From contig JAGIQG010000014.1 in NCBI GenBank assembly GCA_024679065.1, positions 27,528,001 through 27,592,000 on the forward strand: 64,000 nucleotides of DNA. The letters run 5' to 3'. The position numbers were made by a program, and so were the translations under genes. The notes under the pieces were generated by a model. It saw only the letters and a list, made by a program, of their open reading frames with translations. It was not told where the DNA came from and ran no database searches. The number at the start of each line of letters is the position of its first letter. Position 1 is the first letter of the stretch. Positions 1 through 64,000 of the stretch are shown here, one piece after another. The stretch comes from Sphyrna mokarran. Taxonomy: Eukaryota.

Positions 1-915
1 AGAGAAGCTTTAGAGGATAGGTTAAGGAAAGTGAGGGAATGCAGAGGTGGTCGAATAGATGATTCAGTCTTGGTCACGTTCATCCAAATTTGAGTTGGGG
101 AAGCTCATATTGTAGTTAGTATTTCAGGAGAGGGAACAAAAAAGAGAAAGAGAGAGAGAACAAGAGAATAAGTACAAGAGAAAGGCATGGATAGAGACCG
201 AGTGAGAGAGAGCAAGGAAACAGAAAAGGGAAAGAAAATTCCGACTCTAAAAACGGGAATGAAGCTGACACCTCAAAGGGAAAGAGAGATCAGACAGCTG
301 GAAACTGCAAAGAATAAATCACTCTACCTAGTAGCACCCTATCTCCCCAACTCAGCACCATTCTCTGAGACCCTTGTGTATGCTTGGTTCATTCTTAAAT
401 TTGAAGAGTGCGATGTGGAGTCATGTTTTGCCAGTTTTGAGAAAGTAGTAGGACAGCTAAAATGGCTATCAAATGTCTAGATATTTTTAATTCAAGGGTA
501 GCAGTCTGGGATAGTCCAAGAAATCTACTTCTTGCTGACCCCTGATGTGTCCATGAACAATGAGCAGACCAATGGTGCCATCCAAAATGGGTACAAGTCA
601 GTCCTGAAGGCATTTCGTCAGCAATTCTGGAAGACTCTTAAAAAGCCCACACAAACATACATCATGCTTGAATGGCTGAGCACATTGCATTTGACAGATG
701 GAAAAGGTTCCTAAGAATCCCTCACATCTATGAGGGGTTGCATGGGCTGGTATTGTTAGAGGAATATAAAAACTGCTTACCCTCCAACCTGGCTCTGCAT
801 TAGTAGGAGAGGATCCAAGAATACAGCAGTCACAGATATAATCTCACCCAGGAAACTCAAGCAGAGCCATTACAAGCCCTTCCCGAGAATATTGCAAAGA
901 TAAGCAGGGCAACCC
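1..915 (+). mobile_element. Decayed Gypsy (Gmr1/SCAN-type) LTR retrotransposon gag, 5' part
   Basis: E/K/R-rich coiled-coil segment, then ...DVESCFASFEKV..QLKW (ORF 187..480) and ...PE/KAFRQQF..LKKPTQTY (ORF 532..714), typical of fish/shark Gypsy gag. Continues after the CR1 insertion at 4153. Confidence 0.7.
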
Positions 916-1063
916 AGGTAGGGGGCTCATTCTGGGGAAGGTGGGACCTCTACAAGAGGATGGTCTGCACCTGAACCGGAGAGGTACCAATATCTTGGGG
1001 GGTAAATTTGCCAGGGCTATTCGGGGGGGTTTAAACTGATTCGGGGGGGATGGGAACCTGAAT

Positions 1064-3498
1064 TTGTGTGCCAGCATACAGGAGGATGTGAATAGGGAGG
1101 TCAGGGATAAGGTTTCTAGGTCGCAGCAGTATAGTGGCAAAGGGGAGGGTGGTTTGAAGTGTGTATACTTTAATGCGAGGAGCATACGCAATAAGGTGGA
1201 TGAACTTGCAGCCTGGATTGGTGCTTGGGACTTCGATGTTGTGGCCATTTCAGAGATGTTGATAGAGCAGGGGCAGGAATGGTTGTTGCAGTTTCCGGGG
1301 TTCAGATGTTCCAGTCAGAGCAGAGGTGGTGGTAGAAGAGGGGGAGGAGTGGCATTGTTAGTTAAGGACAGCATTACGGTGGCAGAAAAGACGTTTGATG
1401 TGGACTTGTCTGCTGAGGTAGTGTGGGCTGAGATTAGAAACAAGAAAGGAGAGGTCACATTGTTGGGAGTTTTTTATAGGCCTCCAAAAAGTTCCAGAGA
1501 AGTAGAGGAAGGGATTGCAAAGTTGATCCTGGATAGGTGTGAAAGTAACAGGGTAGTTGTAATGGGGGACTTTAACTTTTCTAATATCGATTGGAAAAGC
1601 TATAGTTCAAGTACGTTAGAGGGGTCAGTTTTTGTTCAATGTGTGCAGGAAGGTTTCATGACTCAGTATGTAGATAGGCCAACAAGAGGTGAGGCTATAT
1701 TGGATTTGGTACTTGGTAATGAACCAGACCAGGTGTTAGACTTGGAGGTGGTGAGCACTTTGGTGATAGTGACCACAATTCGGTTACGTTTACCTTAGTG
1801 ATGGAAAGGGATGGGCGTATACCGAATAACAGTAGTTATAGCTGGGGGAAAGGTAATTATGAGGCTATTAGGAGAGATTTAGGATGCATAGGGTGGAGCA
1901 GGATATTGCAGGGGCTGGGGACATCTGAAATGTGGAGCATATTTAAGGAACAGCTTCTGCATGTCCGTAATAAATATGTACCTGCCAGGCAGGGAGGAAG
2001 TGGTCGAGTGAGGGAACCATGGTGTACTAGGGAAGTTGAATCTCTGGTGAAGAGGAAGAAGGAGGCTTACATAATGATGAGATGTGAAGGCTCAGTTAGG
2101 GCACTGGAGAGCTATAAATTAGCCAGGAAGGAGCTAAAGACAGAGTTGAGAAGAGCTAGAAGAGGATACGCGAAGACTTTGGCGGATAGGATTAAGGAGA
2201 ATCCTAAAGCTTTTTACAGGTATATAAATAATAAAAGATTGGTTAGGGCAAGATTAGGGCCAGTCAGAGATAGCAGTGGGAAGTTGTGCGTGGAGCCTGA
2301 GGAGATAGGAGAGACACTGAATGACTATTTTTCGTCAGTATTCACGCAGGAGAAAGACAATGTTGTCGGGGAGAATACTGCGATACCAGGTTGTAGACGG
2401 GGCAGGATTGAGGTTCATAAGGAGGAGGTGTTAGCGAATCTTGAGGGTATGAAAATTGATAAGTCCCCTGGGCCAGATGGGATTTACCCTAGGATTCTCT
2501 GGGAGGCTAGAGAGGAGATTGCAGAGCCTTTGGCTTTGATCTTCATGTCGTCGTTGGCTACAGGTATAGTGCCGGAAGACTGGAGGATGGCAAATGTTGT
2601 CCCTTTGTTCAAAAAGGGGAGTAGGGACCATCCTGGAAATTATAGACCGGTGAGCCTGACTTCTGTTGTGGGCAAAGTCTTGGAAAGAATTATAAGGGAT
2701 AGGATTTATAAGCATCTAGAGAGAAATAATTGATTAGGGATAGTCAGCACGGTTTTGGAAGGGTAGGTCATGCCTCACAAACCTTATTGAGTTTTTTGAG
2801 GAGGTGACCAAAGAGGTAGATAAGGGTAAGGCAGTTGATGTAGTGTGGGGAGTTGTAGACAGCGAGGATGGATGTTACAGTTGCAGAGGGACATAGATAG
2901 GTTGCAGAGCTGGGCCGTGAGGTGGCAAATGGAATTCAATACGGATAAGTGTGAGGTGATTCACTTTGGTAGGAATAACAGGCATATGAAATATAGGGCT
3001 AATGGAAGGACCCTTAATAGTGTTGTCGAGCAGAGGGATCTTGGGGTACAAGTACATAGCTCTTTGAAAGTTGGCACCCAGGTTGATAAAGTTGTTAAGA
3101 AGGCGTACGGTGTGTTAGCTTTTATTGGTAGAGGGATTGAATTTAGGAGCTGTGAGGTTATGTTACAACTGTACAAAACTCTGGTGCGGCCGCACTTGGA
3201 GTATTGCGTACAGTTCTGGTCGCTGCATTATAAGAAAGATGTGGAAGCATTGGAAAGGGTGCAGAGGAGGTTTACCAGGATGTTGCCTGGTATGGTGGGA
3301 AGGCCTTATGAGGAAAGGCTGAGGGACCTGAGGTTATTTTCATTAGAGAGAAGAAGGTTACGCGGTGACCTAATTGAGGCGTATAAGATGATCAAAGGAC
3401 TGGATAGGGTGGATAGTGAGAGCCTTTTTCCTCGGATGGTGATGACCAACACGAGGGGACATAACTTTAAATTAAGAGGTGGTAGTTATAGAACATAG
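1064..3498 (+). pseudogene. Disrupted CR1 ORF2 (APE endonuclease + reverse transcriptase)
   Basis: ORFs 1064..1798, 1798..2733 and 2845..3498 are consecutive frameshifted pieces. The DFSKAFD-GVPQG-FADD core is missing at ~2846. Confidence 0.9.
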
Positions 3499-3950
3499 AA
3501 CATAGAACATAGAACATTACAGCGCAGAACAGGCCCTTCGGCCTTCGATGTTGCGCCGACCATATAAAAGCATGACCCTCCAAACAAAACCATTCCCTTC
3601 TCTTCCATAAACTTATCAACTAACCTCTTAAACGCCACAACTTGGCGCATCTACAACTGCCGCAGGCAGGGCATTCCACTCCCTAACCACCCTCTGGGTA
3701 AAGAACCTACCTCTGATATCCGTCCTATAACTATCACCCCTTAAATTTAAAGCTGTGTCCCCTCGTGCTAGCTTTCTCCATCCTAGGAAAAAGGCTATCA
3801 CTGTCCACCCTATCTAAACCTCTAATCATCTTATATGCTTCGATAAGGTCTCCTCTTAGCCGCCTCTTCTCTAACGAAAACAACCTCAAATCCCTCAGCC
3901 TCTCTTCATAAGACCTGCCCTCCATACCAGGCAACATCCTGGTAAACCTC
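3488..3950 (-). mobile_element. 5'-truncated CR1 3' end inserted antisense into the first CR1
   Basis: Starts with (ATAGAAC)n, the reverse complement of the tail. Its reverse complement is nearly identical to 36026-36484 (RFTRMLPGMEGRSYEERL...). The host resumes at AGGTTCTTTAC (3951). Confidence 0.95.
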
Positions 3951-4152
3951 AGGTTCTTTACACAGAGGGTGGTGAGGGCGTGGAATGCCCTGCCTGCAGC
4001 AGTTGTGGACTCGCCTACTTTGGGGGCATTCAAATGGTCGGTAGATAGGCATATGGATGATATTGGAATAGTTTAGGTTAGAGGGTCCACTGGCAGGCGC
4101 AACATCGAGGGACGAAGGGCCTGTACTGCGCTGTAATGTTCTATGTTCTATG

Positions 4153-5400
4153 AAAGACTGTCCACTCAGAAAAGAAAATATAAAGGAAAAGCATTCCCTC
4201 AGCCCAAAGGGAGAACTCCCAGAGATCAGTGTGTACCCATTGCAATGAAATAGGCCATTTAAGATCTCAGTACTGCATAGATTGTAAGGGAAGACTAATA
4301 GGGCTCCATATAAGTAATACCCTGAAGGATGGCCTAATGGGTAGTGCAGCAGAGCTAGCAGAGAGACTTTTATTGAAACATACTCTTTGCAGGGTATGTC
4401 CCAATGTGTGCCTGAGCTGGACAATTCCCAGAGAGCTTCTAGAATTTTGCCCTTTCAGTGTTCCCATATATGTCCCAGAATGTGAGCATGTCTGTTGCCC
4501 TGGAGGGACACAAGGGGCTACTCAGTCCTCAATGTTGGAAGGAAACCTAAACTTATTCTTGTTGAAAGTCAAAGCTCTGATGAGAAGAGGATCTGCATTT
4601 ACATCCCTTCATAGGATCCACCTAGTGTGTGACCTTGTTTCAGGCCCTGTCACAGTAGGAATTGCTCCTGAACTACCATCAGCAGGAACCGATTTCCTCC
4701 TTGGTTGACAGCAAAGTGTTAGCCAGTGAAAGAGGCCAATGTCAGCTAGCAGAAAGTTAAAGGAGTGCAGAAAGCTGGGGAAGGTGCAGAAGCAGAAGAG
4801 GGTGAAATAGCATCTGTAACATTTCAGCAAGATCTGCTCAAATATAGCCAAGCTGAAGTCTACGTAGCAAGTTACAAGAGAAAACAGACTCACAGGATAT
4901 TGCCAAATTAAACGGGGGCAAGAGAAGTCCAAGGGCAAGGAAAAAGATAGTGCGGGAGGAGTAATCGAAGAACCTGAGGGAAGACTAACTGGAAGTGTGG
5001 CTAGAAGGGATCTCCTTTCCAATATTAAATAGGGGCAAAGGGAATTCCCAAACAAATGAACAAATAAAGAATGAAATGCCTCCCCCAGTGGAGCTCCTCC
5101 TCCACATTAGGAAATTCAATCTAAAGCTACTGGCTAAATAAAAACTAGTTGGTCTGACTGACAGCTTCTGGTGAATTTAAGTTGGGACATGGAAAATTCC
5201 CAGAAAAAGCAAGGGTGATGCCTCCTTCAGTTAAAAAGCCAACAGGAGGTACAGAGAAAGCTCACCATCCATCAGAGAGTAGGTTTGTTCCGTAAGATGT
5301 GGAGCCTGCTACTAGCAGAGGGATCTAACCAGATTGGATCCCATATTCATCTACCTTAGTACAGAAATATGGGCAACCTGACAGGATTGCCCAGTGCATT
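4153..5400 (+). mobile_element. Decayed Gypsy gag zinc knuckle and aspartic protease, continuing 1-915
   Basis: CTHCNEIGHLRSQYC (CCHC knuckle), TQGATQSSMLEG (degenerate DTGA.QS) and DLVSGPVTVGI..LP..G..FLLG in ORF 4229..4708. The 3' limit is uncertain. Confidence 0.75.
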
Positions 5401-5959
5401 TAAAATGATCTGTCGTAAGCGCACCCTCCACCACCCACCACAACCAACCCCCCGCCCATGACACAAGCAAAAGCATACCTGTACCTTATGTGATCTAGCT
5501 ACAGATGGTGATGAATAGATAAACTAGTTGTCAGCTATATCAGTTCAAGTCTGCATACCTTGGACTTAAGGAAATGGAGATGAGAACAGCAACAGGGAAT
5601 ATAGACTGGCTGAGAGGGTAATAGTTTCAATAGTGCCAAGATCGTTGAAGGCGGAGGTGAATCTGTGATTGAGCAGGTTGGTAGCTGCAGAAATATTATG
5701 ATAAATTAGAGGACAAAGATTAAAGAATTGGGATTTTGAAAGTCCAGTTATTGATCTTTCTCCCTTTTAATTCTATCTTTTGGCCCTTTATTCGTGTTCT
5801 TCATTTATAATCTGTATAATTCCTCTGCTCCGTTTTGCAGAATTTTGGATAGATGTGTACAAATAATGACCATATTGGTATAACTAGCTGCAGAACATTG
5901 ATGTCATAAAGGCAATGAATATTCCAATGGAATATTAACTTCTGGATCTTGTTCATACT

Positions 5960-6870
5960 GCATTTAACTGCAATACAGGTAAACCTGTATGCAATTCCTT
6001 TTTCCTCAACCAAGAAATCCCCCCCCATACTGTGTTAACTGGGCCCTCAACTATGTCCATTCCTATCAACACACTTCTGCTCTCACCCCATTTCATTCCT
6101 TCCAGAACCATGATTGAGTTCCCCTTGTCCTCCAATGTCACACCATTGGTCTCCACATTCATTCTCCTTTGTCATTTCTATCATCTTCAATGTGATTCTG
6201 TCACCAAACACATTTCCCTGTCCCTTACAGCATTCTGATGGGACCTTCCTCCCATACACTCTGGTCCATTCCTTAATCATCCCCAATCAGTCCAATGGCA
6301 CCTTCCCAGGCTAGCACAGGAAATGCAATACCAGCCCTTTTGCCTCCTCACTTATCACAGTCTAAGGCCCCAAACATACTTCCAGGTGCAACAACATTAG
6401 TTATACTTCTTTCCATTTGACATACTTTACTGAATTCACTGCTCATGATGCAATCTCATCCATATTAGTGACATTAAGTACAGGTTTGGTGATTGCTTTG
6501 CCTCTATTCAGTCTGTAAGCATTACCACAAGCTCTGGTCACTTGTTCTTTTAACTCTCCCGCTCTGATCTTTCTGTCTTCAGCTTCCTACTAGTGTTCCA
6601 AAGAAGCTCACTCACCTTTCGAATAGGAATTTGACAGCCTCCAGAACTCAATATTGAGTTCAACAATTTCAGATCATAACCTCTATTTCCACTTTGTTTG
6701 AGTCTCTTCAGCCTCTGTACAATCACAGACTTTCCCTTTTGTTCTTTTCTCCCCTCTCCTTCCCTGCCATCCTTAAAATCTGTTAAATCTCTAAATATTC
6801 TGAGTTCTGATGAAGATTGTCAATCTAAAACATTGATCTCCCTCTTGAGGATTTCCAGCATTTTTGTTTG
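5960..6870 (+). mobile_element. Decayed Penelope-like element 3' part (linker, GIY-YIG endonuclease, pseudo-LTR)
   Basis: Broken-frame GTFP....RKCNT..F.SSL....GPK..FQV, then ..I.CS.C.L..I.D....FGD.F. Ends in a pLTR carrying CTGATGA-AGATTG-T-CAATCT-AAAAC (decayed hammerhead) at ~6808-6835. Confidence 0.75.
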
Positions 6871-7704
6871 TGTGATTCGAGTACGGTTTTCACTATTTGA
6901 CTGTTCGTTAGTTCCGTAAGAAAGTACAGCAGTTACTTGTGTGCCGGACAGTTTTCAGGCTATTTTTGACAAGAAGGGCTGACATCCTTTGATAATTGAG
7001 ATTGAAACCCCTCATTAACACTGAGCTATTTAGTGCACAGAGGCACACATGCATGGAACCTTCTCCCCATTGCTTTCACTGATACCATCTCACTTTCTAT
7101 TGAAAGTATAGCTTCAACATTCCTTTGCCATTCATGGAACAGTTTTGCCACAAGAGTAAGACAAGGAGTAACTAAAGTATGTGTTTGTTTTTCTAAGGGT
7201 CTTCTGACCCTTGTAGTTTATTCACAGTCAGGACATTCCTTTTTCCAAATGAAATACCTTTTATCTACAAAACAAACACCTGGCATTGAGCATTTCAGTG
7301 TAAAGAGGGTCTCAAAGAAAGGGGAGTTATTTGTTTGTAATTATTGTTAAACATATTTTAACATTTGTTTATGTGTCAGGAGTGTTCATGTTAACAGACA
7401 CATATATGTTCACTAGAAAATGAGCTACTGTTGTTCTTAGATTTTTTTTAAACTATGTATTACCAGAAAATGATTTCTGCCCCCTGATTTATTTTGGTTT
7501 TAGCTTTAAACATTATCCTGTGTATTAATAAAATGAATTGCAATATGAAGCATTTCAATCTGTTATGTTATTTTACTAAATACTAAATAAGTATTGTTTA
7601 ACAACTAACCATTTTTCAGTTTCTACTGGAAAACCACTACCCTTGGCCAAATGGCTTTATTCATTCATCAAACAAAAATTGATCCAACTATAGGGTTCTT
7701 CAAG

Positions 7705-8165
7705 TCATATGGTACAGTAAAGGCCCTTTGGCCCATTGAGTCTGCACTGACAATAACTACCATGAAAACCACGTTAATCCCATTTTCCTGCACTTCAACC
7801 ATATCCTTGAATGTTACAATATTTTAAACGCTCATCTAAACATTTTTTAAAGATTGTAAGTTTCTGACCTCCACTACCTTCCATTCCAGAGTCCTACTAC
7901 CCTCTGAATGAAATATCTTTTTGTAAAATCCTCTCTGAATCTCTGAGTGTCTTTAGAAGACAGCCTCTCAGGGAAAACGAAGTGTGGAATTCTCTGATAC
8001 AGTAGAAATTCCATGTTTTAGGGTAAGGAGCAGGAGATTCAGAGGGGATTTGACAAAAAGACTTTTCATTCAAAGAGTGGTAGGACTCTGGAATGCACTG
8101 CCTGGGAAGGTAGTGGAGGTCAGAAACTTTAAAAAATGTTTGGATGAGCACTTGAAGTATGTTGT
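7705..8165. repeat. Two CR1 3'-end fragments in inverted orientation (minus ~7705-7942, plus ~8010-8165)
   Basis: Both carry TTCATTCA.AG.GT.GTAGGACTCTGGAATG...GGTAGTGGAGGTCAGAAACTT. The minus copy retains the GGCCCTTTGGCCC stem-loop and tail. Confidence 0.8.
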
Positions 8166-8469
8166 CTAATGACAACCTCTCACAAGAAGGAAAAGTGAGG
8201 CAAAAAATGATATTGAAACTGATATCATATAGACAGGAATACAATAAAGACAAAATTACAGAAGTGTCATAGTTAGTTTACATAGTGTTACTGTGAAAGT
8301 TTATGATAGGCAGGTAAAACACATCAGTGAATGTTATAGAAAAGGATGTGAATTAGTAGACCCAATTTTAACCACTGCAAATGGGTGAATTTGAATGGAC
8401 TAAAATTTCATCCATAGTATATCAAAGAGAATATTGTTACTGGTGGCAGCTTTCCATCTCATAAGAGGA

Positions 8470-9670
8470 TGCTTGTGCTGTGATGGTCAACTCTTTTTTA
8501 AGCATCACCTGGTGTGGCTCTAACAATGCAATCTGCTACATGTGCTGCAGGGGAAGACAATATGCTGAGAAGGTACATGATCTCATGGGCCTCCAATTTC
8601 TCCAGCAACTCTTCTTGGTTAACAGAGCTTTTATTTCTGCTCACCTCTTCCAATGCCTTCAGTCAGCCTTCAGAGGTCACAGCCATCAGTAATTATCTTC
8701 CAGTTGTTAGTATTAATGATTGCTATCTTCATATTTCACTTGCAGATGTTTTCAGAGTCATGACTCTGTGGCCAGTTCACTGTATAGAAGATTTTTGGTT
8801 ATGTGGCCACCATCCGTCCAATGAGTGCAGCTGAGCCAATGCAGATGTCATTGGCTTAGCAATGAGTGTAGGTTAATGGAATTAATCCATCCCAGGACTT
8901 GAGTTGGTAGGCTTGAGATGCTGACTATAAGCTTGAAACTTCTTACAAAGGTGGAAACAGTCTAACCTTTTTTCTTGCCTATCATATTTTGTCAAAGTCT
9001 CATCACTGAAGAGGTATGAACTGAGGATGCATGCTGGGTAGTCTTGCAGTTTGGTGTTCTCAGTAAAGTTGATTAACACTCTCCTACTTAGCTTGGACAA
9101 AACAGCTGCAGCTTTTGCAATGCGCATGTTGATTTCAGCATCAACTTACAGATTGCTAGTGATTGTGAAGACTCGACATGTAAAGATATCAACAAGCCAT
9201 TATCAATGTTGATAGACTGAGGAATGGCAACATCTGGATTTTTTCCAGCAGCTGAAATAATCTGCCTCTACGCATATGGTTGAATGCCTTGGTGAGGTTG
9301 ATGAAGGCAATGTACAATGGTTGCCTTTATTCACAGCATTTGTGGCTGTTAGTTTGAGAAGATTATGTCAATTGTAGATTTTCCAGTTCTGAATCTACAG
9401 TGGGATGTGGAATCAATGTGATTAGCAAAGATCTGCAGTCTGACAAGGTGAATATGGCAATTACTTTTTTATAACATTCAACAAGAAGATGTCTTATTGA
9501 TTGCTGTAATCGCTGTGGTCACCCTTATACTTGTATACAATTTTTGCATAACACATATCTTGTACACTGCCCACCTCATTCCAGAGGAGACAGAGAAGTT
9601 TATACATGCTGCAGGAGTGCCAGGTTTGATGAATTCAAGCAGTATAGAGCTTTGTCCACAATGTGTCAAA
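8470..9670 (-). mobile_element. RTE-clade LINE, decayed, 3' portion
   Basis: Minus-strand peptides KGD.SDCN, LQI.A, KC.E..QPLYIAFI.LTKAF and DAEINMRIAKAAAVLSKL..RV...TENTKL..Y.ACILS (ORF 8882..9127). There is an internal deletion in the RT. Confidence 0.8.
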
Positions 9671-9671
9671 A

Positions 9672-12170
9672 GTACACAAGAAATAGAAACAGGAGTTGGC
9701 TACCGGCTCTTTAAGCTCGCCCCACCATTCAATATGATCATGGCTGATCTACGCCGGCCTCAGCTCTTTTTCTGTGCCATTTCCCCATTGCCCTCCATTC
9801 CTTGATCTATCAAATATTTTGATATCTCTACTTTAAATATTTCTAATGATCCAGCTTCCACTATCCTTTGGGCAGAGAATTCTAGAGATTCACCACATTC
9901 CATGAGAAGAAATTCTATGTTTTAAATGACAGCCCTTTTATCTTGTAGCTGTGTCCCTTTGTTCGACACTCTCCCACTAGTCAAAAAATATCACCATCTA
10001 CCTGTAAAGCTCCCTCGGGATCTTACATGTTTGAATAAGGTCACCTCTCACTTTTCAAAACTCCAAGAAATACAAACTCAGACTATTTAATCTCTCCTGA
10101 TAGGAAAATCCTCTCATCCCAGGAATTAGCTTGATGAATCTCCTTTGGACTCCAATATTATTCTTTTAAGGGTAAGGTACCAAAACTGTATGCAGAATTC
10201 CAAATGAAGCCTTAATAACACCCTGTACAATTATAACAAAACCTCCCTATTTTTAAGCTGCAACTTTTTTTTGCAATAATGGCCAAAATGCCATTTGCCT
10301 TCTTAATTATCTTGTTGGACCTTTTGCTAAATTTTTATGATTCATACACTAGAATTCCTAGATCCCTCTGTGCTTCACTCACCTGCAGTCATTCTCCATT
10401 TACATAATCTGTCTTTTGATTCCTGCTACTAAAGTGCATCACCTCATATTTTCCTCTGAAACTCCATATGCCAGGTTTTTGCCCAGTCACCCAGTCTACC
10501 TATATCCCATTGCAGAATCACAATATCCTCATCACAACATTCCTTTCCACCTATCTTTTTTATCATTGGCAAATTTGGAAAGCTGACATTCTGCTCCTTC
10601 TTCTATTAATATAAATGTTTAACAGTTGTGGGCCAAGAACTGATCCCTGCTGTACTCAACTAGTTACATCTTTCTGCTCTGAAAAGGACCCATTTATTCC
10701 AACGCTCTGTTTTCTATGTTACAGCCAGTTTTCGATCCATATTAACATGCTTCTTCCAATCTTATTAGTTTTTATTGTATGCTCAAGGATCTCATGTGGC
10801 ACCTTCTCAAATATCTTTTAGAAACTAAATATACTACATCTACAGATTCCTGTCTATCTACTCTCCCTGTTACACCTTCAAAGAATTCAAGCAAATTTGA
10901 AAAATCATGATTTACCTTTCAGAAAACCACATTGATTAAACTTGATTATTTTATTTTTCCTAAATGATTAACTATTTCCTCTTTGGTTATTGACTCCAGC
11001 ACCTTGCCAATAATAGATGGTAAACTAACTGGCCTATAGTTCCTTGCTTTCTCCCTTTTTGAATAAAGACATTACATTGGCTGTTTCTTAAATTTCTGGT
11101 ATCCTTCCAAAATTTAGTGTGTTACGAAAATTTTCAACCAATGGGTCCACTATTTCTGCATCCATTTCCATTAAAACCCTAGCCTGCAGCTCATCAGGTC
11201 CTTGTGATTTGTCCACCTTTAGCTCCTGGAGTATCTTTATATTCTATCCCTTATGACTGGGATTATTTTAAGTTCTACCATGTTATTTGAAATCAACCCA
11301 TCTGAAAACTTAGGAATATTTATAATGTCTTTCATGGTGAAGATTGATGCAATAAAATTTATTTAGCATTTCCGCCATTTCTTTGCTGTTATCAATTCAC
11401 CCATCTCGTTCAGTAGATGTTCCACATTTATCTTAGTTGCCTACTTCCTATTTATGTATCCATAGAAATTCTTACTGTTTATTTCTATGCTGCACGCAGA
11501 TTTTCTCTCAAAATTAATTTTCTCCTTTCTTATGAGCTTTTTAGTCTTTTGGTGCTGGATCCTAAAAATGTCCCAGTTTTCTGGTCTACCACTATCCTTT
11601 GCCATTTTGTTTCATTGGTTTCCAATTTAACGTTATCCTTGACCTCCTTTGTTAACCATGGATTATACCACTTCCTTGTGGAATCCTGCTTTTTGATTGG
11701 AATAAACTCCTGCTCAGCACTTTGGACCAACATTTCAAACATCTGACACTGCTCACCTACTGATCCGTATCTTAGCTTTTTTACCTGGTTCACCTTAGAC
11801 AACCACTCCCTGAAACCATTATAATTGCCTTTATTTAATATGAAGGCCTGGTTATGGGCCTACAGTGTTCATCCTCAAACTGTATCTGCAATTCTGTCAT
11901 ATTGTGGTTATTATCCTCAGGGCATTCTTAACCACAAGATTCTTTATCAATGCTTCTTCATTATACAAAACCAAATCTAAAGTAGCCTATTTCCACATAT
12001 ATTCCAAAATGTACTGCTCTAAAAAGCAATCCCCAATACACTCCACAAATTCTTCTTCTATGCTCCCCTTGCCAGCTTGGTTTGTCCAATCAATATGTAG
12101 ATTAACATTTTCCATGATAATTGCAGTTCCCTTCAAGCATGCCCTTGATATTTCTCCATTTATGCTCTGA
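9672..12170 (-). mobile_element. Old CR1 LINE (ORF2 fragment) inserted into the RTE
   Basis: Reverse-complement tail (ACACAAGAAATAGAAACAGGAG...GATCATGGCTGATCT), RT remnants (QGSVLGPQLL..YI, SKFAND) and APE remnant IIM..N..IDWTNQ.GKGS.EEEFVECI.D.FLEQY (ORF 11987..12307). Confidence 0.85.
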
Positions 12171-12520
12171 CTTCTTGAGAGGTCAATTTTGTCAATAGCT
12201 TTGTTATGCTTCTGCACTGAGGGTTCAATATCCAAATGCGCCTTGACAGGCAGGCTTTTTATGGTGTCCAGAGATTCCTTGGTGACAGTGTTCTCCCTCA
12301 AGTACAATGTTCCACCTCTCTCTCATACCATTTATTGCTGTTGGTGATGTTCTCCTCTGATTTATCTTCTTTTGCTGTTGGATCTGTTGCCTTTTTGATC
12401 CCCTTAAATGTACCCCTAGCATTCCCTGGACATTCTGGCAAAGTTGTAACCTGTTGCCATTGTTGTATTGCCATGCATTCTGTAGACTTTACTTTGATTA
12501 GATCTTGGTGAGTGCATTCA
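12171..12520 (-). mobile_element. RTE LINE upstream portion (continuation of 8470-9670)
   Basis: Minus strand GNARG...GIKKAT.P, E.VEH, ENTVTKESLDTI..LP....LD.EP......KAID, the RTE pre-RT linker. Confidence 0.7.
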
Positions 12521-13060
12521 GAATCTTCTCACTCAGATCTCACTTGTAATTAATTGGAAATGTTTTTTCCTGATCCAGCAAAGATATTTAAACTACTTTA
12601 CAAAAATTTCTTGCCTTGCCTTGGCACTAAGACTTAGATGCTATAAGATCCCGTGGCTTTGAAATAGGACATTGCCTCCTGGCTGTGAGTTGCGGCCTGT
12701 CTGCTCCTAATAATTCAGTCTCCAATGCTTGTGTTCCATTCTTTATTTCATGCACTGTAAAATTTATAAGAAGTGAAGAATCATACATTTGACTTCCTGG
12801 TTTGCAGTCTGTGAGTGTCTTAAACCTGACTGGTAACATCACAGTTGATAGATGGCTGGAGTTCAAATTAGTGTTAGGAACAGTGAAACCCATGGCGCAA
12901 AAGTCACTAAATGTTTGTGGCCATCTTTTTTTGAGGTCAGTTGTGATGAGTCATCACTTCACCATGGGCCAATATCTCTTGAATTAAGTCAATTATGTTG
13001 TCAATTTGAATGAGCTCTCAACATGTTTCATTTATTATGTAGTATTAAAAAATTCTTTTT

Positions 13061-13357
13061 TAGAATTGTAGAATTCTTACAGTGCAGAAAGAGACCATTT
13101 GGCCCATCAAGTCTGCACTGATAATAGTCTCACCCAGGCTCTATCCCCATAATCCTATGTATTTACTCTGCTATTCCCCCGACACCTAAGGTGTAATTTA
13201 CCATATTCAATCAACATTAACTTGCACATCTTTAAACCATGGAAGGAAACCCACGCAGACACAGGTAGAACATGCAAACTCCACACAATCACTGGAGTCC
13301 GGAACTGAACCTGGATTTCTGGCACTGTGAGACAGCAATCCGAACCACTGTGCCACA
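13061..13357 (-). mobile_element. HE1-type V-SINE
   Basis: Minus strand: GTGGCACAGTGG A-box, GGTTCAGTTCC B-box, V-domain TGTGTGGAGTTTGCATGTTCT...GTGGGTTTCC and a CR1-derived tail. Confidence 0.85.
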
Positions 13358-15119
13358 TTTTACTTAATGTTAAGTGCTAGTGGAATAGAGAACTATTGAA
13401 CTGGAACCTTCAGTCTGCTTTTTTCTGAATTACATTACAAAGCCCAAAAAATAAGACAGTGTTTATTAGGAGTTACTATGAGTGCTGCAACTCGAAGCAA
13501 CACACAGTTCATGTATCTAACTATGAAACATTTATCTTCTACCAGCAGCTGGTGATGTCAAAGTATGTTCTGATTATGATTTCTATTTTTTAATCATCCA
13601 GTTTAGTATGTGCCACGGTCCAAACATTGTTAGCAATCAAATGAACTGCAAAAAATATAGTATAGTGATGGTTAATTCAAGCCTGCCAGAGACCTAAAAC
13701 AATGGCAATCTTGTCATGTGTACTCTTTGCTACAGATCATGCTTTCAGTAAAGAGTTTAATTATATTTTGTCAATAAACTGGATGTAGTAACCTTAGCAT
13801 AGTGATGTCAAATGCACCTTGAGTAATTAGATAGCAAGTGTCGTGTTGGCAAAGAACTGTAAAAAAAAACCACTGGAGTGCTGGACAGACACAGAATGAT
13901 GAGCCTTGTAATATTCAGTGAGATTTGTAACTGAAAAACGTCACTATCTTTAAATTTAGATGCTTTGTTGGGCAGCTGTTTCATATTAGTTCTGCATTTA
14001 CCTATAATAACCATGACCATAATAAGAAGCAATGACCTGAAAATAATCCACAGAAAGGCTTTCTGAACATAATCTGTACCCGGGTTGGGTTTCAATGTGT
14101 ATGGAAGTGTATCGAGATACAATTGGCATCCAAAATTGATTTATTTTTTAAATTAGGAGGGGGAAACATTGTGTTCTGACTTCAAGCAGAATGGTCCGGC
14201 AAAAAAGAAATCAAGATATATTATTACCATACATAGGATGATCTATAGCTGTAATCCATACTGACCAGCAGAGTCAGGTTTCACTTAAAAAAAATCATTT
14301 GTGGATGGGTACCAGCCAGGGTCAGTGGGTTGAACAATATAGAAATAAAGCTCTGTACATTGAAGAAAAAATGGTTGCCAGGATATGTTGCTGGGAAAAT
14401 ATGCTAGATATGCACTGAAACCACAACAATGTGTTCCACTGGGAAGTTTGCTATTAATGCCATCAGTACACAGTCAACTCTGCAGCCGTTATCACAACTG
14501 AAAAAAGTGAATTGAGTACTGGAAAGTGAATACTTGTTAACAAAAATCCAGGAAAATGTTGTTATCTGCACCCATTGTATTCATTCCTATAACTGAATGG
14601 TTTACTTTTGTTACCTAATCCAGAGATTAAACCCACCATTTTTCAGCCTGGCATTTCTAGATAAAATAATATTTGATATTTTTTTTTCAATATATGCAGC
14701 TGGCAAAAACAATATTACAAAAGCATTTACAGTTTGGCGGGATGCTGTTACAGCTTACGGGATATTGTCTTAAGTGAAAAAGCATTTTTGCAAGCAATCT
14801 ACATAACAGCGACTGTCTGAATTGCAATCTACACATTAATGTAATTGGATTGTCTCACTCTGGACAACTCAGAGCTCGGTCCACATCAGTTTGAAAGTCT
14901 GACAGCTGCAGAATTATTGACATTTATTGACATTTATGTCCTTTTTCCAGGGCAATACAATTCAATGTTAGGTGAAGACATGCTTAGCAGAGGTTTTCCC
15001 ATCTGATCTTTTCTCCCCGAAATGAAATGTTCTACCACAATAAATGGCTCCATCAAGTGGTCAAGATCAGATGCCACAATAGATTAATAAAGGAATGTCC
15101 AACCTTTAAAGAAATTGGC

Positions 15120-18100
15120 TGGATCCTTATGGCACAACTAGTGAATAGGCCATTAAATTTACTTTGACCCTTAATTGAAAAACTTAGCAGAATTTTGCAG
15201 TGGCAGATTTAATATCAAGCGGTGAGAAGGGGGGGAGGAGCAGTGTGGAAGGGTGATGGGGATGACATCACACAATCAGTTACATCACATTAGCTTAAAA
15301 TTACAGCAGGATCTTCTGCTCCTGTCTGCCAGAGACCGGCATGAAACTGACAGCATCCTGCTGACGGGATGCAGATGAAAGACTAATCGGAATCGATCCA
15401 CCTCCCTCCCCATGTCTCATCACCCGGTGAGAAATCACGCCAGTCCACACCAACGCTGTGTGTAAAAGTCAACAATTACTTTAAGATGGTCAGGGAACCT
15501 CACAGGGATGAGGACAAGTTGGAGTCCTCTGCCAACTGGACTTTGGAACACCATGTACAGCACTGGGTGAGTGAACGAAGGTTTGTGGAAATAGGGGTTG
15601 GGGGTTGAAAAACAGGAACGAGAAGAATGAAGAGGGCAGATTTGCAGGTTTAGACAGGGTCAGGATTGTGGTGGTGCTAGGGGAAAGAGAGATTCAGTGG
15701 GGTCTTGCAATGCGTATGCTGATACAGAATAGCAGCGCGGAAGGGTAGTGTCCAGTTGTGGAGTGGAGAGATTATGCAAGTGTCAAGGGGCATGGAGGGG
15801 GGCTGGGGTGCATAGAAGTTGAAGGACTGTGGGAGCATGTCGAGGTGTTTGGTGCATGCAGGGATATGGAGGTGTGAATGGGGATGGGACTGGTGTAGAA
15901 ATGTAAAGAGCCATGGTGAGCGTAGAAGTGAAGCAGCAAGGGAGAGGGGAGTGTAGGGGTATGATGGAGCATGGGGGGGAGCGTAGAAGTGTGAAGGACC
16001 ATGGGGGGAATAGAAGCATTCACAAGGATGCGTGGGTGAAGTCAATGTTGGATTCTTGGGGGAACAAGTCGAGAATAATAGGAGGATATGCTGAAGGTAA
16101 AAATGGGCAGTAGGAGCTGGTGAGGTGGGGAGGTATGAAACTGCAACAATGTCAGGTAAAAGGGCACTGAAAGTTATTGGTGGGGATGCAAAAAATGACT
16201 CAGATTGAGAATCAGGGTGGATATGTCTATAGTTATGGAGTAGAGCTGGGTTGGGGATGGATTTCCTGAAAGGAAAGCACCTTTACATTAAGTTGGAAGT
16301 CTCAGCATACATGGGAAAGTCCTTGCACATTGCTGTCAAGAGTTGTAACAAAAATACTTGCCTCATTCCAGGGGATATAGGGACTCTCTAGGATGATGAA
16401 GGGGTTGGGGCTGCACAAAGATTTAAGAATTATCACAGTACACCGCATTAGACATGATAAAAAAAACAGGGTGAGCTATACTTACAAAAGTTTGATAAGT
16501 ATCACATTCATTGTTACCCATGCAACCATTTATGAATTCAGGATTTACTTAACTTTTCTCTCCCAACAAACACTTAAGTGCTCCGCTGACATCCACAGCA
16601 GGGATGGAGACAGCCTGTTGACCCATTGGTCCTGTTGCTTTGGATCGACCTGGTGCTTTTCTCTGGAGATCCAAGGCATGGAGGGGCCCAGATTACTTTG
16701 GCTGTTGGACAGCTGCTCTGTTTATGGTAAGAGGATGAGGTTGAAGGGGTTATGGACAAAAAGAATTTAGAAAGGCCAGACCAGTTCAGACGGTGCCAGG
16801 GATGCTCAGCTTCCACTTCTCATCCCTTTGGGTGCCAGATGGACCCTGCCTGACTCTTGTGGGAAAGGGGCACCTAGTGGGAGGTCGAGGTGCCATGTTT
16901 GCCTTTTGCATAGCGACTGTGGAAGCATACTCATGGTTACCTCAGTGGAGTGCAGATCTAAGTGCACCTCTGGCAGAATCTGCTGGTCTGGGTTTGCCAT
17001 GGAATCCACCATCCTCCTCATGAAGACTCCAAGCATGAACAGATCAGCACCACTTCATCAACCTGCAGCAAGCAGGCTTCCTCTTCCTGCGTGCCACCCT
17101 ATGGAGGACCACTGACACTTCTGCCTGATGTTTTCATACTTTCTGCTGCGTCTCCATCATCAGTTGGAAGGCTGATTCCAAAGTCAATCATTGGACTTGA
17201 ACCTTACAAATGTCTCTTCCCCAGAACCGTTCCAAGTGCCAGAGAGCTAAGCTAACCCTGTCTCCTCCTGCTGTAAATACACATCCATGCAGCAACAGCC
17301 AGAATGTGAGATTCTTCCTACAGTAGAACTAATACCCATTGAGGTGTGTGTTTTTCGACTGGTGGAGTTCACAGATGTTTGCTGTGATGCCTCCACTTGT
17401 TCACTTTGGTCATCTACAATATCCTTGCTCTTCTTTGGGTTTGTGTTTGAACTGGACAGGGCTTCCTGAGTCCTGGGTCTTGCCCTCTTTCTGGTGGCAC
17501 CTGTAAGTGAGAGGAGAGCATAAGTAACTGCATCAGCTGCCTTCAACCTGGGCTCTCGCCCCCCAAAATCAGTGAGTTTGTTTAACTGTGGCTGGACTCC
17601 TGTCATCTTCTCCCTCTCTCACCTAATATAGCTTAACTACTTCTGCGCAAAAAGAGAAGTTGCATTTCGTTTTTCATTGTGAACATCAATTTTATGTAAA
17701 TTTCTCATGTTTTCAGACTCTTAAATAACCCACTGGATTGTGTGACATGAAATTGATACACTGCAAGTTGTGATTTGTGGAGTTCGCTGGTGCCCTCAAT
17801 GCCCCTTTCTCCCTCTTCCCCGCCCTCTCAACTGCCCCTTCTAGACAACATATGAGCTTTCTGTTTGGAAGGGTGAAGGAGCCACAGAATAGGTGAACTG
17901 CAGTGGGTCTATGAGGTATAAAAGACCTTATCACGATGCCAGAGAGAGCCATATTCCTTGTACCATTCACTGAGGTACAATGGAACAGTGTGAGCAGTTG
18001 CATATTCATTTAACATGGCATAACGGATGAGGTCATTCATTCTTTTACAACTTTGCAGAGCAATTCTCAGCTGAGACCTTGAACACTGATAGCTCTGGAT

Positions 18101-18300
18101 ATTTGCTCCAAAGTAGGGTTCATCTCCCTCCTCCTCCCTTCTGCTGGAAAGAGGCCATCCCTCTGGATCTCCACTTGACCCCAAGAAAGACACTCGGGCA
18201 CATGTTGCATTCTTGCCATCCTAAGAAATCAGTTTTTACCTTTTGTTTTCTTATCTCTAAGCTTATTCCATTTTTTGATCACATTGTGTAAAATATTTCC
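15120..18300 (-). mobile_element. Decayed PIF/Harbinger transposon with Myb/SANT gene remnant
   Basis: Minus strand 18180-18015: ..QRDGLFP.EGRR...., then IA.QSCKRMNDLIRYA. At 17630-17550: RE.EK.TG..P.L.KLTDF, which resembles the RER.KTGGG motif of Harbinger Myb/SANT proteins. Purine-rich GGCATG-type spacer at 15.6-16.3 kb. Termini not resolved. Confidence 0.6.
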
Positions 18301-18900
18301 TGATATTAGTCCAAATAGACACCCATCTCTAAACCGAACCTGTGTCCCCTAATCAACTCCCAAGGTTTAATTTAAAATAATATTCTCGATTAACTTTCTC
18401 AATAACCTTAACAAGTCTTATCAGAATCTCTCAATCATCTCTTCCAAAACTGCAAAAAGATTTCTCTAATCTTTGCCCATAAACCAGAACACTCCCCCAA
18501 CTCCTCTACCCGGCCCTCTTATCAACATTGAATTTAGCTCATGACTCTTCTGTGGAGTAACTCTGCTGCTCGATTGTCTGTTTCATTTCTTGGTGGCCAG
18601 AACTGGATTTAATATTGAAAATGAAGTCTAACCAGAGCACTGTCCAGTTTGATCATTATCTCCTCAATTTATATTTTACTGTTGTGTTAGTTGTAGTTCC
18701 AGAAGATACTGGCTTTGCTAATTGTTGCTAGTAAAACTCCTATGTCTTTTCAACTTCATGTTTACCAACTTTAGCATATTCAAAGAATATCTATCTCCCC
18801 TGTTCCCCCTTAGTTTGGTATCATTTATGAATTGGACCACTTTGCACTTAGTTTCTGAAGCCTAAGTTTAACGTACCTATTCGTCCATCTTCAAGTGTGA
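18300..18900 (-). repeat. Highly decayed CR1 3' fragment
   Basis: Minus strand CTGGTTAGACTTCATTTTCAATATTAAATCCAGTTCTGGCCACC resembles LVRPHLEY.VQFW.P. Confidence 0.45.
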
Positions 18901-18936
18901 AGAGGATGTAATAAGAAAAATGTTTTAATAAAAAGG

Positions 18937-19208
18937 GTGGCGCATTGCCAGGGACCTGGGCACAATTCAGGCCTTGGGTGACCGTCTCTGAGGAGTTTCC
19001 ACATCCTCCCTGCATTGTGTGAGTTTCCCCAGGATACTCCAGTTTCTTCCCAGAATCCAAAAATTTGCAGGTTAGGTGGATTAACTACAGTACAACGCAA
19101 GCGGCTATGGTGATAGGGTGGAGAAGAGGACCTGAATAAGATGTTCTTTAGAGATTTGGTGTAGATCAAATAGGCCAAATGGCTTCCTTCTGCAGTGTAG
19201 AGATTCAA
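18937..19208 (+). mobile_element. HE1-type V-SINE (internally deleted)
   Basis: GGGTGGC head, GGAGTTTCCACATCCTCCC...CTCCAGTTTCTTCCCA V-domain, GGCCAAATGGC stem and tail. Confidence 0.75.
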
Positions 19209-20054
19209 TAAAAAATGTTTGTAACAAGATAGTTATCCGGTGAAGACCGCTATTAGCTTGAAGATATGTGAATTGCTGTTGGGCACATTCTTCTACAGCA
19301 GTTTACAAGCAAATCAAATGAATTTTGCTTATCCAACTTATTTCAGAGAAAAGTGCTCAGTTGGACAGGAATGTAGTCCTGGTGCACTGTGGCTATCAGG
19401 TTACAATGCCATGAGGCTCCAGAGACTGCCCCATTCTGTGAATAAGTTGAATATCTTGACCTTGACATCTTTACAAATGTAGTACAAAATTGACTGCAAA
19501 GAGTGAGGCCTCGAGGCCTGTGATTAGTTTGTGTCCTACCTTTAAGCCATGAATGAGTTTGTGTACATAGGGGCCCATAATTATAAATGACATGGTTCTG
19601 AAATGTTGCTAACATGTAACGGATGGCTCCTGACTTTGAAAAAAAAGAAAACTGATCACAAATTATGTGGAGGTATTACCTAATTATTTTACAGAGCCCT
19701 CAGCAATTCAAGAGTTTGAAGAAACCTGCTACTACTTCTGAAACATGTTGTGTAACTGTCATTGGCAGACGAACTGTGTTTAAGACTGTGAGTTACAGAC
19801 ATGATAGATTTAGTTGTGATGCTGTCTGTGGTTGAATAGTCTGCACAACATTTACAGCTGGATTCAAATGTGAAGCATGCTGTCTGAGTTTGGTATCTAA
19901 CTGCTAAGCAAGAATCAACCTCTTCAGGAAAGGTGAGGTGAAAATTGGACAAAGGAATGAAACATTGTACTGCAGTTAAAGTATATTTCTTTTTATTTTA
20001 TTGCATTTGTTCTTCTTTTCCACAACGTCACATCGTTATTTCCAAGACATCACT

Positions 20055-20360
20055 GGGGCTGCACGGTAACACAGTGGTTAGGACTGCAGCCTCACAGTAT
20101 GAGGGACCCAGATTCAATTCCTGGCTTGGATCACTGTCTGCACAGATTTGTTCCTCTGTCTGTGTGGATTTCCTCTGGATGCTCCAGTTTCCTCCCATGG
20201 TCCAAAAGATGTACTGGTTAAGTGCATTGGACATGCTAAATTCTCCCTCAGTGCACCCGAAAAGATGCTGGAGTGTGCTTTCAAGGGAATTTTCACAGTA
20301 ACTTCATTGTATGTTAATGTAAGCTTCCTTGTGACATCTAATAAATAAACTTTTAAAGTT
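20055..20360 (+). mobile_element. tRNA-derived V-SINE with a non-CR1 tail
   Basis: GGTAACACAGTGG A-box, GATTCAATTCC B-box and V-domain. Tail TTTTCACAGTAACTTCATTG...CTTGTGACATCTAATAAATAAACTT, also seen at 32960-33027 and 44119-44147. Confidence 0.8.
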
Positions 20361-20779
20361 TAAAAAATCTTTAGAAATTTTACAGTAGTCAATGATCTTC
20401 ACCAGTTGATGAGGGAGAATCTATTTCTTGGTTTTCTGTCATGTATCCATTTTTTCTGGCCTAGTGAAAAATATACCTATATTTCTCAACAGTCAGGAGC
20501 CACCTGGTAGGATCAGAGACTTGAATTTGGTTTCTGAAATTCTCCACTCCAGAAATGATTCCCAATAAATAGCGATTTTCATCACTACCGCTCATTTTGC
20601 TGAGGATTTAATAGCTTTTCATTGCACAATGTTTGAACTTCACTGTTGTTGAGAGTGCTGGATGGCTATCACGTTGATCTTAAAATTGAACAATGTTTGA
20701 TTGTGTGTATGGCAATACCATTTTGTGCTGGGTGGTAAGGGCACAATTAAAAATCACTCTGGGCACCAGTTTCCCAGGC

Positions 20780-21490
20780 TGCTGTGCTGCTTGAGTACTG
20801 CAGAGAGTCAAGAAATATAAGCAGGGGTGGAAAAATGGTATTCGTAACTAATGTCTGGCCTTTCACAATCTTTCCCATCCATTTCTTTTGAATGTAATCA
20901 GCCTTGCACAGGGAACAGTGTGAGGCTGATTGCCATATTGAAATCCTGACTTCCATCAATATAGTAAGCCTGGGACTCAATTGTTTGTGCTTACTAAAGT
21001 TTCTGACGGGGTGGTTGGAGGTCCACATCAGTGGGGATCTCATATGGTGCCCATCAATGAGAACCAGATGTGATGGCCATGCTGATGTGACTAGAGGCCC
21101 CTCGGAGCTTGAAGGGAAGAAGGAGTGCCCCTTGTGCAGTGCCAACCCTTGAACAACAGGAGGTGCTGGAGATTGGGTGGGATCTGGGACCAGCCATCGG
21201 GGATCAGTGGGGGGTTGGGAGGCAGTCATCAGGAGGTCAGTCCGGTCATCAAGAGGCCAAATCTGGCCACTGGGAGATTGGGGCCAGTGATCAGAGGCCG
21301 AGAACAGCCATCAGGATTGCTGCCAATTGGGAAGCTGGCAATGGGGGAGGTGAAAGTGCTTATCAACTGATGTTCATCCAGTTAGTGTCATCTTTAATAG
21401 TGTAGACACGGCAAGTTCACAAAGAAAAAGTTAGGATTATATAGCATTTTATAATGTAGGAAAAGTTGCAAATAATCTGCACACAGCCCT
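20780..21490. repeat. Putative non-autonomous DNA-transposon-like repeat
   Basis: G-rich GATC/GGGG spacer flanked by ends of the style seen at 27.4 and 29.5 kb. Terminal inverted repeats are weak. Confidence 0.3.
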
Positions 21491-21509
21491 AACAGGGGCA
21501 TTTCCCAAT

Positions 21510-22240
21510 GGGGAAATGCTCAAGAAGTCAGAAGCACAAAGGGACTCGGAAATTCTTGTTCAAGATTTTCTTAAGGTTAATGTGCAGGTTCAGTTGGCAA
21601 TTAGCAAGGCAAATACAATGATAGCATTCATGTCAAGACAATTAGAATACAAGAGCAAAGTTGTACTTCTGAGCAACATAAGACTCTGGTCAGACTCCAT
21701 TTGGAATATAGTGAGCAGTTTTAGGCCCTGTATCTAAGGCAGGATGTGCTGGCCTTGGAAAGGATCCAGAGGAGGTTCACAAGAATGATCCGTGAATGAA
21801 GAACTTGTTGTATGAGAAACGGTTGAGGACTCTGAGTCTTACGCATTGTAGTTTAGAAGGATGAAGGGGCATCTTGTTGAAACTTACAGGATGTTATGAG
21901 GCCTGGATAGAGTGGACATGGAGAGAATGTTTTCACTAGTAGGAAAAACTAGAACCAGAGGAAACAACCTCAGGTTAAAAGGGCCATTTTTTAAAACACA
22001 GATGAGGGGGAATTTCTTCAGAAAGAGAGTGGAGAATCTGTGGAACTCTTTGCCACAGAAGGCTATGGAGGCCAGGCCATTGAGTGTCTTTAAGACAGAG
22101 AGAGAGAGAGATTCTTGATTTAATAAGGGGATCAGGGGTTATGGGGAAGAGGCAGGAAAATGGGAATATCAGCAATGATTGAATGGCAGAGCAGACTTGA
22201 TGGGCTGAGTGGCCTAATTCTACTCCTATGTCTTATGGTT
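21510..22240 (+). mobile_element. CR1 3' fragment
   Basis: E.QRD..ILVQD.LKVN.QV, LVRLHLEY.EQF, TRG..LRLKG..F.T.MR.NFF..RV.NLWNSLPQKA; tail CTCCTATGTCTTATGG. Confidence 0.9.
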
Positions 22241-22289
22241 TAACAACAATGAAATAAAGGACCAAATCATCTGTTTCAAATTAAACCAA

Positions 22290-22492
22290 AGTACTGCAGA
22301 TGCTGGGATCTGAAACAGATATAGAAAAATGCTGGAAAACCTCAGCAGGTCTGACAGCATCTGTGGAGAGAGAATAGATGTAACGTTTTGAGTCTAGATG
22401 ATCCTTTATCAGACCTTTGGAGATCTATCCTTTCTCCACAGATGCTGTCAAATCTGTTGAGATTTTCCAGCATTTTCTGCATCTGTTTCAGA
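22290..22492. repeat. Inverted pair of Penelope pseudo-LTR fragments (hairpin)
   Basis: TCTGAAACAGAT...ATGCTGGAAAA.CTCAGCAGGTCTGACAGCATCTGTGGAGA and its near reverse complement at 22432-22492. Decayed hammerhead core on the minus strand at ~22381-22413. Confidence 0.75.
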
Positions 22493-24769
22493 TATTAGTT
22501 GAAAGATGAGTGTTGGTTAGGACAATCCATTATAGGCCATCAAAGGTTCAGTGAACTTTCCCTGTCTGGTGGAACTCACTATTGCTGCACTAAATGCTGC
22601 CAGCATTGTATAAGTTAGCACAAGCACAAGTATTACCACTTGATGCAGGTCAAAGCTGATACATTGAGAGATATTGATTCAATACCAAGCACAGAGATAG
22701 CACTTTGTTCACTGCTTGTAATTGAATCCATATTAGTACAAACAATAGTGTTTAATAATTTAGGTATAAACATCAGTCTTTTTCCAGATGTTGAAGAGAC
22801 CTCTTCCGCAGAAGATAGCCTCACGATGATCACTAACTATGCAATGTGAGTGATTCAAACCATCTGCAGATGAAGTGCTAGAACTAACGGATTGTGCACA
22901 GCAGAGCAGAGCCGTCAACTGAGTAATTCATGGAAAACCTCATTAACCCAGAACAACAGCTTTCTCATACAACCTCGACAGCTGACGCTGACATCATCCC
23001 CCACAGAGTGACATTTCATTCACAAATGTCCGTGTGTAATAAGTGATATCAGGACAGCAGCCAGAACAGGAACTGCTGAGCATTAGTCAAGCTAGTCAAT
23101 GATGCTATTCAGGAATCAAACTCTAAAGCTGAAATTGACCACAATGTAGAGAAAACTGCCAATAAAAGGCTTAGTTACCTTCAATTCCAGCCAATTAAGG
23201 GCCCTCAAAACCACACTTTAAACCATGAAGTACTTAGCAAGACCCTGATTATGCAAAGGGATACAAATTAAGTTAGCAGGGTAACAGATAGGTATAGTAA
23301 CTGTTAGCAAAGCATAATCACAGAAGAATAACCTTTTAGTTCTAACAAGTTGAAGCACCCCAAGGATTACTCTATGCAATCTGAGATGGCTTTGAAATTA
23401 TTCCTCCTAAAAGCAGGAAAGTACATGTTTTAATATGTTCTGAGCAGCTTACACACAGGCTGCCTTAGAAAGTGTAGCAAACTTTGCCTCTCTTTCTGAT
23501 AACTGTTGATGTTGTTGGCTCAGGAAGCCTTTTATTTTAAACATAGCATGAAACCTGGCACTTAGCTGCCAACAGACATGCTGTTCATTCTGCACTGTGA
23601 TTAGTGACTTGACTTGAGGACTGAGAGAAAATAGTGCTCAGTGTTATTAAAGTAGTGTAATCCTCAAGAGGCAAAGCACACTGTTAAAACCCCAAAACTG
23701 AACAAAACTGCAGTATGTTGCAGATAAAAAACTGAAAACAATTCTGCGGCATGTTATAATCTTGATAGGAGAGAGTATTAATGTAATAAACTTGATCTGA
23801 CAACTAATGGCACTCTTGTGGTCTATTGTGATCATTGTTGGTAAAATAAATACTACAATGTGTTCCAGGTGTCAACTTTGGCTCAGTTGACCCATGCACC
23901 TTCACCTACTCCAATGGCCCCTCATACTCTCCATCCTTATCCTTGCGACCCATCCATCCACATTGCCTCTTATAACCCCTATGTTAACTTAGTGCTAACT
24001 CATGCTAACACATGTCCCTCCCACCCACCACCTTTTGCTTGTTTCCATGTCAATTCACCCAGTATCTATCATGAGAAGACCTCAGGAGCCATGCTGAGAT
24101 GAAAATAAAGTTCTAAGCATCTATTATAAACTTTACTATATTGAAAAAAGTTCTAATTGATAAAATCCATTCAATGTATTTCAATCTCCTTAAGTTCTTA
24201 TTCCCTTTTGAAACAAACATTTTTATTCATAGCTCTATGTCAGAGATAGCTAATCTCTTAATAGCTTCTTGGAGCTATCAATAGAACTGTGAACCTACAG
24301 CTCCACAATAGTAAAAACAGGTTTTGAAAACAGTTAAGAAGTAATACCACTATAGTGTTTGTCCTTGTTGTTATGTTAACAAACAGCTGTTAAAACGACC
24401 CATTTTTTTCAACTCAGAGTAAGTTGTTTCTTTTCAAAATATAAAGGGCAGAGGATTTAAATAACATGCCAGCTTGATAGTTCCACAGAACTTACCTGAG
24501 TATTCAGATCTACTCTTTAAAATTATAAGTCATACAGTATGGGAAATGGATCTATTACAGCGAAAACGAGGTCTGTTTGAACTCAGCATTATGTTCAAAT
24601 AACTGTGCTGGGTTCAGATTTCTCCCATGTGTGAATCATACTGCACTCTCTTTAATCTACCACTGAAGTAGGGCCAGACTTTTGGACCCAGGATCCCAGT
24701 GTTATCTTGAAAAGATATGGAATCCCTAAGATTAACAAAATTTGGGCCTTCAAAGCAGTACCATGAAAA

Positions 24770-25066
24770 TAGTGGTCAATCAGAGTTGCTGCCTTTCAGA
24801 TGAAGTGTTGAACCAAGGCCCCCTCTGTCCTCTCAAGTGGATGTAAACAATCCCATGACATGCTGACAACAATCAGGGGAATTCTCCTAATTTCTTGATG
24901 AAAATTCATCTGTCAATTACGAACATAGATTATCTTGTTATCTTTCTGTGCTTATTGTGCAAAAACTGGCTGCTGCATTCCCCACATTGCAGCAGTGACT
25001 ACACTTGAAAATTGGCTGTAAAGTAATTTGGGATGTGGTGCAAAGTGCATGTAAGTTATTTCTTTA
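24770..25066 (+). mobile_element. Deu-domain SINE (SacSINE1/AmnSINE1-like) remnant
   Basis: CTTTCAGATGA...AACCAAGGCCCC...GGATGTAAA.AATCCCATG...GGGGAATTCTCC...TGGCTGC...ACATTGCAGCAGTGACTACACTT...ATTGGCTGTAAAG..TTTGGGA matches the Deu domain as I recall it. Confidence 0.75.
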
Positions 25067-26249
25067 AGCTGTATTGCAGAACACTGTGATCCTGAGGACA
25101 GTATTTCAAATGCTAATGGCAACATTACAGTGCTTTACAACCCCTAATCAGAACAATATCATGACACAATGATAGAAGATTCATCATCTCTCTTGTCTGG
25201 GATGGAATTGAAAAAAAAGACATTCAAATTCACCATACCTATATTCAGGTTTATCTTGTCTCCAAGAGATTGGCCACTATCTGGGTGTTCTCAGCTGGAG
25301 ATCAATGGAAGGAGTTGCTTGATTACTGTGTTCCCAACCATTGTTTTTAGGATCCACCAAAAACTAGAATGTGGGGTTAATGAAGTCAGACAATTGATTT
25401 GCTTTGTGTTATAGGTTGCTATTGACAATAGGACTATTGCATTCCTGCATTGATAGCAAACTATAAATATAGCGTTATCTTAACTATGTGTTTCAATATA
25501 TTTCAATCGGAACAAAGTATTATTTGATCTGAATCTGCAACTCCAGAATCAGAGTTCCAAGATAAACAGAATGTAGATTCAACGGCCTTTTTATTGGTTA
25601 CATTATGTGTTTATTAAACAGTCTGTTTTTGTACAGGGCCTTTTCTACGAACATCATCTCAGCGTCTGTCTGCTGAGTGGTATCATAGCTTTTACTTCAC
25701 TGGCCATTGATTTCTGTTGTGTGTAAGCAATTACTCACAAAGTCCCTTCCAGTAGCCAAGAAATCTGTTTGGAATTGCAATTGAAGAATATATAAAGGAT
25801 ATTTCAAAACAGACACTCGGATCTAGCTCATTGTTTCACCTGAGATTCTTGTTACTCTGATATGAAACAAATACTAAGCCTGCAGCAGAATCACAGATAA
25901 GATATGTTGAGTTTTTTTAAAAAAAGGCCTCACTCATCATCTCTTATTCCTTCTGTTATTCACAGTACTCCAGGGTATGCTTCTTTTATTGTTATGCAAA
26001 TCACCCACTATTATGCACTTTGCTTCTGAGTTTTTATTGTTGCGTTGCTTCTTGTTATTGACATAATTGCCCTTTGCTGTGATTAGAAAGTACAGCCATG
26101 CTTCTTACTGAATGCACATGGAGGAAATGATTCAATAAAGCCCCAATTCTACAACCAAAAATATTCAAATTGTTGAGGCAAAGCTAAAATAGCCTTGATA
26201 AATCCCAAATACTGTCAATTCTATAGTACTTCTGACTCTCTACTCCTAA

Positions 26250-26478
26250 GGTGTAGAGATGCCGGCGTTGGACTGGGGTCAACTCAGTAAAGTTTTGCAA
26301 CACCAATTTTAAATCCAATCAATTTATTTGATAGTAAATCCATGAGCTTTCAACACTATGTTCTGCAGATCAGAACACTGCATTTGCCTGATGAAGGCAC
26401 AACATAGTGTCGAAAGCTCATGGATTTACTATCAAATAAATTGGTTGGATTTAAAATTGGTGTTGCAAAACTTTACTG
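26250..26478 (-). mobile_element. Palindromic non-autonomous Penelope-derived element with 13-bp TSD
   Basis: 78-bp inverted arms 26285-26362 / 26401-26478 (2 mismatches). Minus-strand tail CCCCAGTCCAACGCCGGCATCTCTAC. TSD TCTCTACTCCTAA at 26237-26249 and 26479-26491. Confidence 0.85.
26384..26422 (+). ncRNA. Minimal type I hammerhead ribozyme core
   Basis: CTGATGA-A-GGCAC-AACATA-GTGTC-GAAA-GC-TC. Stem II pairs, stem III is the palindromic AGCT, stem I pairing is poor in this copy. Confidence 0.55.
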
Positions 26479-27367
26479 TCTCTACTCCTAACCCAGAGAA
26501 AGCAGTCAGATGTGGCTTTAATGCTCCGAACTTGAAAATTATAATTACCAGTCTAATATGACATTGAAAGTTTGAAGTTTTGGGACGCGACTGAATGCAT
26601 TCATACTGTAACTAGTGTTGTATATTCTATATATCAGATATATGCAAATACGCCATTAATTCCTATGAGTGAAGGAACTTTATTTATAGAAGTTTTATAC
26701 AATACTTTAAAATGTCTGCTCCATGCTTATAACTTTGTCTTCTAGCTCTTTTTACTTACCTTGATTCACACCCAGACTTGCCATTCAAACATTGTGAACA
26801 TCAACAACTAACAGACGGATATAATTAGACACAGAACAATTGAACACTATAATAAGTGCATCATCTGTATCATCCTCCTGCCACATCCAAAATGCTGAGT
26901 GCCCCACACATATTGTTATGATCCCTATATAGATCTCTAACTTTTCAAAAGAGATAATTACCAGATTTAAATGAATCACATGACAAGATGTCATGTTCTG
27001 TGACTACGACTATAACAAACAAACTAAAATCAACATTGCCTACGAACTAACGTTAATTCAATTAATGCTCCACATTCCATATACTCAATAGAACAATCCA
27101 AAGTTACTCCCGGTTCCAAAGAGATTCTCTCTCTCACTGCGTCCAGGGTTTCTGAATCAGAACAAGAGAGTGTGTAAGTCTAGACAATATCAATCCAGTT
27201 CCTTCTGTCTCAAGTATTTCATATGGCACCTGGGTTTCAATAGGACTTGACAAGGACACTGGTCCCAATGAATACAAGGTCTTGTCAGCTTATCACTGGA
27301 CAGAACTAATAGCAGGTCACATGATCCACTTTGCCTTGAATTATAAAGAATAATTTAAAACACAATG

Positions 27368-28380
27368 ACCAGAACTTTACCACCTTGCCCATCATAGGAA
27401 AAGAAGCAGACAAGGCGCGGTGGAGCATGGGAAGGTCTCTTGACCTTGGGCAGAATTTTACCATTTTGGGAAATGAGTTGGATTTTCTGCATTGTCAAGG
27501 ACCGGACAGGAAAATTTAGAGAGCTATTAAAAGTCAACACGTGTCCAAAGGGGGGTTTGGACCACTTGGGAACAGTGGGGGTCATTAGACCTCTGGTCAA
27601 ATTGGTCAGTAGGGAAGGCCAGACCTTAAGGGTGGAAAGGTTGGATCATCGGAAAGGGAAAACTGGGACCATAGGAAGATGGGGAGATGGGTCAAGCCAG
27701 GTTGGATCGAGTTGGGCCTGCCATGAGTGGAGGAGGGGTTTTCGACTTCAGGATGGGTGAAGGTGGGCAAATTAGAGGGGGTTCAGATCTCAGGGAATGA
27801 TGACAGTAGGTCAGAGCTCAGGAGTGGGTTCAGGGCGGGCCTGCAGAAGGGTTATCAGACCTTGCTGGGAATTTTGGGCAAAGTTGGGTTGGGTCGAGAT
27901 GTGTCTGTGGGTGTTGAAGTGGAGGGTGGGGGTGAGGAGGGGTAGGTTGAGTGTGGCCAGGCTTGCAGGATTGTGGGGAGAGAAGGTGTAGGACCTGGCT
28001 TCATGTGGGTTTGGAAGGCAGTGTCAGGCCGCATGGGATAAGTAGTCTCATGCAAGTGGGGCTCTCCCATAGTAGGTCAGGGATGTGAGGATTATTGTGG
28101 GGAGTGGTTAGTTGGGGTTGAGGGGTGTTCTCTGCAGGATTGGTCTGTGACTATACAATAGTTACCCAGAAGTCATAAGAGGTTTGAATTCTCCTAACTT
28201 TTTCTGGAATTAAAAGTTTGGAATTTAAATTGTATTTTTGGATTGTTCCCAATGCAGGGCAATTGCCCGGAGAAAGTTTGTGCTTCTGGGCAATTGTCAT
28301 GTGAATCCTTACATCTAAAGGGGATTCCAGAGCACATTTTTGGGTGAACTCCCAAATATAATGCTGGAGAAGTTACGGTC
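27368..28380. mobile_element. Putative non-autonomous DNA transposon
   Basis: Imperfect TIRs GACCAGAACTTTACC / GGAGAAGTTACGGTC around a G-rich interior. Confidence 0.35.
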
Positions 28381-28689
28381 TGATGTATTGTTTCTCTTTG
28401 ACGATAAGCATTGATCATTTGTTGGATCGACAGTATACTAACATTACTAATGTTGGCAGTAGTTATCTGGAAAGATCTCATGGGAAAGACATTTATGACA
28501 ATATTAAACTTCCCTGCCTCTTTCAGTGTCATTGCTCTAAGGCTTGGCTACAAGACCACCTGCAAAAGGTTGCAGAGTTTCCTGGACACCTACCTGAGAA
28601 GTGAAGCATGCAAACGCATATCTTCTCAATTCTGAGAGAAAGATCAATTAACTGTTAAGATGCCCTATTCCTCCTAAAATGCCAAGCTG

Positions 28690-28802
28690 ACTGCAAATGA
28701 CATAGAAATCTACATAAAAACAGATAATGTGAATAAAAGCAGCAGGTCTGGCAGCATCTGTGGAGAGAGAGAGACAGAGTAAAGCATTTGAGCCCTTTCA
28801 AA
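28690..28802 (-). repeat. Penelope pseudo-LTR fragment (same family as 22.3 kb)
   Basis: CAGCAGGTCTGGCAGCATCTGTGGAGAGAGA. Confidence 0.65.
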
Positions 28803-28850
28803 ATTTACTTCAAAGGTTTACAGTCTGACACTTTAAATTGTACAGCAATT

Positions 28851-29192
28851 GGGCAGCATGGTAGCACAGTGGTTAGCACTGCTGCTTCATAGCTCCAAGG
28901 TCCTGGGTTCAATTCCTGGCTCGGGTCTGTGTGGAGTTCGCACATTCTCCTTGTGCCTGCGTGGGTTTCCTCCATGTACTCCTGTTTCCTCCCACAGTCC
29001 AAAGATGTTCAGGTTAGGTTGATTGGCTATGCTAAGAAATTGTCCCTTAGTGTCCAAGGATGTGTAAGTTAGGGGGATTAGTGGGTATAATATGTGGGGA
29101 TATGATGGTAGGGCCTGGGTGGGATTGTGTTCAGTGCAGACTTGATGGGCTGAAGGGCCTCTTTCTGCACTGCAGGTTTCTATGATTCTATG
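28851..29192 (+). mobile_element. Full-length HE1-type V-SINE
   Basis: A-box TAGCACAGTGG, B-box GGTTCAATTCC, V-domain, CR1-derived 3' stem-loop GGGCTGAAGGGCC and (TTCTATGA)n tail. Confidence 0.92.
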
Positions 29193-29521
29193 AGCTGTTA
29201 AAATGCAATGCATGGCCTAGGAATTTATGGGGGTATGGCTTTTAACTTGCAATCAACCAAAATGGAGGAATCTATTTATTTAGATGCATATCTTTTACAG
29301 CACATTGAAGTACATCCTACCAAATCCATGGATGAAACCTGGGAACAGTGCAATTTAGATACTCAGAGGAAAAGCCACTGCTTATTTGCCATCTGTTGTG
29401 GCCTGAACTGGCATTCAGCTGAAAAACATTCTTGTCATCCCTGCACAAAAATCATTCAGTATTAACAGTATACCAGCACCAGAACGGATTGTTGGAAATG
29501 AAAAGTTGAGAGTGACACTAT

Positions 29522-30261
29522 GGGCCCGATTTTACCATTGCATTGAGCTAGTTTATGGGTGTGAAAACTTGGTAAAGTCGAGCAAGAAGTGAATAGCACG
29601 ATCCGCACTCACCTCTGCACAGATTCCCACGTTATCAAGACTCGGAAATGGCCGTGATTGGCACCGCATTCAAAATGGGTGCGATGTCAATTTAGATGCA
29701 TTTACATGCGTTTAAATTGATAATCAGCTGGATGCCCAAACTTATTGGTATTTCCCCCTTTACTATAGTGTTCGCCTGTCCAGGATCAATGCAAAACAGA
29801 CGTGCTCGACAAAGGTCTGTTTTGGGCACTCCATCTTCTGAAGAGATAAGTTCAGAGCTTCCAGTGGCTCTCTAACTCAGAGGTGGCGGACATGGGGACT
29901 GGGGGTGGAGGGCAAATCATTCTCTGATGGGGGGGTGATGGAGAGAATGGCCTGATGTATTTCTGGTGAGGTGGAAGGAGGACTAGATCATTCTCCGTTG
30001 GGTCACTTTATCTGCTTTTTGCAGCCCAGGAGTGATGTGACAGGGGAGCATTTTTCAAATTTTTTAGTGCACGTGTGCAGTTCAAGGTTCTGATCGGAAC
30101 AGCAGCATTTCGGGCGAGATAAGCCCCGCTCAAACGCAATTCAGATTTGTGACTTTTTTTTCAGGCTGAATGCATATGGGGGTGCCTGAGAATAGGCTTC
30201 CAATTCAGATCTGAATTACACCAGATTCAGCACTTTGAACCAGAAAGGTAAAAGCTTTCCC
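29522..30261. mobile_element. Putative Harbinger-type non-autonomous element
   Basis: TIRs GGGCCCGATTTTACC / GGTAAAAGCTTTCCC, flanked by TAT and CAT (3-bp TSD-like). Confidence 0.55.
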
Positions 30262-32009
30262 CATGGAGGGAATTTTACCAGTCTGACAGTCACAGCAATC
30301 ACTGCGAAAAGGGCGGACTATGTAAAGATCCATCTGGTTTTGGGGTGAGCGTGGCTGGAAAATACCACTCACTAACAAAACTCATCCTTCTGAATTTTTT
30401 GACCTTTACTGGTACTCTGGAGGGAAGCTGACACTGCAAATTTAAGGCATTGTCCCTTCTCTGGTAGCTAATAAGGCACCAATAGGTAACATAAAATGCC
30501 AAAGATTTTTCCTCTCAAGGAGCCCATTTTTATTCTTGGTGCCAATCTATTTGTGGAAAGAATATACAGGTGTATCATGTTATATTTCACATCTGTAGAC
30601 AGTCAAACATTTTGTATAGCAAAATCCATGTTCAGTAATGTACTTCCTTTTCCTGGGCCCCACATTGTAAATAAAGCATTCATTCATTCACTCATACTTT
30701 GCTATTCAGAGTTGATAACAATGTAGATACCTGTACAGTGGTTGACAAAGCTGAGAAAGCAAGGCTTTTATTTAGCTGCATGCACACATACACACAAAAG
30801 GCTGAAACGTGGCTTGTTTAAGATTGCTTATCGTTACTTCAGAATCACCTGATTGAAAGAAAAAAAAATTATAGAGAGTGATTTCCTGCATGTTGTGGTA
30901 GATTTGTTTTTTCTCCTTTCTATGCAGCATTATTAAAACTGGCTGCAGATGTATTGGAAAGTTGAATAGCATGTTTTGTTGAAGGAGGAAGGGACTAACA
31001 TAAGAAGTATTGACAGCAGTCAAAGCTCTTTTAATTGTGGAGGGTGCTGGTGGGGATATGGGAGAGATTATCAATATAGTACATGCAGTGGAATTGGGGG
31101 AATCAGTCAGCTATTGGACCATTGAGTAGCACCACTGAAAAATACTGAAGTGCCATTTCATTAGAAAACACGACGGTCACTTTTACTTTTCTATTTACTT
31201 TTCTTGATAGGTAGTATGGTTGACATGGAAGTTTCAATACATTTGTCTTCAGACGATACATTGGTAGGCACTTTTTCAATGATATGACAGCACATTTCAA
31301 TCATTTTGACTGGTTAAAAAGTGCAACAATGTATTGGCACATCACGTGAGTCATTATGAGCACAACATTTGGAGTGAAGCGGACACATACAGTTAAATAA
31401 GTTTGGAAGCAAAGAAAAAAATATGGCGGGCTTTGGCAATGTAGCAAGCATTCTGTTTGATCTTATTTATATTCTGACTGGGAGTCTTCTGTTCATGTCA
31501 TTTGCAATATACATTCTGTAATGTTGGGAGAGCTAAAATGTTTTGAGAATCTTAAGTACACAGCAAACACTGGGGTAACATTTAATGCCACAACTGCACC
31601 TAAGATTCCAGTGTGAGACTAAGCATTTTATTGGTTTAGTTGATAAACAATGTTCAAAGCATATTGATGATAATGTTTGAAGACTGGGATGGGTTACTGC
31701 ATTGTTGGGATGCAGCACATTGTAAATTGAACTTTTCTATTGACATAAGTGCTAGAAGAAATTGTATGTGCACAAGGACTGTAAGTTCCTTGGCTCAATT
31801 GCTTCTTTCTTCCTCAGTACAGTGCTTGAAATCTGCCAACATTGTGTGTTTTTGACAAGAAACCAGCAGAAATCTGGTGATGCTTGGGGAGCTTGCACTT
31901 TTTCCTGTTTTTGTGGGTTCAAAGGCCGGCCAGATTGTAGCTTGTTAGGAACTTTAAAAAAAACAATGGCTGTGACAATTTTTCCTTTTGCCATACACAT
32001 AACAACAAT

Positions 32010-33090
32010 CTGGGGGTTAGATTGATCAGAAATTGAACTGGACTGGCCATATGGCTAGTGTGACTACAAGAGCAGATCGGGGGCTAGGAATTGTGTGATG
32101 AGTAACTTACCTTATGACTCCCCAAACCTTATACACCATCTTCAAGGCACAAGATAGGAATGTGGTAGAATATTCTCCCCTTTCCTGGATAAGTGAAGCT
32201 CCAACAGTACTTGAGGCTTTGAGGCCATCCAGGATAAAGCAGCCCACTTGATTGACAACCATTCACATTTATTCCCACCACCACCGACCAACAGTGTGTA
32301 CCATCTATAGATGCACTGCAGGAACTCATCAAGGTTCCTTAGACAGCATCTTCCAAAGCCATGACCTCTGTAATGTTGGGGGCGCTAAAAACTTTTTCTG
32401 CAAATGCTTGTGACTTTTAAGGAGCATTTTGACAAATACATGAATAGGAAGGGGATAGAGTGATAAGGTCCCCGGAAGGGTTGGGGGCTTTAGCTTAGTC
32501 AGCAGCATTATTGATGTAGGCTTGGAGGACCAAAGGGCCTGTTCTTGTGCTGTAGTTTTCTTTGTTCTCTACTATCTAGGACAGGGACAGCAGATGCAGG
32601 AGAACCACCTGGAAGTTACCCTCTAAGCTGCATAGCATCCTGACCTTGAAAGATATCGCCAATCCTTCACTGACGTTATGTTAAAATCCTAGAACTCTCT
32701 CTTTAACACCTCTGTGGTGTCCCTACAGCATATGGACCGCAATAGTTCAAGAAAGCAGCTCACTACCTTTGGGGTGGCATAGTGACACAGTGGTCACTGT
32801 CTGTGCAAAGTCTGCACATCCTCTCCATGTTTGTGTGGGATTCTCCAGGGGCTCCAGTTTTCTCCCATAATCTGAAGACATGCTGGCTAAGTGCACTAGC
32901 CATGCTAAATTCTCCCTCAGTGTACTCAAACAGGTATTGAAATGTGGCGACTAGAGGATTTTCACAGTAACTTCATTGCAGCATTAATGTAAACCTACTT
33001 GTGACTCATAAATAAGCTTTAACTTTACCACCTTCTTAAGGGCAATTAGGGATGCTGATATAGTCAGAGACACCCACACCCCATGAATAA
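32010..33090 (+). mobile_element. CR1/L2-group LINE 3' fragment (Crack/Daphne-like), interrupted by a CR1 tail (~32400-32570) and a SINE
   Basis: KLNW..H...V..RA...LGI....T.L.TP..L.TI.KAQ.R.V.EYSP..W; 3' end AGTTCAAGAAAGCAGCTCAC...CTTCTTAAGGGCAATTAGGGATG. Confidence 0.65.
32771..33026 (+). mobile_element. V-SINE with non-CR1 tail (same family as 20055-20360)
   Basis: GGGGTGGCATAGTGACACAGTGG head and the shared tail. Flanked by ACTACCTT / ACCACCTT (imperfect TSD). Confidence 0.8.
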
Positions 33091-33499
33091 TTCTCTTTAA
33101 GAACAGTCACTTCAGTGCTACCCTTGCAGGTGTTTGAGTAGAAAGGGACAAACAGATGCAATGAAGAGATTTGGTTAGCACAGTTGGTTGAATGGCTGGT
33201 TTACAATGCCAACAGCGTTGGTTTATTTCTCTTAACCGATTAACGTTATTCATTCATGGAAATCATTGAATAGCTAAAGCACAAGAGTCCATCAGACTAT
33301 AAACCAGAGTCAGCACTCTGCAAGCAAAAACTTAAGTGGGTGGCATGGTGGTTAGCACTGCTACTTCAGGGCAAAGGACCCAGATCTGAAAGTGTACATT
33401 GGGGGATTCCTGCATTATTGGCAAAGAACATCCTTCTTAAATTCGTAAAATAAACCCTGATATGGCCAGATTTGAAGTGGTGGAATAAGGGAATCATTC

Positions 33500-36484
33500 A
33501 GGGGGCTTTAAACTGATTCGGGGGGGGGGGGTGGGATCCTAAGTAGTTGGGGTGCTAAGAGGGATGAGAGTAAGGGGGTCATAGAGGAAAGCTGTAAAAC
33601 ACAGCAGCATACGGGTGGGGTAGGGCATGGTTTGAAATGGTATACTTTAATGCAAGGAGTATTCGCAATAAGGGGGAGGATTTGCAGCTTGGACCAGTAC
33701 CTGGAACTTCGATGTTGTGGCCATTTCAGAGACTTGGGTAGAGCAGGGACAAGAATGGATGTTGCAGGTTCCGGGGTTCAAATGCTTTAGTCGGAGTAGA
33801 GAAGGAGGTAGAAGGGGGGGAGGAGTGGCATTATTAGTCAAAGACTGTATCACAGTGACAGAAAAGAAGTTTGATGAGGACTTGTCTGTTGAGGTAGTAT
33901 GGGCTGAGATTAGAAACAGGAAAGGAGAGGTCACCCTGTTGGGAGTCTTTTATAGACCTCCTAAAAGTTCTAGAGAGGTTGAGGAAAGGATTGCAAAGTC
34001 AATTCTGGTCAGGAGTGAAAGTAATAGGGTAATTGTTATGGGGGACTTTAACTTTACTAATATTGATTGGAATAGCTATAGCTCTAGCTCGTTAGAGGGG
34101 TCAGTTTTCGTACAAAGTGTGCAGGAAGGTTTTTTGACTCAGTATGTAGATAGGCCAACTAGAGGTGAGGCTACATTGGATTTGGTGCTGGGCAATGAGC
34201 CAGACCAGGTGTTAGGCTTGGAAGTTAGTGAACATTTTGGTGATAGTGACCACAATTCGGTTACGTTCACCTTAGTGATGGATAGGGATAGGCATGAAGC
34301 TGGGGGCAGTAGTTATAGCTGGGGGAAGGGTAATTATGAGGCCATCAGGAGAGAATTAGGGTGCATAGATTGGACTAGGAAACTACAGGGACTGGGAACA
34401 TCTGGAATGTGGAGCTTATTCAAGGAGCAGCTGCTGCGAGTCCTTGATAAGTATGTCCCTGTCAGGCAAGGAGGAAATGGTCGAGTGAGAACCTTGGTGT
34501 ACGAAAAAAGTTGATTTGCTGGTTAAAAGGAAAAAGGAGGCTTATGTCAGGATGAGGCTTGAAGGCTCGGTTAGTGCAATGGATAGCTATAGATTAGCCA
34601 GGAGGGAGCTAAAGAGTGAATTGAGGAGAGCTAAGAGAGGACACGAGAAGACTTTGGCTGATAGGATTAAGGAGAATCCTAAAGCTTTCTTTAGATATGT
34701 TAAGAATAGAAGATTGGTTAGGGCAAGATTAGGGCCAGTCATAGACAGCAGTGGGAAGTTGTGCGTGGAGCCTGAAGAGATTGGAGAGGCACTGAATAAA
34801 TATTTCTCTTCGGTATTCACGCAGGGTGATGTAAATGTAGTTATGGAGAACACTGAGGTACAGGGTAGCAACTGGAAGGACGAAGTAGATAGGGAGGATG
34901 TGCTAGATATTCTCGAGGGTTGAAGTTGGATAAGTCCCCTGGGCCGGACGGGATTTACCCTAGGATTCTCTGGGAGGCAAGAGAGGAGATTGCAGAGCCT
35001 CTGGCTCTGATCTTCAGGTCGTCGTTGGTTACGGGTGTGGTTCCGGAGGACTGGAGGATAGCGAATGTGGTCCCGTTGTTCAAGAAGGGGAAGAGAGACC
35101 TTCCAGGGAATTATAGGCCAGTGAGTCTTACTTCTGTGGTGGGCAAAGTGTTGGAGAGAATAATTAGGGATAGGATTTATAGTTATTTAGAGAGTAATGA
35201 ATTGATTGGAGATAGTCAGCATGGTTTTGTGAAGGGTAGGTCGTGCCTTACTAACCTCATTGAGTTTTTTGAAAAAGTGACTAAGGAGGTGGATGGGGGT
35301 AAGGCGGTTGATGTGGTATATATGGACTTTAGTAAGGCGTTTGATAAGGTGGCCCATGGAAGACTTCTGCAGAAAATGCAGATGTATGGGATAGAGGGTG
35401 ATTTAGCTAATTGGTTAGGAATTGGCTAGCAGATAGAAGACAGAGGGTGGTGGTTGATGGGAGATATTCATCTTGGAGTTCGGTGACAAGTGGTGTACCT
35501 CAGGGGTCTGTTTTGGGGCCCCTGCTGTTTGTAATTTTTATAAATGATCTGGATGAGGGTATTGAAGGATGGATTAGTAAATTTGCAGATGACACTAAAG
35601 TCGGTGGAGTGGTAGATAGTGAAGAGGGGTGTTATAGTTTGCAGAGGGACTTGGACAAGTTGCAGAGCTGGGCCGAGAGGTGGCAAATGGAGTTTAATGT
35701 GGAAAAGTGCGAGGTAATGCACTATGGCAGAAATAATAAATGTGTAGAGTATAGGGCAAATGGTAGGATTCTTAGTAGTCTAGATGAACAGAGGGATCTT
35801 GGTGTGTATGTGCATAGATCCCTGAAAGTAGGCAGTCAGGTCGAGAAGGTTGTTAGGAAGGCATATGGAGTCTTGGCTTTTATTGGTAGAGGGATTGAAT
35901 TTCGGAGCCGCAACGTCATGTTGCAACTGTACAAAACTCTAGTGCGGCCGCACTTGGAGTATTGTGTGCAGTTCTGGTCCCCACATTATAAGAAAGATGT
36001 GGAGGCATTGGAGAGGGTACAGAGGAGGTTTACCAGGATGTTGCCTGGTATGGAGGGCAGGTCTTATGAGGAGAGGCTGAGGGATTTGAGGTTGTTTTCG
36101 TTAGAAAGGAGGCGGCTAAGAGGGGACCTAATCGAAACATATAAGATGATTAGAGGTTTAGATAGGGTGGACAGTGATAGCCTTTTTCCTAGGATGGAGA
36201 AAGCTAGCACGAGGGGACACAGCTTTAAATTAAGGGGTGATAGTTATAGGACGGATATCAGAGGTAGGTTCTTTACCCAAAGGGTGGTTAGGGAGTGGAA
36301 TGCCCTGCCTGCGGCAGTTGTAGATGCGCCAAGTTTGGTGGCGTTTAAGAGGTTAGTTGATAAGTTTATGGAAGAGAAGGGAATGGTTTAGTTTGGAGGG
36401 GCATTGCTTTTTATATTGGTCGGCACAACATTGAAGGCCGAAGGGCCTGTTCTGTGCTGTAATGTTCTATGTTCTATGTTCTAT
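33500..36484 (+). mobile_element. Young CR1 (HER1-type) LINE, 5'-truncated at the ORF1 stop
   Basis: GGGGCTTTAAACTGA ORF1 end, complete APE and RT motif series, 3'UTR GGCCGAAGGGCC stem-loop and (GTTCTAT)3 tail at 36464-36484. Confidence 0.97.
33630..36391 (+). pseudogene. CR1 ORF2 (APE + RT) broken by frameshifts
   Basis: ORFs 33717..34514, 34516..34923, 34920..35429 and 35411..36391 contain GDFN, SDH, QHGF, DFSKAFD, GVPQGSVLGP, KFADD and LERRRLRGD. Confidence 0.93.
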
Positions 36485-38176
36485 TTCACCTCTCCTCACC
36501 TGGTCATAACAGAAATTTGGTGGAGAATATCTGGGAGAGATCCCACAGACAATGAATGAACAGAATAGGGAAAGTAAATTTTATCCAGAAATAATTTGTT
36601 TTTTTAAACAAACTAACTGCTGCAGGTTTTCTTTCATTTACAATACCAAAATGCAAAAACGTTCACTCTCTAAATCAGTGTTTTTCTAAAACAAATTGAA
36701 ATTGCTTTTTGTAAAGGCTCTATCCCTCAAAGTTGAAAAGTGAACCTAAGGAATTGGAGTTAGAGTTTTGCCCAAAAACCAAGAAACAGGAACTTTTAAA
36801 ACTTGTGGCCAAACAATTGATTTGGGAACGTGGAGGAATTGTAATATACAGCCTAGCTTTAATGGAATTACAGCTAGAAATGAAATGGCTCTATTCCCAA
36901 ACAAGACAGGAAAATCAGAGGGGAAAAAGAAAAAGAGGAAAGGTAAAAAGAAAGAGGGGAAAGAAAAAGAGAGATGTTACAGATAGGAGAACATAAATTT
37001 AAACAGCTCTGATTTCTCCTCTCACCAGCTGTCTGCAAATAAATAGGTGTTTTGATTTTTTTGATTTCCCACTTTAAAAGTGGCGATGTATTTCCCAAAC
37101 CTTTCAGTTTGGCAAAATCCAATCCTCTATTAATAACAGCGCCACAAATTTGAGATCAGATAAACTAAGAGGGTTTCTTATTTAATACGCACACAAATTG
37201 CAGAAAAGGGGTTTTGTCATGTCCATCCAATTTTACATTCGAACCATAAAAGAGGAACGAGGGAAAAAAAGAGGTACAGGACAGAACCACAATAAAATTT
37301 ACATTTATTGTCTGATGTGACTCCAGTGCCGAGAACCAAATGTCCAATGTCATATTCATTCAGAAGTTGGTAGGCTGACTTTTGCAGGTGATTATTTGTC
37401 TAGAAGCGAGGAATTCTATGATGGGAGATGACGTATAAATGAATTAGTCTTGAAAACACAAATGCAGAAGTTCAGCTGTTAGAGTAGTTCAGTGTAGATG
37501 AGGGCTAGGCAATTTACCTGGACAGAGCTCTCTCTGCTGCTATCTGTTTGGTATAATGGTAGACAAAGGCAGGTTGCTTGCCTGAAGTCCTGCTTCTCAA
37601 CTGAGGTTAAACAGTGACTGAAGATAAAATTTAAAAGCTGTATAATGAAAGGAATTAAGACAATTTAAATGTCACTCATGATAGGGTAATTTTGGATTAA
37701 TCTATTCAGTTAACAAGGCCCCTGGTTGAAACATATTGTGTTTTGCAGCTGGTAACAGAAGGGCCATTAACACAACATTGGAAATTAGCGGTGGGATTTT
37801 ATATCCTCATTCATTGCAAAATCACACCCGAGGTCAACAGACCTGCCTACTGCAATTCCTGTGGCAGGTGGGGCGGTAAAATTAGGAGTCATGAATACAT
37901 CTAACTTTGCCCAAAGTTGGCTGTGCAGATTTATCATCTTCTGTCCATCGCATTGGCTTGGCTGGAGTATTTATACATTGCAAGATGTGTTACGTTCCAG
38001 AGGGTTTGATATGTTAATCATAGTCCACTTTCAAACTGCTCAAAAGCTTCTAGAAACAGGTGTTTGTGATTATTACAGCTGTTTTATTAGCCCAGCAACT
38101 GTCCATTGTAAAATGTAATTTTATAAAGCAGCCAGGCTGATACATAGGGATAGATCACTGTGTCCATAAAACGCAG

Positions 38177-38409
38177 TAAGAATTTAGCAACACCAATTTT
38201 TAATCCAACCAATTTATTTGATAGTAAAATTGCGAGCTCTCAACACTCCGTGTCTTCCTCAGGCAAATGCAAATGGCATTTGCCTGAGGAAGACACAGAG
38301 TGTTGAAAGCTCGCAATTTTGCTATCAAATAAATCGGTTGGATTAAAAATTGGTGTTGCTAAATTCTTACTGAGTTCTTACCACCCCAATCCAACGCCGG
38401 CATCTTTAC
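38177..38409 (+). mobile_element. Palindromic non-autonomous Penelope-derived element with 14-bp TSD
   Basis: 97-bp inverted arms 38174-38270 / 38276-38372 (4 mismatches, 5-nt loop; the first 3 nt overlap the TSD). 37-nt tail ...CCCCAATCCAACGCCGGCATCTTTAC. TSD TCCATAAAACGCAG at 38163-38176 and 38410-38423. Confidence 0.9.
38280..38316 (+). ncRNA. Minimal type I hammerhead ribozyme
   Basis: TTGC-CTGAGGA-A-GACAC-AGA-GTGTT-GAAA-GC-TC-GCAA: stem I TTGC/GCAA, stem II GACAC/GTGTT, palindromic AGCT stem III. Predicted cut after C38312. The mirror copy on the minus strand has GAGA instead of GAAA. Confidence 0.7.
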
Positions 38410-38479
38410 TCCATAAAACGCAGCAGTAGCTCAGGTTTGAGTACCAAGTTATTCAAGGTTGCTGACTTAATCCTCCAGT

Positions 38480-38697
38480 TTTTCACACTGAATGCCTGCA
38501 GTGCATTGCCACAGGAGATAGGTGGAATCAGATTCTATAACAATATTGAAGAGGTATCTGGATAGATACATGAATAGGCAGAGAATGGATGGATATGGGT
38601 CCACACAGAGGCAAGAAAATATTAAATTAGAGAGGTATCTGTATTGGCACAGAATTGGTGGGCCGAAGGGCCTGTTCCTGTGCTGTATTGTCTTTTT
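38480..38697 (+). repeat. CR1 3' end fragment
   Basis: GCATTGCCACAG...GATAGATACATGAATAGG...GGGCCGAAGGGCCTGTTCCTGTGCTGTA. Confidence 0.8.
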
Positions 38698-40689
38698 GAT
38701 AAGGAAGGAATAGAATCTTTCTTCATCTGATTTGAAAGAGCAGCTCTATAAATACATTGGCCAGTAGAAAGCTGGAAAGCTGCTGCAAAGCAAATTACCA
38801 GGCAAGACTGATGAACTTTATCCACTGTTGCCTGATGAGAGTTTGGCAAACTGTAGAATGGCAAGGAAAGCTATTTTAATGTGTGCAAACTGTTGCCGGA
38901 AGCGCATCATCAGAAATTCTGTATGTTTTTGAAAATGGCAGGAACAGGCACACATCAGATTTGAATGGATTAAGTATCTTATGTTTGATCGCTGGATATG
39001 AGTGCTTAAGGTCAAGGCCACATCTGAAAACATTCAAGAAATAATACTCCTTGCAGAGTTCAAAAATTCATTCCCTCTCTCTGTAAAAATGTACATAGAG
39101 GAACAGAAGTGGCAGCAGCTTGGCAAGCTGACAAGTATGAGCTTGTCCGTCAGCCTCATCCCAAAGGAAATGTTTCCTTAATCACAGCTAGCAACCTGAA
39201 AACATTGTGAGATGGGAAGGTAATGAGAAGCCGAGCACATATAAGAGAGAAGGGATAGCAAAAGAGATGGAGACCGCTCCTTGAAATAGAATGGATGGTG
39301 TCAAGAAAAGCAGTTAGGATTGGAAACCTGTGTGGTTCAATTGCCATAGAGCCAAACACTTTCAAACTGATTGTTGAAGGTTACAGGGAAAGCTCATAGG
39401 ATGTTTGGGACACATAGGCCTTGTGAAAACAAAGAGTCAGACAGAGGAAGTAGGAGACCAGGATGTGATCACTGCAGCAAGTTCCTGTAAGCACACACCT
39501 GTGAGTGAGGGCAACACTAACAAAGTCTTTGGGAGTTACAAGAATTTTGTGCCAGAAGGAAAAGTATCTCCATTTCCCCAAAGCAAGGTGAACATGCACC
39601 TCATAATGAGGGATACTAAAGTCAGCCAATTTCTATTGCTGAGAAGAGACACAACCTTCCTCCCAAAGAATACAGTACAGTCCAAAACGCTGGTAATAGT
39701 TATCAAAGAAGATTAACTGCCCTCACTTTTATAAAGGATGCACTTGGAATGCAGCCTTAATTCAGTAGCCATGGGAATCATCCCCAGTTTACCTGCATGG
39801 CATCAAACTGCTCCTTGGCAATGGCTTAATAAGATCAAAGTTCATTGTATCTCAAGTGGTTTTAGGGAATCCAAGCAAAGTCAGGGAGACAATTTTCCTG
39901 ACTGCATGTAGTTTAAACCTCGGCTAAATAAATCCTGCAGGAGAGGCCAAACCAGCACTGCAGATGGATGACCCTGCTGTCTAGTATTTGAAACCTTTTT
40001 TAGAAGATCCTAAGAATACAATGAGTAGGTTTTCCTTAGTCAACAAGCTGACCCAGAGCTAAACGAGTTAGCATAGACTGCCCAAATGGATGCTGAAGTG
40101 AAGGGAATAGTGGAACGTTATTATTTTAAAAATGAGGTGCTGATGGGGGAAGTTGAAATCCTCTCACAGATCTGCAGACAAAGATGGACAGTGATCCTCC
40201 AGGTGGTGCTGCCAAGATACTGAGGGGAAATAATGAGACTAACCCCTGAAATCTTGATGACTGGACATGCCAGTATACAAAAACAAACAAAGCCCATTTA
40301 AGCCAACATTTTTACTGGTCTCACCTCCACAAAGATATGGTGAAGTTCTGCAAAAACATACCACATCTGCCCAAGAGTGGGGAAATTTCAGCCTATGTCT
40401 AAACCTGCACCTATGATTCTCATACTTGCCTTGGGAGATCTTTAGCAAGGTCTGGTTGATTGTGTAGAACTTTTGCTGAAAATGAAAGGGGGCCACCAGT
40501 ATATTATTATTTTGGACATGGCTACCCAATTCATAGAAGACATTCCTCTGAGAACAATTTCTGTCAAGGGATTATCACAATTCAAATTCTCTTTCTGCAC
40601 CTAGAGTGCACTGAGGCAGACAGTCTGTATAAGTCTGTTTCCATAGCTACTAGTCCCTGGAACAGATCATAGTGTGTCGCCAGAGGTTT

Positions 40690-40908
40690 ATAGCTTGAGG
40701 GGCACATGCTGTATCAAGTGTGGCTGACCAGGAGTCTTTCTCATTTCTATCACCAGCTATTGGCGTGTTAGAAGGATTTCCAAATTGACATTCAACATGG
40801 TTGACTGCATTATGAACTCATCCTTCCTTAGTCATCAGGTCCTGGGTGGGACTTGAACCTGGAGATTCTGGCCAGAGGCAGGGAAGTTGCCCACTGTGCC
40901 ACATGACC
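40690..40908 (-). mobile_element. tRNA-derived SINE inserted in the Gypsy integrase
   Basis: Minus strand GTGGCACAGTGG (A-box) ... GGTTCAAGTCC (B-box). The left boundary is uncertain. Confidence 0.65.
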
Positions 40909-41139
40909 CTGTATTAACATAATTCTTTACTTGAAATGGGATGCCCGTTGAAATTCAGTTGGATCAGGGCTTAGGTTTCATGCTCAGAAAATTTCAGGAA
41001 GTCATACTACTCATGGTTACGAGGAGCAGGGCCCAGGAAAGGTGGGATGGGATGGGGCGGAGTGCAGATGCTGCCAAACATTAGGGCCCAGGCTTGGTAT
41101 ATTAAGTGGAGCTTCTTGTCGTCCAAACTAAGCAGCCAG

Positions 41140-41233
41140 AGCTTCAGATCTGGGTGGGATTGTTATCAGTGCAGGCTTGATGCAGAATGGCATTTTCTGC
41201 ACTTTATGGAGTGTATAATTCTATGATTCCATG
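41140..41233 (+). repeat. HE1 SINE / CR1 tail fragment
   Basis: CTGGGTGGGATTGTTATCAGTGCAGGCTTGATG...TTCTATGATTCCATG. Confidence 0.6.
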
Positions 41234-42399
41234 ACCTGAAATACCAACTTAAAAGAATCAGAACTACCTGGCTGATAGTCCCAATATTTTAAAAGCACGT
41301 GTGGTATATTAATTTCACTATTGCTGTGTTGTTGCTTCCAATCTTTGGGAGGGTTTGATTACAATTTTTTTTAAAAACTCACCAGAAAACACAAAGCAGC
41401 CGGAAGATGAAAAACAGCAGCAGCAGTAACTGTCATGTCACTCGCCACATGTGGTCATAACAACAGATGTAATAACCAGGTGGCTGTTTTGTATGGCTAG
41501 ACCCTTCTTATGAATAACAACTTGGGCTGCCCATTTTCACTGTAATGCAGATTTCTGAAAGGACAGAGAGTCATAATGAACTGACAATGTTCCGTCCACA
41601 TGAGGAAGAGTAAAAAAAATGACTCTCCTATAATACCACTTCAAATCTGACCGTAACAAGATTTCCTGTGAAGGATTTAGAAGGATGGAGACGTTTATTC
41701 ACTGTCTGAGTTTAACCATTTAAGTACTGATTGCAGAGAAATGGGTCTGACAAGGCTTTCTTGAAGTTTAAAAGGGGCTAGTTATTGAATTAAAGGCATA
41801 GCCAGATAAAGACAGCAATATATCTAAAAAGGTAAATTTGCACTTCTCAAATTTTCATGCTATACATTTATACACGCATGCAACATTTACAAGTTAAACT
41901 GTAGGTAGCTACTTTATTAGCCACATTAAAGCTCAATATTGAAAGATAACAGTTGCTTTTGTTTCATGGCTGGCTGTTGAGTAGATTCTGTAATGTCCCT
42001 GCCACTAATCCCCAGATGGGTCATTAACCATCTCAATGAAATAAGAAAACGTATTTCCACATAATTATTATCAGAGTAGACTTTCTACTTCTGATGGAGA
42101 TGTAGCACATAGAAATGTAACTGAAAGTCCAGTACAATTGTCAGTAAATCTTAAAAAGTTGTCTTTGACATCCTCAGGTGTGAAATTCCAGAAAAGAACT
42201 TAACATGTCATGTCTGAATTGGATTTACAGTGACATTTTCCAGAAGCTGGCTAACCTGCAATATCAAATGTCAGTTGATTTGTGGCAGCAATCTTTGGTC
42301 AATGTATTTTCTTGTCTTTACAAAGTCTTTTGCAAACAGTTTAGTATTTGTCTATGTCAGCCAGTGAAATTCACATCATCATAACAACCATTGTGGTTT

Positions 42400-45300
42400 A
42401 GACATGAAGCAATGGGCTGCATGCGGGAATAAGTTCAATTCTAATGTGTAGCCGTTGACACACATTACGCAGTAGCTGCTCTACACGTAATATAATCACA
42501 TTTCGGAATTGAAGAAGTTTGTGTATTCGTTGGATAGCACCTACAATGCTGAAATTCAATGAAGTGGTGACACCACAGGTAAAGACTGAACAGGCACAAA
42601 GGAGATGGGTGACCACCAGGTAGAGTAGACGAAGGCAGGTAATGCAGGAGACCTCTGTGGCCAACCCTCTCTTTAACAGATATACCATTTTGATATGTTG
42701 GTGGGAAAAGCATCTCAGGGAATAGTAGTGAAAGCCAAGACCCATAGTGTCACAAGAGGTGAGCAGCTGAGAACAGGCAATGAAGAATATCATTCATTAT
42801 ATTGTATAAGATCTATTCAAAATAAAGCAAACTACACAATGCTTCATTTTGGATCATGTTCAAAAGAGGGAAAGAAGAAGAATGGCAAGGTTATAGTGAC
42901 AAGAGATTCAACAGTAAGGGGAACAGATAGGAACTTCAACAGCTGCAAAAGAGACTCCAGGAAGGTGGGTTGCCTCCCTGGTACCAGATCAAGGATGTCT
43001 CAGAATGCCTACATTACATTCTGAAGGGAAAGGGCGAACAATCAGTGGCTGTGATACTTATCAGTACCAACGACTTGGTTAAAAAGAGGATGAGCTCTTA
43101 CAAGCAGAATATAGGAAATTAGAAGGACACCAATTTAAAAAGTAGGATCTCAAAGATAATAAGGTGAAGATTACTATCAGTGTCACATTCTAATGCGAGT
43201 AAAAATAACAGAGGTATACCAGATGAATACATGACTGGAGAAATGGTGTAGGAGGAAGGGATTCAGATTCCCAGGACATTGGGGTTGGTTCTGGGGAAGG
43301 TTGGGCTATAATAAGCAGGGTGGGTTGCATCTGGGCAGGACCAGGACCAAAATCTTAGGATGTAGGGTGTTTACTAGAGTTATCGGGAAGGGTTTAACCT
43401 GGAACACAATTGGGAATAGGAGCCTAAGCATGGAGTTGGAGGAGGAAGAAACAAGGATAGAAATAAAAGACAGAAATGTAAGATGCAAAAGTGGAAAACA
43501 GAAAAAATAAGGGCAATAAATAAACGGTGCCAAAATGCACAATAAATCTAAGATGGCTAACAAGGTTGAAAATACAAGTCCAAAGACTGTGTGTTTTAAT
43601 GTGCATTTATATCCATCTACACTGATAATTCATCTACTTTATTTGTAGATGAATTAACAGTGCAGCTGGATATAAATGGTTACAATGTAGTTGCAATTAT
43701 AAAGACATGGCTAAACGATTACCACGGATGGGAATTGAACATTCAGGAATATTCATTATTTAGAAAGGACAGATAAAAAGGGAAAGGAGGTGGGGTAGCA
43801 TTGTTAGTAAAGGAAGAAATTAATGCAATAATGAGGAAAAATATTGGCTCAGAAAATTATAATTATGGAACTTATATGGACAGAGATAAGAAACATCATG
43901 AGGCAAAAAATGTTGTTGGGGGACTGTCTGTAGGCCCCCAAACAGTGATGTAAGGGAAGGTGGTAAACAAAAAAATCAAAGATGCATGTAATAAGGATGC
44001 AACTGAAATTATGCGTGACTTTAATTTACAAATAGATTGGTCAAACCAAACTAATAATGATATAGTGGTGGAGAAATACATTTGTGATTTTTTTTAGACC
44101 AATAGAACCAACCAGAGAAGTTTAAGTGTATTTATTAGTGTCACAAGAGCAGGCTATTCTAGACTGGTAAAGTGCAATGAAAAAGAATTAATTAACAATC
44201 TTGTGAGGAGGCCCTTGGGGAAGGTGACTGAAATATGATAGAATTTTTCATTAAGGTGGAGAGTGAAGTAGTCAAATCTGAAACTAGAGTCCTGAATTTG
44301 AATAAAGGGAATTAAAGGAGTTGATGGTGGATAGGTGATGGTTCATATTTTAAAAATGTGTGCATGAATTACAATTATTCACTCCTGTCTGGCACAAAAA
44401 TAAAAGTGGAAAAGTGGCTTAACCATGAATTACAAAATAAATTAGGGATAATATTAAATCTAAAGAGGATACATATAAAATTGCCAGAAAAAAGCAGTTA
44501 GCCTGATGATTGGGAGTATTTTAGAATTCAGCAAAAGAGGACAAAAGGCAAAAAAAAAAGAGTATGACAGTAAAATTGCAGGGAACGTAGACACTGACCG
44601 TAAAAACTTCTATAAATTTGTGAAGATTAACACAAATTGTGAAAATTTAAAGACAAAGACTCCTTTCAGTCAGGAGCCAGAGAAATTACAATGGAGAACA
44701 AAGAAATGGCAGAATAATTCAACACATATTTTGATTCTGTCTTCATAAAAGAGGGCACAAGTAACAGAAATGTTAGGGAACCAAGGATCTAGTGAGAGGA
44801 GAGAAAGGAAGGAAATTGTTACTAGTAAGAAAATGGTGCTGAGTAAATTAATAGAATTAAATGCTAACAAATCACCTGATAATCTACCACCCACAATATT
44901 AAGGAAGTGCGCTAAAAATACTAGATACATTGGTGGTCATCTTCCAAAATTCTACAGACTCTGGAGTAGTTCCTAAAGATTGAAAGGTGGCAATGGGAAT
45001 GCCACTATTCAGAAAGGTAGAGAGAGAAAAAGAGAACTACAGACCAATTAACCTGACTCTTCAAACAATGATAATACAGAATACCAGAAAGAAAGAGAAT
45101 CTGGTAACCTGACATGACGACAATAATCTCTCCCACAATGTCAACAAAATGAAGGAGATTGTCACCAACTTCAGGAAGCATAGTGGAGGACGTGCCCCTG
45201 TCCATATCAATGGAGATGAAGTCAAATTGGTCGAGAGCTTCAAGTTTCTAGGTGTCCAGATCACCAACAATCTGTCCTGGTCCCTCAATGCCAATGTTAT

Positions 45301-47163
45301 AGTTAAGAAAGCCCAGCAATGCCTCTATGCTCTCAAAAGACTAAGGAAATTTGACATGTCCACTACAAGTTTCATCAGCTTTTGCAGCATAGAAAATTCT
45401 TTCTAATTGTATCACAGTTTGGTATGGCTGCTCCTCTGTCCAAGACCACAAGAAACTATAAAGGGTCATAAATGAAGCCCCATCCATCATGCAAGCCAGC
45501 TTTCCATTCATCAGCACTGTCTACACTTCCCACTGTCTCAGAAAAGTAGCCAACATAAACAAGGACCCCATGCACCTTGGGCATACTCTGTTTCATCTTC
45601 TGCCATGGAGAAAAGATACAAAAATCTGAGGTCACATACCAACTGACTCAATAATAGCTTTTTCCCTGCTGCCATCAGACTTTTGAATGAACCTCCATAT
45701 ATTAAATTGATTTTTCTTTACTCATTAGCTATGTCTGTAATATTACATTCTGCATCATCTCCTTTCTTTCAATATGTACAGTATGCTTTGTCTGTCTAGC
45801 ATGCAAGAAATAATACTTTCTTCTATATACTAATACATGTGACAATAATAAATCCAATCCAATCAAATCAAAGCAATGGGAAAGATGTTAGAGTCTATTA
45901 TAAAAAAACATAGTGGAACATTTGGAAAGAACTAACAGAATTGTTCAAAGCCAGGGTTTATGAAAAGCAAATCATGCTTAACAAATCAACTAGAGATTTT
46001 TGATGATGTAATTAGTGGAATCGATAAGGGAGAATCAGTGGGTGTGATGTATTTGGACTTGCAGAATGCTTTGAAAGGTCCCTCATTAGAGGTTAATAGG
46101 CAAAATTAAAGTACTTGAGATGGGGGTAATGTATTGGCATGGAGCAGTTGATAGACAGGAAACAAGGTGTGGAAGTAAATAGGAGTCAGTGATTCGTGAG
46201 GTAATACAGAGATCAGTTTTTTGGTCCCAGCTGTTCACAATATATATAAATAGCCTGGATGAAGGAACCAAATGTAACATTTCCAGGTTTGATGACTAGG
46301 TAAAAGTGTAAGGATGATGCAAAGAGACTTCAAGATAACTTAGACAAATTTGAGTGAGTGGAAAAATACATGGCAGGTGTAGTACAATGTGGATAATTGT
46401 GAAGTTATATAAATACACATACACTTCAATGTGAAAAACAGAAAGGAATTTAAATGGTGATGTATTGGGAAGTGTGGATGTATAAAGGAATCTGGGTGCC
46501 CTTGTACACCAGTCAATGAAAGTGGAGAGGCGGATGAAGAAAGCAAATAGTATACTGACTTTCATTGCAAGAGAATTTGAGTTCAGAACTAGGGATAACT
46601 TATTGTAGTTATACAAGGCCTTGGTGAGACCAAACCTGGAGTACTGCATGCAGTTTTGGTCTCCCTATTAAAAAACAATATACTTGTCATTAGAGGGAAT
46701 GTAGCAGCGCTTCACTAGGTTGATATTGGTGTTGGTGAGATTGTCCTATGACTGGGCCTGCGTTAACTAGTGTTTAGAAAGATGAGAGGAGATCTGATTG
46801 AAATGTATACAATTCTCACAAGGCTGGACCAAATAGATGTAGGGAGGTTGTTTTCCCTGTTAGGGGGGCGTTTAGAACCAGGTGACAGAGTCTAAGATAT
46901 AGTGTAAACTGAGATTAGGATAAATTTCTTCACTCAAAGGGTAATGAACCTGTGCAATTCCCTACCTCAGAAAGCTGTGGAGTACAAATCACTGAATATA
47001 TTTAAGAAGGAAATGGATAATCTTTTGAATTTTATTGGTATAAAGGAATATGGGGTAAAAACAAGAACATGGAGTGGAGATCGAGAATCAGCCATGATCA
47101 TATTGAATGATGGAGCAGCTTCAAAGGGCCAAATGGCCTACTCCTGCTCCTGATTTCTATATT
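42400..47163 (+). mobile_element. Near full-length old CR1 LINE (ORF1 esterase + ORF2), heavily decayed
   Basis: ORF1 EVVTPQV...RWVT.R...QET.VA.PL.NRY and VIV..DS.VRGTDR.F....RDSR.V.CLPG (SGNH esterase). ORF2 GKGGGVALLVK, DFNL, NYRPI.LT, LVRP.LEYC.QFW. Tail CTCCTGCTCCTGATTTCTAT. Confidence 0.9.
45061..45872 (+). mobile_element. Rex1/Babar-clade LINE 3' fragment nested in CR1
   Basis: KEIVTNFRK....APVHING.EV..VESFKFLGVQITNNLSWS....IVKKAQQ.LY.L.RLRKF (ORF 45149..45406) and (AATC/AAATC)n tail at 45850-45872. The host LT-SVVGKMLES motif is split around it. Confidence 0.88.
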
Positions 47164-48435
47164 TTAACTCCAGTCTGGGCTGATTGTGCTACCTTGCTTA
47201 ACTGTGTATTGACTTGCTGAGGCTGAATTAGAAAAGATTTACTAAAAATTTATTCCAGATTATCCAAGTCTGTAAAGTTACTACAGTACATGATTCTGCT
47301 CACTGAGTATTCTCCTTAAGCTCTGTAAAGGATGAAGCCATAGATATTGCAGCTGATGAAGGAACCAATGATTAGTCCACCTTTGTCCCTATTATTCTTC
47401 CATGTACTATGGTATTTCCACTGTTACCACCTTTTAACTCAATTACTAACTCTCCTAGTTGTATGGCTATGCTTTTGCTTGGAAAAGCTTACAACAGTAC
47501 ACGGGTTGCTATGATGTGTTGCATTGCTCAGAGGCATTAACAGTTCTAGTAGGCAATCTTTATAAGCTGACAAAGCCAAAGAGGAATGTATGTTGGCTCC
47601 AAAGAAATAGCTTCCTATGTTACCTGCGCTGAAAAAATACTGTGTCATGTTTTTACAGTTGGGTCCATGCCTGTGAGTGAAGGAGGGTACAAGGCATACC
47701 AAAACCACTAGCCCTGAGTTTGAACAGGACTCTAGTTTAATTTTTGCTAATCTCATTGCTATAATTCTAATATGACTTCTTCCCAGGAAAGTCAGAGCTG
47801 TTAATGTTTAATTTTGATTTGATTTATTATCATATGTATTGTTTTGTGCGCTACACAGAGCGTAGTGTACGTGTTGTTGTTCATCCATCATTGTTGGTGA
47901 GGACATTGACACCAGTGCCATGTAAAGGGAGTAAACTTTGCGAAATTGATAGAACAGACCAGAGAGTAAGAGATATCAAAGCAATATTTCACCTGGAGTG
48001 TAGCTGTTTCAAAACTCTGCCACATGATTTCCCAAACCCTTTGAGCTGTGGAATCCATATTGCATAGGGAACTCCAAGCATTCTCATATGTTGACGCTCC
48101 ATTTTGCCACAGAGTGTGAGAATAGAAATAGTGGGAACAAGTTTTTCCTCTATAATCTATGCATGTAATAGGAATTAAGAAGAAAAGGCACATGGTGACA
48201 AATAATTCGTCAGCTACGTTGCCCCTCAAATTAACCCTCTCTCCTAACCACTCTCACGTAGCTCTTTAACATTAATTATTGGAAGTAATACCCACTTTAG
48301 GAGTGGGTAATCTGGTAATAATTTTTAAATTATTAAAGTATTTAAATATTTTGTCATTTTCAATGGGAGGAATAAAGCTGGAAAGTTGATTCTCATATAG
48401 GACACATTCACCTCGTATCACTCACAGCCACCTGT

Positions 48436-48660
48436 CTATCTCTCTCTCTCTCTTTTTTTACACGTGCGTGCACGCACACACACAGCTTTCTCTCACACAA
48501 TCACCTCCTCACAAACACTCATCCACACGTGCACTCACCGCCTGCCTCACACATATACACACTCATCATGCTCGCTCACAAACACATTCACTCATTTCTC
48601 TCAAACACATAATCATCTTCCCTCTCTTGCACGTGCACACACATCCACATACATACAGAC
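48436..48660. repeat. Degenerate (CT)n/(CA)n microsatellite tract
   Basis: Interspersed TCTC, CACA and CACGTG runs. Confidence 0.7.
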
Positions 48661-49298
48661 ACCCATCAGGTACATGGTACATACTCATGCAACTCAGCCT
48701 ACTCATATACTGCAGGAAAGGAAGTCCTGTAGCATTTGGCGAGACCATGCAGATGCTATGACAACAAATGAACAGATGGTGCGTGACAATTGCTAGGCAA
48801 GAGAGTCCCCTTCCAGTCAGGAACACTTCATTAGTCAAGGGCATTCAGTCTCTGATCTTCAGGTAAGCTTTCTACAAGGCAGCCTTCAAGACACATGAAA
48901 CCCAGAATCGCTGAGCAGAAACTATTAGCCAAGTTCTGGATGCATGAGGATGGTCTCAACCAGGCTCTTGATTCATGTTACACTACCTGCAACCCATATC
49001 GTTTGGCTTGGGCTGGCAAAATCCTACTAACTGTTCTGGTTTGAGACAATTCACATCTCATTAACCTGTGATTATCCTTCTCTCCACTTGCACTATCTGT
49101 ATCCGTAAAGACTTGATTATTATCTTGCAATTGTGTCTTTGTCTATATATGATGTGTTTGTGAAACTACCTCTCCACTCACCTGATGAAGGAGCAGCATC
49201 CAAAAGCTTGTGATTCCATATAAACCTGTTGGATTTTAACCTGATGTTGAAGCTTTTTACTGTGCCCACCTCTGTCCAACATCTGCATCTCCACATCA
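48660..49298 (+). mobile_element. Penelope-like element 3' part (GIY-YIG + pseudo-LTR + tail)
   Basis: HQVHGTYSC...CRKG....GETMQ.L.Q.MN....IARQE..LPV..HF.SQGHS.SDL.VS.LQG...IAEQKLLAKF..HEDGLN. The pLTR carries TCAC-CTGATGA-AGGAGCAGCATCC-AAAA-GCTT-GTGA (CpG-decayed hammerhead); tail TCCAACATCTGCATCTCCACAT. Confidence 0.88.
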
Positions 49299-50759
49299 TG
49301 TCTCCTGTGAAAAGCTTTGGGATGTGCTATTACTTAAAGGTGCTACATAAAGGCCAACTTTTTGTCTTTGTAGTTGTGGTGAACAATAGCTGGACTATGA
49401 CAGCCTGGTGGCGGGGGGACACTTATATTTATTAACAGCCTAATATGGGGCTTTTGAACCTTGAGCTGCTGGTCAATGTGCTTCAGTGCTTGAATATGGG
49501 ATCATTAGCCCTGGTGGCGTTCACAACCGAACTAATTGCCGGACGGTGATAACTTGGTGAAGGTGGCTACACTAATTCTGTATTATGATGTGATATGGAC
49601 TTCAGCCAGATTAGAATCAATAGACTGCAGATACTGAATCCTGCGGAAACTCAAATTCCCATTTTGGGTCTGCAGGAATAACTAGATCACCGACAAACTG
49701 AACGATCAATTGGCCGATAGTTTCTGTGAAACTCGTGTAAGCTGTGCAGTTTCATTCTGCCTCACCCACTTTTATTGTTCTCTATCGTAGCGGCTGCTGT
49801 GAAGTATGTAATTTAGGGAGAGTGAAAGGCAGACAGCAAAAGCAAAAATAAGATAAACAGAGAGTAACCACAAAAACCTGTAATCTGATGTACTCAGTAA
49901 TGAGTGAGGAGGTGTGTGTTACTTACTCTCGTGGGAAAACAAACTCAGCTAAGCCCTTCCCTGAACACACACAGCATTTCATTCATTAATACCAACACAA
50001 ACAAGAGGCAACAGGAACACACACACAAACCCTCAAGCTGAGACACAGAAAGGCATTGTACTGACACACTTTTCATTTATGTTATGTCTCCTGCTATGTA
50101 CTAACGCTGATTAAATGCCATAGCATTGGATGCAGAGATTCCCATCAGAAATAAGCTTCAAATCACTCACCTTTGCATTGTATCTATTAGCTTACCATGT
50201 AAGTTGATAACCTTTCCCTTAATGCAGGAGCATCCTTCTCTTAATGGCAATGATAGTTTGGTTACTTGTACAGATCAGGTGTTGCAGTAGATTGATGTAC
50301 ATTATTGGGAAATCTTGCCTCAGACTTGCAGGATTCCTACCATTCTAAAGTCTTGATCTTTCTCTACTATTCTTCCTTTGAATATTTGAAAAATTTGTTC
50401 ACTCTTGCAAACAGTGCTTCAATAACCTACTGAATTAAATTCCCTTCTAATTTCCTTCCCAAACTTAGTGGCGCTTTAAGGCAGATTCATCTATTTCCAT
50501 AGCTAGTAATTCCTGGAACAAGTTACCAGAGACTTATGGTTTGAAAGGGTGCCACTCAGTATGAGGTATGGTTGACTAGGAGTCTTCTTTGTTCTTAATG
50601 CCAGCCATTGGCATGTTGGAAGAATTCGGAGATTGACATTCAACCTGATAGGCCACATTACGAATGCATTTTCCTTGGCCGTCAAGTCCTTGACAACTTG
50701 ACTTTGCTATCTCCTCTCAACAATAGCACCTCTTAAGGATCAACAAGGTTATCTATCAG

Positions 50760-51731
50760 CAGAGTGACAAGAGATGGGTGAGATCCTAAATGAATATTTC
50801 TCATCAGTATTTATTGTAGAGAAAGGCATGGATGTTAGGGAACTTGGAGAAATAAATAGTGACGTCCTGAAGAATGAAGCATACATATTATCAAAAGTAT
50901 TGTACTGGAAGTCTTAAAGCACATCAGGGTTGATAAATTCCTGGGACTTGAAGTCCATCACAGGCTAGGGAGGAAATTGTTGATCTCCAAACAGAGATAT
51001 CTGAATCATTGACAGCCACAGATGAGGTGCCTGAAGATTGGGGAATAGCAAACATTGTGCCTAAGTTTAAGAAGGGCTGAAGGGAAAAGCCTTTGGCCAG
51101 CGAGCTTAACACTGTAGTGGGTAAGTTTTTGGAAGGTATTTTGAAAGACAGGAGTTACAAACATTTAGAGAGGCAAGGACTGATTAAGAACTGTCACCAT
51201 GGCTTTGTTGAGTGGAAAAATTATGTCTCACGAATTTGATTAAGTTTTTTGAAGGGGCAACTAAGAAAGTAGATGAGGACAGTGCAGTTTGACATTGTCT
51301 ACGTTGACTTTAGCAAGGCCTTTGACAAGGTACTGCATGGCAGGTTGTTGCATAAGGTTAAATCTCACAGGATCCAAGATGAGGTAGCCAATTGGACACA
51401 CAATTGCCTTGACGATAGAAAACAGAGGGTGGTTGTAGGGAGTTGTTTTCCAAACTAGATGCCTATGACCAGGGGTGTGTCTCAGGACTCGGTGCTGGAT
51501 CCACTGTTACTTGTGATTTTATATTAATGATTTGGATGAGAATTTACGAGGCACGATTAATAAGCTTGCAAAGGATACCAAGATTTGTGGCATTGTAGAC
51601 AGTGAAGAAGATTATCTAGGGTTGCAATGGGATCTTGATCAATTGGGTCAGTGGGCTGATGAATGGCAGATGAGTTTAGATAAATGTGAGATGATACATT
51701 TTGGTAGATCAAACCAGGGCAGGACTTGCTG
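50760..51731 (+). mobile_element. CR1 ORF2 RT fragment, decayed
   Basis: E.GEILNEYFSSVF, VPEDW.IANIVP.FKKG, DIVYVDFSKAFDKV.HGRLL.KV (ORF 51273..51458), DTKICGIVDSEE. Confidence 0.9.
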
Positions 51732-51809
51732 ACTGTTCCTATTATGTACTGGATTCCATTTTCCTTTAGGTAATCTGTGAATTCCTGTGAATTGACCTAG
51801 GATCTGTTG

Positions 51810-52000
51810 TCATAGCACCAAAGAACCCTACAGTGCAGAAAGAGGCCCTTCAGCCCATCAAGTCTGCACCGACTACAATCCCATCCAGGCCCAACCCCCA
51901 CATCCCTATACATTAACCCACCAATCCCTCTAAACTACACATCCTAGGACAATAAAGGACAATTTTAGCATGGCTAATCAACCTAACCCGCACATCTTTG
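51810..52000 (-). repeat. HE1 SINE 3' half
   Basis: Reverse complement of 29000-29190. Confidence 0.8.
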
Positions 52001-52914
52001 TCACTAGCAAGTTGTTCAGAGTACCCAAATCTTCCAAAAATTTCACCCTGTCTATCATTCTCTTTGAAGATGTCTTCATAACAGTGACTTCAGGCCATTT
52101 TAAGTGCACGTCTACCATGATAAGGAATATATATCACCTTCGAATAGTTCAGATAATTGATGTAGACTGCCAAACCCTTCTGGCCACTCATGTGAAATGA
52201 CTCCAGTGGCAGCAAGTTTCAAACTTTTGCACATGATAAACATGTCATCATCTTTCCCTCAATCTCAGTATTGCGTTTTAGCCATCAGAAAGAACTTTTG
52301 GCTATCTCCTTCATCCTTACTATCCTTCATGAATAACCTTCATGAAATTGGCTTAGGATACATTTCCTAATGGTAGTGAAATGATAACCCTCATTCCCCA
52401 AAGGAAACATCCAGCATGTGCAGATGGTTTGAATCTTCAGCTGAAATATGGCTTCAACTCCAGGTGTATTCCTGCGGTCTTAAGTGGATCATTCTTGGTA
52501 TATTTCTTAACTTGTCCTGCAGTTATAGAAGTGCTACTGACTTTAAATAAAAAAAACTGTGTAAAGGCATTACACATCACTAGGTGACTGGGTTGTATAT
52601 AAATATAAAATAATGTTTTAATGTGCCTGATTTAGTGCAGTTTATAATTCTGTGGAGAAATTGTGCAAGTTTAAAAGTATGACTACAAATGACAAAATCA
52701 TATCACAACATCTTACAGAATGCTATTGACTTTAAAATAAAACATGTTACACTTTAATTATGTGTTGCTGACTTTTAGGTGAAGGTAATTTGGAGAGTCC
52801 AACCCATGGAGATTAGATTGCTGATATTTATTGTGTAAGTGTGAGCTGATGACACTCTTTGCATCCGGCTCGCTAATAGCGATGGAATATCAGAATGCAG
52901 CCCGAATATCGTCA

Positions 52915-55742
52915 CAAGTCTCTTGGTAAAAATGGTAGATCTTGAAAAAGATCTTCTCTACCTGTGCATAATTCCCTTCTATTTTGTTGAAGGATCTTGA
53001 TGTAAATGCTATTGGCTTCTCTTCACCATTGGAAATTATGTGAGAAGCCATTTCTCCCATCCTGTAAGGTGATGCGTTCCAAGCCAGTTGTTAAGTGAAC
53101 TTCAGGTCAAACTGAGTCAGTGCTTCTAACTTTAATAATGTCTTTTGCTAGTGTGAAGGCCTTCTTGCACAGATCCATCTATTTCCATTTCCTGTTTTGA
53201 CGTAATAAGTTGTGTAGAGGCTTGAGAATAGTTGCTAGATTTGGGGCAAACCTTCTATCAAAGCTTAATAAGCCCAAATACCACAGAAATTGATTTATAT
53301 TTAAGGTGATGGTGCCTAAGTTATAGCTTTTATTTTTAAATACAATTTCTGGAGTCTCTTTGCATTTGTGAAGTACCCCAAGTATTCTGTAGAAGATTTG
53401 AAAAATTCACATTTATCCTTCTGTATTCATTATCCAAAATCTTCTAGTCTTTGGAGTGTGGCATCTAAATTTTGAAGGTCCTCTTCTTCAGTCACTAAGA
53501 TTAGTACTGGACTCCATCTAACCTGTTAATCTAATTGAGAATTTAGAACAATGCAGATGTGGATGTGATGCCAAATGGAAGCCTTTTTATATCTGAATAG
53601 TTCCTTATGTAATCATGATGGTCAACTATTGTTATGAATCTGGGTCCACACTTATCTGGAGAGAAGCTTGACCTAAGGTCAACTTTACTGTAATGCTGGC
53701 ATTCAGCAAACAGATCTTCAATTACACGTAGAGGTACTGTTCTGCACACAATACAGGATAAATAGTGATGTAAAATTGCCACATTTGGGTACCAAACCAA
53801 TTTCCTCATCACTGGCACTATCGCTATAGCCCAATCAGTTACATTAGGAGTCCTTGAACTCATTAATGCGACTGGTATTTCCAATTCTGCTTCAATCTTG
53901 GGTCTGATGGTGTATGGCACTGGCCTGGCCCTTAAGATTCTTGCTTGGCTTTTGTTCTTAATCTTTAGTCTGACTGAATAAGAAGTCTCACGCCACCAGT
54001 TAAAGTCCATCAGGTTTATTTATTAGCATGAGTTTTCAGAGTGCTGCTCCTTCATTAGGTGAGTAATGTTTAGCTGCCCTTATAGCATGTTACCAATGGT
54101 CACACTACAACAGATTCAAAATTATCATTGCTTATATTCTACCAATCTCCTTCATGCTTCCCAACTCCCCATTAAAAACAGTGGTATAATTCTTTGAAGT
54201 TTTCAAAAGACTGCTTCAGATCTCAACATGAGGTTTATCTAGGCCCACTTTAACTTGATTCTCTCCATCAAGTTCTCCCCATTGGATAGTTATTTTCAAT
54301 GATATGCAGGGATAAGTCTGCATTTTGCACATTTACACTGACATGCTTCTCAAAGGAATCACTTCTCCAGCATGGGTTTTGAGTATTATCTTTGAGAGTT
54401 TCAAGGTGATGGGTTATAGTTTCTCTTGGTATCCAGTTTCTGGTGCCAATGACACAGTGACTCTGGTGTCCATCTCCATAAAGACGTGTCCCAATAATGG
54501 TTAGTTGCATCAGCAATTGACAGTATGTACAACAATAGTTTATCATCTGACTGTGATTCTGGTCCATTTTCATGCCCTTTTTGTACCATGTAGATACTCT
54601 TTCCTCTATTAGTTTTCCACTTGGATCTTTTGGATCAGGCTTTTTATAATTGTTTGAAATTTGTTTCTACCTCCAACATGCCTGCCCAATATGCCTCTCT
54701 TTACCGCATTTTGCATCTTTACTCTGACAATCTGCTGTTGTGTGCCCATGTTTTGTACATTGGTGGCAATTTTGAACCTGTGTCTATATTTAGGTCTCAG
54801 CTGATACCCTATAGACTTCAATGCCCAAGCTTAATTTTTGGGCTCCCTTAATTGCTAGTTTCATAGAGATTGCAATTTCTAAAATCCTTTGTAGGTCTTA
54901 GTAGCTTTCTGTTAACAGCCTTTTCTAGGTAGCTCCATATTTTAATCCGTCTCAAATGGTGTCATTCAAGACATCTCCAAATTCATGGAATTCAGTTAAT
55001 TTCTTTAAAGTCCTACAAATTTTGTGATTGATTCACCTCCTTGCTGGTTACAGTTTTGGAATCTGAACCTCTTGGAGATAACTAAAGGTTTTGGTGAGAA
55101 GTAGTTGCAGTATTTCCACTATTTTACCATAAGCTTTTGAGCCTGATTTTACCAGTTGTGTCAGACTGAGCAGAAGGTTGAAAGTGCTCAGGAAAGTCAG
55201 GACTACCATATCCACTGAAATTTGGTTCACCTGACAACGTATTCAAATCTTTGTGTATAAGTTTCAGTGCTTGGTGCTTTCATCATACTGTTCCATAGTA
55301 CCAAAACCTCCCACCATTTTTACTATGGGAAGGTTTGAATGAGCACAAATGTGCCATCATGTTTTTTATCACTAGCTCTCATATTTTATTTCAAACAGGT
55401 AACCCTGAGCTTGCCTGTTTCTTCCTCAGATTTCAATTAATTGTTGCAACACTTGCTACCCACAGTAGAGGGAGCACCATTCCAGGCACCGTTCCAGAAT
55501 ATTCCAAGCAGAGCACGTGGCATCACTTTTTTATGCTGATATTTTTTAAATTTTTGTTTATACTCTGATTTTTTTTAAATGTTTATTGATCTTATGTAGC
55601 ACCCCTCTATCATCATCCTTGATATAGCAATGATCTTTCTTTTTTTGAAATATGCAGCATTGGCCAATGATTTTTCTTACTTTAACAGATTTCTGCGGTT
55701 CTTTGAGTGTTTGCAGTGTGGATTCAACTACCTCGTCATCAG
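52915..55742 (-). mobile_element. Decayed Ty3/Gypsy element (gag-PR-RT-RNaseH order), no LTR resolved
   Basis: Minus strand: PBS-like TGATGACGAG (~55740), gag ..KRFRF....Q..GESI, zinc-knuckle remnant (~54700), MDT.V.VSL protease, ARPVPYTIRPKIEAEL, KRLPFGITS.SALF (ORF 53543..54010), RNaseH ..ASPY......GEE.PIAF.SR. Confidence 0.85.
53972..54065 (-). repeat. Penelope pseudo-LTR fragment inserted in Gypsy pol
   Basis: Minus strand ACTCACCTAATGAAGGAGCAGCACTCTGAAAACTCATG...AATAAACCTGATGGACTTTAAC, same family as 49178-49260. Confidence 0.8.
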
Positions 55743-56774
55743 ATCTTTTTGTGGTATTTTGAAAAAGAAACTGCAGATCACAAAGATATAAAAACAAAAG
55801 CTTTTATTGGGGAAGGCTCTTTTAGGTCCTTAGATTAAACTAACTGTAAGCATTGCCCAACTGATGATAACATCAATAAATCGCATAGGACCTTGTTAAG
55901 GCTGATTTGTCCCAACTAGGGATAAACGTGAATATACAACAAAAACATCTCTCTGTTTATGAACGGATGGTGAGAGGGGAAATTACAGCTGTTTAACCGT
56001 TCCGTTCTCCATAACAAGTTCTGTGTTTATTAATAAAGTTATTATCCAACTCCGAGTCAGTACAGACTCAATGAACCAAATGGCCTTTCCTGCATTGTAA
56101 GGTTTCTATGATATAAACCTCTTGACCACTTCATGAGACAACATGCAATCTTACAATATATATTTTCAGAGATGGCGGTGAATGTACAAAATGACTGTTT
56201 TGTAAAGCCGATATGTTAAAAGCCAGCCCACAATAAAGGACTGAAGTGGAAAACCAAAAGATAGGCATATACTTTGGGGGGGAAAAAAGCCTAAAATTGA
56301 ATGGAAATGGTGTTAATTTCTATCATTGTGAGGAATGACCCACACAAAATAATTTAAGTTCTCAGATTCTATTAAGTTTATATTATTATTATTATTAGTG
56401 TCTCAAATCCAACTATTGTCTGAAAATGGACATTTTTAGAATAAGACATGCAGCAATTCTAATAGGGTAAAATTTTTTAAAAACTTACCCTGGACAAATT
56501 GGCTTCCCGTTACCTTATTGTGGTGCAACACCTGATTGTTATCCCCTCTGCCGCTTGAGCATTGGTCTACTCTGACTCCATCTGGCCTGACTTGACCCAG
56601 ACCTCCCATCACCCAATTTGACTAATTCAAAATCCAATAAGATCTGAAATCCAGCAGAACCTGTACACACTTGTGGGAGAAAGTTTAAGAAGACTGAATA
56701 ACACATTCTCGGGGTAATTTTGGATGAGCAATGACTGTTATATTGTGCAACATTTAATGTGGTATGATGATGCT

Positions 56775-57790
56775 ACAACACAACAAAATGTATATAGTGC
56801 CTTAATGTGATAGATGTGGAAAGCAAAATTAGACACCAAACCATATTTAATGATACTGAGACAGATAGCCAAAGCTTGGTCAAAAAGGGGTTAAAAACCT
56901 TGAAGGAGTACCTTAAAGAAAGTGAGGGAGGTATGAAGTCAGATGATTTTAGGGAAGGAATTTAAGACTTAAGCAGCTAAAAGCACGGTGACCAACAGTA
57001 GTGTAAATAAAATCAGGGTGTTCAAGGGGTGAGAATTAGATTTGCACAGATATTTTGGAAGATTGGTGGGGGGGATGGAGAAAATTACAGAGCTAGGGAG
57101 AGTGAGGCCAAGGATGGATTCAAAAACAAAGATGAGAATTTTAAAATCACAGCATTGTTTGACGAGGAGTCAAACACGGTCACCTATCAGGTGATAGGTG
57201 AACAGGAATTAGTGTGAGGAAAGAAACAGCGGAGTTTTGGATGATAGAGGGGTGCTACATAAGCTTACTAAGCGTAAAATGTGAGATGCCAGTTAGAAGT
57301 ACACTGAAATAACCAAGTCCAGCAATAACAAATGCATGACTGGGAATTTCAACAGCAAATGAACTAAGGGCAAGGCAAAATTGGCTGATGATATGGAAAT
57401 GGGAAAAGGCATTCTTAGTGATGGTGGAGATGTGATCAGAAATTCATCTCAGGGTCAAATATGACTTCAAGATTATAAGCAGTCTGGTTTAGTTTCAAAT
57501 AATTGTCAGCGAGTGTTGGGGGAAAGAGTTTGTGTCGGGAGCTGAAGAAAATGCTTCAATCTTCCCAAGTTTCATTGGAGGAAATTTCTGCTGATCCAGT
57601 ACTGGACGTTAGATTTGCAGTCAGGTAATTTAGCAGGAGAAGGAGAGCTGCATGCTGTCAGTGAAAATGTAAAAACTAATGCTGTGCTTTTGGATATTGT
57701 TGCCAAGAATATTAATTCAGAAATAGGAGGGAACCAAGGATAAATCCTTGGGGGTACCAGAGGTAAGAGTTGGGAGTGGAGCCATTGCCT
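56775..57790 (-). mobile_element. L2-clade LINE fragment, decayed
   Basis: Minus strand TSG.PQG..LG.LLF (57720-57765), F.IF.D (degenerate YADD region ~57665), DFKIL..VF.S..GL and a (TTG)n-like tail at ~56775. Confidence 0.65.
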
Positions 57791-60597
57791 ATGATATTAT
57801 GGCCACAATTAGCTAAACAAGAATAGAACCAAAAGAATGGAACATACTCTGAAACAAAAAGGGTACTGGGGTAGGGGGGGACTTGTCACACTGTTCACAC
57901 ACTATATTTTCAGGGGAGTTTGAACTAGGCTTATTTTGAGATTTAGTGAGATGTAATGTTTTAGTTTGTTCTGATCTCACTATCAAAGTGCTGCACATAG
58001 ACCAAAGTGAATCTGTGCTTATTTTATAAGGCTTTTCCTGCTGACAGGAATTATCCTTCTGTTTAATGCTTTATTCAGTAATTCTGAAAGAATTCCATAA
58101 CTTCACATTAAGAATTGAAGGTTACAGAGTGCAGAGGCTCCAACTGAAAACATGGGGTTTCCTTTCCTCAGCAGCAGGCTCATTGACCTCCCTTTCAGGC
58201 AGTGAATGCATGATGATTTTTTTGTGCCAGGCTGACAATGGCATCTCTACTCCTTATGATTTTCCTGCCTTGTTTCAATGAAAAGAGAAACTTGTTCCAG
58301 TGTGCAGTCTGTGCCCTTGTCGCCCCCCTCCCCTTTCTCTCTCAGACACACACACACATACACATAGATGCATTCAGCCTCAGAATATACAGAGGAGCAA
58401 GTGGAGTGGAAAAATGATCTTTGAGACAAATCAGGCACTCAACATTCATCTGAAGACCATTGAGGAAAGGAGCAGGAAGAGGGATTTATGCACAATGGTT
58501 GTGTTTCAGACACTCGTTTTAATGTGCCTGGAACAGCATTTCTGCATTTCAAACCTAAAGCTCCATTTAATTATTATCATCTGATGTACTGTGAGATGCC
58601 ATCTGGTGTAAGCACAAGTGAAAGCGGATTAGAGTCAATATTGGTAACAGCATTATTTTCTAGTGATGTTATTTAAGCATAAAGCTTGGCCAGTAGTGAA
58701 GAACGATAGGCTGCATTTTCTGGTTGCTGAGACTGGCAGCACAAGAGAAGACCAGGTGTTGTGCAACAGAAAGATCAGTCTGAGACTCAAAAAGCTCTAT
58801 CTGCACCATTTTATTGCAAATTCAATATTCTGTCAATGTTTTTAGACAAATCTAAAATAGTATTACTAAAAAGGGAGCATAACTTAATGCAAATAATATA
58901 ATTAAATGAAAGTATGCATGACTTTCTATCCGTTTAGGACAGGATTGCTCTAAACCTTGGCGTCCCTTTGTTTATCTGAATTGTTGGGGGCAAGGGAAAA
59001 CCCAGGAGATTTTCTTTTTAACTGTTTGCTTTTTCCAGTTTTACAATACAGTTTCAATAACAACTTTCATTAATTTGTGTTGATAATTTTATGAAATTTA
59101 ATTTACATTTATTTAAAAAATACTTTGGGATTATTTTCTTATTTCTAACAGTACAATGGACTGGATTGTAAATGATGAATAACTGATCTTGGCTATTTGT
59201 TAGACTTACATTTGCCATAAACCTATGGGCTTTTGCCTGACATATTGTTGCCAGCCAAACATCCAAACAGCATCATGCCTTCTAAACGGCATCTGGAACT
59301 TGTGTGAACAGTATATTTCCTTTACCAATCAGACTGAAGAACCGTGAACAAGCGATGTAGAATCTGCACTAGACAGTATGAATTAGGATGGTGAATTCAA
59401 CATTAAGACATGTATAGAAAGCGAAAAAAGGCAATGAAAAATATTGGATTATGAGAGAGAGAAAAGAATAAAATTACAAGTTTTTTAAAAATTCAAAAAT
59501 TAAAAATGGCTTATATAAAAACATCTCCAATAATAAGCAAAAGCTGATCGAATGAGACTCCACACTTACATAAGTTAATTTTCAGTGCCAGAGAGTTTGT
59601 TTGGCAGTATTTAAGACTTATCATTGCTGTGAAAGAATTCTTACACTGGAATGGACAAGCCTTAACTCGGTGTGGCAAGTTTAGTTTGTATCTATGATTG
59701 TATCTACAAGTACTTCATGCTGTTTAATACATTTGAATGTAGAGCTAGGCTTACAAAGTGACAGTACATCTTGGACAGCAACTTTCAGATATTTGGGTTG
59801 AGCTGCACATGTTCTCATCAGAAATTTCTGTCCAATTTGTGCATAAATAGCAATGAGTGTTGTTAACCTCACTGTTATTATCACAAGATTTAGTCCATAA
59901 TGTTTATGTGGAATCTGAAAACTATTTGCTAATTCACTAAAATGCTGACTGAGGAAGAATTGAAAGCAAAGGGAATCTTTATAATATAAACATTAATTGG
60001 AATTCAGGGAGCAATAAGACAGAGATAAGGTAGCATGACAATTAGTAAGTCCCATCAAAGTAATGATATGAGCTTTTGTGAATTCTGATGGAGTAACTTG
60101 AGAAATTGACAATGCAGTAAATATAACCTCCATTGAAGTATATTCTTTGACCTTGCCCATCTGTATAAGGCCATTAAACTTGTGGCATTGCTGTCAGGCC
60201 CTCAGGGTTAGGCTTTAGGCTCAGAGTGGTCTTTAGGGTCCTCCAACCATGCAGCCTCTGAGGAAATAGACTTCTTTCCTTCTGTCCAACTCCACAAATA
60301 AAGCCAGATCCTTGGATCCTTTCCTCTTTATCTTTATTTGTGCAGCTCCAGTGCCAGCAAAGGCAATCAGCAGCAGCAGTTCTCTTCCATTGAGTACAGC
60401 TCTTCTCTAAGAGGCTGGCTGCGTTCTATGTATTAGCACACACTACTCAGTCCCTTTGAGTGCTCAAGCAACATTGCTTGGAGCAACTCAACTATCAGAT
60501 AAAGAAGAAGGCAGTTGCTTGCTATCTGCCTCAACACTAAGGCACAGGCAAGTTGCAAACCTTAACCCTCATACCTGAAAAGGCAAAAACAAATTTT

Positions 60598-60772
60598 TCA
60601 CTCCTTTCACTTCCTCCTTCACTCCTTTTCACTCCTTCACTCCATTTTTCAAGGGGTGAAAAATTGATCCCTCAATAATCAATAATCCCTTGATTATTGA
60701 GGGATCAATTCCTCAATAATTGATCTTATTGAGGAATAAGATCAATTTCTCTTATTGATCAATTTTCTTATT
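60598..60772. repeat. Short tandem repeats followed by nested inverted repeats
   Basis: (CACTCCTT)-like units 60598-60648; perfect 21-bp IR 60662-60682 / 60690-60710; further overlapping IRs to ~60770. Confidence 0.85.
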
Positions 60773-62449
60773 GCTTATGAAATTAGCAGCTCAAAGTGTC
60801 CACATAGTCTTGATTCTAAAAGCCACCATTTATATACAGGATGGCTTATTGGACAAGAATCCAAAATAACATTGTCTCTTTTAGATAAATATTATGCAGC
60901 AGCAATAGTTTCTTTTGAGAATTCTGATGATGAAAATCAAAGTCATAAAACAGCAATATTTCATTGTCGGTACTAACTTTATATATAATACCTATCTGGT
61001 AATGTGAGTGGGCCTTGTCAGTACATCTGTCTAACAGGTATTGTTGCTTTCCACTCAAGCAAAGGCCCACATTTCTGCAATGAGGTGCCCACAGTTCAGT
61101 GCTATTACACATTCTGTGCAGTTCCAGCCCCTTTTGCCATGAATCTATTGGCAAAGATGTCTTAACAGGTGCAGAATTCAGTGCTAAACAGCATGTTTAA
61201 GAACACTCAGAGACTTGTCTTTGGCCTGGAAGAGTGGATGAGGGCCTTCTGCACACCCTTCCCCTCTTTTTCCATCTGTCAAATAGGAATTAGAAGTAAT
61301 CCTTAATAATTCTGAAGGGAAGGGCATTTTTTCAGTTGTGAAACCGGAGACTTAGCACCACCTGTAACAACACCAGCTCAGAAAACCAGCCAGCTTTCCA
61401 ATCAAGAGCCAGTTTGTACAGTCTAATCCAGGCATTGGCAGCAGTAAAGATATCTGTAAACTCTAGACGCATACAAGTGCTTCCAAAAGTGCTCAATTGA
61501 TATAATCTTATTTAAACATATGGTGCTTGTGTTGGCAAATGCAAAAAAAGCTGAAGAGTGTCATTGCCATAATTTCTGTCAAATTACCAAAAATTACAAT
61601 ATTCTTGTTCTCCCCTCAGTGATTTCTCTAATTCAATGCCTCAGAGTAATGTGATTGTTTTGTAGTGGGTTTGGAGGTCTGGATGGGATTTCTATAGCGT
61701 TTGCCTATTACCCTAAGAATGTTTCCTTAGATTGTTATTCATAAAATCCATCCTTACAGATCTATATTCATCTCAGTACTGTGCATAAGGTTGTCGTTCA
61801 GCTTCCCCCAGATCTCAGTCTTTCAGTCAGGGGACATTGCATAACAGTTGTAAAGTAGTTATGTCATTATCAAGTGCTCTTGATAACTCTTTACTCCTCA
61901 TTTCTCCCCAAGTTTATATTCCAACTGTATACGTACTCCAATATCTCCCCTCAAAGCCTCAGATATCATTTCCTCTGTGATGTCTTGGCTAATCTCCCCC
62001 ATCTGGTCCTGATTTCATTTTGAGGTTGACAAAAGAAATCTATACACTCTTGTCATCAGTAAGAATCTCTTCCATCTGAGTTCTTGTAGAGCTTCTACTT
62101 ATTTCTAGTTCCTTGTCTCTATCCTTTTCTAAATAATATGGCCAAGGTTCCATTGGTTTCTATAATAATTCAACTGACCATTACTTTTCCATTGCAGCCA
62201 ACGACCTAAGCAACTAGACTCACCATAAAATTGCACAATTTAAATTAATTCACAGCTAACAGCTTCTACAAGCAAAAAGCTTCATAGAACTCAGACATGC
62301 CAAAGTTTTTCTACAGATTAAAAGCTATCAGGGACCAGCCCAGCCCTGTCTTGTATATTGAACAGAGGTGCTTGATATTAGTAATGAAAATGTTGTTATG
62401 ACCCAAAACTCATCAAGAGGTACTCAGCCAGAAAGTAGAAAAAGACACT

Positions 62450-63054
62450 GGGGTAATCTTACCATTTGTTACGCCTGTCGATCTTCATAGGGAACCGGTA
62501 AGATCGTGAGAGAGGCAAAAATGTAGGTTCACTCCCAATTTCTCGCCTCTCGCAATCTTACTGGCCCTGGATTGCCAGCTCATCAACCTCACACGCAGGA
62601 AGTGCGCAAAACTGATTTTAAATATTAATTTCAGTATCATTAGTGAACCCAGGGTGCAATCATCCATGCTCACTTGCCTTAGCGGGCTCACTGGTGGAGG
62701 TCCTCACTGGCAAGGATCACGTATGGTCCACAGCAATGGAATGAGGGAGTGGTGGGGAGGGGTGTGTGGTGCGATATTGGAGGGCAGGGGAGTGACAGAT
62801 CTCTGTGTGTACACTTTATACAGAACACTGAGAGATCTGCACATGAACAATAGCACACTCTAATTGGCAGCAGCCCACTTTCTGGCGAACATGGACTCCG
62901 TCCACTCTTCCTTATTGACATGAATCATACTTTGCCATTTTTTTGCATTCAGTGGCATAAAATCATGCCTGAAAGCTGGCTGAAAGAATGAGCACAATTC
63001 ACCTCTGTTTTCACACTCGTTCAACACTTCAATTTTTTTTGGTAAGATCATGCC
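62450..63054. mobile_element. Putative Harbinger-type non-autonomous element
   Basis: TIRs GGGGTAATCTTACC / GGTAAGATCATGCC, with internal GGTAAGATC / ATCTTAC subterminal motifs. Confidence 0.55.
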
Positions 63055-63172
63055 TCTTATGTTTATATATTCAGCCAGGGTCTCTCGAACTATATCTTAA
63101 AAGCAGATAGGTGCACCCAAGGAACCTAAGAAACGGACACCTAGGATGACATGGACTAACCTTATTGGGTGC

Positions 63173-63558
63173 TGTGACTCTCGCCCTGTGCTTCCTTTGG
63201 CTGAAAAATGGAGATCAATGCAGAAGGATTTAGAGAGGGGGATAAAATCTGGAGACTGCCCCAGTGCAGGCTAGACAGCCCTGTTGTGACCTGTGACCTG
63301 GAAGAGAACATGTGAAATCCACCTTTTGCACCAAAAAGACCTTGAGTTAACCCATCGTCACAAGCTCAATTGAATCCAAGAGCCTGGTCAAGTTCACAAA
63401 GGGACATTAGATGTGTTTTTCAAACAGTAAGCCCTAGTTTGGGGAAAAGTTTATTTTGTAAGAATTATTTTTTTAATTTGCAAGTGTTTTAATAAAACTA
63501 GGTTTGAACCACCGTCCCTTGTTTGTCAGAGGTCCATAGAAAATGGTTCTAGGTCACA
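63173..63558 (+). mobile_element. Probable solo LTR (386 bp)
   Basis: TGTGAC...GTCACA termini, AATAAA at ~63491, flanks GTGC / GTAC (4-bp TSD with one mismatch). Confidence 0.6.
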
Positions 63559-64000
63559 GTACCGGCTTAAATGCATTTTTGAATAATAAAAAGATTGAAG
63601 TGTCTGTATAGAATATTTCACAGGCAACATCATCACCATGCACCCATTATTGTGTATTAAGAAAGAGACTGCCCTTGGGGATCATAGCTAAGAGGTGTTA
63701 AACCTTAGGACAATAAGTTTAAAAGCCCCACCAAATGCTTCCTATTGGGCAAACCCTTGCCTTCTCAGGAAGGGAGCTTGTAATCCACAAAACCCACGGG
63801 GAGATCTATCAGTAGTTTCCTCCACGGCCATGTTCATTACAACATCCCTCCCTATTGAAGTCTGAGTCTCACCTAGCATCCTCATTGTGATCAAATCCTT
63901 TGCAATGTTTAGCGATAATTGGGGGTTCTGTCAAAAGCAGTGTGGGTCAGGTAGTGTAAATCTGATAGGGGACTTTCATATCTGGAGGGACCGTCGAAAG

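Follow-up and report, generated by a model that had tools for sequence, protein, structure and literature searches.

A palindromic hammerhead insertion in Sphyrna mokarran reads as two Penelope-like element stubs placed head to head

The insertion and its parent element

The window, a 64,000-nt stretch of Sphyrna mokarran DNA, carries a palindromic insertion of 255 bases at 26237–26491 (copy 1). It is flanked by a 13-bp target site duplication (TSD), the left repeat (26237–26249) matching the right (26479–26491) letter for letter, and the insert between the repeats is 229 bp long. From left to right, this insert comprises a Penelope 'tail' of ~35 nt on the minus strand (26250–26284), a tail-bearing arm on the same strand (26285–26362) and a tail-less arm on the plus strand (26362–26478). 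Both arms are the 3′ end (3′ UTR/pseudo-LTR, pLTR) of the same element, in opposite orientations. The tail-bearing arm is 5′-truncated within loop II of a hammerhead motif, lacks the hammerhead core and is 94% identical to the full-length copy L222; the tail-less arm starts ~25 nt upstream of the core and is 96.6% identical to L222. A single T at the junction (26362) is common to both, and an inverted-repeat comparison in the window finds 26285–26366 and 26397–26478 to be 96% complementary. The palindrome folds with z = −22, and none of 200 shuffles was as stable. The exact TSD, the palindrome and the hammerhead motif of the original prediction are all borne out. The left TSD together with the end of the tail next to it (26237–26259) folds into a small, imperfect hairpin; this target is similar to the tail of the element itself, perhaps by coincidence.

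A 22-mer of the arm has 37,176 exact matches (18,583 + 18,593) across the 2.77-Gb genome, and its reversed control has none. Longer copies extend upstream through the 3′ UTR into one open reading frame (ORF) that encodes a reverse transcriptase (RT) and, at the C terminus, a GIY-YIG endonuclease (EN). This ORF matches the Pfam families RVT_1 (E = 9e-10) and GIY-YIG (E = 3e-4; 21.5 bits, just below the cut-off of 22.6), and its homologues carry PF01541 (GIY-YIG). L222 (349–3300, minus strand) is a natural full-length copy whose unbroken ORF of ~890 codons suggests that the family may have been active recently; the window arms are 94–97% identical to it. The ORF contains the motifs ADKGG and YLIRCKKGCPEAWYIG, as expected of an EN+ Penelope-like element, and its RT–EN linker, CHSNLCKTC, fits the CX2-5CxxC motif of the Neptune/Nematis type. 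By this linker motif alone, the element is putatively of Neptune type, in a sense that leaves Neptune and Nematis unseparated. The best named homologues of the ORF come from sharks (83–87% identity), and a PDB sequence search with the ORF returned no match.

The layout of the family is also that of EN+ Penelope-like elements, with partial-tandem pLTRs, inverted truncated copies, a tail of 30–40 bp and a TSD. In tandem copies, the tail continues into the ORF start codon (L268, L284–L313), and pLTR fragments upstream extend as far as 1.47 kb into the preceding unit. Copy 1 is a dead stub from a widespread retroelement and an ordinary instance of an already published footprint, two Penelope stubs back to back, rather than a member of a mini-element family. 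Membership among the non-LTR retrozymes was also considered and rejected: these are tandem same-strand hammerhead repeats without a coding parent in cis, whereas here the arms are inverted and longer copies are continuous with the ORF.

An oppositely arranged relative from the same family, which had been noted near 38.2 kb, is present at 38163–38423 (copy 2), with its tail at the opposite side relative to copy 1. Copy 2 belongs to another subfamily and is bounded by TSDs at 38163–38176 and 38410–38423; its tail-less arm lies on the minus strand and its tail-bearing arm on the plus strand, the latter with an intact hammerhead motif (38284–38312, plus strand). The two arms show four differences, plus one beyond the arm end, in 101 columns, and one difference falls in the GAAA core. 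A motif scan of the 64-kb window detected only two hammerhead motifs, this one and 26388–26419 in copy 1.

Several other repeats lie in the window. An older fragment of a related Penelope-like element (48664–49299), comprising ORF end, 3′ UTR and tail, is ~72% identical to L222. A fold-back repeat with 54-nt arms (89%) at 22326–22476 has, by eye, an apparent decayed hammerhead near its centre and is probably a stub of a different Penelope-like family. More short inverted repeats occur at 43604–43678 and at 7882–8095, the latter of which we take to resemble a CR1-type LINE end. Two related long repeats (79–90%) with internal inversions, at 1200–4150 and 33680–36480, are probably CR1-type LINE copies.

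The hammerhead motif and the two arms

The motif scan and family comparison place a minimal type I hammerhead motif at 26383–26424 on the plus strand. The 5′ strand of stem I (26383–26387) leads into the core (26388–26394), an extra A (26395), stem II (26396–26411) and GAAA (26412–26415). A palindromic AGCT replaces helix III, and the cut is predicted after 26419, followed by the 3′ strand of stem I (26420–26424). The tail-bearing arm ends inside loop II, at 26362. It therefore offers no mirror to the 5′ half of stem II, and only the plus arm contains the core (26388–26419), so copy 1 is not a double hammerhead. In addition, an ATGG present in both arms breaks the first pair of stem I. No match to Rfam was found in the 64-kb window at gathering score.

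At the family level, sequence comparison points to the full set of minimal type I hammerhead features, namely a CUGANGA core, GAAA, NUH, stems I and II, and a palindromic helix III. All 20 stem II variants found at two or more loci keep 3–5 pairs, with A-U, G·U or G-C at pair 2. In an alignment of 34 of 45 candidate haplotypes, which required an intact core and omitted 11 that are mostly further CpG-type variants of those kept, stem II is 97.7% paired and stem I 83.5%. The covariation score is 0.332 versus 0.259 ± 0.015 (0 of 500 shuffles), with double changes at one pair against 1.3 expected, in a comparison that ignores kinship. Between copies 1 and 2, the stem II changes are one-sided (G·U to A-U, G-C to G·U). 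Selection on the fold had been proposed from these two copies; stem II pairing across subfamilies would fit selection in active sources, but this applies to the source lineage and not to copy 1 itself. The hammerhead appears to be a passenger in copy 1, its pairing having been maintained in the source lineage.

The arms of copy 1 are not identical: over 82 columns, two differences are unmirrored and a third lies at the junction. The differences in stems I and II that had been quoted between the window copies are real. The breakpoint supposedly shared at CAGTAA/TTACTG resolves family-wide into a range, in which the match of 95 tail-less arms to the element continues for 0–11 letters beyond TTAC, a figure that counts microhomology with the target; in copy 2, the CAG doubles as the end of the TSD. 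A shared centre was not recovered either, as centres differ in every copy inspected, among them all 60 short copies read, a set retrieved with the window copies as queries and therefore biased to palindromes.

Homogenisation of the arms within each copy, as put forward in the original prediction, is not supported. Arms look mirrored because both belong to one subfamily: among 92 pairs, both arms fall in the same subfamily class in 86, six pairs include an unclassified arm and none mixes two classes. After insertion, the arms mutate independently. Private non-CpG changes in 62 short palindromes affect one arm in 43 cases and are mirrored in three, and the private changes of 39 long subfamily-A pairs comprise 257 one-arm and 31 mirrored cases, 14 of the 31 coming from one locus. 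The nearest-neighbour yardstick used for private changes hides CpG mirroring, and CpG sites were retested with fixed motifs. CpG decay is about independent, with mirrored decay at six sites observed 1, 1, 5, 2, 1 and 8 times against 1.0, 0.9, 2.5, 1.2, 1.0 and 3.5 expected; the two sites in excess (5 versus 2.5; 8 versus 3.5) also vary between source variants. Relationships among arms, scored as nearest-neighbour counts rather than as a tree, agree with only part of the expected clustering. The nearest arm at another locus shares tail state 52% of the time, so arms do not cluster by side, and subfamily is shared; by locus, the partner arm is strictly nearer than every arm elsewhere for only 20 of 184 arms.

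Gene conversion between the two arms after insertion, which would keep each copy symmetrical, is very improbable on these counts. In its favour, both arms of copy 1 carry one and the same double CpG-type change (ATGG), and mirrored decay is slightly over expectation at two of the six CpG sites. Those two sites, however, differ between source variants as well, the other four follow expectation, and one-arm changes greatly exceed mirrored ones in the short palindromes. Moreover, arms at two other loci match the tail-less arm of copy 1 without a difference along the stretch compared, whereas its own partner is two letters off. The ATGG is a CpG-type change of the family GCGG/GTGG that is seen singly in many copies; it may be source-derived or the product of two parallel decays.

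Truncation, tails and templates

In samples unselected for centre, the partners of inverted pairs lie from 10 bp to >3 kb apart, and the copies form a continuous size series into the ORF. The private centres suggest that the palindrome arises at insertion, during replication. Either arm may be the longer one (10:9 and 12:10), and junctions fall at short palindromes in L281 and L283. At L099:1058–1287, ~230 nt of non-element filler lie between the arms of one TSD-flanked insertion. Truncation points are concentrated immediately 5′ of the hammerhead, where 34 of 117 arms in the C1 sample start −60 to −41 from the anchor, compared with 0–6 per 10 nt further upstream; many stubs therefore measure ~230–250 bp and share the same central motif. 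This hot spot appears weaker in subfamily A. A genome-wide check with two 17-mers gave 1,673 versus 2,721 matches, figures confounded by subfamily variation, and most copies of subfamily A extend across the hot spot.

A transcription start as the cause of the hot spot is unsupported for subfamily A, and upstream pLTR fragments begin anywhere from −1469 to +33. A splice acceptor at ~−60 was likewise rejected, there being no common exon ahead of the arms that start there. In the C1 sample, no spike marks the hammerhead cut site as a template 5′ end: nine of 117 arms (duplicates included) start at −12 to −5, and neighbouring bins are equally full. Among upstream pLTR fragments, one of 30 starts within 3 nt of the predicted cut site. 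This one is the fragment upstream of the full-length copy L268 (660–700; G000:C1 ~25,517,930). We observed no sign that cleavage sets template ends, in line with PMC11167929.

Within the leading 4.9 Mb of contig C1, 26 inverted pairs are flanked by a TSD, and every one has exactly one tail (two of them being one segmental duplicate); six further pairs in this sample lack a TSD, and two of these are one-tailed and four were scored tail-less. A second set of 33 places, picked from pattern lists by spacing alone, yielded 32 pairs, 29 with a TSD and all 29 of these one-tailed. Exactly one tail is thus carried by 55 of 55 TSD-flanked pairs in the two samples unselected for tail. Across all samples, 102 of 110 head-to-head pairs have a TSD and 101 of these are one-tailed, 62 of the 102 having come from tail-containing palindrome queries. 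TSDs were called by a length threshold alone (≥9 letters, with one mismatch allowed from 10). Unpaired arms split into 27 with and 26 without a tail, so that independent choice would leave one tail in half of the pairs. The end window of the tail-less arms agrees with the two start sites reported to bound the tail in vitro (PMC11167929). Our literature search, which had most subscription papers and all supplements outside its reach, turned up the layout and a proposal of self-priming, and no paper that counts the one-tail rule or demonstrates two templates.

The arms of one insertion often carry different alleles. Upstream of the hammerhead, common polymorphic sites outside CpG are discordant between the arms in 41 of 154 cases versus 207 of 10,915 at other sites, and a second set with sites fixed beforehand gives 39 of 188 versus 258 of 12,936. 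Transversion sites alone are discordant in 14 of 48 and, in the second set, 13 of 61. Pooled, 78 of 346 common polymorphic sites are discordant, against about 2% elsewhere; these long-pair statistics cover one subfamily group (A) only. Among the 39 pooled long pairs, 18 differ at two or more common sites and 16 at none. Pairs whose arms have different common haplotypes include L085, L099, L153, L228 and L270; in L099, the two arms inside one TSD have different stem II loops and differ along the whole overlap, including an indel. Of 17 pairs, only one has arms that are each other's closest match. Discordance nevertheless stays below a random draw and is almost nil near the 3′ end, with 1 of 33 at +23, 11 of 65 site calls at −103/−101 versus 27 expected, and 0 of 17 pairs near the 3′ end in the second set. 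Near-equal truncation points (symmetric junctions) occur in six of 39 long pairs versus 0.8 expected, and haplotypes are mosaic along the ORF.

Together, the one-tail rule and the arm discordance favour two-nick priming on two RNA units over fold-back. In the proposed mechanism, the GIY-YIG nuclease would make a staggered cut ~13 bp apart. One nick would prime at an outer start site and give the tail, and the other at an inner start site and give the tail-less arm. This would involve, probably, a protein dimer acting on two RNA units, which could lie on two transcripts or together on one tandem transcript, the latter because upstream pLTR fragments reach into the preceding unit. Both cDNAs would end early, often just 5′ of the hammerhead, and would be joined via microhomology or short palindromes. 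The two halves of such insertions are likely separate copies, often of two RNAs that differ slightly, and arms of one insertion would be alike because co-active sources are close kin. Since discordance is low and near nil beside the 3′ end, both cDNAs may instead start on one RNA and then switch template; such switching, or fold-back, may account for part of the insertions. On balance, we lean towards an asymmetric two-template machine, in which a dimer primes both nicks on separate RNA units, invariably using the tail site for one nick and the inner site for the other, and self-priming is not the main route. With greater confidence, copy 1 can be read as two 5′-truncated Neptune-type Penelope-like 3′ ends, joined head to head within a 13-bp TSD and likely reverse transcribed from both cut strands. 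Copy 1 itself is too short to reveal one template or two.

Fold-back (self-priming) is the main alternative. Here, a single cDNA, or in the proposal of PMC3846280 an antisense RNA, turns back and is copied into the second arm, with its end trimmed at the tail boundary. The excess of symmetric junctions, the 16 pairs without discordance, the near-total agreement at +23 and the palindromic junctions of L281 and L283 all suit this route, as do the few private variants that are mirrored (3 of 46 in short palindromes; 31 of 288 in long pairs, 14 of them from one locus). It cannot, however, yield arms with different common haplotypes, as found at two or more sites in 18 of 39 pairs, nor would it leave the partner closest for both sides in just one of 17. 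We therefore hold it to be unlikely, while it may hold for a minority of insertions. The original idea that one arm is templated from the other fares accordingly: a palindrome born in replication stands, and templating is possible for a subset, but many insertions have differing arm haplotypes.

Two-nick priming from a single RNA unit would require the haplotype differences to come later, via ectopic conversion from dispersed copies or at hypermutable sites. The genome does hold tens of thousands of near-identical copies, ORF haplotypes are mosaic and concordance peaks near the 3′ end. Yet discordance is also seen at transversions and at linked pairs of sites, the L099 arms differ over their whole overlap, indel included, and conversion leaves no sign even between adjacent arms, which makes this account distinctly improbable. 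Least credible of all is a non-autonomous palindromic mini-element or retrozyme, transcribed and spreading as a unit. The many copies of ~230–250 bp and the cluster of truncations immediately 5′ of the hammerhead (34 of 117 arms at −60 to −41) give it some appeal, but centres differ among otherwise near-identical copies, no non-palindromic centre is shared in the 60 short copies, and the size series runs continuously into the ORF. The head-to-head rather than tandem arrangement would also place two hammerheads on opposite strands. Two-nick priming on separate RNA units remains our preferred reading.

Relation to known systems

Penelope-like elements are the sister group of telomerase. In L1 twin priming, both nicks prime cDNA and an inversion results, as in the shark element; the two L1 pieces are non-overlapping parts of one RNA, whereas the shark arms overlap and share the 3′ region.

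Insertions with inverted pLTRs and a one-sided tail have been published for endonuclease-bearing Penelope-like elements (PMC3846280, PMC8557442, PMC2377424). Those elements share with the shark element head-to-head 5′-truncated copies, a tail of 30–40 bp at one end, a TSD and partial tandems, and those of PMC3846280 also share a tail that runs into the ORF start. They differ from the present case in that both copies here are only stubs, and the one-tail rule and arm haplotypes are counted here. PMC3846280 suggests self-priming, whereas the shark data favour two templates. PMC8557442 describes as an unsettled question how the inverted repeats and the tail on one side come about, and copy 1 is one data point in a large natural experiment on both. 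The layout is already known, and the side result on mechanism, with its one-tail counts and two-template signal, is a useful addition.

Work in vitro on Poseidon of Anolis shows cleavage and extension of both strands and two start sites, one at either boundary of the tail; the protein is predicted to form a dimer (PMC11167929). Poseidon resembles the shark element in that two start sites bound the tail, and its hammerhead is dispensable for insertion. The shark linker is CX4CxxC (Neptune/Nematis), unlike that of Poseidon, and the shark hammerhead lies ~130 nt upstream of the ATG, whereas the Poseidon hammerhead overlaps it (PMC11167929). Inverted copies receive no account in the available text of PMC11167929. 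The strict one-tail rule and arms of different haplotypes provide a sharp, cheap prediction for this existing in vitro system, and if the two-template machine is real, shark genomes with tens of thousands of pairs would allow it to be measured without an assay.

Minimal hammerheads of metazoan Penelope-like elements occur as opposite-strand pairs 100–700 bp apart (PMC4209133). The shark motif shares with them the extra base between 9 and 10.1, G10.1-Y11.1, a palindromic 15.2–16.2 in place of helix III and a variable stem II. Copy 1 differs in having a single core and a damaged stem I, and its ribozyme activity is putative. The animal non-LTR retrozymes (10.64898/2026.07.22.740005; PMC7229834) likewise have a type I hammerhead in a pLTR-related short repeat. 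These retrozymes are described as tandem same-strand repeats, whereas the shark insertion is an inverted truncation of a coding element.

Follow-up and report, generated by a model that had tools for sequence, protein, structure and literature searches.

A putative Penelope-like element pseudo-LTR hairpin carrying mirror-image hammerhead motifs in the Sphyrna mokarran genome

Penelope-like elements (PLEs) leave insertions of a characteristic shape. An inverted, 5′-truncated copy accompanied by a tail of 30 to 40 bp is described in PMC8557442 and, as an inverted truncated copy with a tail, again in PMC8969392, and PMC3846280 describes an inverted pseudo-LTR (pLTR) with a tail and a target-site duplication (TSD) of 8 to 10 bp. 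Thousands of solitary minimal hammerhead ribozymes have been ascribed to truncated PLEs, and in Schistosoma dual minimal hammerheads lie on opposite strands, 100 to 700 bp apart (PMC4209133, Cervera and de la Pena 2014). According to the same source, cleavage was absent with a single minimal motif and weak with dimers. For Poseidon of Anolis carolinensis, Frangieh et al. (2024, PMC11167929) report that the reverse transcriptase/endonuclease (RT/EN) cuts and extends both target strands and that RT starts at two internal sites, the spacing of which corresponds to the tail. The Poseidon hammerhead lies about 100 nt upstream of these start sites; it required protein, and insertion could proceed without it (PMC11167929). 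Retrozymes are direct tandem repeats from which unit-length RNA is released and circles form (PMC7229834; bioRxiv 10.64898/2026.07.22.740005). Here, we describe a short hairpin from Sphyrna mokarran that resembles these systems in part. The window analyzed is 64,000 nucleotides long (GCA_024679065.1, contig JAGIQG010000014.1, positions 27,528,001 to 27,592,000), and all coordinates below are numbered from its first base.

The hairpin occupies positions 38163 to 38423. It opens with a 14-bp left TSD (38163 to 38176, plus strand), followed by a tail-less arm (38174 to 38270, minus strand), which would be the inverted 3′ part of a PLE pLTR stopping at internal RT start site 1. A 5-nt junction loop (38271 to 38275, assigned to no strand) leads to the tail-bearing arm (38276 to 38372, plus strand), the sense copy of the pLTR segment that matches the tail-less arm. 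The 37-nt tail (38373 to 38409, plus strand) would, by analogy with Anolis Poseidon, be the stretch between two RT start sites, and the 14-bp right TSD (38410 to 38423, plus strand) closes the unit. The arms are 97 bp each with 4 mismatches, all of them transitions and 2 at CpG-type sites; an automated repeat search lengthens them to 101 nt at 95% identity by entering the TSD and the tail. The direct repeat is exact, with a chance probability of about 3e-6 when 400 placements are allowed. The final 3 nt of the left TSD double as the end of the left arm, and the new DNA between the TSDs amounts to 233 bp. An earlier note, made by a model from the letters of this stretch, had listed 97-bp arms, a 5-nt loop, a 37-nt tail, and an exact 14-bp TSD, all of which we confirm, as we do its description of the insert as coding-free. 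Its summary of a unit of about 235 bp with a 14-bp TSD holds for the anatomy but not to the base, as 233 bp were inserted and the TSD may comprise either 14 bp or, with 3 nt put down to microhomology, 11 bp. The 5-nt loop repeats the 5 nt immediately preceding the arm end, as would be expected if RT slipped and recopied at the 5′ end of its template.

The tail-bearing arm carries an intact, PLE-type minimal type I hammerhead at 38280 to 38316 (plus strand). It consists of the core (38284 to 38290), an extra A (38291), a 5-bp stem II with a 3-nt loop, GAAA (38305 to 38308), a palindromic AGCU, and a 4-bp stem I, with cleavage predicted after C38312. The tail-less arm carries a mutant version at 38230 to 38266 (minus strand), in which A14 reads as G (base 38239), giving GAGA. 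A change of A14 to G would be expected to inactivate a hammerhead, and the minus-arm motif is probably inactive. A strict minimal-hammerhead descriptor matched the plus-arm motif and nothing else in the 64 kb, compared with a mean of 0.02 matches in 200 dinucleotide-type shuffles and with none of the 200 when the palindrome was also required. The complete plus-arm motif and the GAGA variant that had been claimed are both confirmed. A looser core pattern did not discriminate: it matched 13 times where 7.0 were expected, and 7 of 100 shuffles reached as many. The covariance models recommended as a check gave no such confirmation: with Rfam 15, no hammerhead family matched the hairpin at E≤5 in a 4.5-kb search or at E≤10 with a single arm, and none reached gathering level in the whole window. 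The plus-arm motif fits the PLE consensus given in PMC4209133 in its CUGANGA, the extra base between positions 9 and 10.1, G10.1, and GAAA, as well as in the palindromic 15.2/16.2 pair, the UH, and the short stem I; its G10.1-U11.1 differs from the usual G-C, and G-U is also found in some of the families presented there. The 5′ ends of the hairpin's two motifs are separated by about 20 nt, in contrast to the 100 to 700 bp of Schistosoma (PMC4209133). The words "shark" and "Callorhinchus" had no match in one supplementary file of PMC4209133.

A BLAST search of the hairpin unit against the 64-kb window found a sister insertion of the same family at 26237 to 26491 (minus strand), with a 13-bp TSD (26237 to 26249 and 26479 to 26491), a 35-nt tail, and a junction containing filler. 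Its arms are 81 to 85% identical to those of the first hairpin and 96% identical to each other, and the two inserts measure 229 bp (sister) and 233 bp. The tail-less arms of both hairpins end on the same hexamer, site 1. The centers differ: that of the sister is asymmetric, its tail arm beginning inside stem II after a short filler that holds a small inverted repeat, so that one arm is without the 5′ half of the hammerhead. The sister's core at 26388 (plus strand) is intact, and its stem I is broken, the first stem-I pair being absent. The comparison of copies proposed earlier as a check on breakpoint constancy gave a divided answer: the two copies have different junctions, yet one inner end stays the same to within a few bases. 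These are two copies differing by 15 to 19%, and each subfamily could keep its own inherited junction. The hairpin TSDs, at 13 to 14 bp, are longer than the 8 to 10 bp of Adineta PLEs. A reading frame beginning at an ATG within the sister's hammerhead core runs without a stop through the tail-less arm; in the tail arm it meets one stop.

Eleven kilobases from the first hairpin lies a related, 5′-truncated PLE (48702 to 49298, also given as 48616 to 49298; plus strand). It contains a frameshifted GIY-YIG 3′ end, a long pLTR, a TATA-like box (49144), a decayed hammerhead (49182), the site-1 motif, and a tail. An nhmmer model built from the four arms of the two hairpins matches 49179 to 49293 over model positions 6 to 128 (E = 1.7e-9), within the pLTR that is joined to the decayed, shark-type GIY-YIG gene, and gives a weak match at 53979 to 54059 (E = 0.014); the best E value in a reversed-window control was 0.9. 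Upstream of the pLTR match, 48702 to 48969 reads as three frame-shifted pieces. An index-free search with one endonuclease piece returned a single protein match among 1.84 billion representatives (E = 6e-7). A word-index protein search with the same piece returned nothing, the ESM Atlas gave for one endonuclease piece only unrelated matches, all below 0.9, and Pfam recognized none of four short pieces. The 34 longer relatives of the matched protein mostly bear the names of sharks (Mustelus, Scyliorhinus, Heptranchias, Chiloscyllium, and Hemiscyllium). A Heptranchias PLE protein matches the 48.7-kb GIY-YIG remnant by tblastn (E = 3.8e-13). In the Scyliorhinus protein model P0023 the order is endonuclease, pLTR, hammerhead, tail, and the translation of its tail matches both hairpins (E = 0.001 to 0.004 against a four-sequence target). 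Because the profile match adjoins a GIY-YIG remnant and P0023 shows the same order, the hairpin is, on sequence homology, a fragment of a PLE pLTR, its arm and tail corresponding end to end to the 3′ part. The same homology supports the Penelope-like origin that had been proposed and, by extension, mobilization by a PLE RT/GIY-YIG enzyme. Around the 49-kb PLE, the tail of which ends at an ATG, possibly the start of an open reading frame, no direct repeat of at least 8 nt was found.

The linked PLE is only 62 to 71% identical to the hairpin family, and a weak protein search with the hairpin translation found no autonomous element of the exact family among 1,862 candidates at E≤1. Two long shark-type proteins carry an RVT_1 domain. 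The cysteine linker (CxxxxCxxC) between RT and EN is present in all five shark-type proteins examined, and the GIY-YIG pattern is present in four of the five. These linker-bearing proteins match the 48.7-kb remnant rather than the hairpin family itself, and the linker, a criterion common to Neptune and Nematis (PMC8557442), points to one or the other of these clades. The source element was probably an endonuclease-bearing PLE of the Neptune clade, a label taken from the linker motif, not from a tree. Like EN+ PLEs of that clade, the hairpin has head-to-head inverted pLTR copies, a tail of 30 to 40 nt at one end, a TSD, and a minimal hammerhead in the pLTR; unlike them, it has no open reading frame between the arms and only about 100 nt of pLTR per arm. 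Several shark host-gene models contain PLE endonuclease pieces (P0010, P0011, P0014, P0023, P0026 to P0029, P0034, and P0035; the host genes concerned are XRCC5, PPP1R12A-like, FAM210B, septin 5a, follistatin-related 5, USP8, and FAM204A), reflecting either exonization or gene-prediction artifacts.

In pLTR homology, a minimal hammerhead, a one-sided tail of 30 to 40 nt, and an inverted, 5′-truncated copy within a TSD, the hairpin agrees with PLE insertions. We consider it very probable that it is a short head-to-head inverted insertion of a PLE pLTR end, made afresh at each insertion, with the hammerheads as passengers. The PLE RT/EN would nick the two target strands 11 to 14 nt apart, which would yield the TSD, and each target 3′ end would prime one cDNA, from site 1 for the tail-less arm and from site 2, some 35 nt beyond it, for the tail arm. 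Both cDNAs would halt after about 100 to 135 nt, often where the template has its 5′ end just upstream of the hammerhead, and the joining of their 3′ ends would create an inverted repeat with a tail on one side. The hairpin would in this way form de novo at each insertion, and the hammerheads would be mirror-imaged because the arms are, masked in read-through RNA, and left to decay neutrally. In both independent insertions the end of one arm falls on a fixed site and that of the other 35 to 37 nt beyond, with a TSD around the whole. The likeness to Anolis Poseidon would lie in a tail set by two RT start sites, a hammerhead about 100 nt upstream of these, and the cutting and extension of both target strands (PMC11167929); clade and host are different, the available text of PMC11167929 does not model short hairpin insertions, and the ATT cut preference described for Poseidon is not evident at the four junctions of the two hairpins. 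Twin priming in PLEs is a step that we infer ourselves, and a literature search on twin priming found no PLE paper.

PMC3846280 prefers self-priming on an antisense template for palindromic PLE junctions. Applied to the hairpin, this would mean that one cDNA or antisense RNA folded back, primed itself, and was copied back before annealing to the second target overhang, a route that we regard as improbable. Besides the reading in PMC3846280, the near symmetry of the first hairpin with its 5-nt loop speaks for it, as do the match of 6 of 7 nt between the end of the left TSD and the template spanning site 1 and the small inverted repeat in the sister's filler. Against these stands the sister itself, which shares the site-1 end base without microhomology, so that site 1 looks like an RT start and not an annealing point. 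Its junction, with half a hammerhead missing and filler inserted, resembles end-joining of two ends, and the Anolis enzyme extends both strands (PMC11167929). The exact site-1 end without microhomology and the filler junction together favor two primed ends over fold-back.

The earlier note had read the hairpin as retrozyme-like, with a ribozyme motif in each polarity. We think it quite unlikely that the hairpin is a nonautonomous element of this kind, propagating whole and using ribozymes on both strands. The unit does share with animal non-LTR retrozymes its small size, lack of coding sequence, type I hammerhead, PLE derivation, and probable mobilization by PLEs (PMC7229834; bioRxiv 10.64898/2026.07.22.740005); it is flanked by TSDs, two copies of similar size lie within 64 kb, one inner end is conserved, and animal retrozymes are reported to derive from PLE pLTRs, one chondrichthyan genome included (bioRxiv 10.64898/2026.07.22.740005). 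Retrozymes, however, are direct tandems with a hammerhead in each unit and circular RNAs (PMC7229834), whereas the hairpin pairs two inverted arms and has a single motif on each strand, and one cut per strand could release neither a unit nor a circle. The direct repeats found in the window include no tandem unit; we saw neither direct tandem repeats with a hammerhead each nor foldable ribozymes flanking a unit-length RNA. Furthermore, the minus core is mutated and the junctions of the two copies, 15 to 19% apart, differ. Among the hammerhead-bearing arms in the window, one of seven scored is intact (the plus arm, 38280 to 38316) and six are broken, a count that excludes two arms without all or half of the motif and the decayed fragment at 28721 to 28770. 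Where arms have diverged by about 2% from a common origin, a 13-nt core would remain intact by chance, without selection, with a probability of 76%. The copies in the window bear no sign of selection.

RNA folding bears on the retrozyme-like reading as well. In the isolated tail arm, stems I and II form with pair probabilities of 0.79 to 0.98; in the whole unit, on either strand, these fall to 0.0, and the full hairpin is predicted to be a stable rod of −159 kcal/mol. The rod that had been expected to mask the ribozyme is thus borne out by the folding. The escape suggested with it, co-transcriptional cleavage, fails for read-through transcripts: with the arms head to head, the complementary arm is the first to emerge in read-through RNA from either strand, and in each of the six prefixes folded, from 38295 to 38372, pairing takes up at least 92% of the hammerhead region. 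On this prefix folding we ruled out co-transcriptional cleavage of read-through RNA as a rescue of the ribozyme. In these predictions, folding of the hammerhead motif would require a transcript that begins near the loop. Cofolding of two 49-nt hammerhead RNAs gave a minimum-energy structure without a dimeric ribozyme, weak evidence either way. That the host retains the hairpin to supply double-stranded RNA (endo-siRNA or miRNA-like) or as an editing substrate is scarcely credible, for although the rod is stable and weakly matches miRNA-precursor models, far below gathering score, any long inverted repeat yields such Rfam matches, and the mismatches between the arms are the unremarkable transitions already described, with two at CpG-type sites.

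Several other elements share the window with these PLE insertions. At 53975 to 54064 (minus strand), a single tail-less arm of the 49-kb family starts 6 nt upstream of a decayed hammerhead; it sits in an LTR-retrotransposon-like remnant, and no TSD was found around it. Decayed LTR-retrotransposon-like pol pieces extend over 52893 to 54019 (minus strand), with an RNase H-like Pfam match at 52893 to 53090. An older hairpin at 22290 to 22495, for which no clean TSD was identified, presumably belongs to another PLE family, an assignment that we make from its decayed hammerhead. Decayed pieces related to the 22.3-kb family lie at 6200 to 6880 (plus strand), with a broken hammerhead at 6807, and at 28721 to 28770. 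The stretch upstream of the 6807 motif resembles what we take to be a PLE endonuclease end, which tblastn with 35 retrieved proteins did not support. Two LINE copies with AP-endonuclease and RT frames (1019 to 4152 and 33496 to 36484), about 82% identical and presumably CR1-like, are accompanied by inverted 3′-end duplications at 3267 to 4152. Short inverted repeats without a hammerhead match occur at 7819 to 8160, 43604 to 43678, and 60657 to 60715, the first of which looks like an inverted LINE fragment. Pfam, applied to all 248 stop-to-stop frames of at least 62 amino acids in the 64-kb window, reported LINE-type endonuclease and RT, the RNase H-like piece, and one ALKBH8_N only; neither a PLE domain nor a host exon was found. 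Cumulative GC skew climbs through most of the first 48 kb.

The inner ends of the arms may hold a record of RNA 5′ ends. In four of six insertions an arm stops 6 to 9 nt upstream of the hammerhead core; the other two, at 48.7 and 6.8 kb, extend far upstream. Upstream of core C3, the first hairpin and its sister agree over exactly 8 to 9 nt before they part; the 54-kb fragment agrees with the long pLTR over 6 nt and beyond them at 7 of 24; and in the 22.3-kb hairpin about 8 nt of the hammerhead arm precede the junction, as read by eye. The second arm of the 22.3-kb hairpin starts within 2 nt of the predicted cut, a single decayed case. A TATA-like box lies at −38 in the long pLTR (49 kb) and, with the usual spacing of 30 nt from TATA to start, would place a start site near −7; in the 6.8-kb remnant the box lies at −15, so that one of the two long pLTRs does not fit the idea. 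Drosophila Penelope has a TATA-less promoter, with starts 46 nt upstream of an intron ending at helix I (PMC2377424, PMC4209133), and the Anolis study found no RNA-seq reads with ends at the hammerhead cut (PMC11167929). We offer as a tentative and somewhat doubtful suggestion that the hairpins record the ends of PLE RNAs, their cDNAs having run off at the capped 5′ end of the mRNA or at the ribozyme cut. A full-text search, with most subscription journals, Repbase, and Dfam outside its coverage, found no paper stating such a run-off model.

The hairpin at 38163 to 38423 is a well-preserved but ordinary remnant, one of several PLE remnants in the window, and each of its structural features is already published: hammerheads on opposite strands, an inverted pLTR with a tail and TSD, and a tail set by two start sites. 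To annotators, such hairpins could pass for MITEs, miRNA precursors, or ambisense ribozyme RNAs. Their value lies in the data that they provide on how PLEs build inverted ends and on the role of the hammerhead in vivo, subjects raised in PMC8557442 and PMC11167929. If inner ends prove to cluster at the transcription start and the ribozyme cut, counting junctions in shark genomes would be a test of both, with no bench work. Were the run-off suggestion true, genome-wide junction mapping would give the first in vivo evidence that the minimal PLE hammerhead cleaves in the germ line and that the cleaved RNA serves as a template.
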